From an uncultured Chloroflexia bacterium (lineage in GTDB: Bacteria > Chloroflexota > UBA6077 > JACCZL01), in NCBI GenBank assembly GCA_963765765.1, contig CAVXYC010000014.1, positions 128,001-192,000 of the forward strand: 64,000 nucleotides of DNA, written 5' to 3'. The notes beneath the pieces are model-generated. The model saw only the letters and a list, made by a program, of their open reading frames with translations. It searched no databases and was not told the DNA's origin. Shown piece by piece: positions 1-64,000 of the stretch; positions within the stretch are counted from its first letter, which is position 1; every line of letters starts with the position of its first letter. A program made the position numbers and the translations under genes.

Positions 1-867
1 ACGTTCGGTAAGCGATTCCCGGGTGTCGAGCTTCAGGGGACCGAGATGGCAGGGCGTGAGGTTCGGGAGAAGATCATCGCCGAGCAGGCCTCAAAGAATT
101 ACGTCGCGGATATTGCCTTCACGGGTTACACCACCCAGCGGGACCTCACCGAAGCGGGGCTTTTTGAACCCTACGAAACGCCCCAACTGCCACAGCTATT
201 TCCTCAGTTCGTGGTGCCCGGCGGAGTGGTGAATCCCCGCACGGCCAGTCTTATCAGCGTAACCGTCAACACGAACCTGGTACCGCCGGACCAGGAGCCC
301 AGGGTGTGGAACGACGTGCTCAATCCGAAGTGGAAGGGCAAATTGGCGGTGCTTGACCCGCGCGGCTCTGGCGAAGGTGGAACTATCATCGCGGGCATGG
401 AGCTGGTCTACGGCTTCCAATGGCTCGAGAAGCTGAAGGAGCAGGATGTCTTCTTCTCCAAGGCGACCGGACCGATCTGGGCCGGCCTGGCGCGCGGTGA
501 GTACGCTATGTACCTCACCGCGCGCCACGTGGACGCCATCGTCCAGCGGAAGTCGGGCGCGCCCGTCAAATTCATCAAGCCAAGCGATGGTGTGGGCTGG
601 ACGTACGCCAGCATGGGTAACATCAAGAACCAGCCGCACCCGAACGCCTCGCGCCTGTTCATGGAATGGACGCTCTCAGAAGAGGGCCAGGCCATTCTCG
701 GGCAGGATGGCTTTGTGGCCGTGCGTCAGGGCGTGAAGTCGGCGGAGCCAGAGGCGAGCATGGAGGGCATAACGTTGCTCCCGCGTGATGTGACGCCCGA
801 AGCCATCGAGAAGCTAGGCGATGACGCCGCACGGACCAAGCGCTGGGACGCGCTGTTCTTTAACTAG
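1..867 (+). CDS. ABC transporter extracellular solute-binding protein (Fe3+/thiamine/AfuA-like), 5' end outside window
   Basis: Frame 1 open from base 1; motifs VNTNLV..PRVWNDVLNPKWKGK and PHPNASRLFMEWTLSEEGQ typical of this SBP family. Confidence 0.85.
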   Translation, partial: TFGKRFPGVELQGTEMAGREVREKIIAEQASKNYVADIAFTGYTTQRDLTEAGLFEPYETPQLPQLFPQFVVPGGVVNPRTASLISVTVNTNLVPPDQEPRVWNDVLNPKWKGKLAVLDPRGSGEGGTIIAGMELVYGFQWLEKLKEQDVFFSKATGPIWAGLARGEYAMYLTARHVDAIVQRKSGAPVKFIKPSDGVGWTYASMGNIKNQPHPNASRLFMEWTLSEEGQAILGQDGFVAVRQGVKSAEPEASMEGITLLPRDVTPEAIEKLGDDAARTKRWDALFFN

Positions 868-895
868 TCGTCACGACGACGGTTGCGCTCATCAC

Positions 896-946
896 CAAAG
901 CCGAGCTTAGTGGCGTCCTCCTATGGGGCCACTAAGCTCGGCTTTG
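896..946. terminator. 19-bp perfect hairpin between convergent genes, probable bidirectional terminator
   Basis: CAAAGCCGAGCTTAGTGGC-N13-GCCACTAAGCTCGGCTTTG. Confidence 0.75.
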
Positions 947-993
947 ACGCGTGCGACGATGCAGGCTTCTTGAATCGATTTGCCGCTGGTACG

Positions 994-2223
994 CTAGTGC
1001 GCCAGCGCGTCGCGCCTACGCTGGAGAAAAGCCCGCTCAGTGGCGTTTTCTGTAAGGGCGATGGCTGCGTCATATGACTGTGCAGCCTCGGCAGTACGGC
1101 CCAGACGGAGGTAGAGATCGGCGAGTACCGAATGGTAGAGGTAGTACCCACTCAAGTTGAGCGATTCGACGAGCCGCAGCGCGTCCGTCGGGTCGCCCAC
1201 TTCAGCAATGGCCACTGAGCGGTTGAGTGCCACGATCGGATTCGGCGCGAATTCCAGCAACTGATCGTAGAGCGTCACAATCTGTCGCCAGTCCGTGTCG
1301 GCCGCGGTGGGTGCGTCACTGTGTACGGCATTGATGGCCGCCTGGATCTGGTACGGCCCTGGCTGATTCCGTCTCAGGCATCGTCGAACGAGATCCTGGC
1401 CCTCGGCGATCAGCTCGCGGTCCCAGAGTGCTCTGTCCTGATCCCGTAACAACACGAGCTCCCCGGTCGAGGAGACTCGGGCACGTCGTCGAGACTCGAT
1501 GAGCAGCATGAGCGCGAGCAGCCCCATAACTTCTGACTCGTCGGGCATCAATTCATAGAGAAGTCGACCTAGACGAATCGCCTCCAAGCAGACATCGTCT
1601 CGGATGAGCTGGTCCCCTGAGCTTGCGGTATACCCCTCATTGAAAATGAGATAAATGACGCCCAGGACACTCACCAGCCGCCCGGGAAGCTCCGATTCTC
1701 GGGGAACGCGATAGGGAATCCGGGCATCGCGGATCTTGCCCTTGGCCCGAACCAGTCGCTGTGCCATGGTTGTCTCAGCGACAAGAAAAGCTCGAGCGAT
1801 CTCCGACGTCGTGAGCCCACCGAGAAGCTTGAGTGTGAGCGCCACTTGAGCTTCTGTCGCAAGCGCTGGGTGGCAGCAAGTGAAGACCAGCCTGAGTCGG
1901 TCGTCGCGCACGGCTCCCTCCTCGGGAAGGTCTTCATCGCCCAACATCAACGTCGCCTCGATCTGACGCCCGCCTCGCGTAGATTCCCTGCGCAGCCAAT
2001 TGATGGCGCGATTGCGCGCGGTGGTGATGATCCAGCCCGCTGGGCTCCGCGGTAGACCTTCCTCGGGCCAACGTCGCAATGCCACGGTGAAGGCTTCCTG
2101 CACAGATTCCTCGGCGAGATCGATATCGTGAAACGCACTAACGAGTACGGCCACAGAGCGGCCGTACTCTTCGCGAAACACTCGCTCGATCGTCGACGGT
2201 TGGATGGCACCTTCATTAGACAT
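994..2223 (-). CDS. ECF sigma factor with C-terminal TPR extension (ECF42 type)
   Basis: Region 2 AEESVQEAF..ALRRWP..GWIITTARNRAI; DDRLRLVFTCCHPAL; GPYQIQAAINAVH; TGATG overlap with YCII gene. Confidence 0.9.
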   Translation of the reverse strand: MSNEGAIQPSTIERVFREEYGRSVAVLVSAFHDIDLAEESVQEAFTVALRRWPEEGLPRSPAGWIITTARNRAINWLRRESTRGGRQIEATLMLGDEDLPEEGAVRDDRLRLVFTCCHPALATEAQVALTLKLLGGLTTSEIARAFLVAETTMAQRLVRAKGKIRDARIPYRVPRESELPGRLVSVLGVIYLIFNEGYTASSGDQLIRDDVCLEAIRLGRLLYELMPDESEVMGLLALMLLIESRRRARVSSTGELVLLRDQDRALWDRELIAEGQDLVRRCLRRNQPGPYQIQAAINAVHSDAPTAADTDWRQIVTLYDQLLEFAPNPIVALNRSVAIAEVGDPTDALRLVESLNLSGYYLYHSVLADLYLRLGRTAEAAQSYDAAIALTENATERAFLQRRRDALAH

Positions 2224-2578
2224 CACTCATGAGAGTCTGACTGAAACGGCGTGACCTGCACGGGAACCGTTGTTGCCAGAGCAGTCTTGCGTGCCCATTC
2301 GAGTGCGTCATCAAGATTGTCAGCCTGAATGATGGACAGGCCGCCGATTTGTTCCTTGCTTTCGCTGAAGGGGCCGTCGGTAACAGGACATCGTCGCCTT
2401 GAGGCCGCACCACCGTGATTGCGTCCGAAAGATGTAGCGCACCGCCAAAGACCCAGGCACCGGCCGCGGTGAGCTCATCATGGAGCGAGTTCACGTTCTT
2501 CATGATCTCTTCCATCTCCGCCGGGCCGGGTTGAGTGGAGTTGGGCGGGTAGATGATCGTGAGAAGGTACTTTGGCAT
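2223..2578 (-). CDS. YCII/DGPF-domain protein, frameshifted near 2384
   Basis: MPKYLLTIIY..ELTAAGAWVFGGAL; restoring one base gives VLVTDGPFSESKEQIGGLSII..ALEWARK and a TGA at 2223-2225. Confidence 0.85.
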
Positions 2579-2661
2579 CGGGATTCTTCCTTTCGATTCT
2601 CGTGTGACTGCCTGGCGGAGACGATGTTTCTTCTCCGCACTTCGGCCGCCTTCACTTACTA

Positions 2662-2688
2662 AACAAATGGGGAGGCGAGAAATCGACA
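2662..2688 (-). promoter_or_regulatory. Possible ECF42 autoregulatory promoter
   Basis: TGTCGA (-35, 2683-2688) matches the ECF42 motif; -10 reads TGTT instead of CGTC/CGAC. Confidence 0.4.
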
Positions 2689-2801
2689 GGATCGCTCGCG
2701 AATCGGAAAACGGTCAGCCCTCCGCTCGTTGCGGACTGCCCGCAGCAGGAGACTTAAATACGAACCCGAGCGTCGGCTTGCCGAGAGGAGACTACGCCCC
2801 G

Positions 2802-3539
2802 CTAGCTCCTATTTGAGTCCACTAACTCTCTGAGGCGGTCCGCCCATTTCCAGGGCTCCACGGTGTCCAGGTGGCGACAGTAGACGTAGCAATCCTTACC
2901 GTTGTCTAGCTGCGCATTCAGGAAGTTGGCCCAGGCTTGAAGCTGCTCATCCTGGTACTCAAGCTTTCGAAGACGAGCGTAGAAAAAGCTGGCGGTGTTG
3001 CGCATCTGGGCGGGTGCTTCATCGGTTTCGGCTGCTATCCAGGCTACACCGCGCTCCCGCAAGAGGTCTTCGACTTCAGCCGTGTTCCAGGACTCGTTCC
3101 GAAATTCAATCGCCCAACGCAAACCAGGGCAAGCTGGCATCGAATCGAGAAAGTTGGCCAGAAGGTCATCGCTGCGGTCCAGATCCGCCGGGATCTGCAG
3201 TGAGACCACGCCGAGTTTGCCAATCGACTCCAGCGGCTCCAACATCGTCAAGAAACGTCTAGCGATCTCAATGGCGTTGCCCGACAACCGCTTGTATTCG
3301 GTAACGCTTCGCACCATCCTGGGCGAGACGGTGAATTCACCCGGCGTCGATGAGATCCATCTGGCTACTGTGGCTTCGGACGGGGCTCGCTGGAAGGTAC
3401 CGATCGACTCCAGCGAGCTCATGCGCGTCGCGTAGTGCTCCAGATAGTCGGCTCGTTTGACTGAAGACGGATAGAAAAGTCCTTCGCCTTGCCAGTCCTT
3501 GTAATCGTAGCCGGATAGTCCGATGTGGAGCGTTGCCAT
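2802..3539 (-). CDS. DUF72 (YecE-like) protein
   Basis: HIGLSGYDYKDW..FYP, LEHYA, WAIEFRNESW, FFYARL. Confidence 0.85.
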   Translation of the reverse strand: MATLHIGLSGYDYKDWQGEGLFYPSSVKRADYLEHYATRMSSLESIGTFQRAPSEATVARWISSTPGEFTVSPRMVRSVTEYKRLSGNAIEIARRFLTMLEPLESIGKLGVVSLQIPADLDRSDDLLANFLDSMPACPGLRWAIEFRNESWNTAEVEDLLRERGVAWIAAETDEAPAQMRNTASFFYARLRKLEYQDEQLQAWANFLNAQLDNGKDCYVYCRHLDTVEPWKWADRLRELVDSNRS

Positions 3540-3598
3540 GGCTGACTTTACACGCGCTCGACTGCCGCTTGCTATCTCCTAATGTTCCTGGCCCACTC

Positions 3599-3650
3599 CT
3601 CATTCCGGTGACACAGTGCCCCCTTCGGAGATACGAATCGGCGACCGCCC
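3599..3650. repeat. Dispersed ~45-nt motif, copy 1 (copy 2 at 13364-13412), IS-end-like
   Basis: CTCATTCCG..TGACACAGTGCCCC shared; 14 nt identical. Confidence 0.5.
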
Positions 3651-3761
3651 CCGTAGCGCGGTGGTCTTGCGCCCCGCGCCGGGAGACCCCGCAGCCCGAA
3701 AGCCGTCATCGCGCGCAGCATTCGTCGGGCGCGCGGGGAACAAGACCACCGCGCTACGGGG
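3649..3761. repeat. GTAG-type REP/REPIN-like palindrome
   Basis: CCCCGTAGCGCGGTGGTCTTG ... CAAGACCACCGCGCTACGGGG, 21-bp perfect inverted repeat. Confidence 0.8.
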
Positions 3762-3844
3762 ACCGGCTCGTATCCCTTGGCGCCGGTATGCAAAATGGCG
3801 CTCCCTGGGGAGCGCCACGATGCGAGCTTGAAGGGATTTGATGC

Positions 3845-4309
3845 CTAGCTGCCGAAACCCCACAGCTTGCCGGGAATCGGCACGCCGTCAACGTGGTGAT
3901 TTTCGGCAGTGTTGGAGTCAAGATAGGTTCCGTCCTGGCGCACGCGTGTCTCTTGCTGCCTCTGCCCGCCTAGTTTGGCACCCACGCGAAGCAAGAACAG
4001 ATTCGTACCACCGGTGTTGAGGTAGCGGTAATAAGCGCCCTTGGGGATCATGATACCTTCGAATTGCTTGAGCACCTTGCCCTCGCCATGCCGATCAAAG
4101 AACGTTACTTCGCCTTCCATGACGATGAACGCGTGCTCTTCGGCGCTATGCGCGTGGATTGCGTTCTCGCCACCTTCGGCGTTGACCTTCAAGCTCAGCC
4201 AGAGGCAATCTTCTTTGGCCAGGTCAATGTTCACCCGACCTTCCGACAGGTAATTGCCCTTCAGCGCGAAGGTGTAAGTATCTGGAGGAGACTGCACTTC
4301 TGTAGCCAT
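3845..4309 (-). CDS. Cupin domain protein
   Basis: AAGGAG RBS then MATEVQ; cupin motifs GGENAIHAHSAEEHAFIVMEGEV and GIMIPKGAYY. Confidence 0.85.
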   Translation of the reverse strand: MATEVQSPPDTYTFALKGNYLSEGRVNIDLAKEDCLWLSLKVNAEGGENAIHAHSAEEHAFIVMEGEVTFFDRHGEGKVLKQFEGIMIPKGAYYRYLNTGGTNLFLLRVGAKLGGQRQQETRVRQDGTYLDSNTAENHHVDGVPIPGKLWGFGS

Positions 4310-4361
4310 GTTGGCTCCTTTCGAGCTGCTGCAAAGCGGATTTCCGCGGAAATTCGAAGTA

Positions 4362-5477
4362 TCAGGCGAGCACCGGCTCGGGAACGCGGATCTTGTAGAA
4401 CTTGACGGCGTTGTCTCTGACCAGCTTGGAAAGAACTGGGCGGTCAAGGTGCCCCATGTTCTTCACCAGGAATGCACGCGATTCAGGCCATTTTGAATTC
4501 GGGTGAGGGTAATCTGTGGACCACATGCAGGTGTTCTCGCCCCACCATGAGAACAGCTTGCCGCCCACCGGGTCATCGAAGAATGTAGCCGACATCTGCC
4601 GCTCGAAATATTCACTCGGAACCATGCGGATGCTGAGCGGCCGGGCGCCGGAGCCGTCAGGTCGAGTGGAGCCGAAGCGGCGGACGTAGTAGTCCCACTG
4701 CTGTAAGTAGAACGGGATCCAGCCGACCTCGCTCTCGACGACATTGACGTTCAGATTCTGATGGCGCTCCAGGACACCAGTAAAAATGATGTCAAAGAGA
4801 GTGTTGGCTGCGCCGTTAATCTTGTGATTGACCGAGCCGCGATGGGCCTCGATTGGTCCGCCACGATCACGAGCACTGTAATCGAAGCCTGTCAGGATAT
4901 GCAGGTTGACCGGCATCTCCATCGCCTCGGCGGCCGACCAGAATCGCTCGTAGTGATCGGAATTCCATGGCAGATCGGGGTGCGGAACCTGCCAGATCAT
5001 GGCGCCGACGAAGCCAAGCTTCTTACAACGCTCCATCTCCTGAATGGCGTGATCGATGTCATACACAGCGATCGCGGCGATACCAAAGAGTCGCTCGGGC
5101 GATGCCTGGCAATACTCAGCCAGCCAGTCGTTGTAAATTCGGAAGCACGCCTCCTGCATCGCGGCGTCTTCAAGGCTGTAGAGTCGCAGGGCGAGTGTGG
5201 GAAAGAGCACCTCGGCGCTTACGCCGTCTTCCGCCATCTCCTTCACGCGACTGGTGGGGTCCCAACCGCCGGGCCGTGCCGCCTCCATGGTCGCTGCCGA
5301 ATGAGCGGCGCCCTCACGACGGCGGTCGGAAAACACGGGCGCGTTTTCACGCATCGAGGCTGGAAGCCTCGTCTTCCAGAGGTCTCCCGGCTCCGTCACG
5401 TGCGAGTCCGCGGAGATCAGCAGCTCCCGGCTTATGTCTAGAGTATTCCCTGTATCGAGCATGTCCACGATGGCCAT
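4362..5477 (-). CDS. Amidohydrolase family 2 protein (ACMSD/LigW-like)
   Basis: AGGAGG RBS; ISADSHVTEP, DGVSAEVLFPT, PVNLHI, WSTDYPH. Confidence 0.88.
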   Translation of the reverse strand: MAIVDMLDTGNTLDISRELLISADSHVTEPGDLWKTRLPASMRENAPVFSDRRREGAAHSAATMEAARPGGWDPTSRVKEMAEDGVSAEVLFPTLALRLYSLEDAAMQEACFRIYNDWLAEYCQASPERLFGIAAIAVYDIDHAIQEMERCKKLGFVGAMIWQVPHPDLPWNSDHYERFWSAAEAMEMPVNLHILTGFDYSARDRGGPIEAHRGSVNHKINGAANTLFDIIFTGVLERHQNLNVNVVESEVGWIPFYLQQWDYYVRRFGSTRPDGSGARPLSIRMVPSEYFERQMSATFFDDPVGGKLFSWWGENTCMWSTDYPHPNSKWPESRAFLVKNMGHLDRPVLSKLVRDNAVKFYKIRVPEPVLA

Positions 5478-5608
5478 TAGTCGACCTCCTGCTGCCGAGT
5501 GTACCGCTGACCGGAAAGGCTGGCAACTGGCGAATGGGTCTACCGGGCTCGACGACCGCCAACCGACTAGCGTCGGTTCCGATCGGCAGGTGTTGATTGA
5601 CTTGGGGT

Positions 5609-6547
5609 TCACACGCCTCGAACGTCCGCGAACAGCTCCTCGGCGGTGGGCATGTTGGGGATGATGGATTGCTCGTGACAGGTCTTGACGAGCGCATCGA
5701 TGGAGACGCGGTTCGGCTCGACACCGTAGGGCAAAGGGTCGCCACCAATGACGGTCCCCTGCCAGATCACGCGCTTATCTTCGTCCGTGACGCCGCCAGT
5801 CGCCCGAAGTTGATCCAGATAGCCGTCCTTGGCCGTGGCGAACATACGGAACAGCTCGGCAGCCAGCCACGGGTGCTCTTCAAGAAGGTCGTCTCGCACC
5901 ACGACGATATGAACGATTGGGTTAATCAGCGTTCGGTGGTACCAGGCTTCTTCAGTCTCACGGACGTTCTGCACGAGAGGTTGGACATTGTCAGTGTTAG
6001 GAAGCCCTGCCGCGATCCCGGCATCCAGCTCACCAGCGATGAGCATGTCGTTCAGTTTCTTCCCTGACGGCGCCCGAGTGACCCAGGCCGGTTCGTTGTA
6101 CTCGGCGACGTGCGGGTCCTCGTAGGAGACGTACTGAATAGACTCCAGGTCCACGTCGTACTCGGTCTGTAGTACCACACGCCCCCAAACTCCCGTGGTG
6201 ATGGTCCACGATCCGATACCAGCACGCTTGCCGTGCAAGTCTCTACCAGTCTTGATCCCGGACCCGACGTTGCAGGAGATCACCCCGTGATGGAAGTGAC
6301 GATTAAGGAAGACGGGCAAGGCGGTGATGCGCTTTCCGAACGACCGCGCCACGAGGTAGGTCGTCGGCGACATGTGACAGACGTCGTACGCCAGATCGCG
6401 GACCATCCGCGGAAACGCGTCCTGGATACGTTGTAGCTCGTCGAACTGAAGCGTCAGGCGGCTCGAGGTGATCGAGCCATCCTTTAGAGCGCGCGTCCAT
6501 GGCGCATTCCCAAGGGCCGTGTTGAGCACGAGTGGTGCATTGCTCAT
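5609..6547 (-). CDS. 4,5-dihydroxyphthalate decarboxylase (PhtD)-like / substrate-binding-fold protein
   Basis: TRALKDGSI, AFPRMVRDLAYDV, ITALPVFLNRHFHHG, TTGVWGR, PLPYGVEPNR. Confidence 0.8.
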   Translation of the reverse strand: MSNAPLVLNTALGNAPWTRALKDGSITSSRLTLQFDELQRIQDAFPRMVRDLAYDVCHMSPTTYLVARSFGKRITALPVFLNRHFHHGVISCNVGSGIKTGRDLHGKRAGIGSWTITTGVWGRVVLQTEYDVDLESIQYVSYEDPHVAEYNEPAWVTRAPSGKKLNDMLIAGELDAGIAAGLPNTDNVQPLVQNVRETEEAWYHRTLINPIVHIVVVRDDLLEEHPWLAAELFRMFATAKDGYLDQLRATGGVTDEDKRVIWQGTVIGGDPLPYGVEPNRVSIDALVKTCHEQSIIPNMPTAEELFADVRGV

Positions 6548-6778
6548 GAGATCCGTGCCTCCGTGCCAGACTTGGAGCGCTTTCGCGCAGCTCCGAGGCA
6601 GAGAATACCATCGCGCACCTCACATCTAAGGAGTCAAGCCCTCCCCGCTGCATCCGCTCAGACAACGGCCCTTGTAGTCCGTGTAGCATCAACTCCCAAG
6701 CATGCACGATCCGGCCCCACTCCACGGCGCCTCATTAAGTTCGTCTGTAGGATCGACATCACATCTTGCCGATCACCG

Positions 6779-8530
6779 CTAGTTCGCAGCGCGAAGCGCC
6801 CGTCGAAGTCGATCTGTCCCCTCGAGATCCAACGTCTCATCGGTCTCGTTCAGCACCACGCCATACTCCGAGCGCGCCCTTTCCGCTGAGATGTAGCCAA
6901 GCTGCACGTCTCGCATTACCATTTCAGGGGCACGATCGAGCGCATCACCAAATCCCCCACCTCCGCCACTCTCGATGACGTAGGCATCACCCGGCTGGAG
7001 CTGGACGTTGTAGAGCTTGCCGTTGGGCGGCTGCTCGATGGAGCCGTCGGCCCGCTTGATGAAGATTCGGTTGCCGATCGCCTGTTTGCCACCTTCCAGC
7101 CCCCAGGGCAGGCACTGCGTCCGCTCGATCTGGGAGTTCACTGTCAGCGGCGCCTGGGCTTCAATGGTGCGCGTCAGCCCCAGACCGCCGCGCTGCCGAC
7201 CAGCGCCGCCCGAGTCCTGTCGCAGCGCGTACTCGCGAACGACCATTGGTGATTTCATCTCGCCCGACTCAATGGGCGAGTTGTGCGTATCACCATCGTT
7301 CAGGCAGACGGTCACGTTCATGCCGTCCTCATTGTGCTTGGCGCCCCAGCCACCTCCGCCCGGTCCCACTGGACCAAAGAAGAAGCGCCCCGTACGCGGA
7401 TCAACGCCGTAGCTCGTGGCGATGATGAGATCCGCGTGATGACCCGCGATGGCGCGGTCCGGAATAGCTGGAGCAAGCGCCCTAAATATCGTGTCCACCA
7501 CGGTCATCGGAATCGTCATCCACATACGCATGGCGGCCGGCTTCGTGGCACTGACCACCCTTCCTGGCGGCAGGATGACGTCCACTGGTAGGAATGAGCC
7601 GTGATTGATTGGTAACCAGAGCGGCGAGGTGATGCACTTGAAGGCGACCTCGGCCGCCGAGCGCCCCGCCGTGGCCCCGGAGTTGTAGTAGCCGCCGACT
7701 TGCTCGCTCACGTCGCTCAAGTCGATGGTCATCTTCTCGCCAGCGACCTTCACGGTGACCCTGATCGGGATACGCTTACCGAAGGTAATGCCGTCATCGT
7801 CCATGAACGATTCGGCCTCGTAGACACCGTCCGGAATCGTAGCGACGCTGGCGCGGGCAAGGCGCTCGCTCTGCTCGTAGATCTTCTCAATGCTACCCAG
7901 CACCGTGTCTTTACTGAATCGGCCGAGCAGATCGAGAAAGCGCCGCTCACCCGTCTTTACAGCGGCGACCTGAGCCCTGAAATCGCCCATGGCAAGGCTA
8001 GGGAACCTGACGTTGCTCTTGATGATCTCTGTGAGCTCGGCGTCCTGCTGGCCGCGCTTGAAAACCTTGACGATCGGAAGCTGGAGACCTTCTGAGTAGA
8101 TGTCCCGAGTGGCACCGCCCAGCACGCCGCCCACGTCCTGCCAGTGCGCCATGGACGACGCGTAGGCCACGATCTCTCCCTCCCAGAAGATCGGAAGCGT
8201 GAAGATCATGTGATTTAGGTGACTCCCCATGATGTAGGAGTCGTTGGTGAGCAAGATGTCGCCGGGCTCAATTCCGTCCGGTCCGTAGTGTTTCAACTTA
8301 GCCTTAATGGCGTCCGATAACCCTCGGATGAACATTGGCAGACCGAGCCCGATGGAGATGGTGTTACCGGCAGCATCGAAGAGGCCGACGGTGAAGTCCA
8401 ACGCCTCGTAAATGATCATGTTGTAGGCGGTCCGCATGAGGTTGGTCTTCATCTCATCGGTAATCGCCACAACGGAATTGCGGATGATCTCCGCGGTGAT
8501 GGCGTCGGCGGGAGCCTGATTAGAACGCAT
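6779..8530 (-). CDS. Hydantoinase B/oxoprolinase family protein
   Basis: RTAYNMIIYEALDF, PGDILLTND..GSHLNH, AHWQDVGG, DIYSEGLQLP, DSGGAGRQRGGLG, GGGGGFG. Confidence 0.92.
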   Translation of the reverse strand: MRSNQAPADAITAEIIRNSVVAITDEMKTNLMRTAYNMIIYEALDFTVGLFDAAGNTISIGLGLPMFIRGLSDAIKAKLKHYGPDGIEPGDILLTNDSYIMGSHLNHMIFTLPIFWEGEIVAYASSMAHWQDVGGVLGGATRDIYSEGLQLPIVKVFKRGQQDAELTEIIKSNVRFPSLAMGDFRAQVAAVKTGERRFLDLLGRFSKDTVLGSIEKIYEQSERLARASVATIPDGVYEAESFMDDDGITFGKRIPIRVTVKVAGEKMTIDLSDVSEQVGGYYNSGATAGRSAAEVAFKCITSPLWLPINHGSFLPVDVILPPGRVVSATKPAAMRMWMTIPMTVVDTIFRALAPAIPDRAIAGHHADLIIATSYGVDPRTGRFFFGPVGPGGGGWGAKHNEDGMNVTVCLNDGDTHNSPIESGEMKSPMVVREYALRQDSGGAGRQRGGLGLTRTIEAQAPLTVNSQIERTQCLPWGLEGGKQAIGNRIFIKRADGSIEQPPNGKLYNVQLQPGDAYVIESGGGGGFGDALDRAPEMVMRDVQLGYISAERARSEYGVVLNETDETLDLEGTDRLRRALRAAN

Positions 8531-8602
8531 ACTCAAGCAATCCTGCGCGCATCATAGGTGCTGCCAACCCGCGCCACCGGATACCAGCGATCTTGAAGCA
8601 CG

Positions 8603-10656
8603 TCAGCCAAGCTCAATCACCAGGTGGCCGTACTCATTCACTGTCAGGCGATCTCCCGATGCGATGACGGTTGAAGAGGCCGATTCCTCAACCACTGCCG
8701 GTCCTTCAATCACGTTGCCCGAAAGAAGCCGCATGCGATCGAACACTGCACACGTCTCTGGCTGTGCTGAATCCTCAAGATAGATTGAACGATCTGGCCG
8801 ACGAGCAATTGCGGGCGGTGTTGGTGCACCCTGCGCGATGCGTGGCAGAGGCGGTTTCTCAACCTGGCCGATTGCAGAAACTCTCAGGCTGACGATCTCG
8901 GCTGGCTCTTCAGGTGCACTATGGCTATAGCGCACCTCGTGTACTTCATCAAACGCGGCCTTGATACTCTGACGGGCATCGTCTGCATGAAGCGGTGTGC
9001 GCAACGGAACACTCACCGCGTGCTCCTGGCCGATATAGCGCATGTCCGCGGCGCGCTCGAATACCACTCGAGCAGGAGCAGTACCGGCGCTCTCTAGGGC
9101 GGCGGCTCCTTCGGTTTCAAGCTGACGGTACAGATCATCCAGCTCAGGCAGCGACACCTCAGCGAGCCGCTGCAGCCGCGTCAGCACGTAGTCGCGCCGA
9201 ACGTCCGCCTGCAGCATGCCGAACGCGGAAAAGTGAGCTGGGGACGTGGGAACAACGACGCGCCGAATAGAAAGCTCCCGCGCCACAGCAACCGCATGCG
9301 GAGGACCACCGCCGCCGTATGCGATCAGCGTGAAGTCACGCGGATCGAGGCCCCGCTCAGTCGTGACAGCCCGCACCGCGTTGGCCATGGACGAGACCGC
9401 GATAGCCAGAATTCCATCAGCCGCGCGGATCACGCTCAGATCGAGAGGCGATGCGATTTCGCGCTCAATCGCTTCCGCCGCGGCGGATACATTTAGCCGC
9501 ATCTCGCCGCCCAGAAAGTGCTCGGCAGAAATACGATTCAGCACTACGTCGGCATCGGTCACGGTGGGGCGAATGCCGCCACGGCCATATGACACTGGTC
9601 CCGGCTCAGCGCCGGAGCTCTTCCGGCCCAACGTGCAGCGCGCCGCCCTGATCGATCCAGGCAATGCTACCGCCGCCCATGCCCACTTCCTTGATGTCCA
9701 GCACGGGGATTCGAATCGCAAGTCCTTCGTTGTATCCACCAACGAAGTAGTCAGCAGAAAGCTCTGGCGCGCCCCGACGTACCACGCACGCCTTGGCAGT
9801 GGTGCCGCCCATGTCGAAGCAGATTGCGTTGTCCAGGTCCAGCGCTTCACAGAGCGCAATGGAGCCGACGACGCCGCCAGCGGGCCCCGACTCCATCATC
9901 TGGACACATTGCTCTCGCGCGGTCTGCAGATCGCACAATCCACCGCTGGATTGCATGATCATCAGGCTGCCGCGAAATTGATCGTCCCGCAGCCGACTGC
10001 TCGAGATTACCTAGATAGCTGCTGACCCTCGGACCAACATACGCATTGGCCGAAACAGTGGACGTACGCTCGTACTCGCGGTACTCACGCGAAAGCTCGT
10101 GCGAGGCTGTTACGAACATGTCCGGTGCAACATCAAGGATGATCTCTTTCATCTGCATCTCATGCTCAGGTGACCGATACGAATGCAGAAAGAGAATCGC
10201 CACCGATTCGACGTCGAGCTCTTTCAAGCGTAGTGCGACTCGCCGTGCCTCGGCCTGGTCCAAGGGACGCTCTACCGAACCATCGGCGAGCACTCGCTCT
10301 GGGACTTCGAAGATGAGATCCCGCGGCACGAGGGGTCGATGCTTTCGAAAAAAGAGATTGAACGACTCAGGGCGATTGATCCGGCCAATCTCGTAGACGT
10401 CGCGGAATCCTTCCGTTGTCACCAGCGCGGTACGCGCTCCTTTGCGCTCGAGTAACGCATTGATGACAACTGTCGAACCATGGACGATGGACCCGACCTC
10501 GGCAACGTTCACCGCCGCGCCCTGTATGGCGGACATGATTCCATCCACGAGGTTGGACGGAGTGCTCAGCGCCTTGCCAAGTGTTACCGAGCCGTTGGTC
10601 TCGTCGAAGGCAGAGACGTCCGTAAACGTTCCGCCAATGTCAACCGCTAATCTCAT
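8603..10656 (-). CDS. Hydantoinase A/oxoprolinase family protein, frameshifts near 9995 and 9620
   Basis: MRLAVDIGGTFTD; REYERTSTV; MQSSGG..ESGPAGG..FDMGGTT; GAEPGPVSYGRGG; DMRYIGQEH across three ORFs. Confidence 0.9.
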
Positions 10657-10675
10657 TCCAAAGTAAACTTGAAGG

Positions 10676-10993
10676 TCATTGGCAGCGGTGGTTTGCAAGG
10701 AACTGCCGCACCCAGCCGCCCCAGACTTCGCGAGCCGCATCCAATGCGGCAGCCCGATCACCATCCAGGATCAGTGCAGCCACTCTCAAGTCGAAATGCG
10801 CCAGGTGCGGATCCGGAGCCGGCTCAGCCAGGAGTATGAGGAGCTCTGCGTCAGCAAGCTGTCGCAGCGACTCTTCGAGCTCACCCGACGGCCGAAGGGC
10901 CGCCTGGATTTCCGTAACGAAGGCCGCCTTTGGCTCGCGCCGACTCAAAGCATCCAGGACTTGCTGGGCAGCATCGTTGATTGAATACGACAT
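10676..10993 (-). CDS. Hypothetical 105-aa protein, first gene of hydantoinase operon
   Basis: Ends 20 nt before the hydantoinase A start; C-terminus WGGWVRQFLANHRCQ. Confidence 0.7.
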   Translation of the reverse strand: MSYSINDAAQQVLDALSRREPKAAFVTEIQAALRPSGELEESLRQLADAELLILLAEPAPDPHLAHFDLRVAALILDGDRAAALDAAREVWGGWVRQFLANHRCQ

Positions 10994-11066
10994 GGTCACA
11001 GAAGAAAGCACGATCGGGGACGGAGTCTACCGGGTGGCTACTCGAGCGTCAATCGAATAAACATTA

Positions 11067-11258
11067 ATGCACGTAGTGATCGCTTCAGCGATTATTCCCG
11101 AATGCCGGAAGCGAGCGGAGCGATGCGTCCCGTGATCTCGCTCTTGCCACAGAATAGCTACAGTCCACAACGCGAGGCTGCACCGACATCGTAAGCCGCA
11201 AGGGCTTCGCTCGCTCTCAGCATTCGTGAATAATCGCTGAAGCGATCACTACGTGCAT
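11067..11258. repeat. GTAG-type REP-like palindrome
   Basis: ATGCACGTAGTGATCGCTTCAGCGATTATTC ... GAATAATCGCTGAAGCGATCACTACGTGCAT, 31-bp perfect arms. Confidence 0.85.
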
Positions 11259-11301
11259 CAGGCCTATCATCTCCACAAAGCACACAGCTACCCAATGCTT
11301 C

Positions 11302-11327
11302 GGAACCGGAGAGGCCATCAGCGCGTC
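11302..11327 (+). promoter_or_regulatory. ECF-type promoter upstream of FHA-LCP gene
   Basis: GGAAC-N17-CGTC, 30 nt before ATG. Confidence 0.5.
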
Positions 11328-11356
11328 ACATGGTTCAGAGGTCGTGACCAATCACA

Positions 11357-12898
11357 ATGATTCAAGACGCTATTCGGACATTTCAGCTCAAGGCTGAAGG
11401 CCAGCCGCCGGTATCAGTCCATCTGGGCGATGCCCCATTTGGCCTGGGCAGAGACAAAACGAACGGCCTGGTTTTGCCGGATGGCAAGGTGTCTCGCCAA
11501 CACGCTGAGCTGTTGCTGCGGAACGGCATGGCAGTGCTGCGCGATAGAGGAAGCAGCAACGGGACGACGGTGAACGGCGAGCGTATTCAATCAAGGGCTG
11601 AGCGGGTTCTCCGTGACGGTGATGTCCTGGGTATCGGTCCATATCGCCTGGTCTTTCAGGTAGCAGCCTCGCCTCCGCCAGCGCCTGCAACTAGCAACGC
11701 GGTCAGTCCCGCCCCCGCAGACATCGCGCCGAATGAGCGTTCGCCACGCTTTCGGCAGCTCGGTCGGCACATCACCAGGATAGCGCTGGGGGTGATCGCG
11801 ACCGCAATCGTCCTGGGACTCCTCGTGGCTGGCCTGCTGTGGCTACTCTCGCCGCCCTCCGTCTCGGTTCTCATCCTTGGCACCGATGCCCGACCGGCGG
11901 AGCTCGCCGCGGGCGACCGTGGTCGGACCGACACGCTGGTGGCTTACGTGGCGGACCGCGATGCCGGTCGGAACTTGATGATCTCCATCCCACGCGATCT
12001 GTGGGTGCAGACATCGAGCACAACGGCCGGAAAAATCAACACGGCCTATCGAATTGGAGGCGCGAGCGTCGCGAGGCAAGCTGTCAGCGGCTCGCTCGGG
12101 ATTCCCGTCGATCGACACCTGGTCATTGGCCTGCAGGGTGTGCGGGATGTCGTGGATGCATTGGGTGGGATCGATGTGGATGTCGAATCGGCAATCCGTG
12201 ACGATAATTTTCCGACGGACGACTTCGGCACGACGGTGTTTGAGATCTCGGCCGGTCGGCATCACATGGACGGCGAGACGGCACTGCGCTTGGCACGGAC
12301 GCGCTATGCGGACGACGACCTGGCGCGCGTTGGTCGACAGCAGAAAGTACTCACCGGCATCCGCAACGCCGCCACCAATCCGCTCAATGTCTGGCGACTC
12401 CCCGGAACGTTTCTGGCGCTGCAACGCACCACCGAGACGGATATCGGTCCCCGCGAGCTAGCCACCGTTGCGGCGGCGTTTATGCGATCCCCGGGCTCGC
12501 CCGAGCGATTCACGCCCGATTGGAACATGGTGCAGCCCTTCATTTCGCCGCAAGGAGAGGCAGCGCTTCGGCCCCAGCCCGCCTATCGCGATGCACTCGC
12601 TGCGCTGCTCATCGGCCCCAACGCTTCCATTGAGGTGTTGAATGCCAGCGGACGCGATGGCACGGCTCGTCGAGCGGCAGACACGCTCACAGCGCGAGGA
12701 CTTCGTGTGTCAGGCGTTGGTACGGCGGAACGACCGCAAGCAGGATCAATAATCCACGTTCGGCCTGCAAATCGGCTCGCGGGACAATCGCTGGCGTCGC
12801 TCCTGGGGCTGGGGATGGATGCGGTCCGCGATGCGGGCAACCTCCCGTCCAACGTGACCATACGCGTCACACTCGGTTCGGGATACGCGGGCACCTGA
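11357..12898 (+). CDS. FHA domain + TM + LCP (LytR-CpsA-Psr) + LytR_C protein
   Basis: FHA LGRD..VSRQHAEL..DRGSSNGTTVNG; TM; LCP LILGTDAR, GRTDT, ISIPRDLWV, KINTAY, RTRYADDDLARVGRQQ; LytR_C IEVLNASGRDGTA. Confidence 0.9.
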   Translation: MIQDAIRTFQLKAEGQPPVSVHLGDAPFGLGRDKTNGLVLPDGKVSRQHAELLLRNGMAVLRDRGSSNGTTVNGERIQSRAERVLRDGDVLGIGPYRLVFQVAASPPPAPATSNAVSPAPADIAPNERSPRFRQLGRHITRIALGVIATAIVLGLLVAGLLWLLSPPSVSVLILGTDARPAELAAGDRGRTDTLVAYVADRDAGRNLMISIPRDLWVQTSSTTAGKINTAYRIGGASVARQAVSGSLGIPVDRHLVIGLQGVRDVVDALGGIDVDVESAIRDDNFPTDDFGTTVFEISAGRHHMDGETALRLARTRYADDDLARVGRQQKVLTGIRNAATNPLNVWRLPGTFLALQRTTETDIGPRELATVAAAFMRSPGSPERFTPDWNMVQPFISPQGEAALRPQPAYRDALAALLIGPNASIEVLNASGRDGTARRAADTLTARGLRVSGVGTAERPQAGSIIHVRPANRLAGQSLASLLGLGMDAVRDAGNLPSNVTIRVTLGSGYAGT

Positions 12899-13071
12899 CA
12901 CTCCTCCAATCCATTCACGTCCAACAGGACGATGTCTGGATGGTCCGCCTGCAATCGATCCAGGGCCTGTTGCCCATCAATCGCCGCCACGACCGTGTAG
13001 CCCTCGCGGCGAAGTGCGTAGGTCATCAGGTCCACGTGACCCACATCATCATCAACGAGTAGCGCCTTCAT
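12899..13071 (-). pseudogene. Truncated response regulator receiver domain
   Basis: GGAGG RBS, MKALLVDDD..REGYTV..DGQQAL..PDIVLLDVN, then reads into the antisense of the LCP gene. Confidence 0.7.
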
Positions 13072-13363
13072 AATCCATCCTCCTGCTTGTTGGCGGGTCA
13101 GAAGCCCGACGCACCTTTGACGGTGGCTGCATCTGAATTCCAGCGGTCCGATCCCAGTGCCTCGACCGCTTTTCAATGCGGTGTCAACACGAGCAGCTTA
13201 GATGCTTCAGAAGTCACGCGAAATGCCACGGCTGGTTGATTTTTGGTTGACCCGTTGGACGTCATCCGGGGCTACCTGGGATGGGCTACACCAGTAGCAC
13301 TGGCTGGGTGAGTAAGAGTAGTTCATAGGGCCTCAGCTGTCACACTATTGTGCCGACCGACGA

Positions 13364-13412
13364 CTCATTCCGAATGACACAGTGCCCCTCTGAAATTCCG
13401 AGTCGCGACTCC
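13364..13412. repeat. Dispersed ~45-nt motif, copy 2 (copy 1 at 3599-3650)
   Basis: CTCATTCCGAATGACACAGTGCCCCTCTGAAATTCCGAGTCGCGAC. Confidence 0.5.
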
Positions 13413-13489
13413 CTAGGCGTCGGTATCGGGTGCGTCACGACTTAACGAAGTCCAATTCAGCGCAATCGACGCGAAAAATGCCAGACAAA

Positions 13490-13527
13490 ACAAACGAGAC
13501 GGGCCATATATGGCCCGTCTCGTTTGT
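13490..13527 (-). terminator. Hairpin downstream of icd, probable terminator
   Basis: ACAAACGAGACGGGCCA-TATA-TGGCCCGTCTCGTTTGT with T-rich tail on the minus strand. Confidence 0.75.
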
Positions 13528-13595
13528 ATCGTGGCGCGGAAATTATCCCGTCTTCCGAGATTGCGGAGAACGGTGGAATGAATTACAAGCGCGGA

Positions 13596-17190
<3,595 letters not shown>

Positions 17191-17197
17191 GCCTTTG

Positions 17198-17248
17198 CGG
17201 GGTGAGGAATTAAGACCCCCACCCCGTCCCTCCAGGCCAGCCGGGATT
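17198..17248. repeat. Short CCCTCACCCC-family palindrome / terminator-like hairpin after mdh
   Basis: CGGGGTGAGG-N-CCCCACCCCG; related to 51963-51998. Confidence 0.45.
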
Positions 17249-17278
17249 TTCACGGCCTGCATTTATCATTCCTCAGTC

Positions 17279-17443
17279 ATTCCCCACACCAGTGACACTG
17301 TCATCCTGAGGAACGAAGGATCTGGACGGACATCACCACCGCAGTCAGGAAAGATCGAGCACAGGAGGTCCACGCCTCGTTGTGGGCTATGTCCGGTCAG
17401 ATCCTTCGTTCCTCAGGATGACAGTGTCGCTGGTGTCGGGAAT
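17279..17443. repeat. GTCATCCTGAG-type long palindromic element
   Basis: GACACTGTCATCCTGAGGAACGAAGGATCTG ... CAGATCCTTCGTTCCTCAGGATGACAGTGTC with further imperfect pairing. Confidence 0.85.
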
Positions 17444-17505
17444 TGACGTCGGTGAGTAATTCGGCCTAGCTCGTTCCGCCGCTACGCTTTTCAGTAGAGA
17501 CACTC

Positions 17506-19182
17506 ATGGCAATCGGTCAGATCGAAACAGCGCGCTCCAAGGCCCAACCTGGGGCGCTGGAGTTCGGACGATTTGCCCCGGCTTCTCTCGTGCGGCGCGT
17601 TCCGCTCTGGCCCGTCATTATCCTCGCCATCGCAGCAGGCTTCCGATACTGGAACCTTCTCGGCCTGCCGCTCTTCGTCGATGAATCGCTCTGGCTGCGT
17701 TGGGCGACTAATCCCTACGAATATCTGCCACGCGGCGCCGGCCCGCTCCAGGTGCTTCGGGTCTCGCTGATCGGCGATGTCAACCCGCCACTGCTCCACT
17801 GGGTTCTGCTCGCAGTCCTGCCCTGGAGCGATCAACCAATTCTGGCGGCCCGGTCAGTCGCGGCTACGTTCGGGGTACTGGCAACGCTCGGAACGTACCT
17901 ACTTGGCACGGAGCTTTTCGGCCGCAAAGTTGGCATCGTCGCCGGGCTGGTTCACGCGATCCTGCCGCTGGCGGTCTTTTTCGATCGCATCATTCACTAT
18001 GACGCCCTCACGGCGGCCTGCGTGGTCTACACCGCCTGGCTGTCTGCCCGGCTGGCGCGACGCCCTTCCCTGTCCGCCGCGGTCATATTAGGGATCGTGC
18101 TCGCCTCCGCAATAATCGCCAACCCTCGTGGCGCAACGATCCTGCCCGCCCCGGCCCTGGCCGTTCTTCTTCTTCGCGGCCGAACGCCATTGCGCCGTTA
18201 TCTTCCATCGGTTGGCGTGGTTTATGTCGTGACCGCGCTTCTAGCACCTTTGAGCTTCGTTGGCGTTCCGCTGGAAGGAATCGCTGACAAGATACTTCCG
18301 TTTGCGCTTGCGCCCGGCGAAGTTATGGAATCGCCCACCGCGCTCTGGGACAGAAACATTGCCCGCATCATCACCTGGATCGATGTGTACATAGGGCTGG
18401 ACCTGCTGAAATTGGCGGGCTTGGGCGCGACCGTGATGCTCATCCGGCGGCCCGGCGCTGGCCTGTATGTTCTCCTACTCTGGCTCGGACTTGTCTTGCC
18501 GTTCATCGTGGGCGGGCGGCTGATCTTCAGCCGCTACCTCGCCGTTTCCGCATTCCCACCATCCATCGCTATCGCTGCGCTGGTCGTGGCCATGGCTTGG
18601 ATTCCGGGTGCCATAGCACGACGTATGAACCTTCGACCGAAGCGACCGGCGGCCATCGTCGGAGCGATCCTAGGGGCGGTACTTCTTGTGGTGGCGATTG
18701 CACCTGCCATCCAGGCTTCCTCAAGCATGGTCTTGAATCCCTTGCGGGCCCACCTTCCTGAGTCCGACTGGGCCCAGTATCAATCCGGGTGGTACTCAGG
18801 TGTAGGCGTACCGGATGCCGCAGAGTTTCTCATCGGCGCCAGTCGCTCCGCACCGATTATTGTCTTGCGAGAGGACGGAATGCCCGGCTCGGGCGTTCAC
18901 TTCTATTCCTATCACATGCCGAATCTCAGGCACGTGATAGAGCCGGGCCTGGCGTTCAATCGCGATAACTCAATCCAACGAGTCCGCCGCTGGCTGGATG
19001 AATCACCCAACGTCTATTTCGTCGCGACCGAGGACCTGTCCGGCCAGCAGCCTAGCCGATCACGCCGACTCGACGAAGCCCTTCGAAGCTTCCCTGATCT
19101 GCAGAGGGTAGCGAAGTTCCCGTCACCGGATGAGAAAAGCCAAGTATCTGTCTTCAAGGTCGAGCCGAGAGCGCGGGGATGA
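17506..19182 (+). CDS. GT-C fold membrane glycosyltransferase (GT39/ArnT/PMT_2-like)
   Basis: FVDE acidic motif after TM1, NPPLLHW, ARSVAATFG, ELFGRKVGIVAGL, many TM helices. Confidence 0.85.
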   Translation: MAIGQIETARSKAQPGALEFGRFAPASLVRRVPLWPVIILAIAAGFRYWNLLGLPLFVDESLWLRWATNPYEYLPRGAGPLQVLRVSLIGDVNPPLLHWVLLAVLPWSDQPILAARSVAATFGVLATLGTYLLGTELFGRKVGIVAGLVHAILPLAVFFDRIIHYDALTAACVVYTAWLSARLARRPSLSAAVILGIVLASAIIANPRGATILPAPALAVLLLRGRTPLRRYLPSVGVVYVVTALLAPLSFVGVPLEGIADKILPFALAPGEVMESPTALWDRNIARIITWIDVYIGLDLLKLAGLGATVMLIRRPGAGLYVLLLWLGLVLPFIVGGRLIFSRYLAVSAFPPSIAIAALVVAMAWIPGAIARRMNLRPKRPAAIVGAILGAVLLVVAIAPAIQASSSMVLNPLRAHLPESDWAQYQSGWYSGVGVPDAAEFLIGASRSAPIIVLREDGMPGSGVHFYSYHMPNLRHVIEPGLAFNRDNSIQRVRRWLDESPNVYFVATEDLSGQQPSRSRRLDEALRSFPDLQRVAKFPSPDEKSQVSVFKVEPRARG

Positions 19183-19257
19183 ATCGTCTGACACCGCAAT
19201 GGGACTAGCGTAGCTCGGAAACGGTCACTTGTCTGGCTGCCTGCGAACCAGGTGCAT

Positions 19258-19408
19258 GTAGTGAGTGCTTCAGCGCTTTTTCACGACCGCTGCTAGCGAG
19301 CGCAGCGATGCGACGAGCGACATCAGGGCCACACCGTCCGTCTGGGCGGTCGCGGGCCGCGTCGCTCGCTTGTCGCCATCGCCAAAAAAGCGCTGAAGCA
19401 CTCACTAC
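19258..19408. repeat. GTAG-type REP-like palindrome, same family as 11067-11258
   Basis: GTAGTGAGTGCTTCAGCGCTTTTT ... AAAAAGCGCTGAAGCACTCACTAC. Confidence 0.85.
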
Positions 19409-19458
19409 GAGCCTCGCGGTGTCCGCCCCTGAGCCGTGCTCGAAGAGGATGACAAATC

Positions 19459-20159
19459 TCAGAGCGGTCTGAACCCCAATCCTTCGGCAGCTTCCACGCT
19501 GATGAAACATATGTCCGGCGCCGTAGCCGCGTACTGCGGATGGCTAGGTGGGACGTACCGTAACCCGCCCACGCCGACAGCCTTCACAGGATGACTCTCG
19601 GGACAGTTCTGCCGATCCAACGGCGGCACGCGTGCATCGGCGGCGGCGCCAGAAGGCGACGGAGGCCCTCCTGATGAGATTGGCAGCGGGCTCACACGGA
19701 TCTCCACGGCTGTCACCGGCGAGAGAAACTCGGCCGCGATCCAACCGGCCGCCCCAGATTCTGTTCGGACTTCACGCCACGTGGTGCCGCTGACATCGCG
19801 ACCGGGGTCAACGAGGTCTACAAGCGTTCCTTCTGGCACAAGCTCAATTCGTTCGCCCTGGACGTTGGGCTCCGCACGTAGGTTGGCGCCGGCCCCACCC
19901 GTGTTGCCGACTCGAAGTCGCTGGAGCGGAGGCGGACCAGTCTCTTCAGCGGGAGGAGGAGCTGGACTTGCAGCGGCAGAAGGTGATGGTGCCGGGGAGC
20001 TTGCCACCAACACTGTCGCGCTGGGGGATGGAGCAACCTGCGCCTGAGGAGACGGGGGTGGCGCACTGGGCGTCACAGTGGATGCCCCACCGCACGCGGT
20101 GAGCAAGAATGATGCGACGGCAATTTGAGCGGCGCGCGCGACGCGGCCCGAAAGGCGGA
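19459..20159 (-). CDS. SH3b-domain lipoprotein, in frame with yitJ in this sequence
   Basis: Hydrophobic stretch + lipobox LTAC (Cys at 20092-20094), Pro/Ser linker, SH3b GANLRAEP..WREV..GWIAAEFL, C-terminal CPESHPVKA..PDICF; start uncertain. Confidence 0.7.
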
Positions 20160-22032
20160 CTACGACGAGATTCCTCCGCCGGCGAGGCTCACGGGCCAGG
20201 ACACTGACAAGCTCAGCCACCATCTCGTATCGACCGAATGAGGGCATGAAGTACACGCCATCAGCATGGTGCTGGGCGGCGGACAGAAACTCCTGCGCCT
20301 GTAGGATGCCTTCCTGAATGCCGCGCTCGCCGGCCAATCGCATACGCTCGCGAACTGCATCCGGAATGGTCACGCCAGGAAGCTCGTTATGCAAAAACTC
20401 AGTGTGCTTGTGGCTCTGGAGCGGCATGACACCCAGGATGAATGGAATCGGAATCTTCCCCACGCGATTCAGAAAGTCCATGAGCTGATCCATATCGTAG
20501 AGTGGCTGCGACATGGCGAAATTAGCTCCGGCTTCGATTTTCTGATGAAAGCGGTCGAGCTCGAGCTCAAGATCTTCAGCAATGGGATTCACCGCGCAGG
20601 CGATCTGGAACGTGGACGGCTGCCCAATAGAATTGCCGGCCCAGTCAACACCCTGATTGAGCTGCTTCAAGACCTTCACCAGGCCGATCGAATCCACGTC
20701 CCAAACGCCTGTGGCGTTGGGATACTGCCCCATGCGCGGCGGATCACCGGTGAGGGCAAGGATGTGTCGAATACCGAGCGCGTGAGCTCCAAGGAGCTCG
20801 GATTGCAACGCCATGAGATTACGATCGCGCGTGGTGAAATGGATGATCGTTTCCAACCCCACGCGGCTCTGGATAAGTAGTGCCAGAGCGATGCAGCTCA
20901 TCCGCACGCGCGCCATGGGGCTATCGCCGATGTTGATGCAGTCCACGCCAACGTCGCGCAAAAGCGCAGCGCCCTCCAGAATCTTGGTGGGATTGAGCCC
21001 CTTCGGCGGATCCAGCTCCACGCTGACGACAAACTCACCGCGGGCCAGCTTGCGCGACCAGTTGGTGGGAGCCTCGGCCTCTTCCTCTTCCCACGAGAAA
21101 TCAGCTGGCGTGATAATCATCGGCTTGAGCGGTTTGGCCGTTTGCCGCGGCGCCGCGGACCCCATGGACGTCCGCATCGCGGCGATGTGAGCCGGTGTGG
21201 TGCCACAGCAACCGCCAATGACGCTGACACCCGCCTCAACGAATCGCGTGGCGTAATCGCCAAAGTATTCAGGCGTGGAGAAGTAGAAGAATCTACCGTC
21301 GCGCCGGGCTGGGAAGCCCGCGTTCGGCTGAACCACCAGCTTTACGTGCTCAGCAGCGTCCATCTGCTGGATGACGTCGAGCGCCAGATGCGGGCCGACT
21401 CCGCAGTTCACGCCCACCGCCGCGACACCCAGGTCGGCCAGCGCACGCACGACTTCAGGCGGCGACTCGCCGTTGAGCGTGCGACAATCATCGGTAAATG
21501 TCATCTCGGCGATGATTGGCAGCGTGCTGGCCTGCTGTGCCGCCAGGATTGCCTCGCGCAGCTCATTGAGCGCCGAAAACGTCTCGAGGATAAGAAGGTC
21601 GGCGCCCGCTTCGAGGAGCGCATCAATCTGCTCCCGAAACGCCGTGCGCGCGTCGCGCAGGGTGACCTGGCCAACGGGGCCGAGATCTTGACCAACGGGC
21701 CCCACAGAACCGGCCAGGAACACCGGCAGGCCCGACTCTTCACGCGCCTCGCGAGCGATCTTGACGGCTCGGAAATTGATATCGCGGACCTTGTCTTCCA
21801 AGCCGTACTGAGCAAGCTTGTAGCGATTAGCACCGTACGTGTTCGTCTGAACAATCTCGGCGCCAGCCTGGATGTAATCGCGGTGAATCCGCTGAACCAG
21901 GTCGGGCTCACTGAGGCACAACTCATCGAAGCAGCGCTGATATGGGATACCGTGAGAATAGAGGGCAGTACCCATCGCGCCATCGCAGAGGACCGAGCCC
22001 TTCTGAATACGTTCTATTACGGGATTGATCAT
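20160..22032 (-). CDS. yitJ: Bifunctional homocysteine S-methyltransferase / methylenetetrahydrofolate reductase
   Basis: DGAMGT, TNTYGAN, GVNCGVGP, PNAGFP, IGGCCGTTP; MTHFR part SVELDPPKG, DSPMARVRM, TRDRNL, LTGDPP. Confidence 0.92.
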
Positions 22033-22131
22033 GGTGGGAATAACCTGGCGAGCCGTGCGCTACAGCAGAGAAAAAGAGCTGGCGACTTTGACTGCCACCC
22101 GCTTATAGCATACTGAGGTAATGTCCCCAAG

Positions 22132-23677
22132 GTGCTGGCACGGCCGGTGAACAGATGTGGCATCAGATTGGAGTCCGAGACTGAGCTGGTATACATCCGA
22201 ACCGTGAGCAGACATCGTTTAACGCGCTTCTACGCTCAGCATCCAGACGCCACGATCCTGGCGATCTTGCTAACGATAGGCGCGCTCATTCGTCTTGCAT
22301 TCCTGTTCCGATCACCAGTCTTCTACGTGGGCAGTGATAGTCAGACTTATCTGCTGCCAGCCTACGAGCTACTCCGCGAAGGCGATTGGGATCTGGGCAA
22401 TCGCCGCCCGCCGCTTTACTCTCTATTCCTTGCGGCTGTCATGGCGCTCTTTGGCGAAGACACCCGAGCGATCAGCTTTGTTCAACATCTACTTGGACTG
22501 GCGACCATCCCGGCAGCCTATGCCGTCGGCCGAATGGCATCGAACCGGGCTGTCGGAGCAATCGCCGGAGCGAGCGTGGCGCTGTCAGGTCCACTATTGG
22601 TTTACGAGCATTATGTAATGTCTGAAGCGTTGTTCACGCTCATCGTGACACTCAGCGCACTCGCTTGCTTCCGGTTGCGGAGCAATGCCACCGCGATGGC
22701 AGCAGTGATCTGCGGCGTCATGATTGGCCTGGGATGGCTCACGCGACCGGCCGGTCTGTTACTGCTCCCGATGATTCCCCTGGCGCTGGTAGGTCAGGTT
22801 CCATTCCGCAAACTCATGGGGCTTAGTTTGGTCTCACTTGGCGGACTCGCGCTCGTTGCTGTGCCGTGGATGATCACGCTCATGGCTCTTTATGGCTCGC
22901 CTTCAGTGACCGGAATTGGCAACAACTTGATGTGGCGAGTGACCCGCAACGACGTGGTCTTAATTGGTCCTCGCGATAATTTTCAGTCGAGCGAAAACGA
23001 TCCGCAAGCAGCCGCCAAGCGATACGCGCTCGGCCAGGCAGCCAGGAAAGAGCTGCCGGACGACATAGCCGACGGGCTGGAGCGACGGTTTGGGCTTACC
23101 GATCAGCAGTCAGACCGCGTGCTGGCGGATGTCGGCGTTGTCCATCATCGCGGCAAAACCCATGCTGTACCTGCGAACCACAGCGGAGATCACGGCAGAT
23201 CTGTTCGTAGGAACCGAGCAGTATCTCGGCGGCCAGGGGAAAGAGGGCGGCGTGGATCGCTTCTCGAATCCACAGGAGAAGTACCAGAGCTGGTGGAATG
23301 AGAAGGTCCGCCATATTCCCCAGCCGCCACTCGCAACCGAAGCAGCCGAGTTCGGGCACGCCCGCACGATTGCCGGATTCCTACAGCCGTACAAGCTCGC
23401 CACACCTCTCGCTGTTCTGGGATTGATCGCGCTTATCGCCGGTATTGTGGCTCGACAATATCGCGGCGCCCTGATCCTGGGTATTGCGATTTTGGCTGGT
23501 CTGCTTGGCGCCGCGGCGCTGTCTGGCGCCACGCCGCGCTTTCGTTATCCGTACGACCCAATGATCTGGACGTTGGCAGGAATGGGCGCCGTCGTGGTCG
23601 TGGATCTACTTAGGCGTCTGGCGAGCTTGCGCTTTTCGACGCGTAGGGCCGCCTCGGGCAATATTCCCGCTTCGTAG
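22132..23677 (+). CDS. GT-C fold membrane glycosyltransferase (GT39-like), frameshift near 23130
   Basis: DSQTY, RPPLYSLFLA, QHLLG, MSEALF, WLTRP; C-terminal RFRYPYDP in second ORF; true start may be GTG 22204. Confidence 0.8.
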
Positions 23678-23692
23678 AACGCAGTTGCGCGA

Positions 23693-23804
23693 AGCGCCTT
23701 GGAGTGCGGCGTATAGGAGCACCGCTTTGGATGAGACCCCAAATCTCGTGCAAATGTCGCGAGAAGTGAAAGCGGCGCTCCCGCACGCCGCACTCCAAGG
23801 CGCT
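23693..23804. repeat. TTGGAGTGCGG-type palindromic element
   Basis: AGCGCCTTGGAGTGCGGCGT ... ACGCCGCACTCCAAGGCGCT; right end overlaps the GH63 stop. Confidence 0.85.
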
Positions 23805-25146
23805 ACGGGGCTTCAGCCAACCAGTCGATGACCGCAGCGGCGGTCCAGGACTGTCTTCTGGATCCCAACGGCGCGCCGGAGAACGGGTGAAAGTACTCGG
23901 CACACTCGGCTCCCGGCTGACTCAGGAGCCGCAGGTTCGCCGTGCGCAGCGCATTGGCGGCGGCCTCGCTGCCGTTGCGGCGCAGTCCCCACCACAGCAG
24001 ATAGTTTGCAACGGGCCAGGATGGACCGCGCCAATATGTTGATTCTCGAAATCCGACGGTTCCGGGCGCCGTGCTGGGAACGACTGGCAGTGAAAGCTCT
24101 CCATTGCCGGTAAAGTCAGTCGACTCCAGCCTCGCGACGGCGCGCCGATACATATCAGCATCGCCGTTTGGCAGCAGCAACGGCGCCAGGCCTGCCCAGG
24201 TCACCACGGGGATCGGTTCACCGGTCAAGTAGTCCTGGTCAAGCGCCAACGAGCTGGAGGCGTCCCATGTGCTCTGTACACCAGCTGAGAATTTTCCGGC
24301 CAGACCGCGCAGCTCTGAAACGATCGTGCCGTCCAGGCCGAGTGTCTCGTAGACATCTGCGAGCGCGGCGTTGGCGACCGCGAAAATCGCACTGAAGAGC
24401 GCGTCCTTCACGAGGAACGGGTGACGTGCATGCGCCACTTCGTCATCGTAGCCACTGCTCTCCAGTGACTGAACGAGCCAGACGTAGCAGTCGTACTCTG
24501 AATTGCTCGGGCGCTGACTCGGATCGGCCACGTGCGCCAGGTCACGGCGAGTGTATGGATGGACGTTACCCACCGCAACGCGTGCGAGCGGCGCGTCCCA
24601 CCGCGGCGAGTTGTCCGTGCCGCTCTCCCACGGATGATAGATCGTAATGAGACCACGCCGATCAGGATCGCGATGCTCGGCGAGATAACGGTGCCATTGG
24701 AGAAAGCGGTCGGCGAGGCGTGCGATCTGGGCACGCCGACGCGGCTCCTCGCCACTCAGCTCGAGGATACGCGCAAGTGCTAGGGCATGGACGGGCGGCT
24801 GGATGATCCCGCTCGTTAAGGGATTGTTGGGCGCGCACGACGAGCGTCCTGGACAATTCCAGCGCGCCGCGTCCGGAAAGTAGGCATCGGCCTGGACCTC
24901 GGGGTTGTATGCGATGTGAGGGATGCGACCATCGGTCCACTGCGCTCGAAGCAGCGAGCTCAGCTCCGTCAATGCACGATCCACGTCGATGCGCGCCAAC
25001 CCGATGGCGATGAACGCGCTATCCCAGCTCCACTGGTGCGGGTAGAGCCGGGGCGCCGGCCGCGTCCAGGCGCCAAGATCGTTCTCACGAAGGACGCCGA
25101 CCGCCTCATCCCAGAGGTCAGCGTGAAGGTCCGTCACCACGCTCAC
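23803..25146 (-). CDS. GH63 glycoside hydrolase (glucosylglycerate/mannosylglycerate hydrolase-like)
   Basis: LYPHQWSWDSAF, TSGIIQPPVH, HPWESGTDNSPRWD, YWRGPSW, AEYF, QSWTAA; GTGA overlap with upstream gene. Confidence 0.9.
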   Translation of the reverse strand: MSVVTDLHADLWDEAVGVLRENDLGAWTRPAPRLYPHQWSWDSAFIAIGLARIDVDRALTELSSLLRAQWTDGRIPHIAYNPEVQADAYFPDAARWNCPGRSSCAPNNPLTSGIIQPPVHALALARILELSGEEPRRRAQIARLADRFLQWHRYLAEHRDPDRRGLITIYHPWESGTDNSPRWDAPLARVAVGNVHPYTRRDLAHVADPSQRPSNSEYDCYVWLVQSLESSGYDDEVAHARHPFLVKDALFSAIFAVANAALADVYETLGLDGTIVSELRGLAGKFSAGVQSTWDASSSLALDQDYLTGEPIPVVTWAGLAPLLLPNGDADMYRRAVARLESTDFTGNGELSLPVVPSTAPGTVGFRESTYWRGPSWPVANYLLWWGLRRNGSEAAANALRTANLRLLSQPGAECAEYFHPFSGAPLGSRRQSWTAAAVIDWLAEAP

Positions 25147-26519
25147 GTGATCCTCGCAATTCCGCGGATGACGCGTAGCAGCGACTCGGCGCCCACGCCA
25201 ATAAGAATCGAAGTCAGCGTGAGCAATGGCATGTAATAACGGGCCCAATCAAGACCAAGGTTCCAGGCCAGCCCAACCGTTGTCACCGCGCAACAGAGCA
25301 GCATAAAGCCATCGGGCCCCAACGTCTCCTGCTCACTTCGACGGCGCACTAGCCGATAACCGAGCGTCGCCAATCCCAGCACCACGAGCGGCAGGTCCAG
25401 GGGCGCGTTGAAGCGCTTGTTCAGGGTGGCAAGCTCGACCAGTGTTCGCTCAGCCACCAGGGGCAGCCGCGCGGCTAGTCCGGGCGGGACGGCTTCATTT
25501 TCACTCAGCGCCGCCTGACCGAACATTTCCTGCGTGCGAAAGGCGAACATCTGTTGAAGGCGATCCGCGGGATTGGGATAGAGGAACGGGTTCATCGCTA
25601 CCATGATTACCATCGAGGCAATGACGGCGAGCATGGACCAACGCCACGCCACGGCAGAGACGAGCGATCGGCGGGGCAGCCAGAGGATGAGGGCTAGCAT
25701 GGCGTAGGCAAGGATCGTCGCGGCCAGTAGCACGGCGGTAAGTTTGACGGAGATGGTGAGCCCTGCCATGACCCCACAACCCAGCCCGAGCCAGAGACCT
25801 CGACGACCGGGCACCGCTCGCGCCGCCAGCAGAGCGAGCAACAGCGTCGCCAGCGTTCCGAAAAACAAAGGTGCTTCAGCATGGGCACGCGGAAGAAGCG
25901 TGAGCATGGTGGGGTTCCAGATAGCGATACACGCCGCCACCACCCCGGCCACGGGCCCGGCAAGCACGCGACCGATGACGTAGAGCAAGCCGGCCGCAAG
26001 TGTCGAAAGCAGGATCATTGGCGCACGGGCGGCCTGGAGCTGGGCATTGCTGGGACGGTCGATCCGTCGCTCTTCCGCCAACTTGCGCTCATCGCGATAA
26101 GTCTCACGCTCGAGATATCGGCCGCGTGTCGCCGGATTGACTTCCGCCTCGCGGTGGTGAATATCCAGCGGTGGTGGCGCCACCCCTGCAAATCGAATTC
26201 CTGCGCCAAGAATGAATCGGGAGAGCATGGGCTGCGTGAGGGTGTAGTAGTTCGGCGCCCAATTTGGGCCACTGAGCTCATGCTTGAGAAAAGCAATGTC
26301 GAAGTACTCGGAGGCGGCTATAAACTGCCCCTCGTCTGTGTTGTATCCAACCCGCGCTGCCGTTGGGATATAGACGGCCACCGCCGCAACCAGCATACAA
26401 GCGAAGAGCACCGGATCAAGCCAGCGACTGGTAGACGCGGCGCGAAGCCCCGGAATGGTTAACAATGGTGCCGACGTTCGCGCGGAGCGCGATTTCGGGG
26501 CGGCGGCGCGCGCGCTCAT
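25143..26519 (-). CDS. GT-C fold membrane glycosyltransferase (PMT-like)
   Basis: NTDE acidic motif, QPMLSRFILG, AARAPM, VKLT, WARYYMP; ATGA overlap with upstream gene. Confidence 0.82.
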   Translation of the reverse strand: MSARAAAPKSRSARTSAPLLTIPGLRAASTSRWLDPVLFACMLVAAVAVYIPTAARVGYNTDEGQFIAASEYFDIAFLKHELSGPNWAPNYYTLTQPMLSRFILGAGIRFAGVAPPPLDIHHREAEVNPATRGRYLERETYRDERKLAEERRIDRPSNAQLQAARAPMILLSTLAAGLLYVIGRVLAGPVAGVVAACIAIWNPTMLTLLPRAHAEAPLFFGTLATLLLALLAARAVPGRRGLWLGLGCGVMAGLTISVKLTAVLLAATILAYAMLALILWLPRRSLVSAVAWRWSMLAVIASMVIMVAMNPFLYPNPADRLQQMFAFRTQEMFGQAALSENEAVPPGLAARLPLVAERTLVELATLNKRFNAPLDLPLVVLGLATLGYRLVRRRSEQETLGPDGFMLLCCAVTTVGLAWNLGLDWARYYMPLLTLTSILIGVGAESLLRVIRGIARIT

Positions 26520-29260
26520 GAGCGATCCGAAAGCGGGGTGAGCGCGGACTGAGTCAGAAGGTACGGCTGCCGTTCGGGCATCGCCGCCTGCAATCGCCGA
26601 TTTTCTTCAGGTCCGCGGTCTTTCGCGAAGATGATGGAGCCATCCAGCCTGGGCGAATTGAGCCAGAAGACCGACGCGTATGGCTGCCAGCTTCCTCGGG
26701 GCTCATCGCGCACGAACACCAGTCCGCGATCGATTCCAGCGTCCCGAACCAGCGCGGCGCGGCGTCCATTAACCCCGAGGTAACCCCGATACTCGCCCAC
26801 TTGCTGTGGAAGGTACATGCTCACGTTGAATGCTACCAGGGCTACCAGAGCCACACCGGCATAGAGGGCGCTTCCACGAGCGCTTACGGCCGTGAGCGAA
26901 GCAAGCACCTGGAAGCCCCGAATGGATAGGAGACAAAGTGGACCGAGCGCTTCGTAGTAGTAGCGCGGCCCATAGGCCATGCCTCGATTCCAGTAGAGAA
27001 CGTACGCGAGCACCAGAGCCGCCGTAATGGATAGTAGCCAGTAATCGCGGTGAGTAGCGCGTCCCATGATGAACGGAATCATCGCTGGCGCCAGGGTCAG
27101 GTAGAACGGCCAGCCGAAGAGGTGCCGTTGAAGCTCGGTGAGTCTATCCCAGGTATCGTGCAATCCCATCGCGGGATCGTGCCATCCGTCAGCGCCGACC
27201 CCAGCACCAAAGCCGATCGTATCGTAACTCCACCACAGGGATTGTGGACTCACCAACATGCTCCCCGTAGTGGCCTGTTGGAAGTAGAGCAATAGAAGTA
27301 ATGCGGGAACCGTCCCAGCCGCCATGGCAATCACAGTGGCGAGCCGCTCACGCAGGCTCACGGCTGGATTGAAGATGATCCAGAGACCAAGGCAGGCGGC
27401 CAATGCAACACCCGTGAGCTGACGTGTACAGAGGATCGCTCCGAGAAGAACGCCGAGGATGACGGCGTTGGATACCACTCTCATCCCAGCCTTCTCTATG
27501 GGCAAGGGCGAACCTCTGGCTATCCGTTCGAGGGCTCCATCTGCCTCTGAAGGAGGGTCTGGATAAGGCGGACTCGAACGCCCCCACATCAATCGGGCAG
27601 CCAGCAGCATAGCCGCAAGAGTCAGCACGAGCGACGTCGGATGCGCCAGGAACGAGCCACTCATGAATAGGAAAAATGGCGAGCTGAACAAGAGACCCGC
27701 GGCCAGTAGTCCGATGCCCCGCCCGTAAAGCCGCCGGCCGAGAAAGCCCAGCAGCGCGACGGCGGATCCCGCGAGCACCGGCCCCACCAGCCAGGGCGCA
27801 CCCGCGAGCACACCGATGGCGAGCACCAGGGGGTGGCCCGGGGGATACTTCCCGAACCACCTACCCTGGTGCTGCACAATGAAGTCTTCCTTGAAGAATT
27901 CGGGAAGGTCCGGAACAGGCGCTGTTACAGCGCCCGATGCAAACAATCGCGCTTGGAACAGGTACGCAACAGAATCGCGGTCGTGAGGGACGCCCTCGAA
28001 GACGCTCACAGAAATCCAAGCTGTAACAAGTATCGCGAGAATGGCCAGCGAGGCAATCCCCACCGTGAATCTTGTAACTGCGGGCATCTTGCCCGCCAGA
28101 GCAGCGCTGGAGGTTATGTCCCCGCGGTCATCGAGCTCTCCATCAGCAATCACAGCGCTATGCGCGCGGGCAGGATGCCCATCGCTACGGGGACGAGCCT
28201 TCCAACCGGCTGAGCCGAGATGCAGCCGGGACACCAGCAGTCCCACCGCTACCAGTAGCAGCGCAAAGAGCCAGGTCCGCCCCAGCTCACGAACCACCGA
28301 CTGGAGCGCCGCGATCCAGTCCTTTCGAAAGGGGCTGCCGCTCTTCTCGAGCTCCTGTACCACGCGACCATCCCGCACTCGACTGAGCGAGAGATCGCGC
28401 GACTCCGGTTCGGCCAGGGCCTGATAGGCCTCACCATCGTGCACGCGGGCCAAAACCGCAAACGGTGTGATCGGGCGCAGCGCTTCAACCCGGATGGTAG
28501 TCGCTCGGAATGATCCCTCGGCCATCGGCACCTCAAGCGGGGAATTCAACTGCCAGAGTGGTCCGGACACGGTCCGCGATTCGCCATCAACCTCGAGTGC
28601 GGTAGGGGCCAGACCAGATCGATACCCGGAGTAGGCGGGCGCCACCAGTGCGTCTAACCAGGGGACGGACTGCAGCCGCTCCGGTAAGGCCCGTGCTGGC
28701 CGACTAACATCTGCGCCTGCCATCCACACCGCGGCGCTTCCCTCCGGATACCGGGAATCGCGGGCCTGAACTGGGTCACCGCCCGCACGAACCTGGATCC
28801 GTTCGGATTGAACCGTCACTGTTATAGGGACACGCTCCATCAGTGACCACCCTAACGCCGCGCAAGCTAAGACGTTAAAAGCGAGAATCCCTTTGAGACG
28901 CTCACCGGAAGTTGCGAATCCCAGAGCGACCAGCGAGCTCGCCGCAACAAGCACAACGCTCCAGGATTGCTCCAGTTCACGAATCGCAAGTACAAGCAAC
29001 AGTACTGCGCAAGCGGCAGCTATCAGAGTAAGAGTGCGGTCAGCTGGTCTCAATTGAGCACTCTTGATGCCTGTAAACCGCGCGACAAGCTGTGAAATCT
29101 GTGATGAAACTTTGACAACAGGATTGCTGGACGCTCGCGTGAGTTTGGATGCACAATGGTCGCAGGTCAGTGCCCGCACTATTGACATTGCATGTGTCAT
29201 AGCGGACCGACTCGACGCGGCAGGGTCAACGGATAGGCGCGTCAGCGGTTTCATGGTCAT
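26516..29260 (-). CDS. Large GT39-like membrane glycosyltransferase with N-terminal extracytoplasmic domain and two in-frame palindromic inserts
   Basis: PHDRDSVAYLFQARLFASG, GKYPPGHP, SPFFLFMSGSFLAHP, YGPRYYYE; start uncertain. Confidence 0.82.
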   Translation of the reverse strand: MTMKPLTRLSVDPAASSRSAMTHAMSIVRALTCDHCASKLTRASSNPVVKVSSQISQLVARFTGIKSAQLRPADRTLTLIAAACAVLLLVLAIRELEQSWSVVLVAASSLVALGFATSGERLKGILAFNVLACAALGWSLMERVPITVTVQSERIQVRAGGDPVQARDSRYPEGSAAVWMAGADVSRPARALPERLQSVPWLDALVAPAYSGYRSGLAPTALEVDGESRTVSGPLWQLNSPLEVPMAEGSFRATTIRVEALRPITPFAVLARVHDGEAYQALAEPESRDLSLSRVRDGRVVQELEKSGSPFRKDWIAALQSVVRELGRTWLFALLLVAVGLLVSRLHLGSAGWKARPRSDGHPARAHSAVIADGELDDRGDITSSAALAGKMPAVTRFTVGIASLAILAILVTAWISVSVFEGVPHDRDSVAYLFQARLFASGAVTAPVPDLPEFFKEDFIVQHQGRWFGKYPPGHPLVLAIGVLAGAPWLVGPVLAGSAVALLGFLGRRLYGRGIGLLAAGLLFSSPFFLFMSGSFLAHPTSLVLTLAAMLLAARLMWGRSSPPYPDPPSEADGALERIARGSPLPIEKAGMRVVSNAVILGVLLGAILCTRQLTGVALAACLGLWIIFNPAVSLRERLATVIAMAAGTVPALLLLLYFQQATTGSMLVSPQSLWWSYDTIGFGAGVGADGWHDPAMGLHDTWDRLTELQRHLFGWPFYLTLAPAMIPFIMGRATHRDYWLLSITAALVLAYVLYWNRGMAYGPRYYYEALGPLCLLSIRGFQVLASLTAVSARGSALYAGVALVALVAFNVSMYLPQQVGEYRGYLGVNGRRAALVRDAGIDRGLVFVRDEPRGSWQPYASVFWLNSPRLDGSIIFAKDRGPEENRRLQAAMPERQPYLLTQSALTPLSDRS
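27478..27571. repeat. Degenerate CCCTCACCC..GGG palindrome inside the GT gene
   Basis: CTCTCATCCCAGCCTTCTCTATGGGCAAGGG ... GGAGGGTCTGGATAAGG, similar to 51963-51998; translates PPYPDPPSEADG..SPLPIEKAGMRV. Confidence 0.6.
28074..28188. repeat. GTAG-type REP pair inside the GT gene
   Basis: GTAACTGCGGGCATCTTGCCCGC ... GCGGGCAGGATGCCCATCGCTAC. Confidence 0.75.
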
Positions 29261-29433
29261 TTGACCGCGAGTTTACTCGTCGAGTACCATGGCCGACACA
29301 CTGCAGGGTACGGAGGTGAATGGGAGGGAACGACGTTACTCTCGTCGGACGCACAATCCGGCACGGGTTTCCTAGCGCCGCCACGCGCGGCCGTACACTT
29401 GCATCTTATTGGACAATGGAGAAAGGGGATCTC

Positions 29434-29987
29434 ATGCGAAAGGCGCTTTTCGTAGGACTTAGCGCAATGATGGTAGGCGCAGTATTTGCTGCACCGGCCA
29501 GTGCGCAGGGCGGGCCGACAGCGGGTGGCTCGTGTGGGTACAAGGCGGGTGAATATGGTCTGAACAACCTTTCCCCGCTGGACATCCGCAACCCGAATCG
29601 TGGCGGGATGAACGTCGGCACGATTCATACGCAGGTTGAGTACTCAGGCGTCCAGCCGGGCACCGTTCTGACCATCCTCACCACGTCGGGCTCCAATGTG
29701 ACCGGTCCGGATCTGGGCGCCACGGGCGCAATTCGCACCCTGACGGCGCAGAGCTCGTCCGGCACGCTCGCGTTTAGTTCCACGCAGACCGAGAGCGGCG
29801 CAACCCGTTATCCAGTCACGCGGTCGTGGCGTTGGCGGTGCACTCCACACTGAGAAGAAGGGCTCCTCGAAAAACGGCGGTACCGCGTCGGCTGGCCAGA
29901 GCAGCGGCGCAGAACCTGTACTTCTTCCAGACCTGGATGGGTGACAAGCTCATCGGTCAGTTCACCTGCGGTGTTGAGGATCGATAA
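29434..29987 (+). CDS. Secreted Gly/Ser/Thr-rich hypothetical protein, probably two frameshifts (near 29820 and 29910)
   Basis: AAAGGGG RBS, signal peptide MRKALFVGL..ASA/Q; coding-like continuation ..NLYFFQTWMGDKLIGQFTCGVEDR ending 18 nt before terminator. Confidence 0.65.
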
Positions 29988-30005
29988 CTCGAGCCTCTAG
30001 TCTAC

Positions 30006-30046
30006 AAAAAGAACCCCGCTCGTTTGACGAGCGGGGTTCTTTTTTT
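30006..30046. terminator. Bidirectional intrinsic terminator
   Basis: AAAAAGAACCCCGCTCGT-TTG-ACGAGCGGGGTTCTTTTTTT. Confidence 0.92.
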
Positions 30047-30074
30047 GTTTCGGATTTAGATCCGAGAGCGGCGG

Positions 30075-30182
30075 TTACTCGCCCTCTTGCTGCTGCGAAT
30101 CGGTGTCCTGGGTGTCACCGGGATCGGACAGCTCAAGGTTACCTTCGGGATCTTCGATCTCGTAGAACGGACGCTCGAACAT
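30075..30182 (-). CDS. 35-aa acidic peptide MFERPFYEIEDPEGNLELSDPGDTQDTDSQQQEGE
   Basis: AGGAGG RBS 6 nt before ATG, own promoter and terminator. Confidence 0.75.
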   Translation of the reverse strand: MFERPFYEIEDPEGNLELSDPGDTQDTDSQQQEGE

Positions 30183-30278
30183 GATGCTCCTCCTGCTTAT
30201 GCGGCGCTGTGGCCGCGCGATGTTCCGATCGATCCCGACGATGTAATATCTCAAGATTCGGAAGCGAAAGGCACGCTG

Positions 30279-30307
30279 ACTGTAGCACAATCGCAATACC
30301 CGGTAAA
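30279..30307 (-). promoter_or_regulatory. sigma70 promoter for the 35-aa peptide gene
   Basis: TTTACC-N17-TACAGT with extended -10 TG. Confidence 0.55.
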
Positions 30308-30392
30308 GTATTCCAAGACACACTTTTTACACGCGAAATTACCCACCTAACTGCGGCAAGACCTGCTTTAAAAACTCCGCCCTCATCACGTT

Positions 30393-31577
30393 ATGGCAGT
30401 CACCTCTGGCTCCACGATCGCAGAGCACCAATCACGGCGCGCAAAAGGCAGCAGGCCTCCTCTTGGCGCACGAGTGGCCCTCGTTCTTTTGGGAATTCTC
30501 GCGCCACTGCTTCTCGTTGAAATAGGCTTGCGCATCGCGGGCCCTCTCCTTCCGGGTGAGTATCAAACGGCTAGCTTTGTCGAGACTCACCCTGCCTTTG
30601 GTCGTCGAAATAAGCCAGGAGCGGGTTGGAAAAAGACATCAGAGTACACCTCCTGGGTGGAGATCAGCTCAAAGGGATTGCGCGGACCGGAAGCCGAATT
30701 TGCCAAGCCGGTGGGAGAGTCACGCGTACTCGTTCTCGGCGACTCATTTACCTTTGCGGAGCAGGTGAATCTGCCCGACACATTCGTCCAGCTCCTGGAA
30801 GATCAGCTGAACTCATCCGGTCAGGCGACGTACCGTGTCCTCAATGGCGGATCGAACGGCTGGGCCACGGCAAACGAGTTGATCTATCTGGCAAAGGAAG
30901 GCGTCCGTTACCAACCGGATGTGGTGGTGTTGGCGTTCTACGTGGGCAATGACATCTCGGATAATTTCCGCCGAGTGGCCGCTGCTCGGGATGCCGAGGA
31001 AGCCGATCTTGCACTCCGTGGAGTAGACGCGCTGGAGGGCTTTCGAAAGCTCGCCCGAGCCTCTGAGACCTACACGCTCTTTGAGTCGGGCGTGTTGTCC
31101 AAAATTCTTCACCTCAATTCCTCTTCCGATGCAGACTCGTCAGAAGCAGCTATCAGATCCGCCCCGAAGACCGCCGAGGACGGAGTTGAGGCCTGGGCAA
31201 TTACTGAAGGCCTGATTCGCCGGATGGATCAGATCGCCAGAAGCCAGGGCGCGCGATTCGTCGTGATGGTCATCCCATCAGCGGACCAGGTGGCCGGCAA
31301 CGTCCGCAACCGCGACGAGCAAGACGATCCGGACGATGACGACACGGTGTCCGCACCGGGCCTCGATAAGCCACAAGAGAGGCTGAGCGAGATTACCGGG
31401 CGTCTGGGCGTGCCGACCCTGGACCTTCTGCCAGATCTGCGACGCCAGGCCACCCGCTCACGCAACCGTCTGTATTATCGGCAGAATGCCCACTTCACGG
31501 CCGCCGGCCACGCACTGGCGGCTCAGCAGCTCTATGAGTTTCTGATTGCAGAGAGGATGGTACAGGTCAGAGGCTAA
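30393..31577 (+). CDS. Membrane-anchored SGNH/GDSL hydrolase-like protein (AlgX/AlgJ-like)
   Basis: TM + VEIGLR, VLVLGDSFTF, NGGSNGW, FYVGND, AHFTAAGHALAA. Confidence 0.85.
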   Translation: MAVTSGSTIAEHQSRRAKGSRPPLGARVALVLLGILAPLLLVEIGLRIAGPLLPGEYQTASFVETHPAFGRRNKPGAGWKKTSEYTSWVEISSKGLRGPEAEFAKPVGESRVLVLGDSFTFAEQVNLPDTFVQLLEDQLNSSGQATYRVLNGGSNGWATANELIYLAKEGVRYQPDVVVLAFYVGNDISDNFRRVAAARDAEEADLALRGVDALEGFRKLARASETYTLFESGVLSKILHLNSSSDADSSEAAIRSAPKTAEDGVEAWAITEGLIRRMDQIARSQGARFVVMVIPSADQVAGNVRNRDEQDDPDDDDTVSAPGLDKPQERLSEITGRLGVPTLDLLPDLRRQATRSRNRLYYRQNAHFTAAGHALAAQQLYEFLIAERMVQVRG

Positions 31578-31634
31578 GCAACCCCTCATCGATTGGCCTA
31601 TCCTTCCCTTCCGCACACTTGAGTATTCTTCCTA

Positions 31635-33527
31635 TCACATCAGCACCCGCTCGTCGCCGACTCTTCGAGTGACACGGCGCTCATCGAGATGAGACATGAG
31701 TGCAAGGGCGTAGCGGCGGCTGGTTCCCAGGATATCTCGCACCTGCGCGACGGAGATTTGGCCATGCTCCCGTATGGCAGCCACGATAGCCTGTGTGATC
31801 GTTTCATAGGTCTCTCGGTCGTACACAAGGTCGTTGGACACGGCCACGAGATCGCCTCGGACGATCAGCGCGTCGATCAACTCTTCTGAAAGCTTGAATT
31901 CGCTCTCGAGATCCTGACGCGTTGGCGGCGATGCACCGGCGGAGCGCAGCTCGGTCAGCAGAGCAGCCGATGAGAGACGCTGCTGCTCACTTAGCTGGAC
32001 AACGTGCGAGGCGGATTGAACCAAGGGCCCCGACTCGTCAATGGCACCGTTCTCGAGTAATCGCGCCTGCACGCGATTGTATGAGCGAGCGTCCAGCCCC
32101 AGACGAGTCCGCAGCTCCTCCCTGGGCATACCTGAACGGAGTGGGTACGTTTCATGATATTGATTGAGTACGGCGGCGGCCCGGCTGGCGAGAAGCTCCC
32201 ACCCTGAGCGGCTTATCAGCAGTGTAGATGGCAGCAGTCCCGCATCGACGCTGTCCAATGCGAACACGTCACCGGACTTGATCAGGTCCGCGACAACGCT
32301 CCGAGCATCCTCCGCGGCGAGGCCAGCGCGCGATAGCACATCACGGAGCTCAGCGGGCTCTCGTGATCGCAGCTGCTGCAGCACGATGTCTTCGGGCGCT
32401 CCCAGCTCGAGAACCTGCAGGCGCTCCAGGACGGGCTCTTGAAAACGGCGATGGCGCCGCGCGTGCGGCTCAATGATCACCCCGCCCCCAACGGTTTGCG
32501 CAGGCGTGAGCAAGCGCACCACAAAGAGATCTCCCTTGCCCACAGCGACGGGCCGCTTGAGCCGAATCTGGGCCATGCCATCATCGCCTGGAGACAGCTC
32601 GTTTGAGTCCAGCAGGGCAACCTTCCCAACAGACTCGGAGCTTCCTGTGTGAAACGTGATCTCATCGTTGTGGCGCAGATTGCGAGCTCCCTGGCGGACC
32701 ATCTTGAGACGCACGTCTAGGAGTCGCGTCGCCGTGAGCGCACCCGGTGCGGACAGGACCTCGCCCCGCTCGAGCTCATCAGTACTAACCGCGGAGATAT
32801 TCACCGCGACGCGCGTGCCAGCCGGCGCTGAGTCCACCTTGTGCTTATGCGATTGCAGGCCGCGTACTCGCGCACGCAATCCGCTTGGTACGATCTCCAG
32901 CTCATCACCTCGATGCAGAGCTCCATCAATGAGCGTTCCGGTCACTACAGTGCCAAAACCCGCAACCGTAAACACTCGATCGATCGGCAACCGGGGAGCT
33001 CCCGAGCTAGGTCTGGTCCGTTCCTGAGCTAGAAGCGAGTCGAGCGTCGAGGTGAGGACGTCAAGCCCCGCTCCGGTAGTCGACGAGACCGGAATCAACG
33101 GCGCATGGTCGAGAGATGAGCCCTTCAGGCCTTCCTCGATCTCGGCGAGCACGAGGTCGAGCCAATCAGGCTCCACCAGGTCGGTCTTGGTGACGGCCAC
33201 CACGCCGGTGGAGATATTCAACAGATCAAGGATGTCAACATGCTCGCGGGTCTGGGGCATGATGCCCTCATCGGCGGCAATGACAAGAAGGGCGATGTCG
33301 ATACCGCCGACACCGGCGAGCATGTTATGAACGAATCGCTCATGCCCTGGCACGTCCACAATGCTGACCTCCATGCCGCTTGGCAATCGTAGCCAGGCGA
33401 AGCCAAGGTCGATTGTCATGCCCCGCTCTTTCTCCTCGCGCAACCGATCCGGATCGATTCCGGTCAATGCGCGGATAAGAGTGGACTTGCCATGATCTAC
33501 GTGGCCGGCCGTTCCAATGACTCGCAA
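31635..33527 (-). CDS. selB: Selenocysteine-specific translation elongation factor
   Basis: [38 protein letters not shown], winged-helix tail [13 protein letters not shown]. Confidence 0.97.
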
Positions 33528-33590
33528 GATCCAGTTACTCCCCGGCCAGCAGCGAAGCACGAAGAAGGTGAACGGTGGCCGGCAAGATCG

Positions 33591-34970
33591 CTAGTCTCCG
33601 CCGATGCCGATTATTGCCTGAACGATCTCACCGTCCTCAGACGGATCAACGGTTCGTAGATCAAGCACGACTTTGTCGTCTTCGATTCGTCCAACAATGG
33701 AGGGACTCCTCCGACGCAGGCGTCCGGCAAGCTCGGTGGCGCCCATCCCGGGTACTGAGATGCGGATTAGTCGAGTAGGAAGCGTCTCCTCCGGAAGCGC
33801 TCCACCACCGATCGCCGTCCGACCATCGCTCACCTCGGCTCGAACACTGGCGCTCGGACACGCCGCCAGAATGCCGTCGGCGCGCCCCTGAAGCTCGGAA
33901 ACTGTCGTTGAGATCATTCGCCAGACCGGAATGGAACGCGTCGCGCTCCCGTCTATGTATTCAGTAAGCGTTGCCGCCAACGCCGCGATCGTGAGCTTGT
34001 CCGGCCGTAGGGCGCGCATGAGAGGGTGACGTTTGAGTCGCTGTACGAGATCCGCCCGACCCACGACGATGCCGGCCTGTGGGCCGCCCAGCAGCTTGTC
34101 ACCGGAGAAGCACACCAGGTCTACTCCCGCCGCTATTGAAGCCTGAACCGTTGGCTCCGTGGGTACTCCAAAAGGCGCGCTGTCGATCAATGAGCCACTG
34201 CCAAGGTCCTCAATCACCGGAATATCGTGCGATCTGGAAATACTCACGAGCTCCTCGAGTGTCGGTCGGTGCGTGAAGCCAATGACCCGAAAGTTACTCG
34301 AATGTACGCGCATAACCGCAGCCGTATCAGGTCCCACGGCTGATGCATAGTCGTGCGCGTACGTACGATTCGTGGTGCCCACTTCGACAAGTCGCGCGCC
34401 GCTCTGCTCCAGAACGTCTGGGATGCGAAACCCGCCGCCAATCTCTACGAGCTCGCCCCGCGAAATGACGACCTCGTGGCCGGCAGCAAGCGCTGCGAGG
34501 ACCAGCAGAACAGCGGCAGCATTGTTATTGACGACCACACTCGCGGGAGCCCCGGTAAGGCGTGCCAGCAACTCACCACAATGCTCATGGCGGGAGCCAC
34601 GGCGTCCAGGCTCCAGCTCGTATTCCAGGTTTGAATAACCTCGCCCGGCTTCCTGGACGGCATTCAATGCTCGAGTCGAGAGCGGCGCTCGCCCCAGGTT
34701 TGTATGAATGATCACACCGCTCGCGTTGATTACCTGCCGAAGACGCGATCGGATCGTGCCTTCTTTGCGTCTCCCTAGCTCAAGGGCGAGTGACTCCAGC
34801 GATGGAGCAGGCTCTCCCAGGCGAATTCTCGCCCGAGCAGACTCGAGCACCTCGCGAGCCAGCGCGACATCGATTGGGTGGGCCTGACCGTTGCCAGACC
34901 CATTGAGCCCCGCGGCAATGAGGCGCTCAACACTAGGCAGAGATCGGAGCGCGTCGGAGACAGCCACCAT
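33591..34970 (-). CDS. selA: L-seryl-tRNA(Sec) selenium transferase
   Basis: VINASGVIIHTNLGRAPL, VVNNNAAA, SRGELVEIGGGFRIP, EVGTTNRT, FSGDKLLGGPQAG. Confidence 0.97.
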   Translation of the reverse strand: MVAVSDALRSLPSVERLIAAGLNGSGNGQAHPIDVALAREVLESARARIRLGEPAPSLESLALELGRRKEGTIRSRLRQVINASGVIIHTNLGRAPLSTRALNAVQEAGRGYSNLEYELEPGRRGSRHEHCGELLARLTGAPASVVVNNNAAAVLLVLAALAAGHEVVISRGELVEIGGGFRIPDVLEQSGARLVEVGTTNRTYAHDYASAVGPDTAAVMRVHSSNFRVIGFTHRPTLEELVSISRSHDIPVIEDLGSGSLIDSAPFGVPTEPTVQASIAAGVDLVCFSGDKLLGGPQAGIVVGRADLVQRLKRHPLMRALRPDKLTIAALAATLTEYIDGSATRSIPVWRMISTTVSELQGRADGILAACPSASVRAEVSDGRTAIGGGALPEETLPTRLIRISVPGMGATELAGRLRRRSPSIVGRIEDDKVVLDLRTVDPSEDGEIVQAIIGIGGD

Positions 34971-35081
34971 GGTGAGATGATGATACTCCGCATGCCGAAC
35001 AGCCGAGAGAGACCAACGAGACATCAAGAACTACTGGGACACCGGATACGTCCCAACAGTCTTGGTGTGCCTTACGTCCCT

Positions 35082-36377
35082 TTACGGTGTCTCAGAGGCG
35101 GCTGTGCTCACCGGTACCACGCTCCAGGTTCCATTTGAGCGCAACAGGTAAGCCATGCGCCCAAGCGTTACTGCGGTGCCCTGTTCTCGGTGCTGCACCA
35201 GAGCCGATGAGACTCGCGCCTCGTACACCGCCCAGCCCAGCGCGGTGCGTACAGACGGCACGCCTTTCCAGACAGCCGCGAACGTGCCGCTCGGAGCCAG
35301 CGCTCCCGGTGGAGGAGGCAAACTTGCGTCAGCCTGCACATCACTCAGTCGAGCCGTAGGTTGGGCGAATGACTCCCAGGTGCCTCGGCCTCGTTGCAAG
35401 ACCAGCGTCTGTGATGAGTCCCCAATGCGAACCATCACTCCACCCTGGAATGCCTGCTCCAGCACACGCATCGTTTGATATGGAGCCTGCAAGGCTCCCA
35501 GAGCCTCACCTGTGAGCGTAGACGCGGGAGAGACTTCCACCGCTGGTTGGACGGGATTTGCACGCGAGGAAGGCCACTTGCGCGTCTGCGGCACCAGAAC
35601 CGCGGTGTCGACGTTTGTTCCCGCTACAGAAGGCACGCTTGCAATGCCCGCGATCGAAACATCCGTCACTTTAGACCTGGTGGTCGAATCCGATTGCGCG
35701 GCTGTCGTCGACGGCTCGCCTCGGGGTGAGCCAAGCTCCCCGGTGACGTCTGCCAGGCTCGCGGGCGCGGTGACGAAGCTCACGACCGCGGGATTCTTCA
35801 GCCGGCGCCCGTCAACATCCAGCACGGATTCAACGGCCACTGTGTAGCTCTGGCCCGGCTCAAATGCACGATCAGGCTCAATGCGAAGCGCATTTCCATC
35901 CACTGAGACCCGCACGGGCAAGGCAGGATCAACCGTCACCGTCACACCGCGGGCACCGGGCATGAGCTCACGATCGAACCAGAGCTCGACGGGCCCGTTT
36001 GGCGCAACGCGATTGGCGCCGGTCATTGGTGAGGTCGCTGTTACCGCGAGCTGGGGCGATGGTTCCCCGCGTGGCGCTAAGAACGCGGCGCCGGCGAGAA
36101 CACCGACTACACTCAGGGGCACGCCCACGGCGATTGGAAGCCAACGGAGAGTCGAGTGACGACGGCGCTCTTGGATGCGCGCCTCTACGTTTCGCCCGAG
36201 CTGAGCCGGCGCACGCCGAATTGGCGCGTCCCGAAGTTCGAATCGAAGGCGCCTATACCGCTCGAGCTGCTGGGTGCAGTCGTCGCAGCTTGCGACGTGC
36301 ACCTCTAACGCATGGCGATCATCCGCCTTCAGTTCGTTATCGAGATACGCAGAGAGAAGCGCGCGATTGCACTTCAT
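35082..36377 (-). CDS. Zinc-finger anti-sigma factor with TM and extracellular Ig-like (Big_5) domain
   Basis: MKC..LLSAYLDNEL..HVASCDDC (zf-HC2), TM, TSPMTGANRV..LWFDREL; ATGA overlap with sigma gene. Confidence 0.85.
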   Translation of the reverse strand: MKCNRALLSAYLDNELKADDRHALEVHVASCDDCTQQLERYRRLRFELRDAPIRRAPAQLGRNVEARIQERRRHSTLRWLPIAVGVPLSVVGVLAGAAFLAPRGEPSPQLAVTATSPMTGANRVAPNGPVELWFDRELMPGARGVTVTVDPALPVRVSVDGNALRIEPDRAFEPGQSYTVAVESVLDVDGRRLKNPAVVSFVTAPASLADVTGELGSPRGEPSTTAAQSDSTTRSKVTDVSIAGIASVPSVAGTNVDTAVLVPQTRKWPSSRANPVQPAVEVSPASTLTGEALGALQAPYQTMRVLEQAFQGGVMVRIGDSSQTLVLQRGRGTWESFAQPTARLSDVQADASLPPPPGALAPSGTFAAVWKGVPSVRTALGWAVYEARVSSALVQHREQGTAVTLGRMAYLLRSNGTWSVVPVSTAASETP

Positions 36378-36943
36378 ACCGTTGGCGCCGGCTCCACTGT
36401 ATGGTAGACCTGCCGAAACTCTTCACGTGCGCGGAAGAGCAGCGACTTCACGGCTGAGCGAGTGGTGCCCATCACTTCGGCGATTTCCTGGCAGGAAAGC
36501 CCGTCATACTCCCTCAGTACCAGGCACATGCGGTACTTCGGTGAGAGTTTTTCCAGCACAATCTGTACCAGCTCTCGGGATTCCTGCCGAACAGCATCCT
36601 GTTCGGGATTATCACGAGCCACTTGACGTGGGTGAAAGATCGATGTGAACAGATCCCACGGCTCCCAGCGGATAAGCTTCTTACGACGAAGCTGGTCCAT
36701 GCACAGGTTCGTGGCGATTCGATAGAGCCACGGTCCCACCTTTAGCTCACCACGAATCTTGGGAAGCGCGGCGTACGCGCGCAGGAAAGTCTCCTGGGTG
36801 AGATCATTCGCATCTTCGGCATTGCCCATGAACCGATAAACGCAGTTGTAAATGCGATCCTGATACTCATCGAAGATCGCGTGGAAGGCGGCGTCGTCCA
36901 CCTCGTGGGCACGTTCGAGGACGAGGACGTCTCCAACGGTCAT
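36374..36943 (-). CDS. ECF sigma factor (SigW/SigE-like)
   Basis: DANDLTQETFLRAY, WLYRIATNLCMD, LSCQEIAEVMG..AVKSLLFRAR. Confidence 0.93.
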   Translation of the reverse strand: MTVGDVLVLERAHEVDDAAFHAIFDEYQDRIYNCVYRFMGNAEDANDLTQETFLRAYAALPKIRGELKVGPWLYRIATNLCMDQLRRKKLIRWEPWDLFTSIFHPRQVARDNPEQDAVRQESRELVQIVLEKLSPKYRMCLVLREYDGLSCQEIAEVMGTTRSAVKSLLFRAREEFRQVYHTVEPAPTV

Positions 36944-36975
36944 GGTCTTCCACCTCCAGAGCTTCCGCCCATTTG

Positions 36976-37000
36976 AACGGTTGCTGAAATCGCCGGTTGC
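36976..37000 (-). promoter_or_regulatory. Putative autoregulatory ECF promoter
   Basis: GCAAC-N16-CGTT upstream of GGAGG RBS. Confidence 0.5.
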
Positions 37001-37300
37001 GTCTCTAGCTCGGCGCGTGCGGTCATTCTAGAAACAATGGTTGGGGGGCGCAATAGGTCTCACGGGGAAGAATCTGGCTAGTTCCTGAACGATTCCTGGG
37101 GGCACGTGAAGGTAAGGCGGGCGGGAGATCATCCGCAAACCCAATTGGCCGGAGCATCCCCCACGTCATTCCTTGGTTGTCAGGCTTGTCCAGCGGGCTG
37201 AAAGTCGGCAGTTTCGATCGCTCGGCGCATGCTTCGCTGAGCCAATAAATCTCGGATTTCCGACCCCCGTGTGGTATTCTCGCGAACGGAGGGGTCTTCA

Positions 37301-38757
37301 ATGATTCGCCGGAAGCGGCTCAGCTTCGTCCTCGATCTCCTTACGTTATTCATCCTTGTTTCGTCGCTGATTGCTGGCGGCGCCTGGCATACCTCCAGTA
37401 CGGCAGCCTACGCTGCGCCTCGAGAGAGCGATCTTTCACTCGAGTCCACACGCCAGGCATATGAGCTGCTCCTGGATCGATTCGTTTATCCAATCGAGCC
37501 CAGTGCCCTTCTGAGCGCCGCGTGGCAGGGCGCTGTGCCAGCGCTGAATGAAGCCCACAGTACCGTCGACCTCAGTCCCCCCGATTTTTCGGGAGCCGGT
37601 TTGATGCCTGGAAAATGTTCAGTGATCGAATCAACGAGGCCTGGGCCAACAGTGACGGCCTGGATCAGCAATCTCGTCTGACCTTCCCAATGATGCAGGC
37701 CATGGCGAAGGTTGCCAATGAAGGACACACTGCGTTTCGAACGCCCAACGAGTACCAGGACTATCTTTCCTGGCAGCGAAACGACGAGCGCTATGAAGGC
37801 ATTGGCGTGAGCTTCCGCGGCAAGAACTACGTCATCCTCGAAGTGTTTCCCGGTAGTCCTGCCGAAGCCGCGGGCTTACGATCCGGCGACCAGATTGTTG
37901 GCGCCGATGGATTCGATCTTACCGGTACGGAGCTGGAGGAAGGACGCCGGCGGATTCGGGGCCCGGCCGGAACTGAAGTGGAGCTCCTCATAAAGAGAGC
38001 ATCCGCGAACGCGCCGTTCCGAGTGGTCATTCCGCGAGCGCAGATCAAGATCGAAGCCGTTCGATCACAGTTGCTGGAGAGCAATCCCAGCATCGCGAAA
38101 GCGGCTGGGATGCCGAATGTCGAGCCCGCGCGCAAGGATATCGGCTACCTGAGAATCGTGGGCTTTCCAAGTCCGTCCGTTGAGACGGATGTAGATCGAG
38201 TGCTCCAGGAGTTCGACCAGGCAGGGATCAAGGCAATGATTCTTGACCTGCGCGGCAATGGCGGCGGTCGGCTGGATGTAGGTATCAAGATTGCCAGCAA
38301 ATTCATCCAGGACGGTCAGCTATTCGAACAGATGTCACGCGAAGGTCGACAGCGGACGGTTGGTACCGTGGGCGGTTTCTGGAAACATCCGGTGCCCATT
38401 GCGGTGCTCATCGATGGAGGCACCGCCTCCATGGGTGAAATCCTGGCATCAGCGATGCACGAGAACGGCGTGGCCACACTCTTTGGTGTGAAGACGGCCG
38501 GCGTTGTGTCGGCCGCGCAGGTGTTTCCTCTGGTGGACGGAGCCGGACTTCAAGTGACGATTCTGGAAATCCGTTCCAGTGAAGGCCAAAAGATCAACGA
38601 AGTAGGCGTCTCGCCCGACGTCTCCGTTGAGTTCGCGCCGACCGACGCTGACAGTGGCGAGGACCCCCAAATACAGCGTGCGCTGTATTGGCTCCAGACT
38701 CATCCGGGCTACCTGAGCCCCAACACCGCTAACGCTCAGGAAGCAGGCGCCCACTAG
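37301..38757 (+). CDS. S41 family C-terminal processing peptidase (PDZ), frameshift near 37600
   Basis: YEGIGV, PDZ PGSPAEAAGLRSGD, ILDLRGNGGG, TASMGEILA, GVSPD. Confidence 0.88.
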
Positions 38758-38775
38758 TCAGCGTCTAGCAGTCGT

Positions 38776-39246
38776 TCAACGACCTGCCAGCCGCCGAGCG
38801 CGACGCTCGGCGGCTTCTGCAAACTCTCGCCGCTCTTCGTCATTAACAAGCTCTAGCGGCGGGACGCTCATTGGATGCCCATCCTCGCCAATCCCCGCAA
38901 ACACCAGGAATGCCGTGGATACGCGCCTCCGTTGGCCCGTACGAGGATCTTCCGCATCGATAATGACTTCCGTTTCCATGCTGGTTCGCCCCACCCACGT
39001 CATGTGCGCATCTAGCAGGAGAAGGTCACCCACGTAAACCGGCTCAAGAAAGGTCATGGAGTCAACGACGACCGTGACGACCCGGCCGCCGGCATGCCGA
39101 ATGGCCACGATGGCGCCGGCCGTGTCCGCGAGCTTCATCAAGGTCCCGCCGTGCACATTGCCCGTCACGTTCGCATCGGTGGGCTGCATGAGCTGCGCAA
39201 GCTGGACGCGAGTTTCGGAAATGTGTCGTGCTGCTACGTCTGTCAT
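38776..39246 (-). CDS. Acyl-CoA thioesterase (hotdog fold)
   Basis: PTDANVTGNVHGGTLMKLAD, FLEPVYVGD, VGRTSME. Confidence 0.92.
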   Translation of the reverse strand: MTDVAARHISETRVQLAQLMQPTDANVTGNVHGGTLMKLADTAGAIVAIRHAGGRVVTVVVDSMTFLEPVYVGDLLLLDAHMTWVGRTSMETEVIIDAEDPRTGQRRRVSTAFLVFAGIGEDGHPMSVPPLELVNDEERREFAEAAERRARRLAGR

Positions 39247-39408
39247 CGATCGACGCCTCTCAAAATCACGGCCGGATTGTACGCGGCGTGGGATCGCGGG
39301 CGTCCCACCCGTCCCGATCAATTTCGCACCATTACCGTTGAATCGCATGGAGTGCACGGTGAAACGGGCATCCCGCCCAATACGGTTCAGTGAAGCGATG
39401 GAGGGACC

Positions 39409-39484
39409 GGTGGGACAGTAGTCTCGACTGTCCTGAGACTGACGAATGGATCGGGGACTGGACAGTCGAGACGACTGTCCCACC
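39409..39484. repeat. GTGG/GTAG-type REP pair
   Basis: GGTGGGACAGTAGTCTCGACTGTCC ... GGACAGTCGAGACGACTGTCCCACC. Confidence 0.82.
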
Positions 39485-39583
39485 TATTCACGGGCGATCT
39501 CCTGGCTTAACTGAACCGTATTGCGTGGCTCACCTGTCCGCTGTGCGGGACGCCCGCGGTCCCAGGACCCGTACAATCCGGCC

Positions 39584-40313
39584 GTGGTTGGCACGATTAT
39601 CAACGTTGTCGCGGTCCTCATCGGGGCGACTCTAGGCATGCTGCTGGGCGATCGACTCAGTCCGAAGCTGCGCGCCACGGCAATGGACGGTCTGGGTCTT
39701 GTTGTTCTGGTGATTGGACTGCAGTCGGCTCTTACCACTCACAACGTGCTCATTGTGCTCGCGAGCGTCGTGGTGGGAGGCGCAGTTGGCGCCCGGCTGG
39801 ATATTGAAGCCGGAATCGAGGCTCTCGGGCAGCATCTCGAAAAGCGATTCGCGCCCGCGACTGATCAAGCGACGTCGCGCTTCAGCAAGGGTTTCTTGAC
39901 GGCTAGTCTTGTGTTCTGTGTGGGGCCCATGACGATCCTGGGCTCCATTCAAGACGGGCTTACCGGCGATTTTCGGACACTCGCGGTGAAGTCGCTGCTC
40001 GACTTCTTCGCTGCCGTTGCGTTCGCCTCCACCCTTGGCATCGGTGTCATGTTCTCAGCCTTGACCGTACTTCTGTATCAGGGCGGCCTCACTCTCCTTG
40101 CCTCAGGCACACGTGAGTGGCTCACAGATCCCATGATTCGTGAGATGAGCGCTGTGGGCGGCGTGCTCATCATGGGGATCGGTGTTCGGCTACTCGAGCT
40201 AAAGCCCGTGGCCGTCGGAAACTTACTGCCCGGCTATTGTTTTAGCACCGCTTCTTCAACTCATTGCAGGCGATTGGTTGGATACGCTGCTCCGGAGCAG
40301 CGTATCCCCCTGA
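39584..40313 (+). CDS. DUF554 membrane protein, extra base near 40231
   Basis: GTIINVVAVLIG, GFLTASLVFCVGPMTILGSIQDGL, KSLLD; corrected tail NLLPAIVLAP. Confidence 0.88.
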
Positions 40314-40319
40314 TCCAGG

Positions 40320-41099
40320 CTACGAGACCGTGTATGTGCGCTTTTCGCGTGCCAACGTTACTTGACCCGCGAAGTTGGATCGCGCCTGTTCAAGTACGGC
40401 ATGAAAATCCTGAATGTCGGTGCGGAAGTGCGTCAGGATCAGGCGGCGTACTCCCGCTCTTTGCGCGATCTGGGCTGCTTCAGCCGGGGTGAGGTGTCCG
40501 CGCTCGTCGGAGTTAGGTGCGTCGTCGGCGCGAGTCGTCAGAGCGGCTTCGCAAAGTAATGCTCCCGCGCCCTTGGCCGCCTTCACCAGCTCGTCGCACG
40601 GCGCGCTATCGCCGGAGAACACGAAGCCGTCCCCAATATCGCATCGCAAGGCATGCGACGCGATATAGTGCTGCACTCGGCTGGCCCTAAACGAGATAGT
40701 GCCGATGGTGAAGCTCTCATCGGTCGGATACTCATGGAGCTGGAATGTCTCGCTAAAGAACTTCGGCTCGCCATTCAGCGCTTGCGCAAAGTTGCTGAGG
40801 TACTCAATGCAGCCCGGGGGAACGAAGACTGGAAGAGGTATTCCACCACGGAGTCTTCCGTAACGGAGGCCATAGCAAAGCGGTACGAGATCAAGAAAAT
40901 GGTCGCCGTGGACGTGGGAGATCACCACAGCGCTGAGCTGATCGATCGCTAACACCGCGCGCAACCGGCCAAACGTGCCCGAGCCCGCCTCGATCTGCAC
41001 AGCCGTGGGACCCTGGCGCAGGAGGTACCCTGAGCCTGCACCGCCCGGGTTCGTCCACGCCGGACTTGACCCAAGAATCGTGAGCTTGGCCGGCTCCAC
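40320..41099 (-). CDS. MBL-fold metallo-hydrolase (RNase Z-like)
   Basis: LTILGSS, ISHVHGDHFLD, FSGDS, RGHLT, LILTHF. Confidence 0.88.
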   Translation of the reverse strand: MEPAKLTILGSSPAWTNPGGAGSGYLLRQGPTAVQIEAGSGTFGRLRAVLAIDQLSAVVISHVHGDHFLDLVPLCYGLRYGRLRGGIPLPVFVPPGCIEYLSNFAQALNGEPKFFSETFQLHEYPTDESFTIGTISFRASRVQHYIASHALRCDIGDGFVFSGDSAPCDELVKAAKGAGALLCEAALTTRADDAPNSDERGHLTPAEAAQIAQRAGVRRLILTHFRTDIQDFHAVLEQARSNFAGQVTLAREKRTYTVS

Positions 41100-41269
41100 T
41101 GGCGCATTCCTCCGAGAGCCGCCCGTCCAGAGCGGTTCCATACGATAGCCGGAGGCAGCCTCGCGACTCAAGTCACTCGGGGTTCAGAGATGAGACGCGA
41201 GAGCCGGAGGGCAGGGCAGACTGTCACCAGCCCTCCGTCCCAATGCTAGACTTGCCGCGGGAGAGGGCA

Positions 41270-41779
41270 ATGACCTGGACTGACATCGCGTTTGATTGCC
41301 TCAAAGAGCAGCGGCTCGAGACGATCGTTTACGTTCCCGATATCGTGCTAGCGGACCTCATAAACCGGGTCGAGGCAGACTCCTACTTCACGGCCATTAG
41401 CCCCACGCGGGAAGAGGAAGGCGTAGGAATTATCTGCGGCGCCTTTCTCGGCGGTAGGCGGGGCGTCTTAATGATGCAGAACAGCGGCATAGGAAATGCC
41501 GCGAACGCCATTGCCGGCCTTGTTACACCGTGCCAAATACCATTCATCATGGTGATCAACCCGCGGGGCGATCTGGGCGAGTTCAATCCGGCGCAAGTGG
41601 GTATGGGTCAGGCCCTGCGCCCAGTTCTGGACGGACTCGGCATCCAGCATTTCACCGTGGAGCAAGAAGACGCCTTAGCACCCACTTTGACGGGTGCATC
41701 CAAACTGGCATTTTCTACCGATCGCCCGGTCGCCGTGATCCTCTCGCCACTACTCACCGGAGGAAAAACGGCACCATGA
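41270..41779 (+). CDS. Sulfopyruvate/phosphonopyruvate decarboxylase alpha-subunit-like (ComD-like)
   Basis: YVPD, TREEEGVGIICGAFLGG, MMQNSGIGN, RGDLGEFNPAQV. Confidence 0.82.
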   Translation: MTWTDIAFDCLKEQRLETIVYVPDIVLADLINRVEADSYFTAISPTREEEGVGIICGAFLGGRRGVLMMQNSGIGNAANAIAGLVTPCQIPFIMVINPRGDLGEFNPAQVGMGQALRPVLDGLGIQHFTVEQEDALAPTLTGASKLAFSTDRPVAVILSPLLTGGKTAP

Positions 41780-42366
41780 TGAACCGTCAGGAGGCCGTTG
41801 CCGCCCTCACCGAGATTCTGGACGATGCGATCGTGGTGACAGGCCTGGGTAACGTTGCTCTGGATCTCTTCGTCGCCGCCGAGCGACCGCTAAATTTCTA
41901 CACTTCGGGGGCCATGGGAACGGCGATCTCGATTGCGTTTGGATTGGCCGTGGCACAACCGGATCGAAGAGTCATCTGCCTGGAAGGCGATGGCTCCTTA
42001 TTGATGAACCTGGGCTGCCTCGCCACCATTGGCAAGTATCAGCCAGCGAATCTCACCTGCCTCATTTTCGACAACGAGCTCTATCAGATCACGGGCGGGC
42101 AGCCGACACACACCGGTGCCACTACCGATCTGGCCGCCGTGGCAAGGGGATGCGGTGTGGAGCAGGCTGCCGCGGTGACCACCGCTCTAGAGCTACGCAA
42201 CGAGCTTGGGCGAACCGTTGACAGATCCGGTCCGCACATCGTGGTGGCTAAAGTCGACACGCAGCTCGCGAACGGCTTCTTACCGCGAAAGGGCATTCTG
42301 TATAAGTATCGGCTGATGCACGCCCTTGGCACCGCTCCGGATACGGACACGATCGTCTGGAGCTAG
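41776..42366 (+). CDS. TPP-binding decarboxylase beta-subunit-like (ComE-like)
   Basis: NFYTSGAMG, EGDGSLLMNLG..FDN, ITGGQPT; ATGA overlap. Confidence 0.82.
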   Translation: MMNRQEAVAALTEILDDAIVVTGLGNVALDLFVAAERPLNFYTSGAMGTAISIAFGLAVAQPDRRVICLEGDGSLLMNLGCLATIGKYQPANLTCLIFDNELYQITGGQPTHTGATTDLAAVARGCGVEQAAAVTTALELRNELGRTVDRSGPHIVVAKVDTQLANGFLPRKGILYKYRLMHALGTAPDTDTIVWS

Positions 42367-42397
42367 CGCGAGTAACGAGTAAATTCTTGCCCGTTGG

Positions 42398-43135
42398 TCA
42401 GGGCGAAGGGAACTCGCTACTCGCTACTCGTTCGACCGATACGTCATCCATAGAATCGTTGAGCAGGCCCATCTCCATAGCTCGCACGGCCGCTTGCGTG
42501 CGGTCGGAGGCGTTGAGCTTGGCGATAATGTGCTCTACATGAGTCTTTACGGTGCTCACCTGAAGAGAGAGCGAGCGCGCGATCTCCGGATTTGTGAGTC
42601 CGCGCACCAGAAGCCTCAGCACGTCGCGCTCGCGCGGCGTCATCGACTCAGGGAGAAGCTTTGGCGCGGGCGGATCCTCACTCGCGAGGCGCTGAACTAA
42701 CCGCAATGCGACGTCGCCAGGCAACGACGTGTCGCCATGTGCCACATGCCGTACCGCCGTCACGATCTCCTGTTTGGCAGCGTCCTTGAGGAGATAGCCG
42801 GATGCGCCGGCCCGTACGGCTTCCAGGAGATAATCCGGGTTTTCAACGATCGTGACCATGATGACAGATGTGGCTGGGCACGTCTTCTTGATCGCTCGAG
42901 TCGCTCGCAGACCATCGATATCTGACATGCGAATGTCCATGAGCACGACGTCTGGTTTGAGCTTTCGTGCAAGCTGCATGGCCTTCCGTCCACTCGATGC
43001 CGTGCCCACAACCTCAAATCCCGGCTCGCTCTCCAGAATGCTCACCAACCCCGCGCGCGCAAGCTCGTGATCGTCCACCACGAGCAAACGAAGCGTCTCA
43101 ACACGAATCGGAGCAACTCGCGAACTCATAATCAT
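42398..43135 (-). CDS. NarL/LuxR family response regulator
   Basis: LLVVDDH, DVVLMDIRM, GASGYLLK, TPRERDVL..GLTNPEIA..TVKTHV. Confidence 0.93.
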   Translation of the reverse strand: MIMSSRVAPIRVETLRLLVVDDHELARAGLVSILESEPGFEVVGTASSGRKAMQLARKLKPDVVLMDIRMSDIDGLRATRAIKKTCPATSVIMVTIVENPDYLLEAVRAGASGYLLKDAAKQEIVTAVRHVAHGDTSLPGDVALRLVQRLASEDPPAPKLLPESMTPRERDVLRLLVRGLTNPEIARSLSLQVSTVKTHVEHIIAKLNASDRTQAAVRAMEMGLLNDSMDDVSVERVASSEFPSP

Positions 43136-46100
43136 TTCCCCTGCGTAGACGGTTCCAGAGGAACGGTGACTGACACGCGCGACCCCTTGCCACGCCGGCT
43201 CTTGATCGTGAGCTGACCACCCATCCAGGAAACTCGCTCCTCCATGCCTCTCAGGCCGATCCGCTCTCGATCATCGATACGTTGACGAGCCTTCTTTGTG
43301 TCAAAGCCGCGGCCCCAATCCTGAATATCAAGCTGGATGCTGTTTACCTGGAGCGAAAGTCGCATCTCCACCCGCGTGGCGCCGGCGTGCTTACGCACGT
43401 TTGTGAGTGCCTCCCTGCCGATACTGAACAGCGTGGTCTCGACCTCTTGAGGGAAACGCCTTGATCCGAGATTCTCCTCGTAGGTCACCACATATCCATC
43501 GGCTTTGAGCGCTTCCATTTCCTGGCGCAACGCGGATGCGAGTCCAAGGTCGTCCAGGACTGTGGGTCGCAATCCGGCGATCACTCGTCGCGCCTCGCGT
43601 ACCGTCTGCTGGGCCGTCTGGCGAGCGGCATCGAGCTCATGGCGCCCCATCTCGGTCCGTGGTCGGTTACGCGCCGCGAATGCCTCGAGATGCTGATGCG
43701 TGGCCGCGGCCACCTGCGCTAGGCTGTCATGCACTTCATAGGCCACGCGGCGACGTTCTTCGTCCTGGGCTCGGAGGAGTTTGCCGACCAGCGTCTTCAT
43801 CTGTTGAGCGCGATCCGACAATTCCGCGTATAGCCGTGCGTTCTCAATGGCAATTGCTGCATGGTCGGCAAACAGGCACAGAAACTCAAGATCTTCCCTA
43901 CTGAAGGGCTCACCGTTGGTGGTCCGGCCAACGGTGATCACACCAATCAGACGCTCGTTGAAAACGATTGGGGCGGACATGACTGCTTGCATGTCGACTT
44001 GCTCCATTACGTATCCGAGTCGCCGGGGAAACCGCGGGTAATCGTTTTCGAAATCGCCCTTGCGAGATCGAGCCACCCGTCCACTCATCCCCTGGCCCAG
44101 TTTGATCATCCGCTGCGGGTCTGACTCTTTAAAGCCGAGGGCGATGCGTCTGCGCAGACCACGATTCGCCTCATCCCATTCGAAAATCACGCTGGTCTGG
44201 CAGTTGGCCAGCGCACGGGCCCGCTCGATCGTTAACTTCAGGACCGTCTCGATATCGAGCTCCCGAATGATGTCCGACGTCAAATCTCGAATCGCCTCGA
44301 GCTGCTGGCGTTCCCTCAGCTCTCGCTGGTAGAGCCGAGCGTTTTCAATGGCGATTGCCGCGTGATCGGCAAATAGACTGAGCAGCGCGAGCTCATCATT
44401 AGAGAACGGGTCTCCCTCGTCCACGCGAATGATGGTGATCACTCCGACGAGCCGGTCCTGATAAAGGATTGGCGCTGCCAGGGCGGCCTGGGCATAGAAC
44501 AACGCTCCGGCGCGAGGGAGGGCGTGCTCCCATTCCGGATAGTTGTTGACAATCACTCCCTCACGCCGGGCCGCCGCGATCCCCGATGCACCCTCACCGA
44601 GTTTGCGGCGACGCGTAAAGTCCCGGGCCAGCGGTACTGTCGTAGCGCTGGGCGCCAATGTCTGGGACACTTCATCCCACAGATAGACCCAACCAAAGGA
44701 TCCAGGGATGAGATCGATTGCTCGCTCAAACGTGAGCTGAAGCACACGCGCGAGATCGAGCTCGCGGGCGATCTCCGCGGCGATATCGCGAATGGCTTCC
44801 ACCTGACGTCGACGCTTCTGCTCCTGCTCGAAAAGACGCGCATTTTCTATAGCCACGGCCGCATGCTGGCCAAAGAGTCGGAGCGTCTCCTGATCCCGAT
44901 CCGTGAACGGCTGCCCGGGTTTGGTTCTGCCGATCCCGATCACGCCAATGAGGCGATCCTGGTAGAGAATTGGCTCTGCCATAAAGGCAACCGCGGGACC
45001 TGCCTTTTGGTATGACGGAAGTGGTTCCGGCCACTCGCGAGGGCCGTTTACCACGATACCGCGACGCACCTGGACGACCTTCCCAACAATGCCGACACCA
45101 GGCTTGAGTCGCATCCCGTCCAGTTCCGCAGCGGCAGCGGGCCAGGCGACCGGACGTATCTCTTGAACGTCCTCATCCCAGAGAAAGAGCGCACCACGGT
45201 CACCCTGGAAAAGTGCAGCCGCGCGCTGCCAGATGATGTTCAACACATTGGGTAGGTCAAGCTCTCGAGTGATCTCAGTTGAAATCTCTCTGAGCGCCTC
45301 GAGCTGGCGCAACCGCTCCTGTTCCCGCTCGAAGAGGCGTGCATGCTCAATGGCTACGGCCGCATGGTCGGCGAAGAGCTGCACCAGATCCTGCTGTCCG
45401 TTCGTAAATCCAGCCTGCCCGACCTCTCTGCTAAGGGTGATGACTCCGACAAGCTGCGACTGATACATCACCGGAGTAGAAAGCGCTGAGCCAAGTACGA
45501 GACGATCGATGAGTCTCGGCAGTGCATCTTCCCAGTGCTGGTAATCGTTCACGACGACGGTTCGACGCTCGAGGGCAGCAATTCCCGTGATTCCTTCGCC
45601 CAATTGGAGTGGTTGCGGGAGAGGCAAGCGGCCACCACGATGGGTGCTTCGTGGAATGAGACGCTGTGATGGCTCGTCCCAGATGTAAAGAATGCCGGTC
45701 GAGTCGTCTGCGATTTGAGCCACGCGACGGATGATGAGATCGAGCAGTCGCGAGAGGTCCAGCTCATTCGTAAGCTCAGCGGCCACTTCACGGACCGCAT
45801 CAAGCTGGCGGCGGCGACGCTGCTCCCGCTCGAGCAAGCGGGCGGAATCCATGGCCTGAGCCATCCGACGACCCAGCTCCTGGCCGAGAGCCGCGTCGTC
45901 CGCGTCATAACAGCGGCTGGGGTCATCAGTGAGAAATGTCAGCGTCCCGAGCATCTCCCCGCGTAGCTTGATGGGGACGGAGCAGCCACTCATTGCGGGC
46001 AGCAGATTGTCGCCGCTGGACTCATTGTTCGTTCCGTAGTAGATAGCGACGGTGCCAGAGTCCAGTGCCTTGCGGGGCAAATCCAACACCTCTCGTGAGT

Positions 46101-46735
46101 GACCACGGAAGGGCACTCAGTGCTTGTGTCATAGCCGCGTCTTGGTGCACCGCCACGATCTGAATCAGCTCACCATCGACGTCGACCACGTGAACGAGAC
46201 ACGAGGATCCCAATGTGGGCAAGGCGAGTCGGGCGAGCTCATCCAACGCCGCAACGTAATCACTGGTCGAGGTAAGCACCGTGCTAGCCGCGGTGAGAAG
46301 CGCAAGCCGCTCACTCGCTCGATGACCGTTGGGAACATCAAGAGCCGATTGCCTCGAGCCGATTACCGCGGAAACCGGCTCGAGCCGTAGCAGCACTTCG
46401 TCGAGATTAGCGAGTGGAGTACTGGTGATTCGGATGGGCAACTGCTCTCCATCCGATTTGCGCACCACCCAGGCTCCGGACCACTCCAGCGAACCTTCCC
46501 CATGAATCAGTCCAAGAACGTCAGCCGACTCAGAGGCCGATGTGAGTAAATCGCCGACGCGGCGGTCCACAAGATCCATCGTGCGAAAGCCGAGGAGCGC
46601 GCCGGCGGAACGATTGGCAAACGCACACGTTGCATCACACGCTCGCACGAGAAGAAGTGCGTCAGGCAGCGACTCGAGCGTAGCTCGAAAAAGCGACTCA
46701 GCCGCCTCACGCTCGAATGCGGTTGTCGTCGTCAC
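43132..46735 (-). CDS. Cytoplasmic sensor histidine kinase PAS + 5 GAF + HisKA_3/HATPase, frameshift near 46110
   Basis: PAS LESLPDA..FANRSA; repeated FADHAAIAIENARL; ERRRVAYEVHD, REALTNVRKHA, DWGRGFD, GLRGMEER. Confidence 0.9.
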
Positions 46736-46821
46736 GATACCTGCTCAAACATCCAGATGCTCCACCCGGGGCAACCCGGAGACGTAGGGCATCGTAGCAC
46801 CGAGCGCGAGAATGTCAAGCG

Positions 46822-46908
46822 AGAGACGAGAGGTCAGAGGCTAGAGGTCAGGGATGTATAGAGTCATCTCAGTTTCTCCCTGACCTTAGCCTTTGACCTC
46901 TCGTCTCT
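46822..46908. repeat. Heptamer-built palindrome (AGAGGTC/AGAGGCT units)
   Basis: AGAGACGAGAGGTCAGAGGCTAGAGGTCAGGGA ... TCCCTGACCTTAGCCTTTGACCTCTCGTCTCT. Confidence 0.75.
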
Positions 46909-47732
46909 ATCGCCTCTTCCGTCGCCCGAGCAATCGCCGTGGCCAATGCTGGCTGCGGTGTGGGCGGCTCGAGGTTCACCGGCGCCGTACATAGTAAATG
47001 GCTCGTTGATCTCCGAGCACCAGACCCAGGTATCCTGCCAGCCTGGCTCCAAACGCCCGGGGCAGTCCTCACGGGCCGATGGCAGATTGAGTCGTAGGTG
47101 TGCAGCTCGTACCAGACCGTCAGTCGCTCCGACCCACAGCTCAATAACGCCATCGATGATCTGCATCTGAGTCGGTGTGGAGCTCGAATTAGTGACGGCG
47201 GGCGCGGGGGTGATCACGAGACTGCCGGTACCGGGGTCATTCCGCAGCTGGGGCTGTATTCCGCCGAGCGAGGGATAGATGCCAGTGATGTTGATGTTGA
47301 CGGACTGAGGCGTTGTTCCGACCGACGGGGACAATTGTCCGCTGGCGGAGGTCGGGGCGGGCTGACTCGGACCAAGTTGGTACGTGGCCGTCAGCGGATT
47401 GGGCGTTGGGATCTGCGAGACGACGAATACGTCCACGCGGCGAACGCGTTCGCCATCGATCTCTTCGGCATACTCGTTGGCCGAACGTCCAGTACCATCT
47501 TGTCGAGTGTCGGGAGGTTCATCACATCAAGCGGCGAGAGAAGGTCCCGAAGGTGAAGGGCGTTGCGGTGGCTGTAACAGTTGATGTGACTTGTACGGGA
47601 ATAGGCGTCGCCGTCTTTGTAGTTGGCACAGGCGTCGACGTGACCGTGGGGGGAGCGAAAGTAGGTGTGAGTGTCGGGGTTGCCGGTGTAAGCGTCAAAC
47701 CCCACGGCTGTGGGAGTGGACGTTTGTGCCAT
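46864..47732 (-). pseudogene. Pro/Thr-rich extracytoplasmic protein, multiply frameshifted, N-terminus not found
   Basis: TPATPTLTPT..TATATP tract; EEIDGERVRRV and IELWVGATDGLVRAA segments in different frames. Confidence 0.5.
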
Positions 47733-47779
47733 CGTGGGGAAATGCCGATTGGCAGCATCCGGTGCCAGCGGGCCGAAGC

Positions 47780-47902
47780 TCAGGTCAGCAGTCGCTTGGC
47801 CACCCAGAGTATTCCAATGATCACAACAACGGCCACGATCATCTCGATCGGACCACCGGCCCCAGGCATCCCCACGCCGCCGCTGCTACCTGCTGAAACC
47901 AT
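47780..47902 (-). CDS. 40-aa single-TM protein MVSAGSSGGVGMPGAGGPIEMIVAVVVIIGILWVAKRLLT
   Basis: Gly-rich N-terminus, hydrophobic helix, KR tail; weak RBS. Confidence 0.5.
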   Translation of the reverse strand: MVSAGSSGGVGMPGAGGPIEMIVAVVVIIGILWVAKRLLT

Positions 47903-47927
47903 GAGTCTCTTCTAATGTCTACAGAAT

Positions 47928-47954
47928 AAAAAAGAGGGGCCATCCGGCCCCTCT
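47928..47954 (-). terminator. Intrinsic terminator of the candidate RNA
   Basis: GAGGGGCC-GGAU-GGCCCCUC followed by UUUUUU. Confidence 0.88.
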
Positions 47955-48104
47955 CGATCAGTAAGCAATTCCGGTGCCTGCGTCGGTATTCGATCGCCTG
48001 GCGATCAATGTTCGCTGCCTGCTACTTACGCGGGCAAAGCGTCTTTCGTCCGACCTTGCAACCGGGGTGATAGCACCTGGGCCCCACCCTCGCAGAGCGG
48101 GGCC

Positions 48105-48164
48105 TTACCTGTCGACTTGAAATCTCCTCAGCAGTACGATCAGACTTCTGCGTTGCATTCGCAT
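48105..48164 (-). CDS. Short ORF (MR)MQRRSLIVLLRRFQVDR within the candidate RNA
   Basis: GGGAGG 3 nt before first ATG and 9 nt before second ATG (48158). Confidence 0.35.
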   Translation of the reverse strand: MRMQRRSLIVLLRRFQVDR

Positions 48165-48208
48165 ATTCCTCCCATCTGCTGGTGTACAGGGATAACCCTG
48201 TTACTTTC

Positions 48209-48237
48209 ACTATACTCGCCATCCGGGGTGCACGCAA
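48209..48237 (-). promoter_or_regulatory. sigma70 promoter
   Basis: TTGCGT-N17-TATAGT. Confidence 0.75.
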
Positions 48238-48326
48238 CACCCATGGGAGTGTCATTCACATCCAATCTCCTGAAGAGATTTGACAAGACCCTATCGCCTG
48301 TCTCGGAGCTCCGAGGCTGGCTAGTA

Positions 48327-49020
48327 GTGAACACTCCCCGGCGTTTCGGCACGGCGACTTCCGCTTGTTTGGACTGGACTGGCGTGCTCGGCAATTGGCG
48401 CGCAGTTTTCAACCGTGGCCATGACCTGGCAGGTCTACCAGCTCACTGGATCGCCGCTCCAAATTGGTCTCCGCGGACTCAGCTGAGCTATCCGGTAAAT
48501 GATGCTCTCGCTCCTAGGAGGTCGCTTCGCCGACGCGATCGGCCGGCGAAAGCTCCTGGCGATCAGTCATGGAGAGTCAATCACCCCCTGGCGCTTTACA
48601 TAGCCACCGCACTATCAGCCGTCTTTACCGCCCTGGAAACACCCATACGTAACGCACTCGTGCCGAATCTCGTTCCAGACGACGACCTGGCGAGCGCCAT
48701 GGCGCTCAACGTCTCGCAGCGCAACCTGGGTATCATTTGCCACGCCGGATGGGCTACGTGGCCGGGTGATCGGCATCAACAGCGTCTTCACCACCGGCGG
48801 GCCGCCCCGCGGCCAGTTTGAATCTGGTCTGGTGGCATCAATCTGGTCCACCGAGGTTTCCGCGCTAAGTGGCGGCGTGGGCACCGTGCTGCTTGCGCTC
48901 GGCATTGCGTCGTTACCTTTTGTTCGCAACTTCGAGCTCACTCACGGTAGCAGCCCGGCCCCACACCGGGTCCCGCGGCGTGATGCAGTACAACTCCAGC
49001 TACACGGCCGCGCCCCCTGA
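48327..49020 (+). pseudogene. Degraded MFS transporter (DHA3/EntS-like) with internal deletions
   Basis: Fragments in order: FRHGDFRL, AIGAQFSTVAMTWQVYQLTGSPLQIGL, GGRFADAIGRRKLL, PIRNALVPNLVP..SAMALN, GQFESGLVA; about 0.7 kb versus about 1.2 kb for a full 12-TM MFS. Confidence 0.8.
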
Positions 49021-49038
49021 GCCGACCTGATGATTTCT

Positions 49039-50001
49039 CTAATGAGCTGCCGTCGTTGGATCAGTCAACAACGCCAGAAACGCTTGGTCTGAGATGACCC
49101 TGCGCCGCTGAATGCGCGCCCGTCCCTGCAAGGCGCCGGGGATGAGTAGTACGCCATAGGCCAGGCCTCGCAGCGTAGCGCGAGCAGCCGCCCCTCGCCA
49201 GGCCTCCAGGGCCTCACCTGCTCGGTGCATCTGGGCGCGCAGAATGATGCCCAGAGATTGGCGAAGAACGAATGTGGGAAAGCCGCGGGCCATCAGCCGA
49301 ATGGAGTTCTTGGCCACATGGAAGCTCGCCAGCGGTCCGCCGCCGGTTTCGCTGCCAAGGTGGTTCACCCGAGCGCCTGGCACGTATTGGCAGCTCCAGC
49401 CTCTGAGCTGCGCCCGCAATCCCAGATCAACGTCTTCGAGGTATGAGCCATAGCCCTCATCAAGAAGACCCACGTCCTGGAGCATCGATCTTCGATATGC
49501 GGCGGCGCCGCCACATGCTGAAAAAACTGGGCCGGGCAGATCGTGCTGGCCACGATCCCACTCGCCCGCACCACGCTGCCTGGCGAGTCCGTTTCGTCCC
49601 AGGAGATCGCCTGCCGAATCCAGAACGGTCCCGTCGCGATTGAGCATTTTGGAGGCGCAAGAGCCTGCCCGCGAATCCGTTCCGAATCCCTCAATCAGAT
49701 GCAGCAGCCAGTCCGGGTGGGCCACCGCGTCGTTGTTCAACAGGCACAGGATCTCTCCTCGCGCCGCCCGAAGACCGGCGTTCGCATTGCCCGTGAAGCC
49801 TAGATTTCGTGGAAGGGCCAAAAGTCGCATGTCGGAATAGCTCGACGCCATCAGCTCTCGCGTGCCGTCAAGCGAGCCACCATCCACCACGAGAATCTCG
49901 CTTGAACGGTAGCTCTGCGCACGCAACGAATCCAGGCAGCTCTCGAGAAGGTGCCGCCCATTCCAGGTGGGGATGACAACGGAGACCAGTGGATCGTGCA
50001 C
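49039..50001 (-). CDS. GT2 family glycosyltransferase
   Basis: VSVVIPTWNG, VVDGGSLDG, NLGFTGNANAG, LLNNDA, YLEDVDLGLRA. Confidence 0.9.
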   Translation of the reverse strand: MHDPLVSVVIPTWNGRHLLESCLDSLRAQSYRSSEILVVDGGSLDGTRELMASSYSDMRLLALPRNLGFTGNANAGLRAARGEILCLLNNDAVAHPDWLLHLIEGFGTDSRAGSCASKMLNRDGTVLDSAGDLLGRNGLARQRGAGEWDRGQHDLPGPVFSACGGAAAYRRSMLQDVGLLDEGYGSYLEDVDLGLRAQLRGWSCQYVPGARVNHLGSETGGGPLASFHVAKNSIRLMARGFPTFVLRQSLGIILRAQMHRAGEALEAWRGAAARATLRGLAYGVLLIPGALQGRARIQRRRVISDQAFLALLTDPTTAAH

Positions 50002-50062
50002 GCGGGGTATCGAAATTAGCCTGATATGCCCATGCGCGGAGAGGAGATCAAGGGCGCCACTA

Positions 50063-50987
50063 TCATGCCAGAGAGGCAATGTAAGCTGAGGCCGACGATC
50101 CACCAGAGTCGTGACCCTGTCGCCGGCTCGGCCGCGCATCGCTTCAGCGGTTAAGCCATACTCGGCTTGAATTCGCCTTACCCGTCGATCAAGCTGGCTG
50201 TTGTAGTTCTCAGGCGCGTGGATTTGCACGTAGGCGCGTTCATATCGATCGCGAAGCTCCGGGAAGTCCCGCGCGATGAACCGAAAGTAATGTTCGCGAA
50301 CCGTCGCGCCCAGCCGCAATGTCGTGTAAGTAAAGAAGGCGGCACCGTGGTTTCGGGCTTCTCTGGCAACCGCTCCAATGGAGTCCGACGAATCCGTGAT
50401 GCCGGGGAGGATAGGCGCCAGGATGACGCCCGCCGGCACGCCGGCCAAGTTGAGCTGCTCCATAACATGGAGGCGCTTGAGCGGATTGGCGGTGCCGGGC
50501 TCAAGCACGCGCCAGAGGTCCTGATCAACGGTTGTAATGGTGAAGAAGATTCGGACCGTGGCGCTGGCCGCGATCTCACTGAGCAGGTCGATGTCGCGAA
50601 ACACCAGCGGTGACTTCGTCACAAGGCTCATCGGGTTGGCGAAAGTCGCGTAGTGTCTCCAGCTACACCACGCGTGAGGCCGAAGCGGCCCTCAGCGGGC
50701 TGGTATGGGTCAGTCGCGGTACCGAGTGCAATCAGGTCTGCTTTCCAGCTCGGCCGGCGCAACTCCTGGCGAAGCACTTCCGGGAAATTGCTCTTCACCA
50801 GGATGCGCGACTCGAAATCCGTGCCGCCATTCCCGTGCTCAGCAAGCTCGTAGTAGGCACGGGCGTAGCAATACTGACATGCATGCACACAGCCAACGTA
50901 CGGATTCAGCGACCATCGGAACGGCATGCCCTGCACTCTATTGAGCGCCGACTTGCATCGAATGGGAACATATTCCGCGCGCGCCAT
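50063..50987 (-). CDS. SplB-like (Rv2578c-family) radical SAM protein, frameshift near 50655
   Basis: LNPYVGCVHACQYCYAR (CxxxCxxC), LGTATDPYQPAE, VTKSPLVFRD, LEPGT, APILPGITD, terminal QLTLPL. Confidence 0.88.
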
Positions 50988-50993
50988 TACGCC

Positions 50994-51022
50994 AGTATAG
51001 AACGAATGTTCGATCCATTCAA
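50994..51022 (-). promoter_or_regulatory. sigma70 promoter with LexA (SOS) box in spacer, leaderless mRNA
   Basis: TTGAAT-N17-TATACT, ATG 6 nt after -10; GAAC-GAAT-GTTC at 51000-51011. Confidence 0.8.
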
Positions 51023-51152
51023 TGCACGGCGCGTACTAGATCTCATCGCTTTCCGCGGGCGCGCCGGCCTGGATACCGCTGAAATGCCGACGAGGCGGTC
51101 GCTGAATGGAAGCCCACTTGATTGCGCGCGGCTTTGCTAGACTTCGGCCACG

Positions 51153-51935
51153 ATGGCTCTCCCTACTTCAATAAACTTGTTGCCCGTTCCCAACATGCCG
51201 CTCATTACGCAGGGCGACGACCTGGCGCGCATTATGGTTGACTGCCTGGGCGAATCCGCCCAGCAGTTCGAGTCCGACGATGTGCTGGTCATCGCCCAGA
51301 AAGTCGTCTCGAAATCCGAGGGGCGATTGGTGGAGGTGGCCAGTGTGGAGCCGTCCGCCGCCGCCCTTGAGCTCAGCACCCGCTGTGACATGGATCCGCG
51401 CTTGATCGAGATCATCTTGCGAGAGAGCAAATCCGTGGTACGCGTTCGCAAGACACCGGGCATTCTCGTAGTGGAGCATCGCGGCGGTTTTATCTGTGCG
51501 AACGCCGGAGTAGATCGCTCCAATGTGGAACAGCCGGCGGAAGCGCATGAGGTGGTGGCGCTACTACCGGAAGATTCCGATGCTTCCGCCCGTCGGATTC
51601 GCGAGAGTATTGGCCGACTCACGGGCGCCGACATTGCCGTGATCGTGAACGACTCTCATGGGCGAGCATTCCGAAACGGCGTGATCGGCACGGCCATCGG
51701 AGTCGCCGGGCTGGAACCGGTCATAGAGGAGTTCGGCTGGCCCGACCTGTTCGGCTACGAGCTACAGCGTACAGCCGTGGGTCAAGCAGACGAGCTCGCC
51801 GCGGCAGCGTCCCTGATGATGGGTCAGAGCAATGAAGGCATCCCCGCGGTGATCATCCGAGGCGCACCCATCCATCGCGCCGAGGGCGGCATGGAAACCC
51901 TGATCCGAAGCCCCGAAACGGATATGTTTCGATAA
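51153..51935 (+). CDS. cofE: Coenzyme F420-0:L-glutamate ligase
   Basis: GDDLA, AQKVVSKSEG, CANAGVDRSN, DSHGRAFRNG, ADELAAAASLMMGQ. Confidence 0.93.
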   Translation: MALPTSINLLPVPNMPLITQGDDLARIMVDCLGESAQQFESDDVLVIAQKVVSKSEGRLVEVASVEPSAAALELSTRCDMDPRLIEIILRESKSVVRVRKTPGILVVEHRGGFICANAGVDRSNVEQPAEAHEVVALLPEDSDASARRIRESIGRLTGADIAVIVNDSHGRAFRNGVIGTAIGVAGLEPVIEEFGWPDLFGYELQRTAVGQADELAAAASLMMGQSNEGIPAVIIRGAPIHRAEGGMETLIRSPETDMFR

Positions 51936-51962
51936 AGCTTTGGATTTAGAGGCGCTCCCGCG

Positions 51963-51998
51963 GCCCTCACCCTAACCGTCTGCCAGAGGGCAGGGACT
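51963..51998. repeat. CCCTCACCCTAACC-family short palindromic repeat
   Basis: GCCCTCACCCTAACCGTCTGCCAGAGGGCAGGGACT between convergent genes. Confidence 0.5.
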
Positions 51999-52074
51999 GA
52001 TCTAGACCGAGATCGCTGCTCCTGCTCCCTGCCGACCCCGAGCGACCCAGACGCATGAATCTGGGTAGCTTGAG

Positions 52075-52815
52075 CTAATCGGCGATCGACGCGGATAGTC
52101 GGTTCGCCGCTGCATTATCCAGCAGCCAGATGAGCTCACCGCTGGCTGGCGCCACGTGCGCCGCAGGAAATACCGGAGCTTTCTCCTCAATAACCGCGCG
52201 CACGGTTTCGGCCTTGTCAGCCCCGGCAACCAGGAACACCACCGTTCTAGCCGCGTTGATCACAGGGAGCGTCAACGAGAGCCGCTGGCTCGGACCCGCG
52301 GGGTTCATTGTGGGCGCCACCCAACGGTCCTCGATCTTCACGGCCCTCGTACCGGGAAAGAGCGATGCGGTATGCCCATCTGGGCCCATGCCCATCAACG
52401 CCAGATCCAAAGAGAAGGAGGCCCCTCGCCCGAAGAACGCGCTAAGCTCCCGCTGATATTCACGAGCGGCGCGCTCTGGATCATTGGGGATGAACGGCAT
52501 TGGGTGGAAGTTCTCTTCCAAAAGTGGGCTATTGGCCAGAAGCGTCTCGCGAATCATGCGCTGGTTACTCTCATCGTCGTCCGGAGGAACGAATCGCTCG
52601 TCCACAAGGAACACATGCAGGCGTGGCCAATCGATTCGCTCGCGCCAGGGATGGCGACCCAATTCGGCGTAGAGCTTTCGCGGCGTGGACCCACCTGAGA
52701 GCGCGATGGAGGCTCGCGGGCGATCAGGCCGTGCACGCTCCAGGACCTGAACGATCAGCTCGGCCGCGGCGGCGCTCAGCTTTTCCAAATCGTCATGAAC
52801 GCGAACGTCTGGCAT
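52075..52815 (-). CDS. pgl: 6-phosphogluconolactonase
   Basis: IALSGGSTP, VDERFVPP, LMGMGPDGHTASLFP, RLSLTLPVIN. Confidence 0.95.
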   Translation of the reverse strand: MPDVRVHDDLEKLSAAAAELIVQVLERARPDRPRASIALSGGSTPRKLYAELGRHPWRERIDWPRLHVFLVDERFVPPDDDESNQRMIRETLLANSPLLEENFHPMPFIPNDPERAAREYQRELSAFFGRGASFSLDLALMGMGPDGHTASLFPGTRAVKIEDRWVAPTMNPAGPSQRLSLTLPVINAARTVVFLVAGADKAETVRAVIEEKAPVFPAAHVAPASGELIWLLDNAAANRLSASIAD

Positions 52816-52854
52816 TACTTCGCTCCCTCATTTCAAGTGTATCCGGCCGGATCG

Positions 52855-52976
52855 GGACCGCTGACATCCTGTCGCCCGACCCGCCACGGGCCGCCGGCGG
52901 ACACCTAGACTCCCGGTGTCAGGTATGTTGCGAGGCGGCCCCCTTAAGGGCCGAGCCGACAGGATGTCGGCGATCC
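52855..52976. repeat. GACATCCTGTC-type REP pair
   Basis: GGACCGCTGACATCCTGTCG ... CGACAGGATGTCGGCGATCC. Confidence 0.75.
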
Positions 52977-53036
52977 TCTCGCCGCGGACATACTGCTCGC
53001 GGACGCGCGGCCACTCCCCGCCGTATCCTTCTCGAC

Positions 53037-53655
53037 ATGGAGCTTAACGAGCGCGCAGCAGCACTAGAGGGCGTGATCCAGGGGCGACGTTCGGTCCGGA
53101 GTTATTCTGGCCAACCCATACCGGATGTGGTGCTCAACGCGATCGTGGACGCCGGGCGTTGGGCGCCTTCGCCACATCATTCGCTGCCATTCCGCTTCGT
53201 AGTGCTTACCGGGGCGCCCGCGCGCGAGGCGCTCAGCGAGGCTATGGCCAATCAGTGGCGGCGAGACCTGGCCGGCGACGGAGTACCGGAATCGACGATC
53301 CAGACAGAGGTGGCCAAGTCACGCAAGCGACTTCTGGGCGCCGCGGCGATCATCGTGGGATGCGTCTACCTGGATCCGCTCGACACGTACCCGGACGCAA
53401 CACGCCAGCAGGCAGAGCACACGATGGCCGCGCATGCGCTTGGCGCAGCTCTGCAGAACATGATGCTTACCGCGCACGCCCACGGCCTCGGAAGCGCGTG
53501 GATGTGCGCGCCCCTTTTCTGCCCGGACACGGTGCGGCTTGCGCTTGACCTGCCCGGAACATGGATACCGCACGCGCTCATTACTCTCGGCTACGCTGCG
53601 CGGGTGCCACCGCCAGGAGCACGGCCATCAATTGAGGAAATCGTCATCCGTAAGT
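53037..53655 (+). CDS. Stand-alone nitroreductase, FbiB C-terminal-domain-like; 3' end uncertain
   Basis: RRSVRSY, WAPSPHHSLPFRFVV, WRRDLAGDG, YPDATRQQAE, GSAWMCAPLFCPDTVR; ORF runs on to 53852, probably through an indel. Confidence 0.8.
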
Positions 53656-53745
53656 CAGCACCGGCTCGCCGGCAATCCAGGAGCAGAGTAATCGGCTTCC
53701 CCGCCCGTGGCCGCGATACAGACATCGCGTGTACCCTGAGTCTGC

Positions 53746-54439
53746 ATGAGCCAATCAGTTCCCCAACACCATTCGCCCGCGTTCACCGCGATTGCCGCCT
53801 TGTTCGTGACTGCGCTTATCACGGCCAATATCGTCGCGGTGAAGCTCATTGACATCGGCGGATTTGTACTCTCAGCCGCAATCGTTATCTTCCCGATCAG
53901 CTACATACTGGGCGACGTGCTGACCGAGGTGTATGGCTACGCCAGGGCGCGTCGGGTCATCTGGCTCGGGTTTGGCTGTAATCTGTTGGCCGGCCTCGCG
54001 ATCATGGCAGCCGGGGCGTTGCCTCCAGCAGCGTTCTGGGCCGAGAACCAGAAGGCGTACGACACGATTCTGGGCGTGGCGCCACGAATACTTATCGGAT
54101 CCTTCGCAGCGTATCTCGTGGGCGAATTCGCCAACGCTGTCGTCCTGGCGCGGATGAAAGTCGCCACCGATGGTCGGCATCTCTGGGCCCGGACCATAGG
54201 ATCCACAATCGTCGGGCAGGGGCTGGACTCGCTGGTGTTCGTTTCCATCGCCTTCATGGGCATCATTCCTGGCGATGTGCTCTGGATGACGATCGTCAAC
54301 CAATGGCTTGCCAAAACTGCCTACGAAACCGTTGCCACGCCACTCACCTATGTGGTGGTGGGTTGGCTAAAGCGCATTGAGGGAGTCGACGTTCTATGAC
54401 CGCCAAACGAGCTTCAATCCGCTCACGCTGGTGGACTAG
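53746..54439 (+). CDS. Queuosine precursor transporter (YhhQ/VUT family), extra base near 54392
   Basis: ANIVAVKL, FPISYILGDVLTEVYGY, RILIGSFAAYLVGEFAN, STIVGQGLDS; corrected tail VDVYDRQTSFNP. Confidence 0.9.
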
Positions 54440-54512
54440 ACGGCGGACCACTCATCCAGAACAGACCATCCTCAGCGTACCTACACTAAACCTCGTACAT
54501 GATGTGCGACTT

Positions 54513-54530
54513 TGTAAGTAATCACTTACA
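54513..54530. promoter_or_regulatory. Palindromic operator upstream of VOC gene
   Basis: TGTAAGT-AATC-ACTTACA. Confidence 0.5.
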
Positions 54531-54582
54531 CTGCGCGGAGTGCGTGAGCTAGCGTGTCTAGAATATCCTCGGGAGGCCATCT

Positions 54583-55369
54583 ATGCCTGTTGTGACCAGT
54601 TACAAGCAAGGAACGCCCTGTTGGGTCGATCTGGCAACAACCGACGAGGCCGGCGCCATCGCCTTCTATGGCGGGCTATTTGGCTGGACGGAAGAGGCCA
54701 TGCCAATGGGCCCAGATCAGTACTACCACATGTTCTCCCTCAAGGGGAGCACCGTAGCCGGCATGTATAAGCAGGGTCCTGAGATGGGCGACCACCCTCC
54801 GTACTGGGCCACGTACATCGCAGTGGACAATGCTGATGAAGCCGGGCAAGCGCGCGACGGACGAAGGCGGCAAGGTGGTCATGGAACCGTCGGACGTTAC
54901 GATTCTGGCCGAATGGTGATGATCCAGGACCCACAGGGAGCCTTCGTTGCACTGTGGCAGGCTAAGAACCACATCGGTTCGCAGATCGTCAACGAGCCGG
55001 GCTCCGTGGCCTGGAGCGAGCTCATGACGACCGACTCCAACGCCGCAGGCGAGTTTTACAGTAAGGTGCTCGGCGTCGAGGCCGCGAAGATGCCCATGCC
55101 CGGCATGGTCTACACGCTGCTCAAGGTTGACGGCCATGAGGTCGCCGGAGTGATGGACATCATCGCCGGAGATGGGTCCGATGCCGCCGCACTGGAGCGT
55201 GTATTTCGCCGTGGATGACACCGACGCGATGACTTCCAAGGCGGAGTCGCTGGGCGCGAAGGTCATGGTGCCGCCATCCGACATCCCCGAGGTGGGACGC
55301 TTCGCGGTGCTTCAGGATCCGCAGGGCGCCGTGTTCAACATCATCAGGGTGAACAACTCTCCGCAATAG
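54583..55369 (+). CDS. Tandem VOC/glyoxalase protein (Cfp32/Rv0577-like), several indels
   Basis: GTPCWVDLATTD, FYGGLFGW, DPQGA twice, NEPGSVAWSEL. Confidence 0.88.
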
Positions 55370-55386
55370 GGATCTAGGACGACAAA

Positions 55387-55425
55387 CAAAAGGCGGGACG
55401 AGGTGATTCCTCGTCCCGCCTTTTG
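55387..55425 (+). terminator. Intrinsic terminator
   Basis: CAAAAGGCGGGACGAGG-TGATT-CCTCGTCCCGCCTTTTG. Confidence 0.85.
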
Positions 55426-55517
55426 ATTGCCGCTGAATTTGGCCACTTCGAGATGAATTCTCGCGGTCCAGGATTGTTACGATAACGCCGCGCGTCATCG
55501 ATAGGAAGGGACCAGCT

Positions 55518-55902
55518 ATGACACAGGAAGTTATTCGCCCCGCCGGCACCGGCCCGGCCACCGTTCCTCTCTCGCCCGGAATTCGGGCCAACGGATTCAT
55601 CTTCGTTTCCGGACAGACCGGCCGCAGTCCTGCCACTGGTGCTGTGCCGTGAGGGTATGGCAGCGCAGGCGACCCAGGCGCTGGAGAACATGAAGACCGT
55701 GCTCGAGGCGGGCGGGTCGTCTATGGATAAGGTCGTCAAGTGCACTGTATTCATCACCGACGTCTCGCGCTTTGGTGAGATGAACGAGGTGTATCGCACC
55801 TACTTCCCGAGCGACCGATTTCCCGCGCGTAGTACCGTGGAGGTCAGCGCGCTCGCCGGCAAGGACATGATCGTCGAAATCGAGGCGATCGCCCTTGCCT
55901 GA
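55518..55902 (+). CDS. RidA (YjgF/YER057c/UK114) family protein, frameshift near 55649
   Basis: PLSPGIRANGFIFVSGQ then QATQALENMKTVLEAGG, MNEVY, PARSTVEV, VEIEAIA. Confidence 0.88.
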
Positions 55903-56953
55903 GCCGCCCAACCCTCTACGAGTGTTCATTGCCACGCCGCTCGAGGCAGAATTCGCCCAACAGATTGCTGATCTCGACCCTCGCATCGAGTTGATCTACC
56001 GACCGGATCTACTTGGCCCGAGCGAGTATCCTGGCGATCATTTCGGCGCGCCAATTGAGCGGACCCCGGAACAGCAGGCCGAGTGGGAGGCGTGCTTCGC
56101 GAACGCTCATGTGATCTGGGATTTCGATCGAGATCGTCCCTCGGAGCTGCTTAGTATGGCGCCCAGTCTCAGATTGGCATTCCATACCAGCTCCGGAGTC
56201 GCGGGCTGGCTCGGTCAGTCAGGGCTGATCGAGTCCGATGTGCTGGTCACCAATGCGGCCGGAATCCACGCGATACCGATGGCCGAATGGGCAATGTTTG
56301 CCATGCTGTATTTCGCGAAAAACGTTCGACGCATTCAGACGAGCCAGCGGCTGCATTATTGGGACAAGCGCTACTGTCCGGCCGAGCTAGACGGCGCTAC
56401 GCTCGCGCTCGTCGGTCTGGGCGCGGTGGGCTCTGAGATTGCCCGCCGCGCTCACCAGTTTGGCATGCGAGTTCTCGCCCACCGACGACGTACGGATGAA
56501 CCACTTCCGCCGAATGTGCCGGTCGATGAACAGTTCTCTCGTGAGCGTCTGCGGGAGATGCTCTCTCAGGCGGATTATGTAGTGCTAATTGTCGCATCTA
56601 CTGCTGAGACGATTGGCATGATCGGCCGCGAGGAGCTCGAGGCGTTGCCACCGAACGCGGTACTCATCAACCTGGCGCGCGGCGCCGTTGTTGATCAGCA
56701 GGAGCTAACTGCAGCCCTGGAGAACAACTGGATCGCCGGGGCAGCGCTGGACGTCTTCAATCCGGAGCCGCTCGAGCCCGACAGCATGCTCTGGGACCTA
56801 CCCAACGTGCTCGTGACGTCACATGCGATCAGCCATTCCCAGAACGAGAATGAGCGGCTCACGGCACTGTTCTGCAGCATCTTACGGGCCTACCTGAATG
56901 GCGATCCGATCCCGAACCTGGTGGACAAAAGGCTGGGCTATAGCCCGAGCTAG
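55895..56953 (+). CDS. D-2-hydroxyacid dehydrogenase
   Basis: VTNAAGIHAIPMAE, VGLGAVG, INLARGAVVD, AALDVFNPEPL, VTSH. Confidence 0.9.
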   Translation: MPEPPNPLRVFIATPLEAEFAQQIADLDPRIELIYRPDLLGPSEYPGDHFGAPIERTPEQQAEWEACFANAHVIWDFDRDRPSELLSMAPSLRLAFHTSSGVAGWLGQSGLIESDVLVTNAAGIHAIPMAEWAMFAMLYFAKNVRRIQTSQRLHYWDKRYCPAELDGATLALVGLGAVGSEIARRAHQFGMRVLAHRRRTDEPLPPNVPVDEQFSRERLREMLSQADYVVLIVASTAETIGMIGREELEALPPNAVLINLARGAVVDQQELTAALENNWIAGAALDVFNPEPLEPDSMLWDLPNVLVTSHAISHSQNENERLTALFCSILRAYLNGDPIPNLVDKRLGYSPS

Positions 56954-56962
56954 AGCGAGAGG

Positions 56963-57041
56963 GCGGAGAGGTCACAGGCTAGAGGTCAGGGAAGTCATGG
57001 AGATCGGAGCCTGTCCCTGACCTCACGCCTCGCCTCTCCGC
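56963..57041. repeat. Heptamer-built palindrome, same family as 46822-46908
   Basis: GCGGAGAGGTCACAGGCTAGAGGTCAGGGA ... TCCCTGACCTCACGCCTCGCCTCTCCGC. Confidence 0.7.
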
Positions 57042-57112
57042 GGGCAAATCGATATTCAGCTCGTACGCCCGTACCGGGATTTTCGGAACGCGCGGTCGGT
57101 GATAATGGAGCC

Positions 57113-59870
57113 ATGACCGATATTGGGGCTCCGCGAGCCGAGCCGATCGACCGATTGCGCGATGACGTGCACCTGCTCGGGACGTTGGTGGGCGAGGTCC
57201 TGCTCGAGCAGGGCGGCACGGACTTATTCGAGAGCGTTGAGCGAATCCGGCGCGGCGCCATCGCCGCCCGCTCCGCCAACCCACCAGATCCGGTGGTGTT
57301 CGATGAGCTCATTGCCTGGATCTCGACGCAGTCGACTGCCAGACTGCTGGAGATTGTGCGCGCATTTGGCGTGTACTTTCATCTCATTAACCTGGCCGAG
57401 CAGAATCACCGCTTGCGCGTCCTCCGACAGCGCGCGGCGTCCGGCCAGGAGGTGGCCCAGTCAATCGAGGCCGGCATAGAGAGCGCGCGTCGCTCGGGCC
57501 ATTCGGCGGAGCGTATCGCCGAATCGCTTGCCAGGCTCCACATTCACCCGGTGCTCACGGCGCACCCCTCGGAAACGCGTCGGCGAACCTTGCTCCAGCA
57601 CCTGGAAACGGCAACGGCACTGATCGCCCGTCTCGATGACCCCAGGCTCACTCCGAAGGAGCGGGACGGCACACTTGATGAGCTGCGTCTGCGCATCACG
57701 CTTATCTGGCAAACCAGCGAGGTTCGCCTCGAGCGGCCCTCCGTGCTTGATGAAGTGCAAAGCGTTCTGTTCGTTCTCAGCGGCCCGATGCTCCAAGCCG
57801 TGAGCGACGTTCAAAGAGAACTGGACCACTGGCACCGTGAGCTCAAAGCGCCCGGATTTGACCAGCCCCGACCGACGATCCGACTGGGCACCTGGGTAGG
57901 CGCGGATCGGGATGGCAATCCTGCCGTCACGCCCGAGGTCACACGCGCCGCTTTCCGACTGGGTCGGGTCGCAGTGATCCGCCACTATCGCGACGCCGTC
58001 ACGGCCCTGGGCCGCGACCTGAGTATCTCGGGGCGTCTCATCGGCGCGTCCGACACATTGATGGACTCCATTGCCGTGGATCTTCAAGAGCTGGGCGTGG
58101 AGCCAGTCCGCGCCTGGGCCGATGAGCCATACAGGCGCAAACTCGGCCTCATCAATGAGCGCCTGCGGCGCGCGGAGGAGGGTCGGCAGGGTGGTTTCTC
58201 GTCGGCTGACGAGCTCTTAGCGAATCTCGAGCTGATTGCCGATAGCTTGCGCGCTCACGGCGCCGGGCGTATCGCGGATGGCCCGGTTCACACGCTCATG
58301 CGCCAGGCCGAGACGTTTGGATTCCATCTCGCGGAGATGGAGATTCGCCAGCACTCCGAGCGCCACGCACGAGCCGTATCGGAGCTGCTGGGCATCATCG
58401 GCACTCCAGGCTACGTCGAGCTCTCCGAGCCTGAACGATGCGCAACTCTGGAACAACATCTTTCGGGCCCTGCCCTGGCGATCATCCCGGAGGCGCTCAC
58501 GGCCACAACGAGGGAGGTGCTGGCCACTTTCGACGCCATGCGCGACGCCCAGGAGATGTGCGGCGCTGACGCCTGCAAGACGTACGTCATCTCGATGTGC
58601 CGCTCGGTCAGTGATGTCCTGGCGGTCCTTTTCCTGGCGCGGGAAAGTGGCCTCTTCTCCTGGGACGGAAGTAATGAGGCCAGCGTGCGTCTTGACGTTG
58701 CCCCGCTCTTCGAGACAATTCAGGAGCTGCAAAACGCCGGGGAGATCATGAGCCGGCTCCTGGCGAGCCCGGCCTATCGAACCGTGCTGCGGGCGCGCGG
58801 CAATCATCAGCAGGTCATGGTTGGCTACTCCGACAGTAACAAAGACGGAGGCTACCTGGCCGCGGCCTGGGAGACGTATCGAGCCCAACAGCGGTTGGTG
58901 CAGTCGCTCGCGCCAGAAGGCGTGAGACTCACGATTTTTCACGGGCGCGGTGGAGCCATCGGTCGAGGCGGCGGCCCGTCGGCCCGCGCTGTCAGGGCGC
59001 AACCGCCGGAAGTGGCGCGAGGCGGGGAATTCAAGATGACCGAGCAGGGTGAGATCATTACGGCACGCTACTCAAACCGAGATCTCGCCGCCAGACAGCT
59101 TCAGCAAATCTCCTTCGCTCTCCTGACTGTCCTCGTAAATGACTCTGAGCAGTCACCACGGCCGGAGTGGCTTCAGATCATGGATGAGCTGTCCGAAGCA
59201 TCCCGCACGACGTATGAATCGCTCATCAAGCATACGGACGGTTTCATCACCCTTTTCCACCAGATGACGCCGTTCCCGGAGCTCGCCTCGTTGAACCTGG
59301 CATCGCGCCCGGTGAGCCGCTGGTCTTCCGATACAACCACGGCCGATTTCAGCGAGCTGCGGGCCATTCCCTGGGTCTTCAGCTGGACGCAGACTCGCAC
59401 GAATTTGCCCGGCTGGTTTGGCATCGGCACGGCTCTCACTTCAGCAATCGAGAAGCACGGTGACCAGACGCTTCAGGACATGTACCGCGAGCTGGCAGTT
59501 CTTCGCGGCAACCATAGATAACGCCCAGGTTAGCCTTGGCACAGCGGACATGGTGATGGCTCGCCAATACGCCAAGCTCGCCCAGGATGCATCCCAATTC
59601 CAGGCAGTTGATCGCGAGTATCAGCTCGCCGTGACGAGCGTGCAAAGCGTGACCGGCCACGCCACGCTGCTGGGCGATCAGTCACTGCTGGCCCGATCGA
59701 TCCGACTGCGGAATCCGTACGTGGATGCGCTCCACATGGCCCAGATCACCCTGCTTCGTCGTGTCAGGTCGTTGCCAGAGCGAGGCGAGGACAAGGAACG
59801 CGCTACACTCCTGGACGCAATTCATCATTCCATCAACGGCATTGCCGCGGGACTTCAGACCGCGGGCTAA
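57113..59870 (+). CDS. ppc: Phosphoenolpyruvate carboxylase, frameshift near 59490
   Basis: VLTAHPSE, WVGADRDGNP, MVGYSDSNKDGG, FHGRGGAIGRGGGP, TEQGE, LRAIPWVFSWTQ, RNPYVD, INGIAAGLQ. Confidence 0.95.
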
Positions 59871-59915
59871 TGTCGCCCGGCACGCCACACGGCTCGGGAG
59901 AGACGGAGCGTCATC

Positions 59916-61016
59916 GTGCTTCCAGGCACCGTCATCGGTCAATCCAAGTGGGACGTCGATACCCCGGCGATTTTGCTCGATCTAGACATCGTTGAGCGCA
60001 ATATCGCCGCCATGGCGGACGTATTCCGCAACTCGCCGGTGAAACTTCGTCCACACGCCAAAACGCACAAATCGCCGCATCTCGCGCTTATGCAGATCGC
60101 CGCGGGGGCCATCGGCATCACCGTCGCCAAGCTGGGCGAGGCGGAGGTCATGGCCGCGGCCGGCGTGGACAACATCCTGATCAGCTCGGAGATCGTTGGT
60201 CCCAGCAAGGTGGCTCGGCTTATTGGGCTCGCGCACCAGGTTAACGTCCTGACGGTCGTGGACGACCTAGCGGCGGCGCGCATCATCGGCGAAGCCGCCC
60301 AAACGGCGGGCGTGCGCCTGCAGACACTGATCGACCTGGACACGGGGCATCACCGAACCGGTATCAACGCCGGCACCCGGCGCTCAATCTGGCGAAGGAG
60401 GTCGCCCGCTTGCCAGGATTAGATCTCATCGGCTTGCAGGGCTATGAGGGTCACCTTCAGCACATCGAGGGCCTGGAAGAGCGGAGCAACGGTGAAGCCG
60501 AGTCGCTTGGCCAGCTAGTCGAGACGCGGCAGATTGATCGAAGCCGCCGGGATTCCGTTGTCCATCGTGAGTACCGGCGGTACGGGCACTCATCGAATTC
60601 TGGCCGCGCAAGGTGGTGTGACGGAGATCCAGGCCGGCTCCTACGTCGTGATGGATACGCATTACGCCACTATCGAGGGAGTAACGTTTGGCCACGCACT
60701 GACGTGCATGACCACAGTGCTCAGCAAGACCAAGCCCAACCGCTGCATCATCGATGCAGGCCACAAGACGCTGAGCCTCGACAGTGGGCCATCCGCTCCA
60801 AAGGATCTACCAGGCGCGCACTACATTGCCGCGGGCGATGAGCACGGCGTGATCGAGTTCGACAATGGTCATTGCCCGCTCAACGTGGGTGACCGCGTTG
60901 AGATGATTCCTCGCCACTGCGACCCCACGATCAATCTTCACGATTGGTATCACGTGACGCGGGGCGATAACGTGGTTGCGCTCTGGCCTGTGGCCGCACG
61001 AGGGCGGGTGCAATAG
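59916..61016 (+). CDS. DSD1/D-threonine aldolase-like fold-type III PLP enzyme, frameshifts near 60375 and 60535
   Basis: DTPAILLD, LRPHAKTHKS, GLQGYEGH, STGGTGT, DAGHK, DEHG, PRHCDPTINL. Confidence 0.88.
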
Positions 61017-61135
61017 CCTGACGGATCCTTACTTACTCCACGGATAGAGCATCCGGGAGCGGATTCGCACGGCAGAAGCGTGTCACATGAATCGGGGTCC
61101 GAATACATCGATTGGTGGAGTGATACTCTCGAACC

Positions 61136-62035
61136 ATGCCGCGCATTCTTATCACCGGCGGTAACGGCCTCCTCGGCACCAAAGTCATCGAGCAAGCGCT
61201 TGCTCGACCTGAGATCGACATCATCTCGACCTCACGCGACGTCTGCCAGAACGACTATCTGGGTCAGTTCACGTTCAGCCGGCTCGATATCAGGGATGTC
61301 GATTCCGTTCAGCGCGTGTTCGACCAGCATCAGCCTGACGTGGTGATTCACACCGCGGCAATGACCAATGTCGATGCCTGTGAGAGCCATCGCGACGAAG
61401 CCTGGGCCATCAATGTGAGCGGCACCGAGCACGTGGCGCAGACCTGTCGCGACATCGGCGCGCGCCTGGTCCATCTCTCGACGGAGTATGTGTACGACGG
61501 CACAGCCGGACCGTATACGGAAACGGACCCTGTCAATCCGCTCGGCTGGTACGCAAAGACCAAATGGGAGAGCGAAGAGCGCGTGCGCGCCATAGTTGAG
61601 AATGCCGTGATCGGACGGACAACGATCATCGTCGGCCAGGCGCCGCACGTCCGTCCGAACTTCGTCTTATGGCTGGTGAACCAGCTCCGCAGCGGCCAGC
61701 CAGCGAAGATCGTGGTAGATCAGATTGGCTCGCCGACGCTCGCTGAAAACCTCGCGGAAATGGTGTTAGCCCTGGCGCTGAGCGACGCGCGCGGGGTGTA
61801 CCACACAGCCGGGGATACGGTGATCGGCCGATACGATTACGCGCGTCTCATCTGTGCCGTATTCGATATTGACTCGTCCATGTTGATACCTATTACCACC
61901 GCGGAGCTGAATCAACCGGCGCCACGTCCCCTGAAGGCTGGTCTCTTGATGGATCACTTCAAGCAAGATTTCCCCGGCGTTCACGTGCTCTCAGCCCGCG
62001 AGGGCCTGGAAGCCATCAAAGCCCAGGTGACCTAG
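61136..62035 (+). CDS. rfbD: dTDP-4-dehydrorhamnose reductase-like SDR
   Basis: TGGNGLLG, HTAAMTNVDACE, STEYVYDG, YAKTK, DQIGSPT, APRP. Confidence 0.85.
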   Translation: MPRILITGGNGLLGTKVIEQALARPEIDIISTSRDVCQNDYLGQFTFSRLDIRDVDSVQRVFDQHQPDVVIHTAAMTNVDACESHRDEAWAINVSGTEHVAQTCRDIGARLVHLSTEYVYDGTAGPYTETDPVNPLGWYAKTKWESEERVRAIVENAVIGRTTIIVGQAPHVRPNFVLWLVNQLRSGQPAKIVVDQIGSPTLAENLAEMVLALALSDARGVYHTAGDTVIGRYDYARLICAVFDIDSSMLIPITTAELNQPAPRPLKAGLLMDHFKQDFPGVHVLSAREGLEAIKAQVT

Positions 62036-62115
62036 AGGTTCCAGGACACGGCAATCGGCCTGGATACCGCGACCACTGGCATTGGTGGGGCACTGAATTT
62101 GCGGAACCTCTACCC

Positions 62116-62146
62116 GGGAATACGGCGGAAAGCGCTGCGTTATACT
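62116..62146 (+). promoter_or_regulatory. ECF (SigH/SigR-like) promoter overlapping a sigma70 -10, upstream of trxA
   Basis: GGAAT-N17-GTT then TATACT. Confidence 0.5.
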
Positions 62147-62205
62147 CAGCAGACTAAGATGACCACCGTGCACCTGACACGGTTGGACATGGTGGGAGAA
62201 AGCGA

Positions 62206-62528
62206 ATGACAAAGCCCGTTGCGATTCAAGATGCGACGTTTGAGCAGGAAGTGACGCAGTCGGGTACGCCCGTCTTGGTAGATTTCTGGGCAGAGTGGTG
62301 CGGTCCCTGCAAAATGATCGCCCCGGTGCTCGAGCAGATTGCCGAGGAGAAGGGCGAGGCTCTCAAGATTGCAAAGCTCGACGTCGACGCGAACACGGGC
62401 ACGGCTCAGAGCTTCGGAGTGACCGGTATTCCGACCTTGATCCTCTTCAAAGACGGCAAGCCGGTCGAGCGAATCGTTGGCTTCCTCCGAAGCCGCAGCT
62501 CCTCCGACGCATCGAGCCGCATCTCTAG
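62206..62528 (+). CDS. trxA: Thioredoxin, frameshift near 62486
   Basis: [26 protein letters not shown]; corrected tail [16 protein letters not shown]. Confidence 0.95.
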
Positions 62529-62545
62529 CTTCACAAGCACCAACT

Positions 62546-62583
62546 ATGCAAGAAGCCGCGATGAATGTCGCGGCTTCTTGCAT
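62546..62583 (+). terminator. Hairpin after trxA, probable terminator
   Basis: ATGCAAGAAGCCGCGA-N6-TCGCGGCTTCTTGCAT; second hairpin at 62615-62646. Confidence 0.7.
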
Positions 62584-62753
62584 GTATTGATCGAGAGCTC
62601 GTAACAAGCGCGACGTGTCTCCGGTAGCCGGCGCTACCGGAGACACCGGCTCGGAGAGCCCCTGTCCGGCGGGTTCGCTAGATTTGCCTGTCGCACAACC
62701 CGATCGATGAATGCCCGTTCAATGATAAGCACTGCCCACCCCGGAGAACCTGT

Positions 62754-63875
62754 ATGAAGATCCCCACGCTCGCACTCACCGCGTTATGCGCGGCTTTACT
62801 TGGCGCATCCATACTGACGCCAACTGCTCGAGCGCAGTACGTCGCCCAGAGCCCCGAGTATGGCGCCAGCGCCTTTATCTTTGGTGTGCCTGAAACAACC
62901 GCGCGCGATCTGAACACTCTGACAAGCTCAGGCTTCGGCTGGGCCAAGATGATGGTTCCGTGGCGGTCCGTTGAGAACTCGTGCAAGAGCTGTCTCGACT
63001 GGTCCGACCTGGATCGCTCAGTGGTCGCTGCCAACGCCGCGGGTGTGAAGGTTCTGTTGCGCATCGACTTCTCGCCCCCGTGGGCAGCGGAAGTACAGAC
63101 GGACAACAGTCCGCCCGCCAACCCAGACGACTTCATCGACTTCATGAATCGCCTGGTGGATCGTTACCGAACCGATTCAACCATCGGCCGCGTTCATGCC
63201 GTCCAGATCTGGAACGAGCCGAATCTCACCCGGGATTGGGGTGAGAAACCCATCACGCAGCAAGCCGCGGGCGAGTATGCCTACCTGCTGAAGGAGACGT
63301 ACAAGTCGATCAAGGCAGTGGACCCGAACATCACCGTGGTTACAGCCGGACTTTCCCCGACCGCCACGATGGACGGTACGGCAGCGCCCGATGACGTCTA
63401 CCTCGACTGGCTGTTCCAGGCCGGCATCAAAGGTTACTACGACGTGCTGGGAGCACATGGCGCGGGATATGGCAACCCGCCCGAAACCGATGTCATGAGC
63501 GTTCCCGGCTATGACTATCCGGCCTTTTACTTCCGCCGCGTGGAGCAGCTTCGAGCAATCCAGGAGCGTTACGGCGATGGCGCCAAGCAGATCTGGCTTC
63601 TGGAATTCGGCTGGACAACTGACAAGGTGAACCCGGCCTACTCATGGTTTGCTGTGACACCCGAGCAACAGGCCGATTACATCATTCGAGCCTACAAGTT
63701 CGCCAGCGCCAACTGGGCGCCATGGATTGGCGTCATGTTCCTCTGGACCTTCAACGATCCACGCTGGTCGCCCGCGAACGAGCAGTACTGGTGGGCTGTC
63801 AATGAAACCGACGGCACCCCCCGACCGGCGCTTACTGCATTCAAAGAAGCGCGCGCGTCAGGAGTACTTCCTTAG
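62754..63875 (+). CDS. Secreted clan-A glycoside hydrolase (GH5/GH39-like)
   Basis: Signal peptide, QIWNEPN (acid/base), WLLEFGW (nucleophile). Confidence 0.88.
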   Translation: MKIPTLALTALCAALLGASILTPTARAQYVAQSPEYGASAFIFGVPETTARDLNTLTSSGFGWAKMMVPWRSVENSCKSCLDWSDLDRSVVAANAAGVKVLLRIDFSPPWAAEVQTDNSPPANPDDFIDFMNRLVDRYRTDSTIGRVHAVQIWNEPNLTRDWGEKPITQQAAGEYAYLLKETYKSIKAVDPNITVVTAGLSPTATMDGTAAPDDVYLDWLFQAGIKGYYDVLGAHGAGYGNPPETDVMSVPGYDYPAFYFRRVEQLRAIQERYGDGAKQIWLLEFGWTTDKVNPAYSWFAVTPEQQADYIIRAYKFASANWAPWIGVMFLWTFNDPRWSPANEQYWWAVNETDGTPRPALTAFKEARASGVLP

Positions 63876-63948
63876 GGGGTGAGGGGGCCAGGGACGAAAT
63901 TCCTGCATCAACGTTCCTGCCCCCTAACCCCTAATTCCTGACCCTTAG
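63873..63948. repeat. Degenerate heptamer palindrome
   Basis: TAGGGGGTGAGGGGGCCAGG ... CCTGCCCCCTAACCCCTA. Confidence 0.5.
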
Positions 63949-64000
63949 CGGGGCATCCCTCACAGGCGTGCTCTCGGCACGTCGTGCGAAAGATGTGCAG

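What the first reader, a model, noticed from the sequence alone, without database searches (positions are those of the whole stretch)
47928..48237. Candidate novel structured RNA with pseudoknot, own promoter and terminator
Seen (minus strand): TTGCGT-N17-TATAGT, predicted start ~48202, intrinsic terminator ending 47928. Hand-folded: 5' hairpin ACAGGG/CCCUGU; CAGCAG/CUGCUG arm; 11-bp GGCCCCGCUCU/AGGGUGGGGCC hairpin; then a junction closed by GGUGCU(48077-72)/GGCACC(47978-73) and GUCGG/CCGAC, holding hairpins UGCC-GC/GC-GGCA and UUGAUCGC/GCGAUCGA. The loop GUAAGUA (48029-23) complements UGCUUAC (47967-61) outside the closing helix, forming a 7-bp pseudoknot. It lacks hallmarks of tmRNA, RNase P, SRP, 6S, T-box and riboswitches I can recall; a few short motifs (GGUUGCAAG, CGUAAG, GCGAA, CAGGCGA) loosely recall raiA RNA. 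Best candidate here for an undescribed system.
Basis: partly seen in the sequence, partly recalled or inferred. Interest (0 to 1): 0.78.

Follow-up and report, generated by a model that had tools for sequence, protein, structure and literature searches.

The report
Abundant RNA with conserved mini-gene
The flagged stretch is a real, very highly expressed small RNA gene of soil Chloroflexota, but its most conserved part is a tiny 17-codon gene followed at a fixed distance by a strong hairpin, a module found in most relatives and in none of the databases or papers searched here.

Summary
The hexamers, hairpins and terminator are there, and the fold is far more stable than shuffles (z -5.66). No Rfam 15 family matches. 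A Shine-Dalgarno site and a 17-codon ORF (48158-48105, MQRRSLIVLLRRFQVDR) are followed at once by an 11-bp GC hairpin (48104-80).

A covariance model of this core finds 1-3 copies in 56 of 66 genomes of the class. It also finds copies in 22 of 135 other Chloroflexota sampled. The own genome has three.

Across 78 elements the codons for [W/F/Y]-Q-[V/I]-D keep their first two bases while third bases vary. The hairpin starts 5-7 nt after the Asp codon wherever the stop lies, and it covaries.

Soil metatranscriptome contigs identical to 47967-48173 reach word depth 229-1938, against 3 for the neighbouring gene. Neighbouring genes are not conserved and are often convergent, so it stands alone.

The proposed pseudoknot is not kept in the closest relative.

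Best reading: a new family of mini-ORF-bearing structured RNAs. A programmed ribosome pause with Q-V-D in the E/P/A sites is inferred, not shown.

The parts
48209..48237 (-). Promoter-like hexamers TTGCGT (48237-48232), 17-nt spacer, TATAGT (48214-48209)
   Evidence: Read. Scores 8 of 12, so the tool scan does not call it. In 76 homologs the best upstream match averages 7.95 of 12 against 6.13 in shuffles, and 32 of 76 reach 9 or more. The start site was not mapped.
48186..48201 (-). 5' hairpin ACAGGG-UUAU-CCCUGU upstream of the ribosome binding site
   Evidence: In the MFE. Homologs printed carry a hairpin in the same place with other sequences, such as CCAGCGCUGG. Not covered by the abundant RNA contigs.
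48168..48173 (-). Shine-Dalgarno GGGAGG, 9 nt before ATG 48158
   Evidence: The homologs L002, L003 and L004 have the same 9-10 nt spacing. In L034 only the ATG at this spacing is in frame.
48105..48158 (-). Mini-ORF of 17 codons plus TAA: MQRRSLIVLLRRFQVDR. The family core is [W/F/Y]-Q-[V/I]-D-(x)-stop
   Evidence: In 78 elements the Q, V/I and D codons keep their first two bases while third bases vary (CAA 21/CAG 57; GTC 28/GTG 20/GTT 20/GTA 4/ATT 5/ATC 1; GAC 52/GAT 26). Mean column entropy by codon position is 1.03/0.84/1.53.
48080..48104 (-). Hairpin H1, GGCCCCGCUCU-GCG-AGGGUGGGGCC, 11 bp, starting directly after the stop (6 nt after the Asp codon)
   Evidence: In 40 aligned homologs 90.7% of cells pair, 8 of 10 pairs show compensatory change, and 0 of 500 shuffles reach the covariation score. 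The stem starts 5-7 nt after the Asp codon whatever the stop position.
47971..48079 (-). 3' multi-helix domain: closing pairing, GUCGG/CCGAC, and the hairpins UGCCCGC/GCAGGCA and UGAUCGC/GCGAUCG
   Evidence: MFE. L034 folds to the same topology. GUCGG/CCGAC is kept 5 of 5 pairs and the closing helix 5 of 6 in L034. The domain varies between subfamilies and is only 24-48 nt in 5 elements.
47956..47970 (-). Single-stranded tail AAUUGCUUACUGAUC holding the proposed pseudoknot partner UGCUUAC (47967-47961)
   Evidence: Seven complementary bases with loop 48029-48023 (P about 0.03-0.05). Not kept in L034. RNA contigs stop at 47967 and 47970, one abutting an Illumina adapter.
47926..47955 (-). Intrinsic terminator: stem 47955-47932, then a T-run
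   Evidence: A terminator-like hairpin with a T-rich tail was found 64-344 nt after the stop in 34 of 39 homologous elements first compiled, about 110-215 nt in most of them.
47967..48173 (-). Stretch covered by very abundant metatranscriptome contigs identical to the window
   Evidence: Run X2 contigs have word depth 229-1938 and 0-1 differences. Run X4 has one contig, 47970-48144, at depth 71. The neighbouring 47748-47904 has depth 3.2 with 13 differences. Strand and exact ends cannot be read from contigs.

Best explanation
The locus is a stand-alone, very abundant RNA gene of about 230-275 nt on the minus strand. It belongs to an undescribed family that is widespread in Chloroflexota.

Its order is: promoter, 5' hairpin, Shine-Dalgarno site, a mini-ORF of 13-22 codons (17 here), a GC-rich hairpin H1, a variable multi-helix 3' domain, and an intrinsic terminator.

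Shown:
- The family exists and is expressed at very high level.
- The ORF end [W/F/Y]-Q-[V/I]-D is conserved at the amino-acid level.
- H1 covaries and sits 5-7 nt after the Asp codon wherever the stop lies.
- There is no conserved neighbouring gene.

Inferred mechanism: the mini-ORF is translated, and the ribosome is made to pause at its end. With the Val codon in the P site and the Asp codon in the A site, H1 begins 11-13 nt downstream of the first P-site base. That is at the mRNA entry channel, the geometry at which stem-loops block A-site tRNA binding and translocation. The invariant Q-V-D codons would then lie in the E, P and A sites, with the conserved aromatic residue just inside the exit tunnel.

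Rare AGR arginine codons and an Asp two residues before the stop would further slow the last steps.

The parked ribosome would then set the fate of the RNA: its stability, the opening of H1 and the folding of the 3' domain. The RNA would thus act as a translation-coupled (dual-function) regulator or sensor rather than as a plain mRNA or a plain non-coding RNA.

My odds: family and architecture about 0.9; mini-ORF translated about 0.8; pause mechanism about 0.35.
For: No known RNA family matches. No Pfam or NCBIfam model matches 8 longer peptides at E<=10.

Homologs:
- Model R1 hits 23 of 39 genomes of the order.
- Model R2 hits 56 of 66 genomes of the class, 13 of 15 high-quality ones and 40 of 46 genera.
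- R2 hits 38 of 151 in a phylum sample, which is 22 of 135 outside the class.
- The own genome holds 3 paralogs.

Coding signature: codon counts; entropy 1.03/0.84/1.53 by codon position. Window against L034 shows 5 changed codons, 3 of them synonymous, and only synonymous changes in the last 12 codons.

H1 covaries and keeps its spacing: 60 of 68 elements with one residue after Asp start at 5-7 nt. The 10 elements whose stop lies 0, 6 or 7 residues after Asp keep H1 at 2-7 nt.

Geometry: the bacterial mRNA channel holds 11 nt after the first P-site base. [quoted passage not shown]

Rare codons: AGR is 30 of 35 Arg codons after Asp and 48% of all Arg codons in the mini-ORFs. It is 8.5% in long ORFs of the own genome. 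TGA stops are 7 of 78, against 46% in the genome.

Expression: 17 of 20 runs holding the sequence are soil or rhizosphere metatranscriptomes from different studies; depths are.

Stand-alone: no neighbour cluster spans distant loci. Conserved convergent genes begin 18-133 nt after the terminator in L052/L059/L060 and in L047/L064/L066/L067.
Against: There is no direct evidence of translation, of pausing, or of any target.

- Contigs cannot show the strand or the ends of the RNA.
- Predicted accessibility of the SD and AUG equals the RNA average (0.33 and 0.43 against 0.35), so nothing marks the ORF as efficiently initiated.
- The fixed Asp-to-H1 distance in elements with a moved stop may be historical, from point mutations without indels in a few related lineages.
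- Thirteen of the 78 elements were found with a pattern that imposed Q-V-D. The other 65 passed a regular expression that required Q-x-D.
- Of 48 model hits examined, 8 failed that filter and 4 of those truly deviate.
- A crude test for a universal long-range closing helix was negative (6.82 against 6.34 bp in shuffles).
- The 3' domain is nearly absent in 5 elements, so a role for it cannot be general.
- AGR enrichment was compared with one genome's codon usage only.
Confidence: 0.5

Rival explanations
1. A plain micro-protein gene. The released 13-22-residue peptide ending in WQVD(x) is the functional product, binding some protein as the 15-residue SpfP of Spot 42 does. The hairpins serve only to stabilise a heavily used mRNA.
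For: Amino-acid-level conservation, an SD at proper spacing, and high RNA abundance. There is precedent for functional peptides of 14-15 residues encoded on small RNAs (PMC12310071, passages). The 3' domain is dispensable in 5 elements.
Against: The residue after Asp is almost free: more than 17 kinds, absent in 7 elements, and replaced by 6-7 extra residues in 3. H1 nonetheless keeps its distance to the Asp codon. That fits an event during decoding better than a recognised C-terminus. Rare codons are odd for a highly expressed protein. No partner gene is conserved nearby.
Confidence: 0.25
2. A ribosome-dependent transcription attenuator (leader peptide) controlling the genes downstream. In the window these are the 40-residue membrane peptide (47902-47780) and the PAS/GAF kinase genes. 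The abundant RNA would be the terminated leader.
For: The layout of SD, short ORF, hairpins and terminator is that of classical attenuators. In the window, L034/L030 and L020 the same small membrane ORF starts just after the terminator. RNA depth falls from over 200 to about 3 across the terminator.
Against: Downstream genes differ between subfamilies. In several loci the next gene is convergent and conserved (L052/L059/L060, L047/L064/L066/L067). L032 and L033 carry two units in tandem. There is no run of regulatory codons.
Confidence: 0.1
3. A purely non-coding structured RNA. The apparent ORF would be a by-product of RNA-level constraints.
For: Strong folding (z -5.66). H1 covaries. In one subfamily RNAalifold predicts 58 pairs, 16 with compensatory change, including a hairpin inside the ORF that pairs the Val-Asp codons with upstream codons. 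Abundance is typical of stable RNAs.
Against: Variation is three-periodic and first and second codon bases are invariant. Arg is kept through AGG/AGA/CGN changes. An SD and an in-frame start at 9-10 nt recur in distant members. Stops of all three kinds close the frame.
Confidence: 0.07
4. A precursor of a ribosomally made, post-translationally modified peptide. An aromatic-x-x motif would be cross-linked by a radical SAM enzyme such as the one encoded about 900 nt upstream in the window.
For: W, F or Y occupy one position of a short conserved motif. Radical-SAM-like fragments lie at 49039-50631 and 50628-50987 (weak: E 0.006 and 0.001, below the curated cut-off).
Against: No maturase or any other gene is conserved next to the element (16 loci at +/-6 kb). 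There are 1-3 scattered copies per genome. The conserved H1 spacing and the huge RNA abundance are not explained.
Confidence: 0.03

Closest known systems
rnTrpL / peTrpL of Sinorhizobium meliloti (attenuator-derived small RNA encoding a functional 14-residue leader peptide)
   Same: A short terminated transcript with an SD, a mini-ORF of about 14 codons, hairpins and an intrinsic terminator. Both the RNA and the peptide have functions, and the system is linked to translation stress (PMC12310071 passages; PMC7968998 abstract).
   Different: rnTrpL is the leader of trp biosynthesis genes and uses Trp codons as its sensor. The element here stands alone, has an invariant Q-V-D plus hairpin module, shows no sequence similarity, and is confined to Chloroflexota in the scans made.
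Dual-function small RNAs: Spot 42/SpfP (109 nt, 15 aa), RNAIII/delta-hemolysin (514 nt, 26 aa), SgrS/SgrT (227 nt, 43 aa)
   Same: A stand-alone, abundant, structured RNA with its own promoter and terminator, carrying a very short ORF near the 5' end (table in PMC12310071).
   Different: No homology. In those RNAs the base-pairing region is the conserved part. Here the ORF end plus the adjoining hairpin is the conserved part, and the 3' domain varies. No target is known.
Nascent-chain arrest leaders (TnaC, SecM, MifM, Erm and Cat leaders; recalled, not looked up here)
   Same: A short ORF whose conserved residues lie within about 13 positions of the C-terminus while the N-terminus varies. There is an Asp codon at or near the stalling site and a structured RNA directly downstream.
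   Different: Those leaders sit upstream of the gene they control, and their arrest is shown by experiment. Here there is no conserved downstream gene and no experiment.
Stem-loops that stimulate -1 frameshifting (dnaX, HIV)
   Same: A stable hairpin placed so that it meets the mRNA entry channel 11-13 nt after the first P-site base (PMC7282821).
   Different: There is no slippery heptamer at CAG-GUN-GAY. No alternative frame is conserved downstream: window and L034 differ by a 1-nt indel just after H1.
tmRNA
   Same: An abundant structured RNA with a short internal ORF whose stop is followed by a helix.
   Different: The element has no tRNA-like domain, and it has its own SD and AUG. A canonical tmRNA (112.9 bits) lies next to smpB elsewhere in the genome.

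Membership tests
Any Rfam 15 family (including raiA motif RNA, 6S, tmRNA, RNase P, SRP, riboswitches) | Match to the family covariance model at or above its gathering score | tested here: not met
   0 matches in the whole window. At E<=10 in 47700-48700 there are only 3 chance-level matches, E 4.9-6. On 20 homologous loci the only matches are tRNAs and a 16S end, none on the element.
tmRNA | tRNA-like acceptor/T-arm domain; tag ORF without SD or AUG | tested here: not met
   RF00023 matches C10:274588-274944 (112.9 bits) and not this locus. The element has an SD and an ATG.
6S RNA | Match to RF00013; a long rod with a central bubble | tested here: not met
   No RF00013 match in the own genome (the model rings in only 5 of 14 control genomes). 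The MFE is multi-branched, not a rod.
Ribosome-dependent transcription attenuator (trp/phe/his leader type) | Short leader ORF followed by hairpins and an intrinsic terminator | tested here: met
Ribosome-dependent transcription attenuator (trp/phe/his leader type) | A conserved regulated operon immediately downstream, and runs of regulatory codons | tested here: not met
   No conserved neighbour across subfamilies. Convergent conserved genes follow the terminator in several loci. There are no codon runs.
Dual-function small RNA | Stand-alone transcript with its own promoter and terminator, expressed | tested here: met
   The start site and strand were not mapped.
Dual-function small RNA | The ORF is translated | tested here: inconclusive
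   Only the evolutionary signature is available. There are no ribosome profiling or proteomic data.
Dual-function small RNA | The RNA part regulates targets by base pairing | not tested
   No conserved seed was identified. The 3' domain differs between subfamilies.
Nascent-chain arrest peptide | Conserved residues confined to the C-terminal 10-15 positions, with a variable N-terminus | tested here: met
   Peptide lists. Entropy profile.
Nascent-chain arrest peptide | Demonstrated elongation or termination arrest | not testable with these tools
   Needs toeprinting or ribosome profiling.
-1 programmed frameshift signal | Slippery heptamer X XXY YYZ, 5-9 nt before the structure, and a conserved -1 frame | tested here: not met
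   The spacing fits. But there is no slippery heptamer and no conserved downstream frame.
RiPP precursor | A modifying enzyme encoded next to the precursor in most loci | tested here: not met

The most novel reading that the evidence does not exclude
This would be a new class of ribosome-engaging RNA: a stand-alone, phylum-conserved, extremely abundant RNA whose only invariant feature is a module that parks a ribosome. The module places Q-V-D codons in the E/P/A sites, a Trp in the tunnel and a hairpin at the entry channel. It would serve as a cell-wide sensor of translation status or Asp-tRNA supply, or as a ribosome-parking RNA for dormancy in soil. In rank it would compare with tmRNA or 6S RNA rather than with a gene-specific leader.
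Probability: 0.2. Interest if true: 0.93.

Novelty: new variant of a known kind. Interest (0 to 1): 0.82.

Why it matters
Chloroflexota are among the most abundant soil bacteria, and almost nothing is known of their regulatory RNAs.

This RNA occurs in most genomes of a whole class. It outnumbers a neighbouring mRNA by about two orders of magnitude in soil metatranscriptomes. Its body is identical in samples from many studies.

It also offers a compact natural module, four codons plus a hairpin at fixed distance, that can be tested directly in cell-free translation. If the pause is real, it would be a stalling signal that combines a nascent chain with an mRNA roadblock and is used by a stand-alone RNA rather than a leader.

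If the peptide turns out to be the product, it would be among the shortest conserved bacterial proteins.

Tried and rejected
Searches that fell short:
- BLASTN of the 310-nt stretch in 41 genomes found only 3 weak partial matches besides itself. A model of sequence plus structure was needed.
- My first regular-expression scan of the own genome found only the window copy. The models later found two more copies.
- ARAGORN found no tmRNA in the genome, but Infernal did. The idea that this RNA replaces tmRNA was dropped.

Tests that were uninformative:
- SD/AUG accessibility.
- A universal long-range closing helix.
- Alignment-based pair counts for window against L034. MAFFT put H1 and one hairpin out of register; each sequence folds to the same topology on its own.
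- L020 is too divergent to align in the 3' domain.

Ideas dropped:
- Read-through, frameshift or hopping into a longer frame. Downstream frames are not conserved.
- A switch in which the 3' arm of H1 pairs with the terminator or with the first strand of the 3' domain. I looked by eye and it is not general.
- The RNA contigs stop at 47967-47970 and 48144-48173. I take this only as a weak hint about the ends, because hairpins and strain variants break contigs.

Literature:
- Motif strings gave only unrelated papers.
- Topic searches on Chloroflexi small RNAs and leader peptides found nothing on this element.
- Supplementary files were not consulted.
[quoted passage not shown] The paper itself is not held.
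- What I say about TnaC, SecM and the Erm and Cat leaders is recalled.

Unpublished genomes:
- G006 counts as one positive genome. Its first locus is the same sequence as the public record L010. Its second locus, L066, is one of the 78 elements.
- G049 is one positive, and G100 is one positive.
- Removing them changes each tally by one.

Full report
**What is in the sequence.**
Read on the minus strand, the region holds these features in order:
- TTGCGT (48237-32), a 17-nt spacer, then TATAGT (48214-09).
- A hairpin at 48201-48186.
- GGGAGG at 48173-68.
- An ATG at 48158 opening a frame that ends with TAA at 48107-05.
- An 11-bp GC-rich hairpin (H1, 48104-48080) that begins on the very next base.
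- About 110 nt of further helices.
- A canonical terminator (47955-47932 plus a T-run).

The MFE of 47928-48205 is -121.3 kcal/mol, against -93.8 +/- 4.9 for shuffles (z -5.66). The promoter scores only 8 of 12 and is not called by the scan.

No Rfam 15 family matches. The whole window gives 0 matches at gathering score. The region gives only chance hits at E 4.9-6.

BLASTN in relatives gave only short matches, centred on window 48138-48076. Reading those loci showed the same layout in each: an SD, a start codon 9-10 nt later, a frame of 15-18 codons ending ...[F/W]-Q-V-D-R-TAA, and a GC hairpin directly after the stop.

The window peptide is MQRRSLIVLLRRFQVDR. In the closest relative, L034, only the ATG at 9-nt spacing is in frame. 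This fixes the start at 48158.

**Extent of the family.**
- A degenerate pattern for Q-V-D-R-stop plus the hairpin start found 9 places among one genome for each of 185,579 species. Six have an SD and mini-ORF, and all six are Chloroflexota. The other three have neither.
- The same kind of pattern found 27 metagenome contigs. Ten carry the module, three are doubtful and 14 are chance.
- Model R1 (SD to H1) hit 23 of 39 genomes of the order.
- Model R2 was rebuilt from 40 aligned hits. It hit 56 of 66 genomes of the class: 13 of 15 high-quality genomes and 40 of 46 genera, with 1-3 copies each.
- In an even sample of the phylum, R2 hit 38 of 151 genomes. That is 22 of 135 outside the class, concentrated in a few families (6/6, 4/5, 6/7) and not found in many others.
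- The own genome has three paralogs: the window copy; C15:355508-355603 (MHIKLNVLELRFQVDW); and C15:152625-152718 (MHVKLIVLQHRFEVDQ).
- Two metagenome loci carry two units in tandem.

**Coding signature.**
I compiled 78 elements (77 distinct cores).
- The aromatic position is TGG in 63, TTY in 7 and TAT in 1, with 7 others.
- Gln is CAA 21 and CAG 57.
- Val/Ile is GTC 28, GTG 20, GTT 20, GTA 4, ATT 5 and ATC 1.
- Asp is GAC 52 and GAT 26.
- Mean column entropy over the last 11 codons is 1.03, 0.84 and 1.53 for codon positions 1, 2 and 3.

Caveats:
- Thirteen elements came from the pattern that imposed Q-V-D.
- The rest passed a filter requiring Q-x-D.
- Of 48 model hits examined, 8 failed the filter.
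- Of those 8, four still read C-R-W-Q-V-D, while four deviate (stop lost, W to C, W-D-F-D, F-E-V-D).

Upstream of the core, many members share K/R-P, then five or six mostly hydrophobic residues, then G/C and V/R. Neither Pfam nor NCBIfam recognises the eight longest peptides, even at E<=10.

**The hairpin.**
In the 40-sequence model alignment, 90.7% of cells pair. Eight of 10 pairs show compensatory changes, and no shuffle of 500 reaches the covariation score. Sliding the partner by 1-3 columns drops pairing to 37-58%. The alignment was fitted to the model, which favours the structure.

The stem begins 5-7 nt after the Asp codon in 60 of 68 elements that have one residue between Asp and the stop. 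In the other 8 the script picked an inner stem; by eye the interrupted outer stem starts at 6-7 nt.

The hairpin also stays at 2-7 nt in the 7 elements whose stop follows Asp directly, and at 6-7 nt in the 3 whose frame runs on for 6-7 residues. The residue after Asp is nearly free.

**Geometry (inference).**
The bacterial mRNA channel holds 11 nt after the first P-site base. [quoted passage not shown]

With Val in the P site and the Asp codon in the A site, H1 starts 11-13 nt downstream. The three invariant codons Q-V-D would then occupy the E, P and A sites of a ribosome that has just met H1.

Other features point the same way:
- AGG/AGA make up 30 of 35 Arg codons after Asp and 48% of all Arg codons in the mini-ORFs. 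They are 8.5% in long ORFs of this genome.
- In the window, 4 of 5 Arg codons are AGR.
- TGA closes only 7 of 78 frames, against 46% genome-wide.
- In E. coli, rare Arg codons before a stop, and the nature of the last two residues, are reported to impair termination. I saw only the titles of those papers, in a reference list.

**Expression.**
Of 20 public runs holding part of the stretch, 17 are soil or rhizosphere metatranscriptomes from different studies. Each holds 39-42% of the sampled words.

Laid on the window:
- RNA run X2 gives contigs identical to 47967-48173 at word depth 229-1938.
- The next gene (47748-47904) has depth 3.2 and 13 differences.
- RNA run X4 gives one contig, 47970-48144, at depth 71, with an Illumina adapter abutting 47970.
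- A DNA run bridges 47875-48024. Its differences all lie downstream of 47943, that is in the terminator and spacer.

So the RNA body is both very abundant and more conserved than its flanks. Contigs show neither strand nor true ends.

**Context.**
Clustering of neighbours in 16 loci found nothing shared beyond close relatives. Several subfamilies have conserved convergent genes right after the terminator. The element therefore cannot in general be a leader of a downstream gene.

In the window, L034/L030 and L020, a 39-40-residue membrane peptide gene follows the terminator. A local cis effect there is not excluded.

**The 3' domain and the pseudoknot.**
The 3' domain is alignable within subfamilies only. 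It is 85-160 nt in most elements but 24-48 nt in five.

In one subfamily RNAalifold predicts 58 pairs, 16 of them with compensatory change. These include a long-range closing helix and a hairpin inside the ORF.

For the window the only close relatives are L034 and L030. Both fold to the same topology, and GUCGG/CCGAC is kept in 5 of 5 pairs.

The loop-tail pseudoknot is 7 bp in the window (P about 0.03-0.05) but at most 3 bp in L034.

**Comparison and verdict.**
The nearest known things are dual-function small RNAs and the rnTrpL/peTrpL pair, arrest-peptide leaders (recalled), and frameshift-type roadblock hairpins. The element is homologous to none of them and fails the defining tests of attenuators, tmRNA, 6S and frameshift signals.

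I file it as a new family. It is a new variant of the mini-ORF-bearing regulatory RNA kind, with an inferred and untested ribosome-pausing mechanism.

Noticed in passing
window 47780-47902 (-): A 40-residue ORF with one hydrophobic helix (MVSAGSSGG...VAKRLLT) starts 26 nt after the terminator. Homologs of 39-40 residues follow the element in L034/L030 and L020. A low-depth RNA contig of a relative covers it.
   Followed up: partly
window 49039-50631 and 50628-50987 (-): A family 2 glycosyltransferase ORF has a weak radical-SAM match at its N-terminus. It is preceded by a 119-residue ORF with another weak radical-SAM match. This may be one gene split by a frameshift.
   Followed up: no
window 43132-46116 and 46022-46735 (-): A 994-residue histidine kinase with four or five GAF domains overlaps a 237-residue PAS ORF by 95 nt. 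The PAS part is syntenic with the element in L034 and L020.
   Followed up: no
G000:C10:274588-275394 (outside the window): The SmpB match is split into two overlapping pieces in different frames (profile positions 2-54 and 41-143), next to the tmRNA gene. ARAGORN did not find that tmRNA, while Infernal did at 112.9 bits.
   Followed up: partly
L032 (about 1102-1354, -) and L033 (about 1750-1978, +): Two mini-ORF units sit in tandem within one locus. In L033 the second unit reads ...RYQVDLTGP, with the stop inside its hairpin.
   Followed up: partly
L045, L046, L051, L054, L065, L070, L010 (alignment A9, columns 19-45): In this subfamily the Val-Asp codons pair with an upstream Val/Ile-Glu/Asp codon pair. 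The third base of the Asp codon covaries with the first base of the upstream codon in 6 of 7 sequences.
   Followed up: no
L062, L064, L069: Some copies lie within about 1-1.5 kb of tRNA genes or the end of a 16S rRNA gene. No pattern was established.
   Followed up: no
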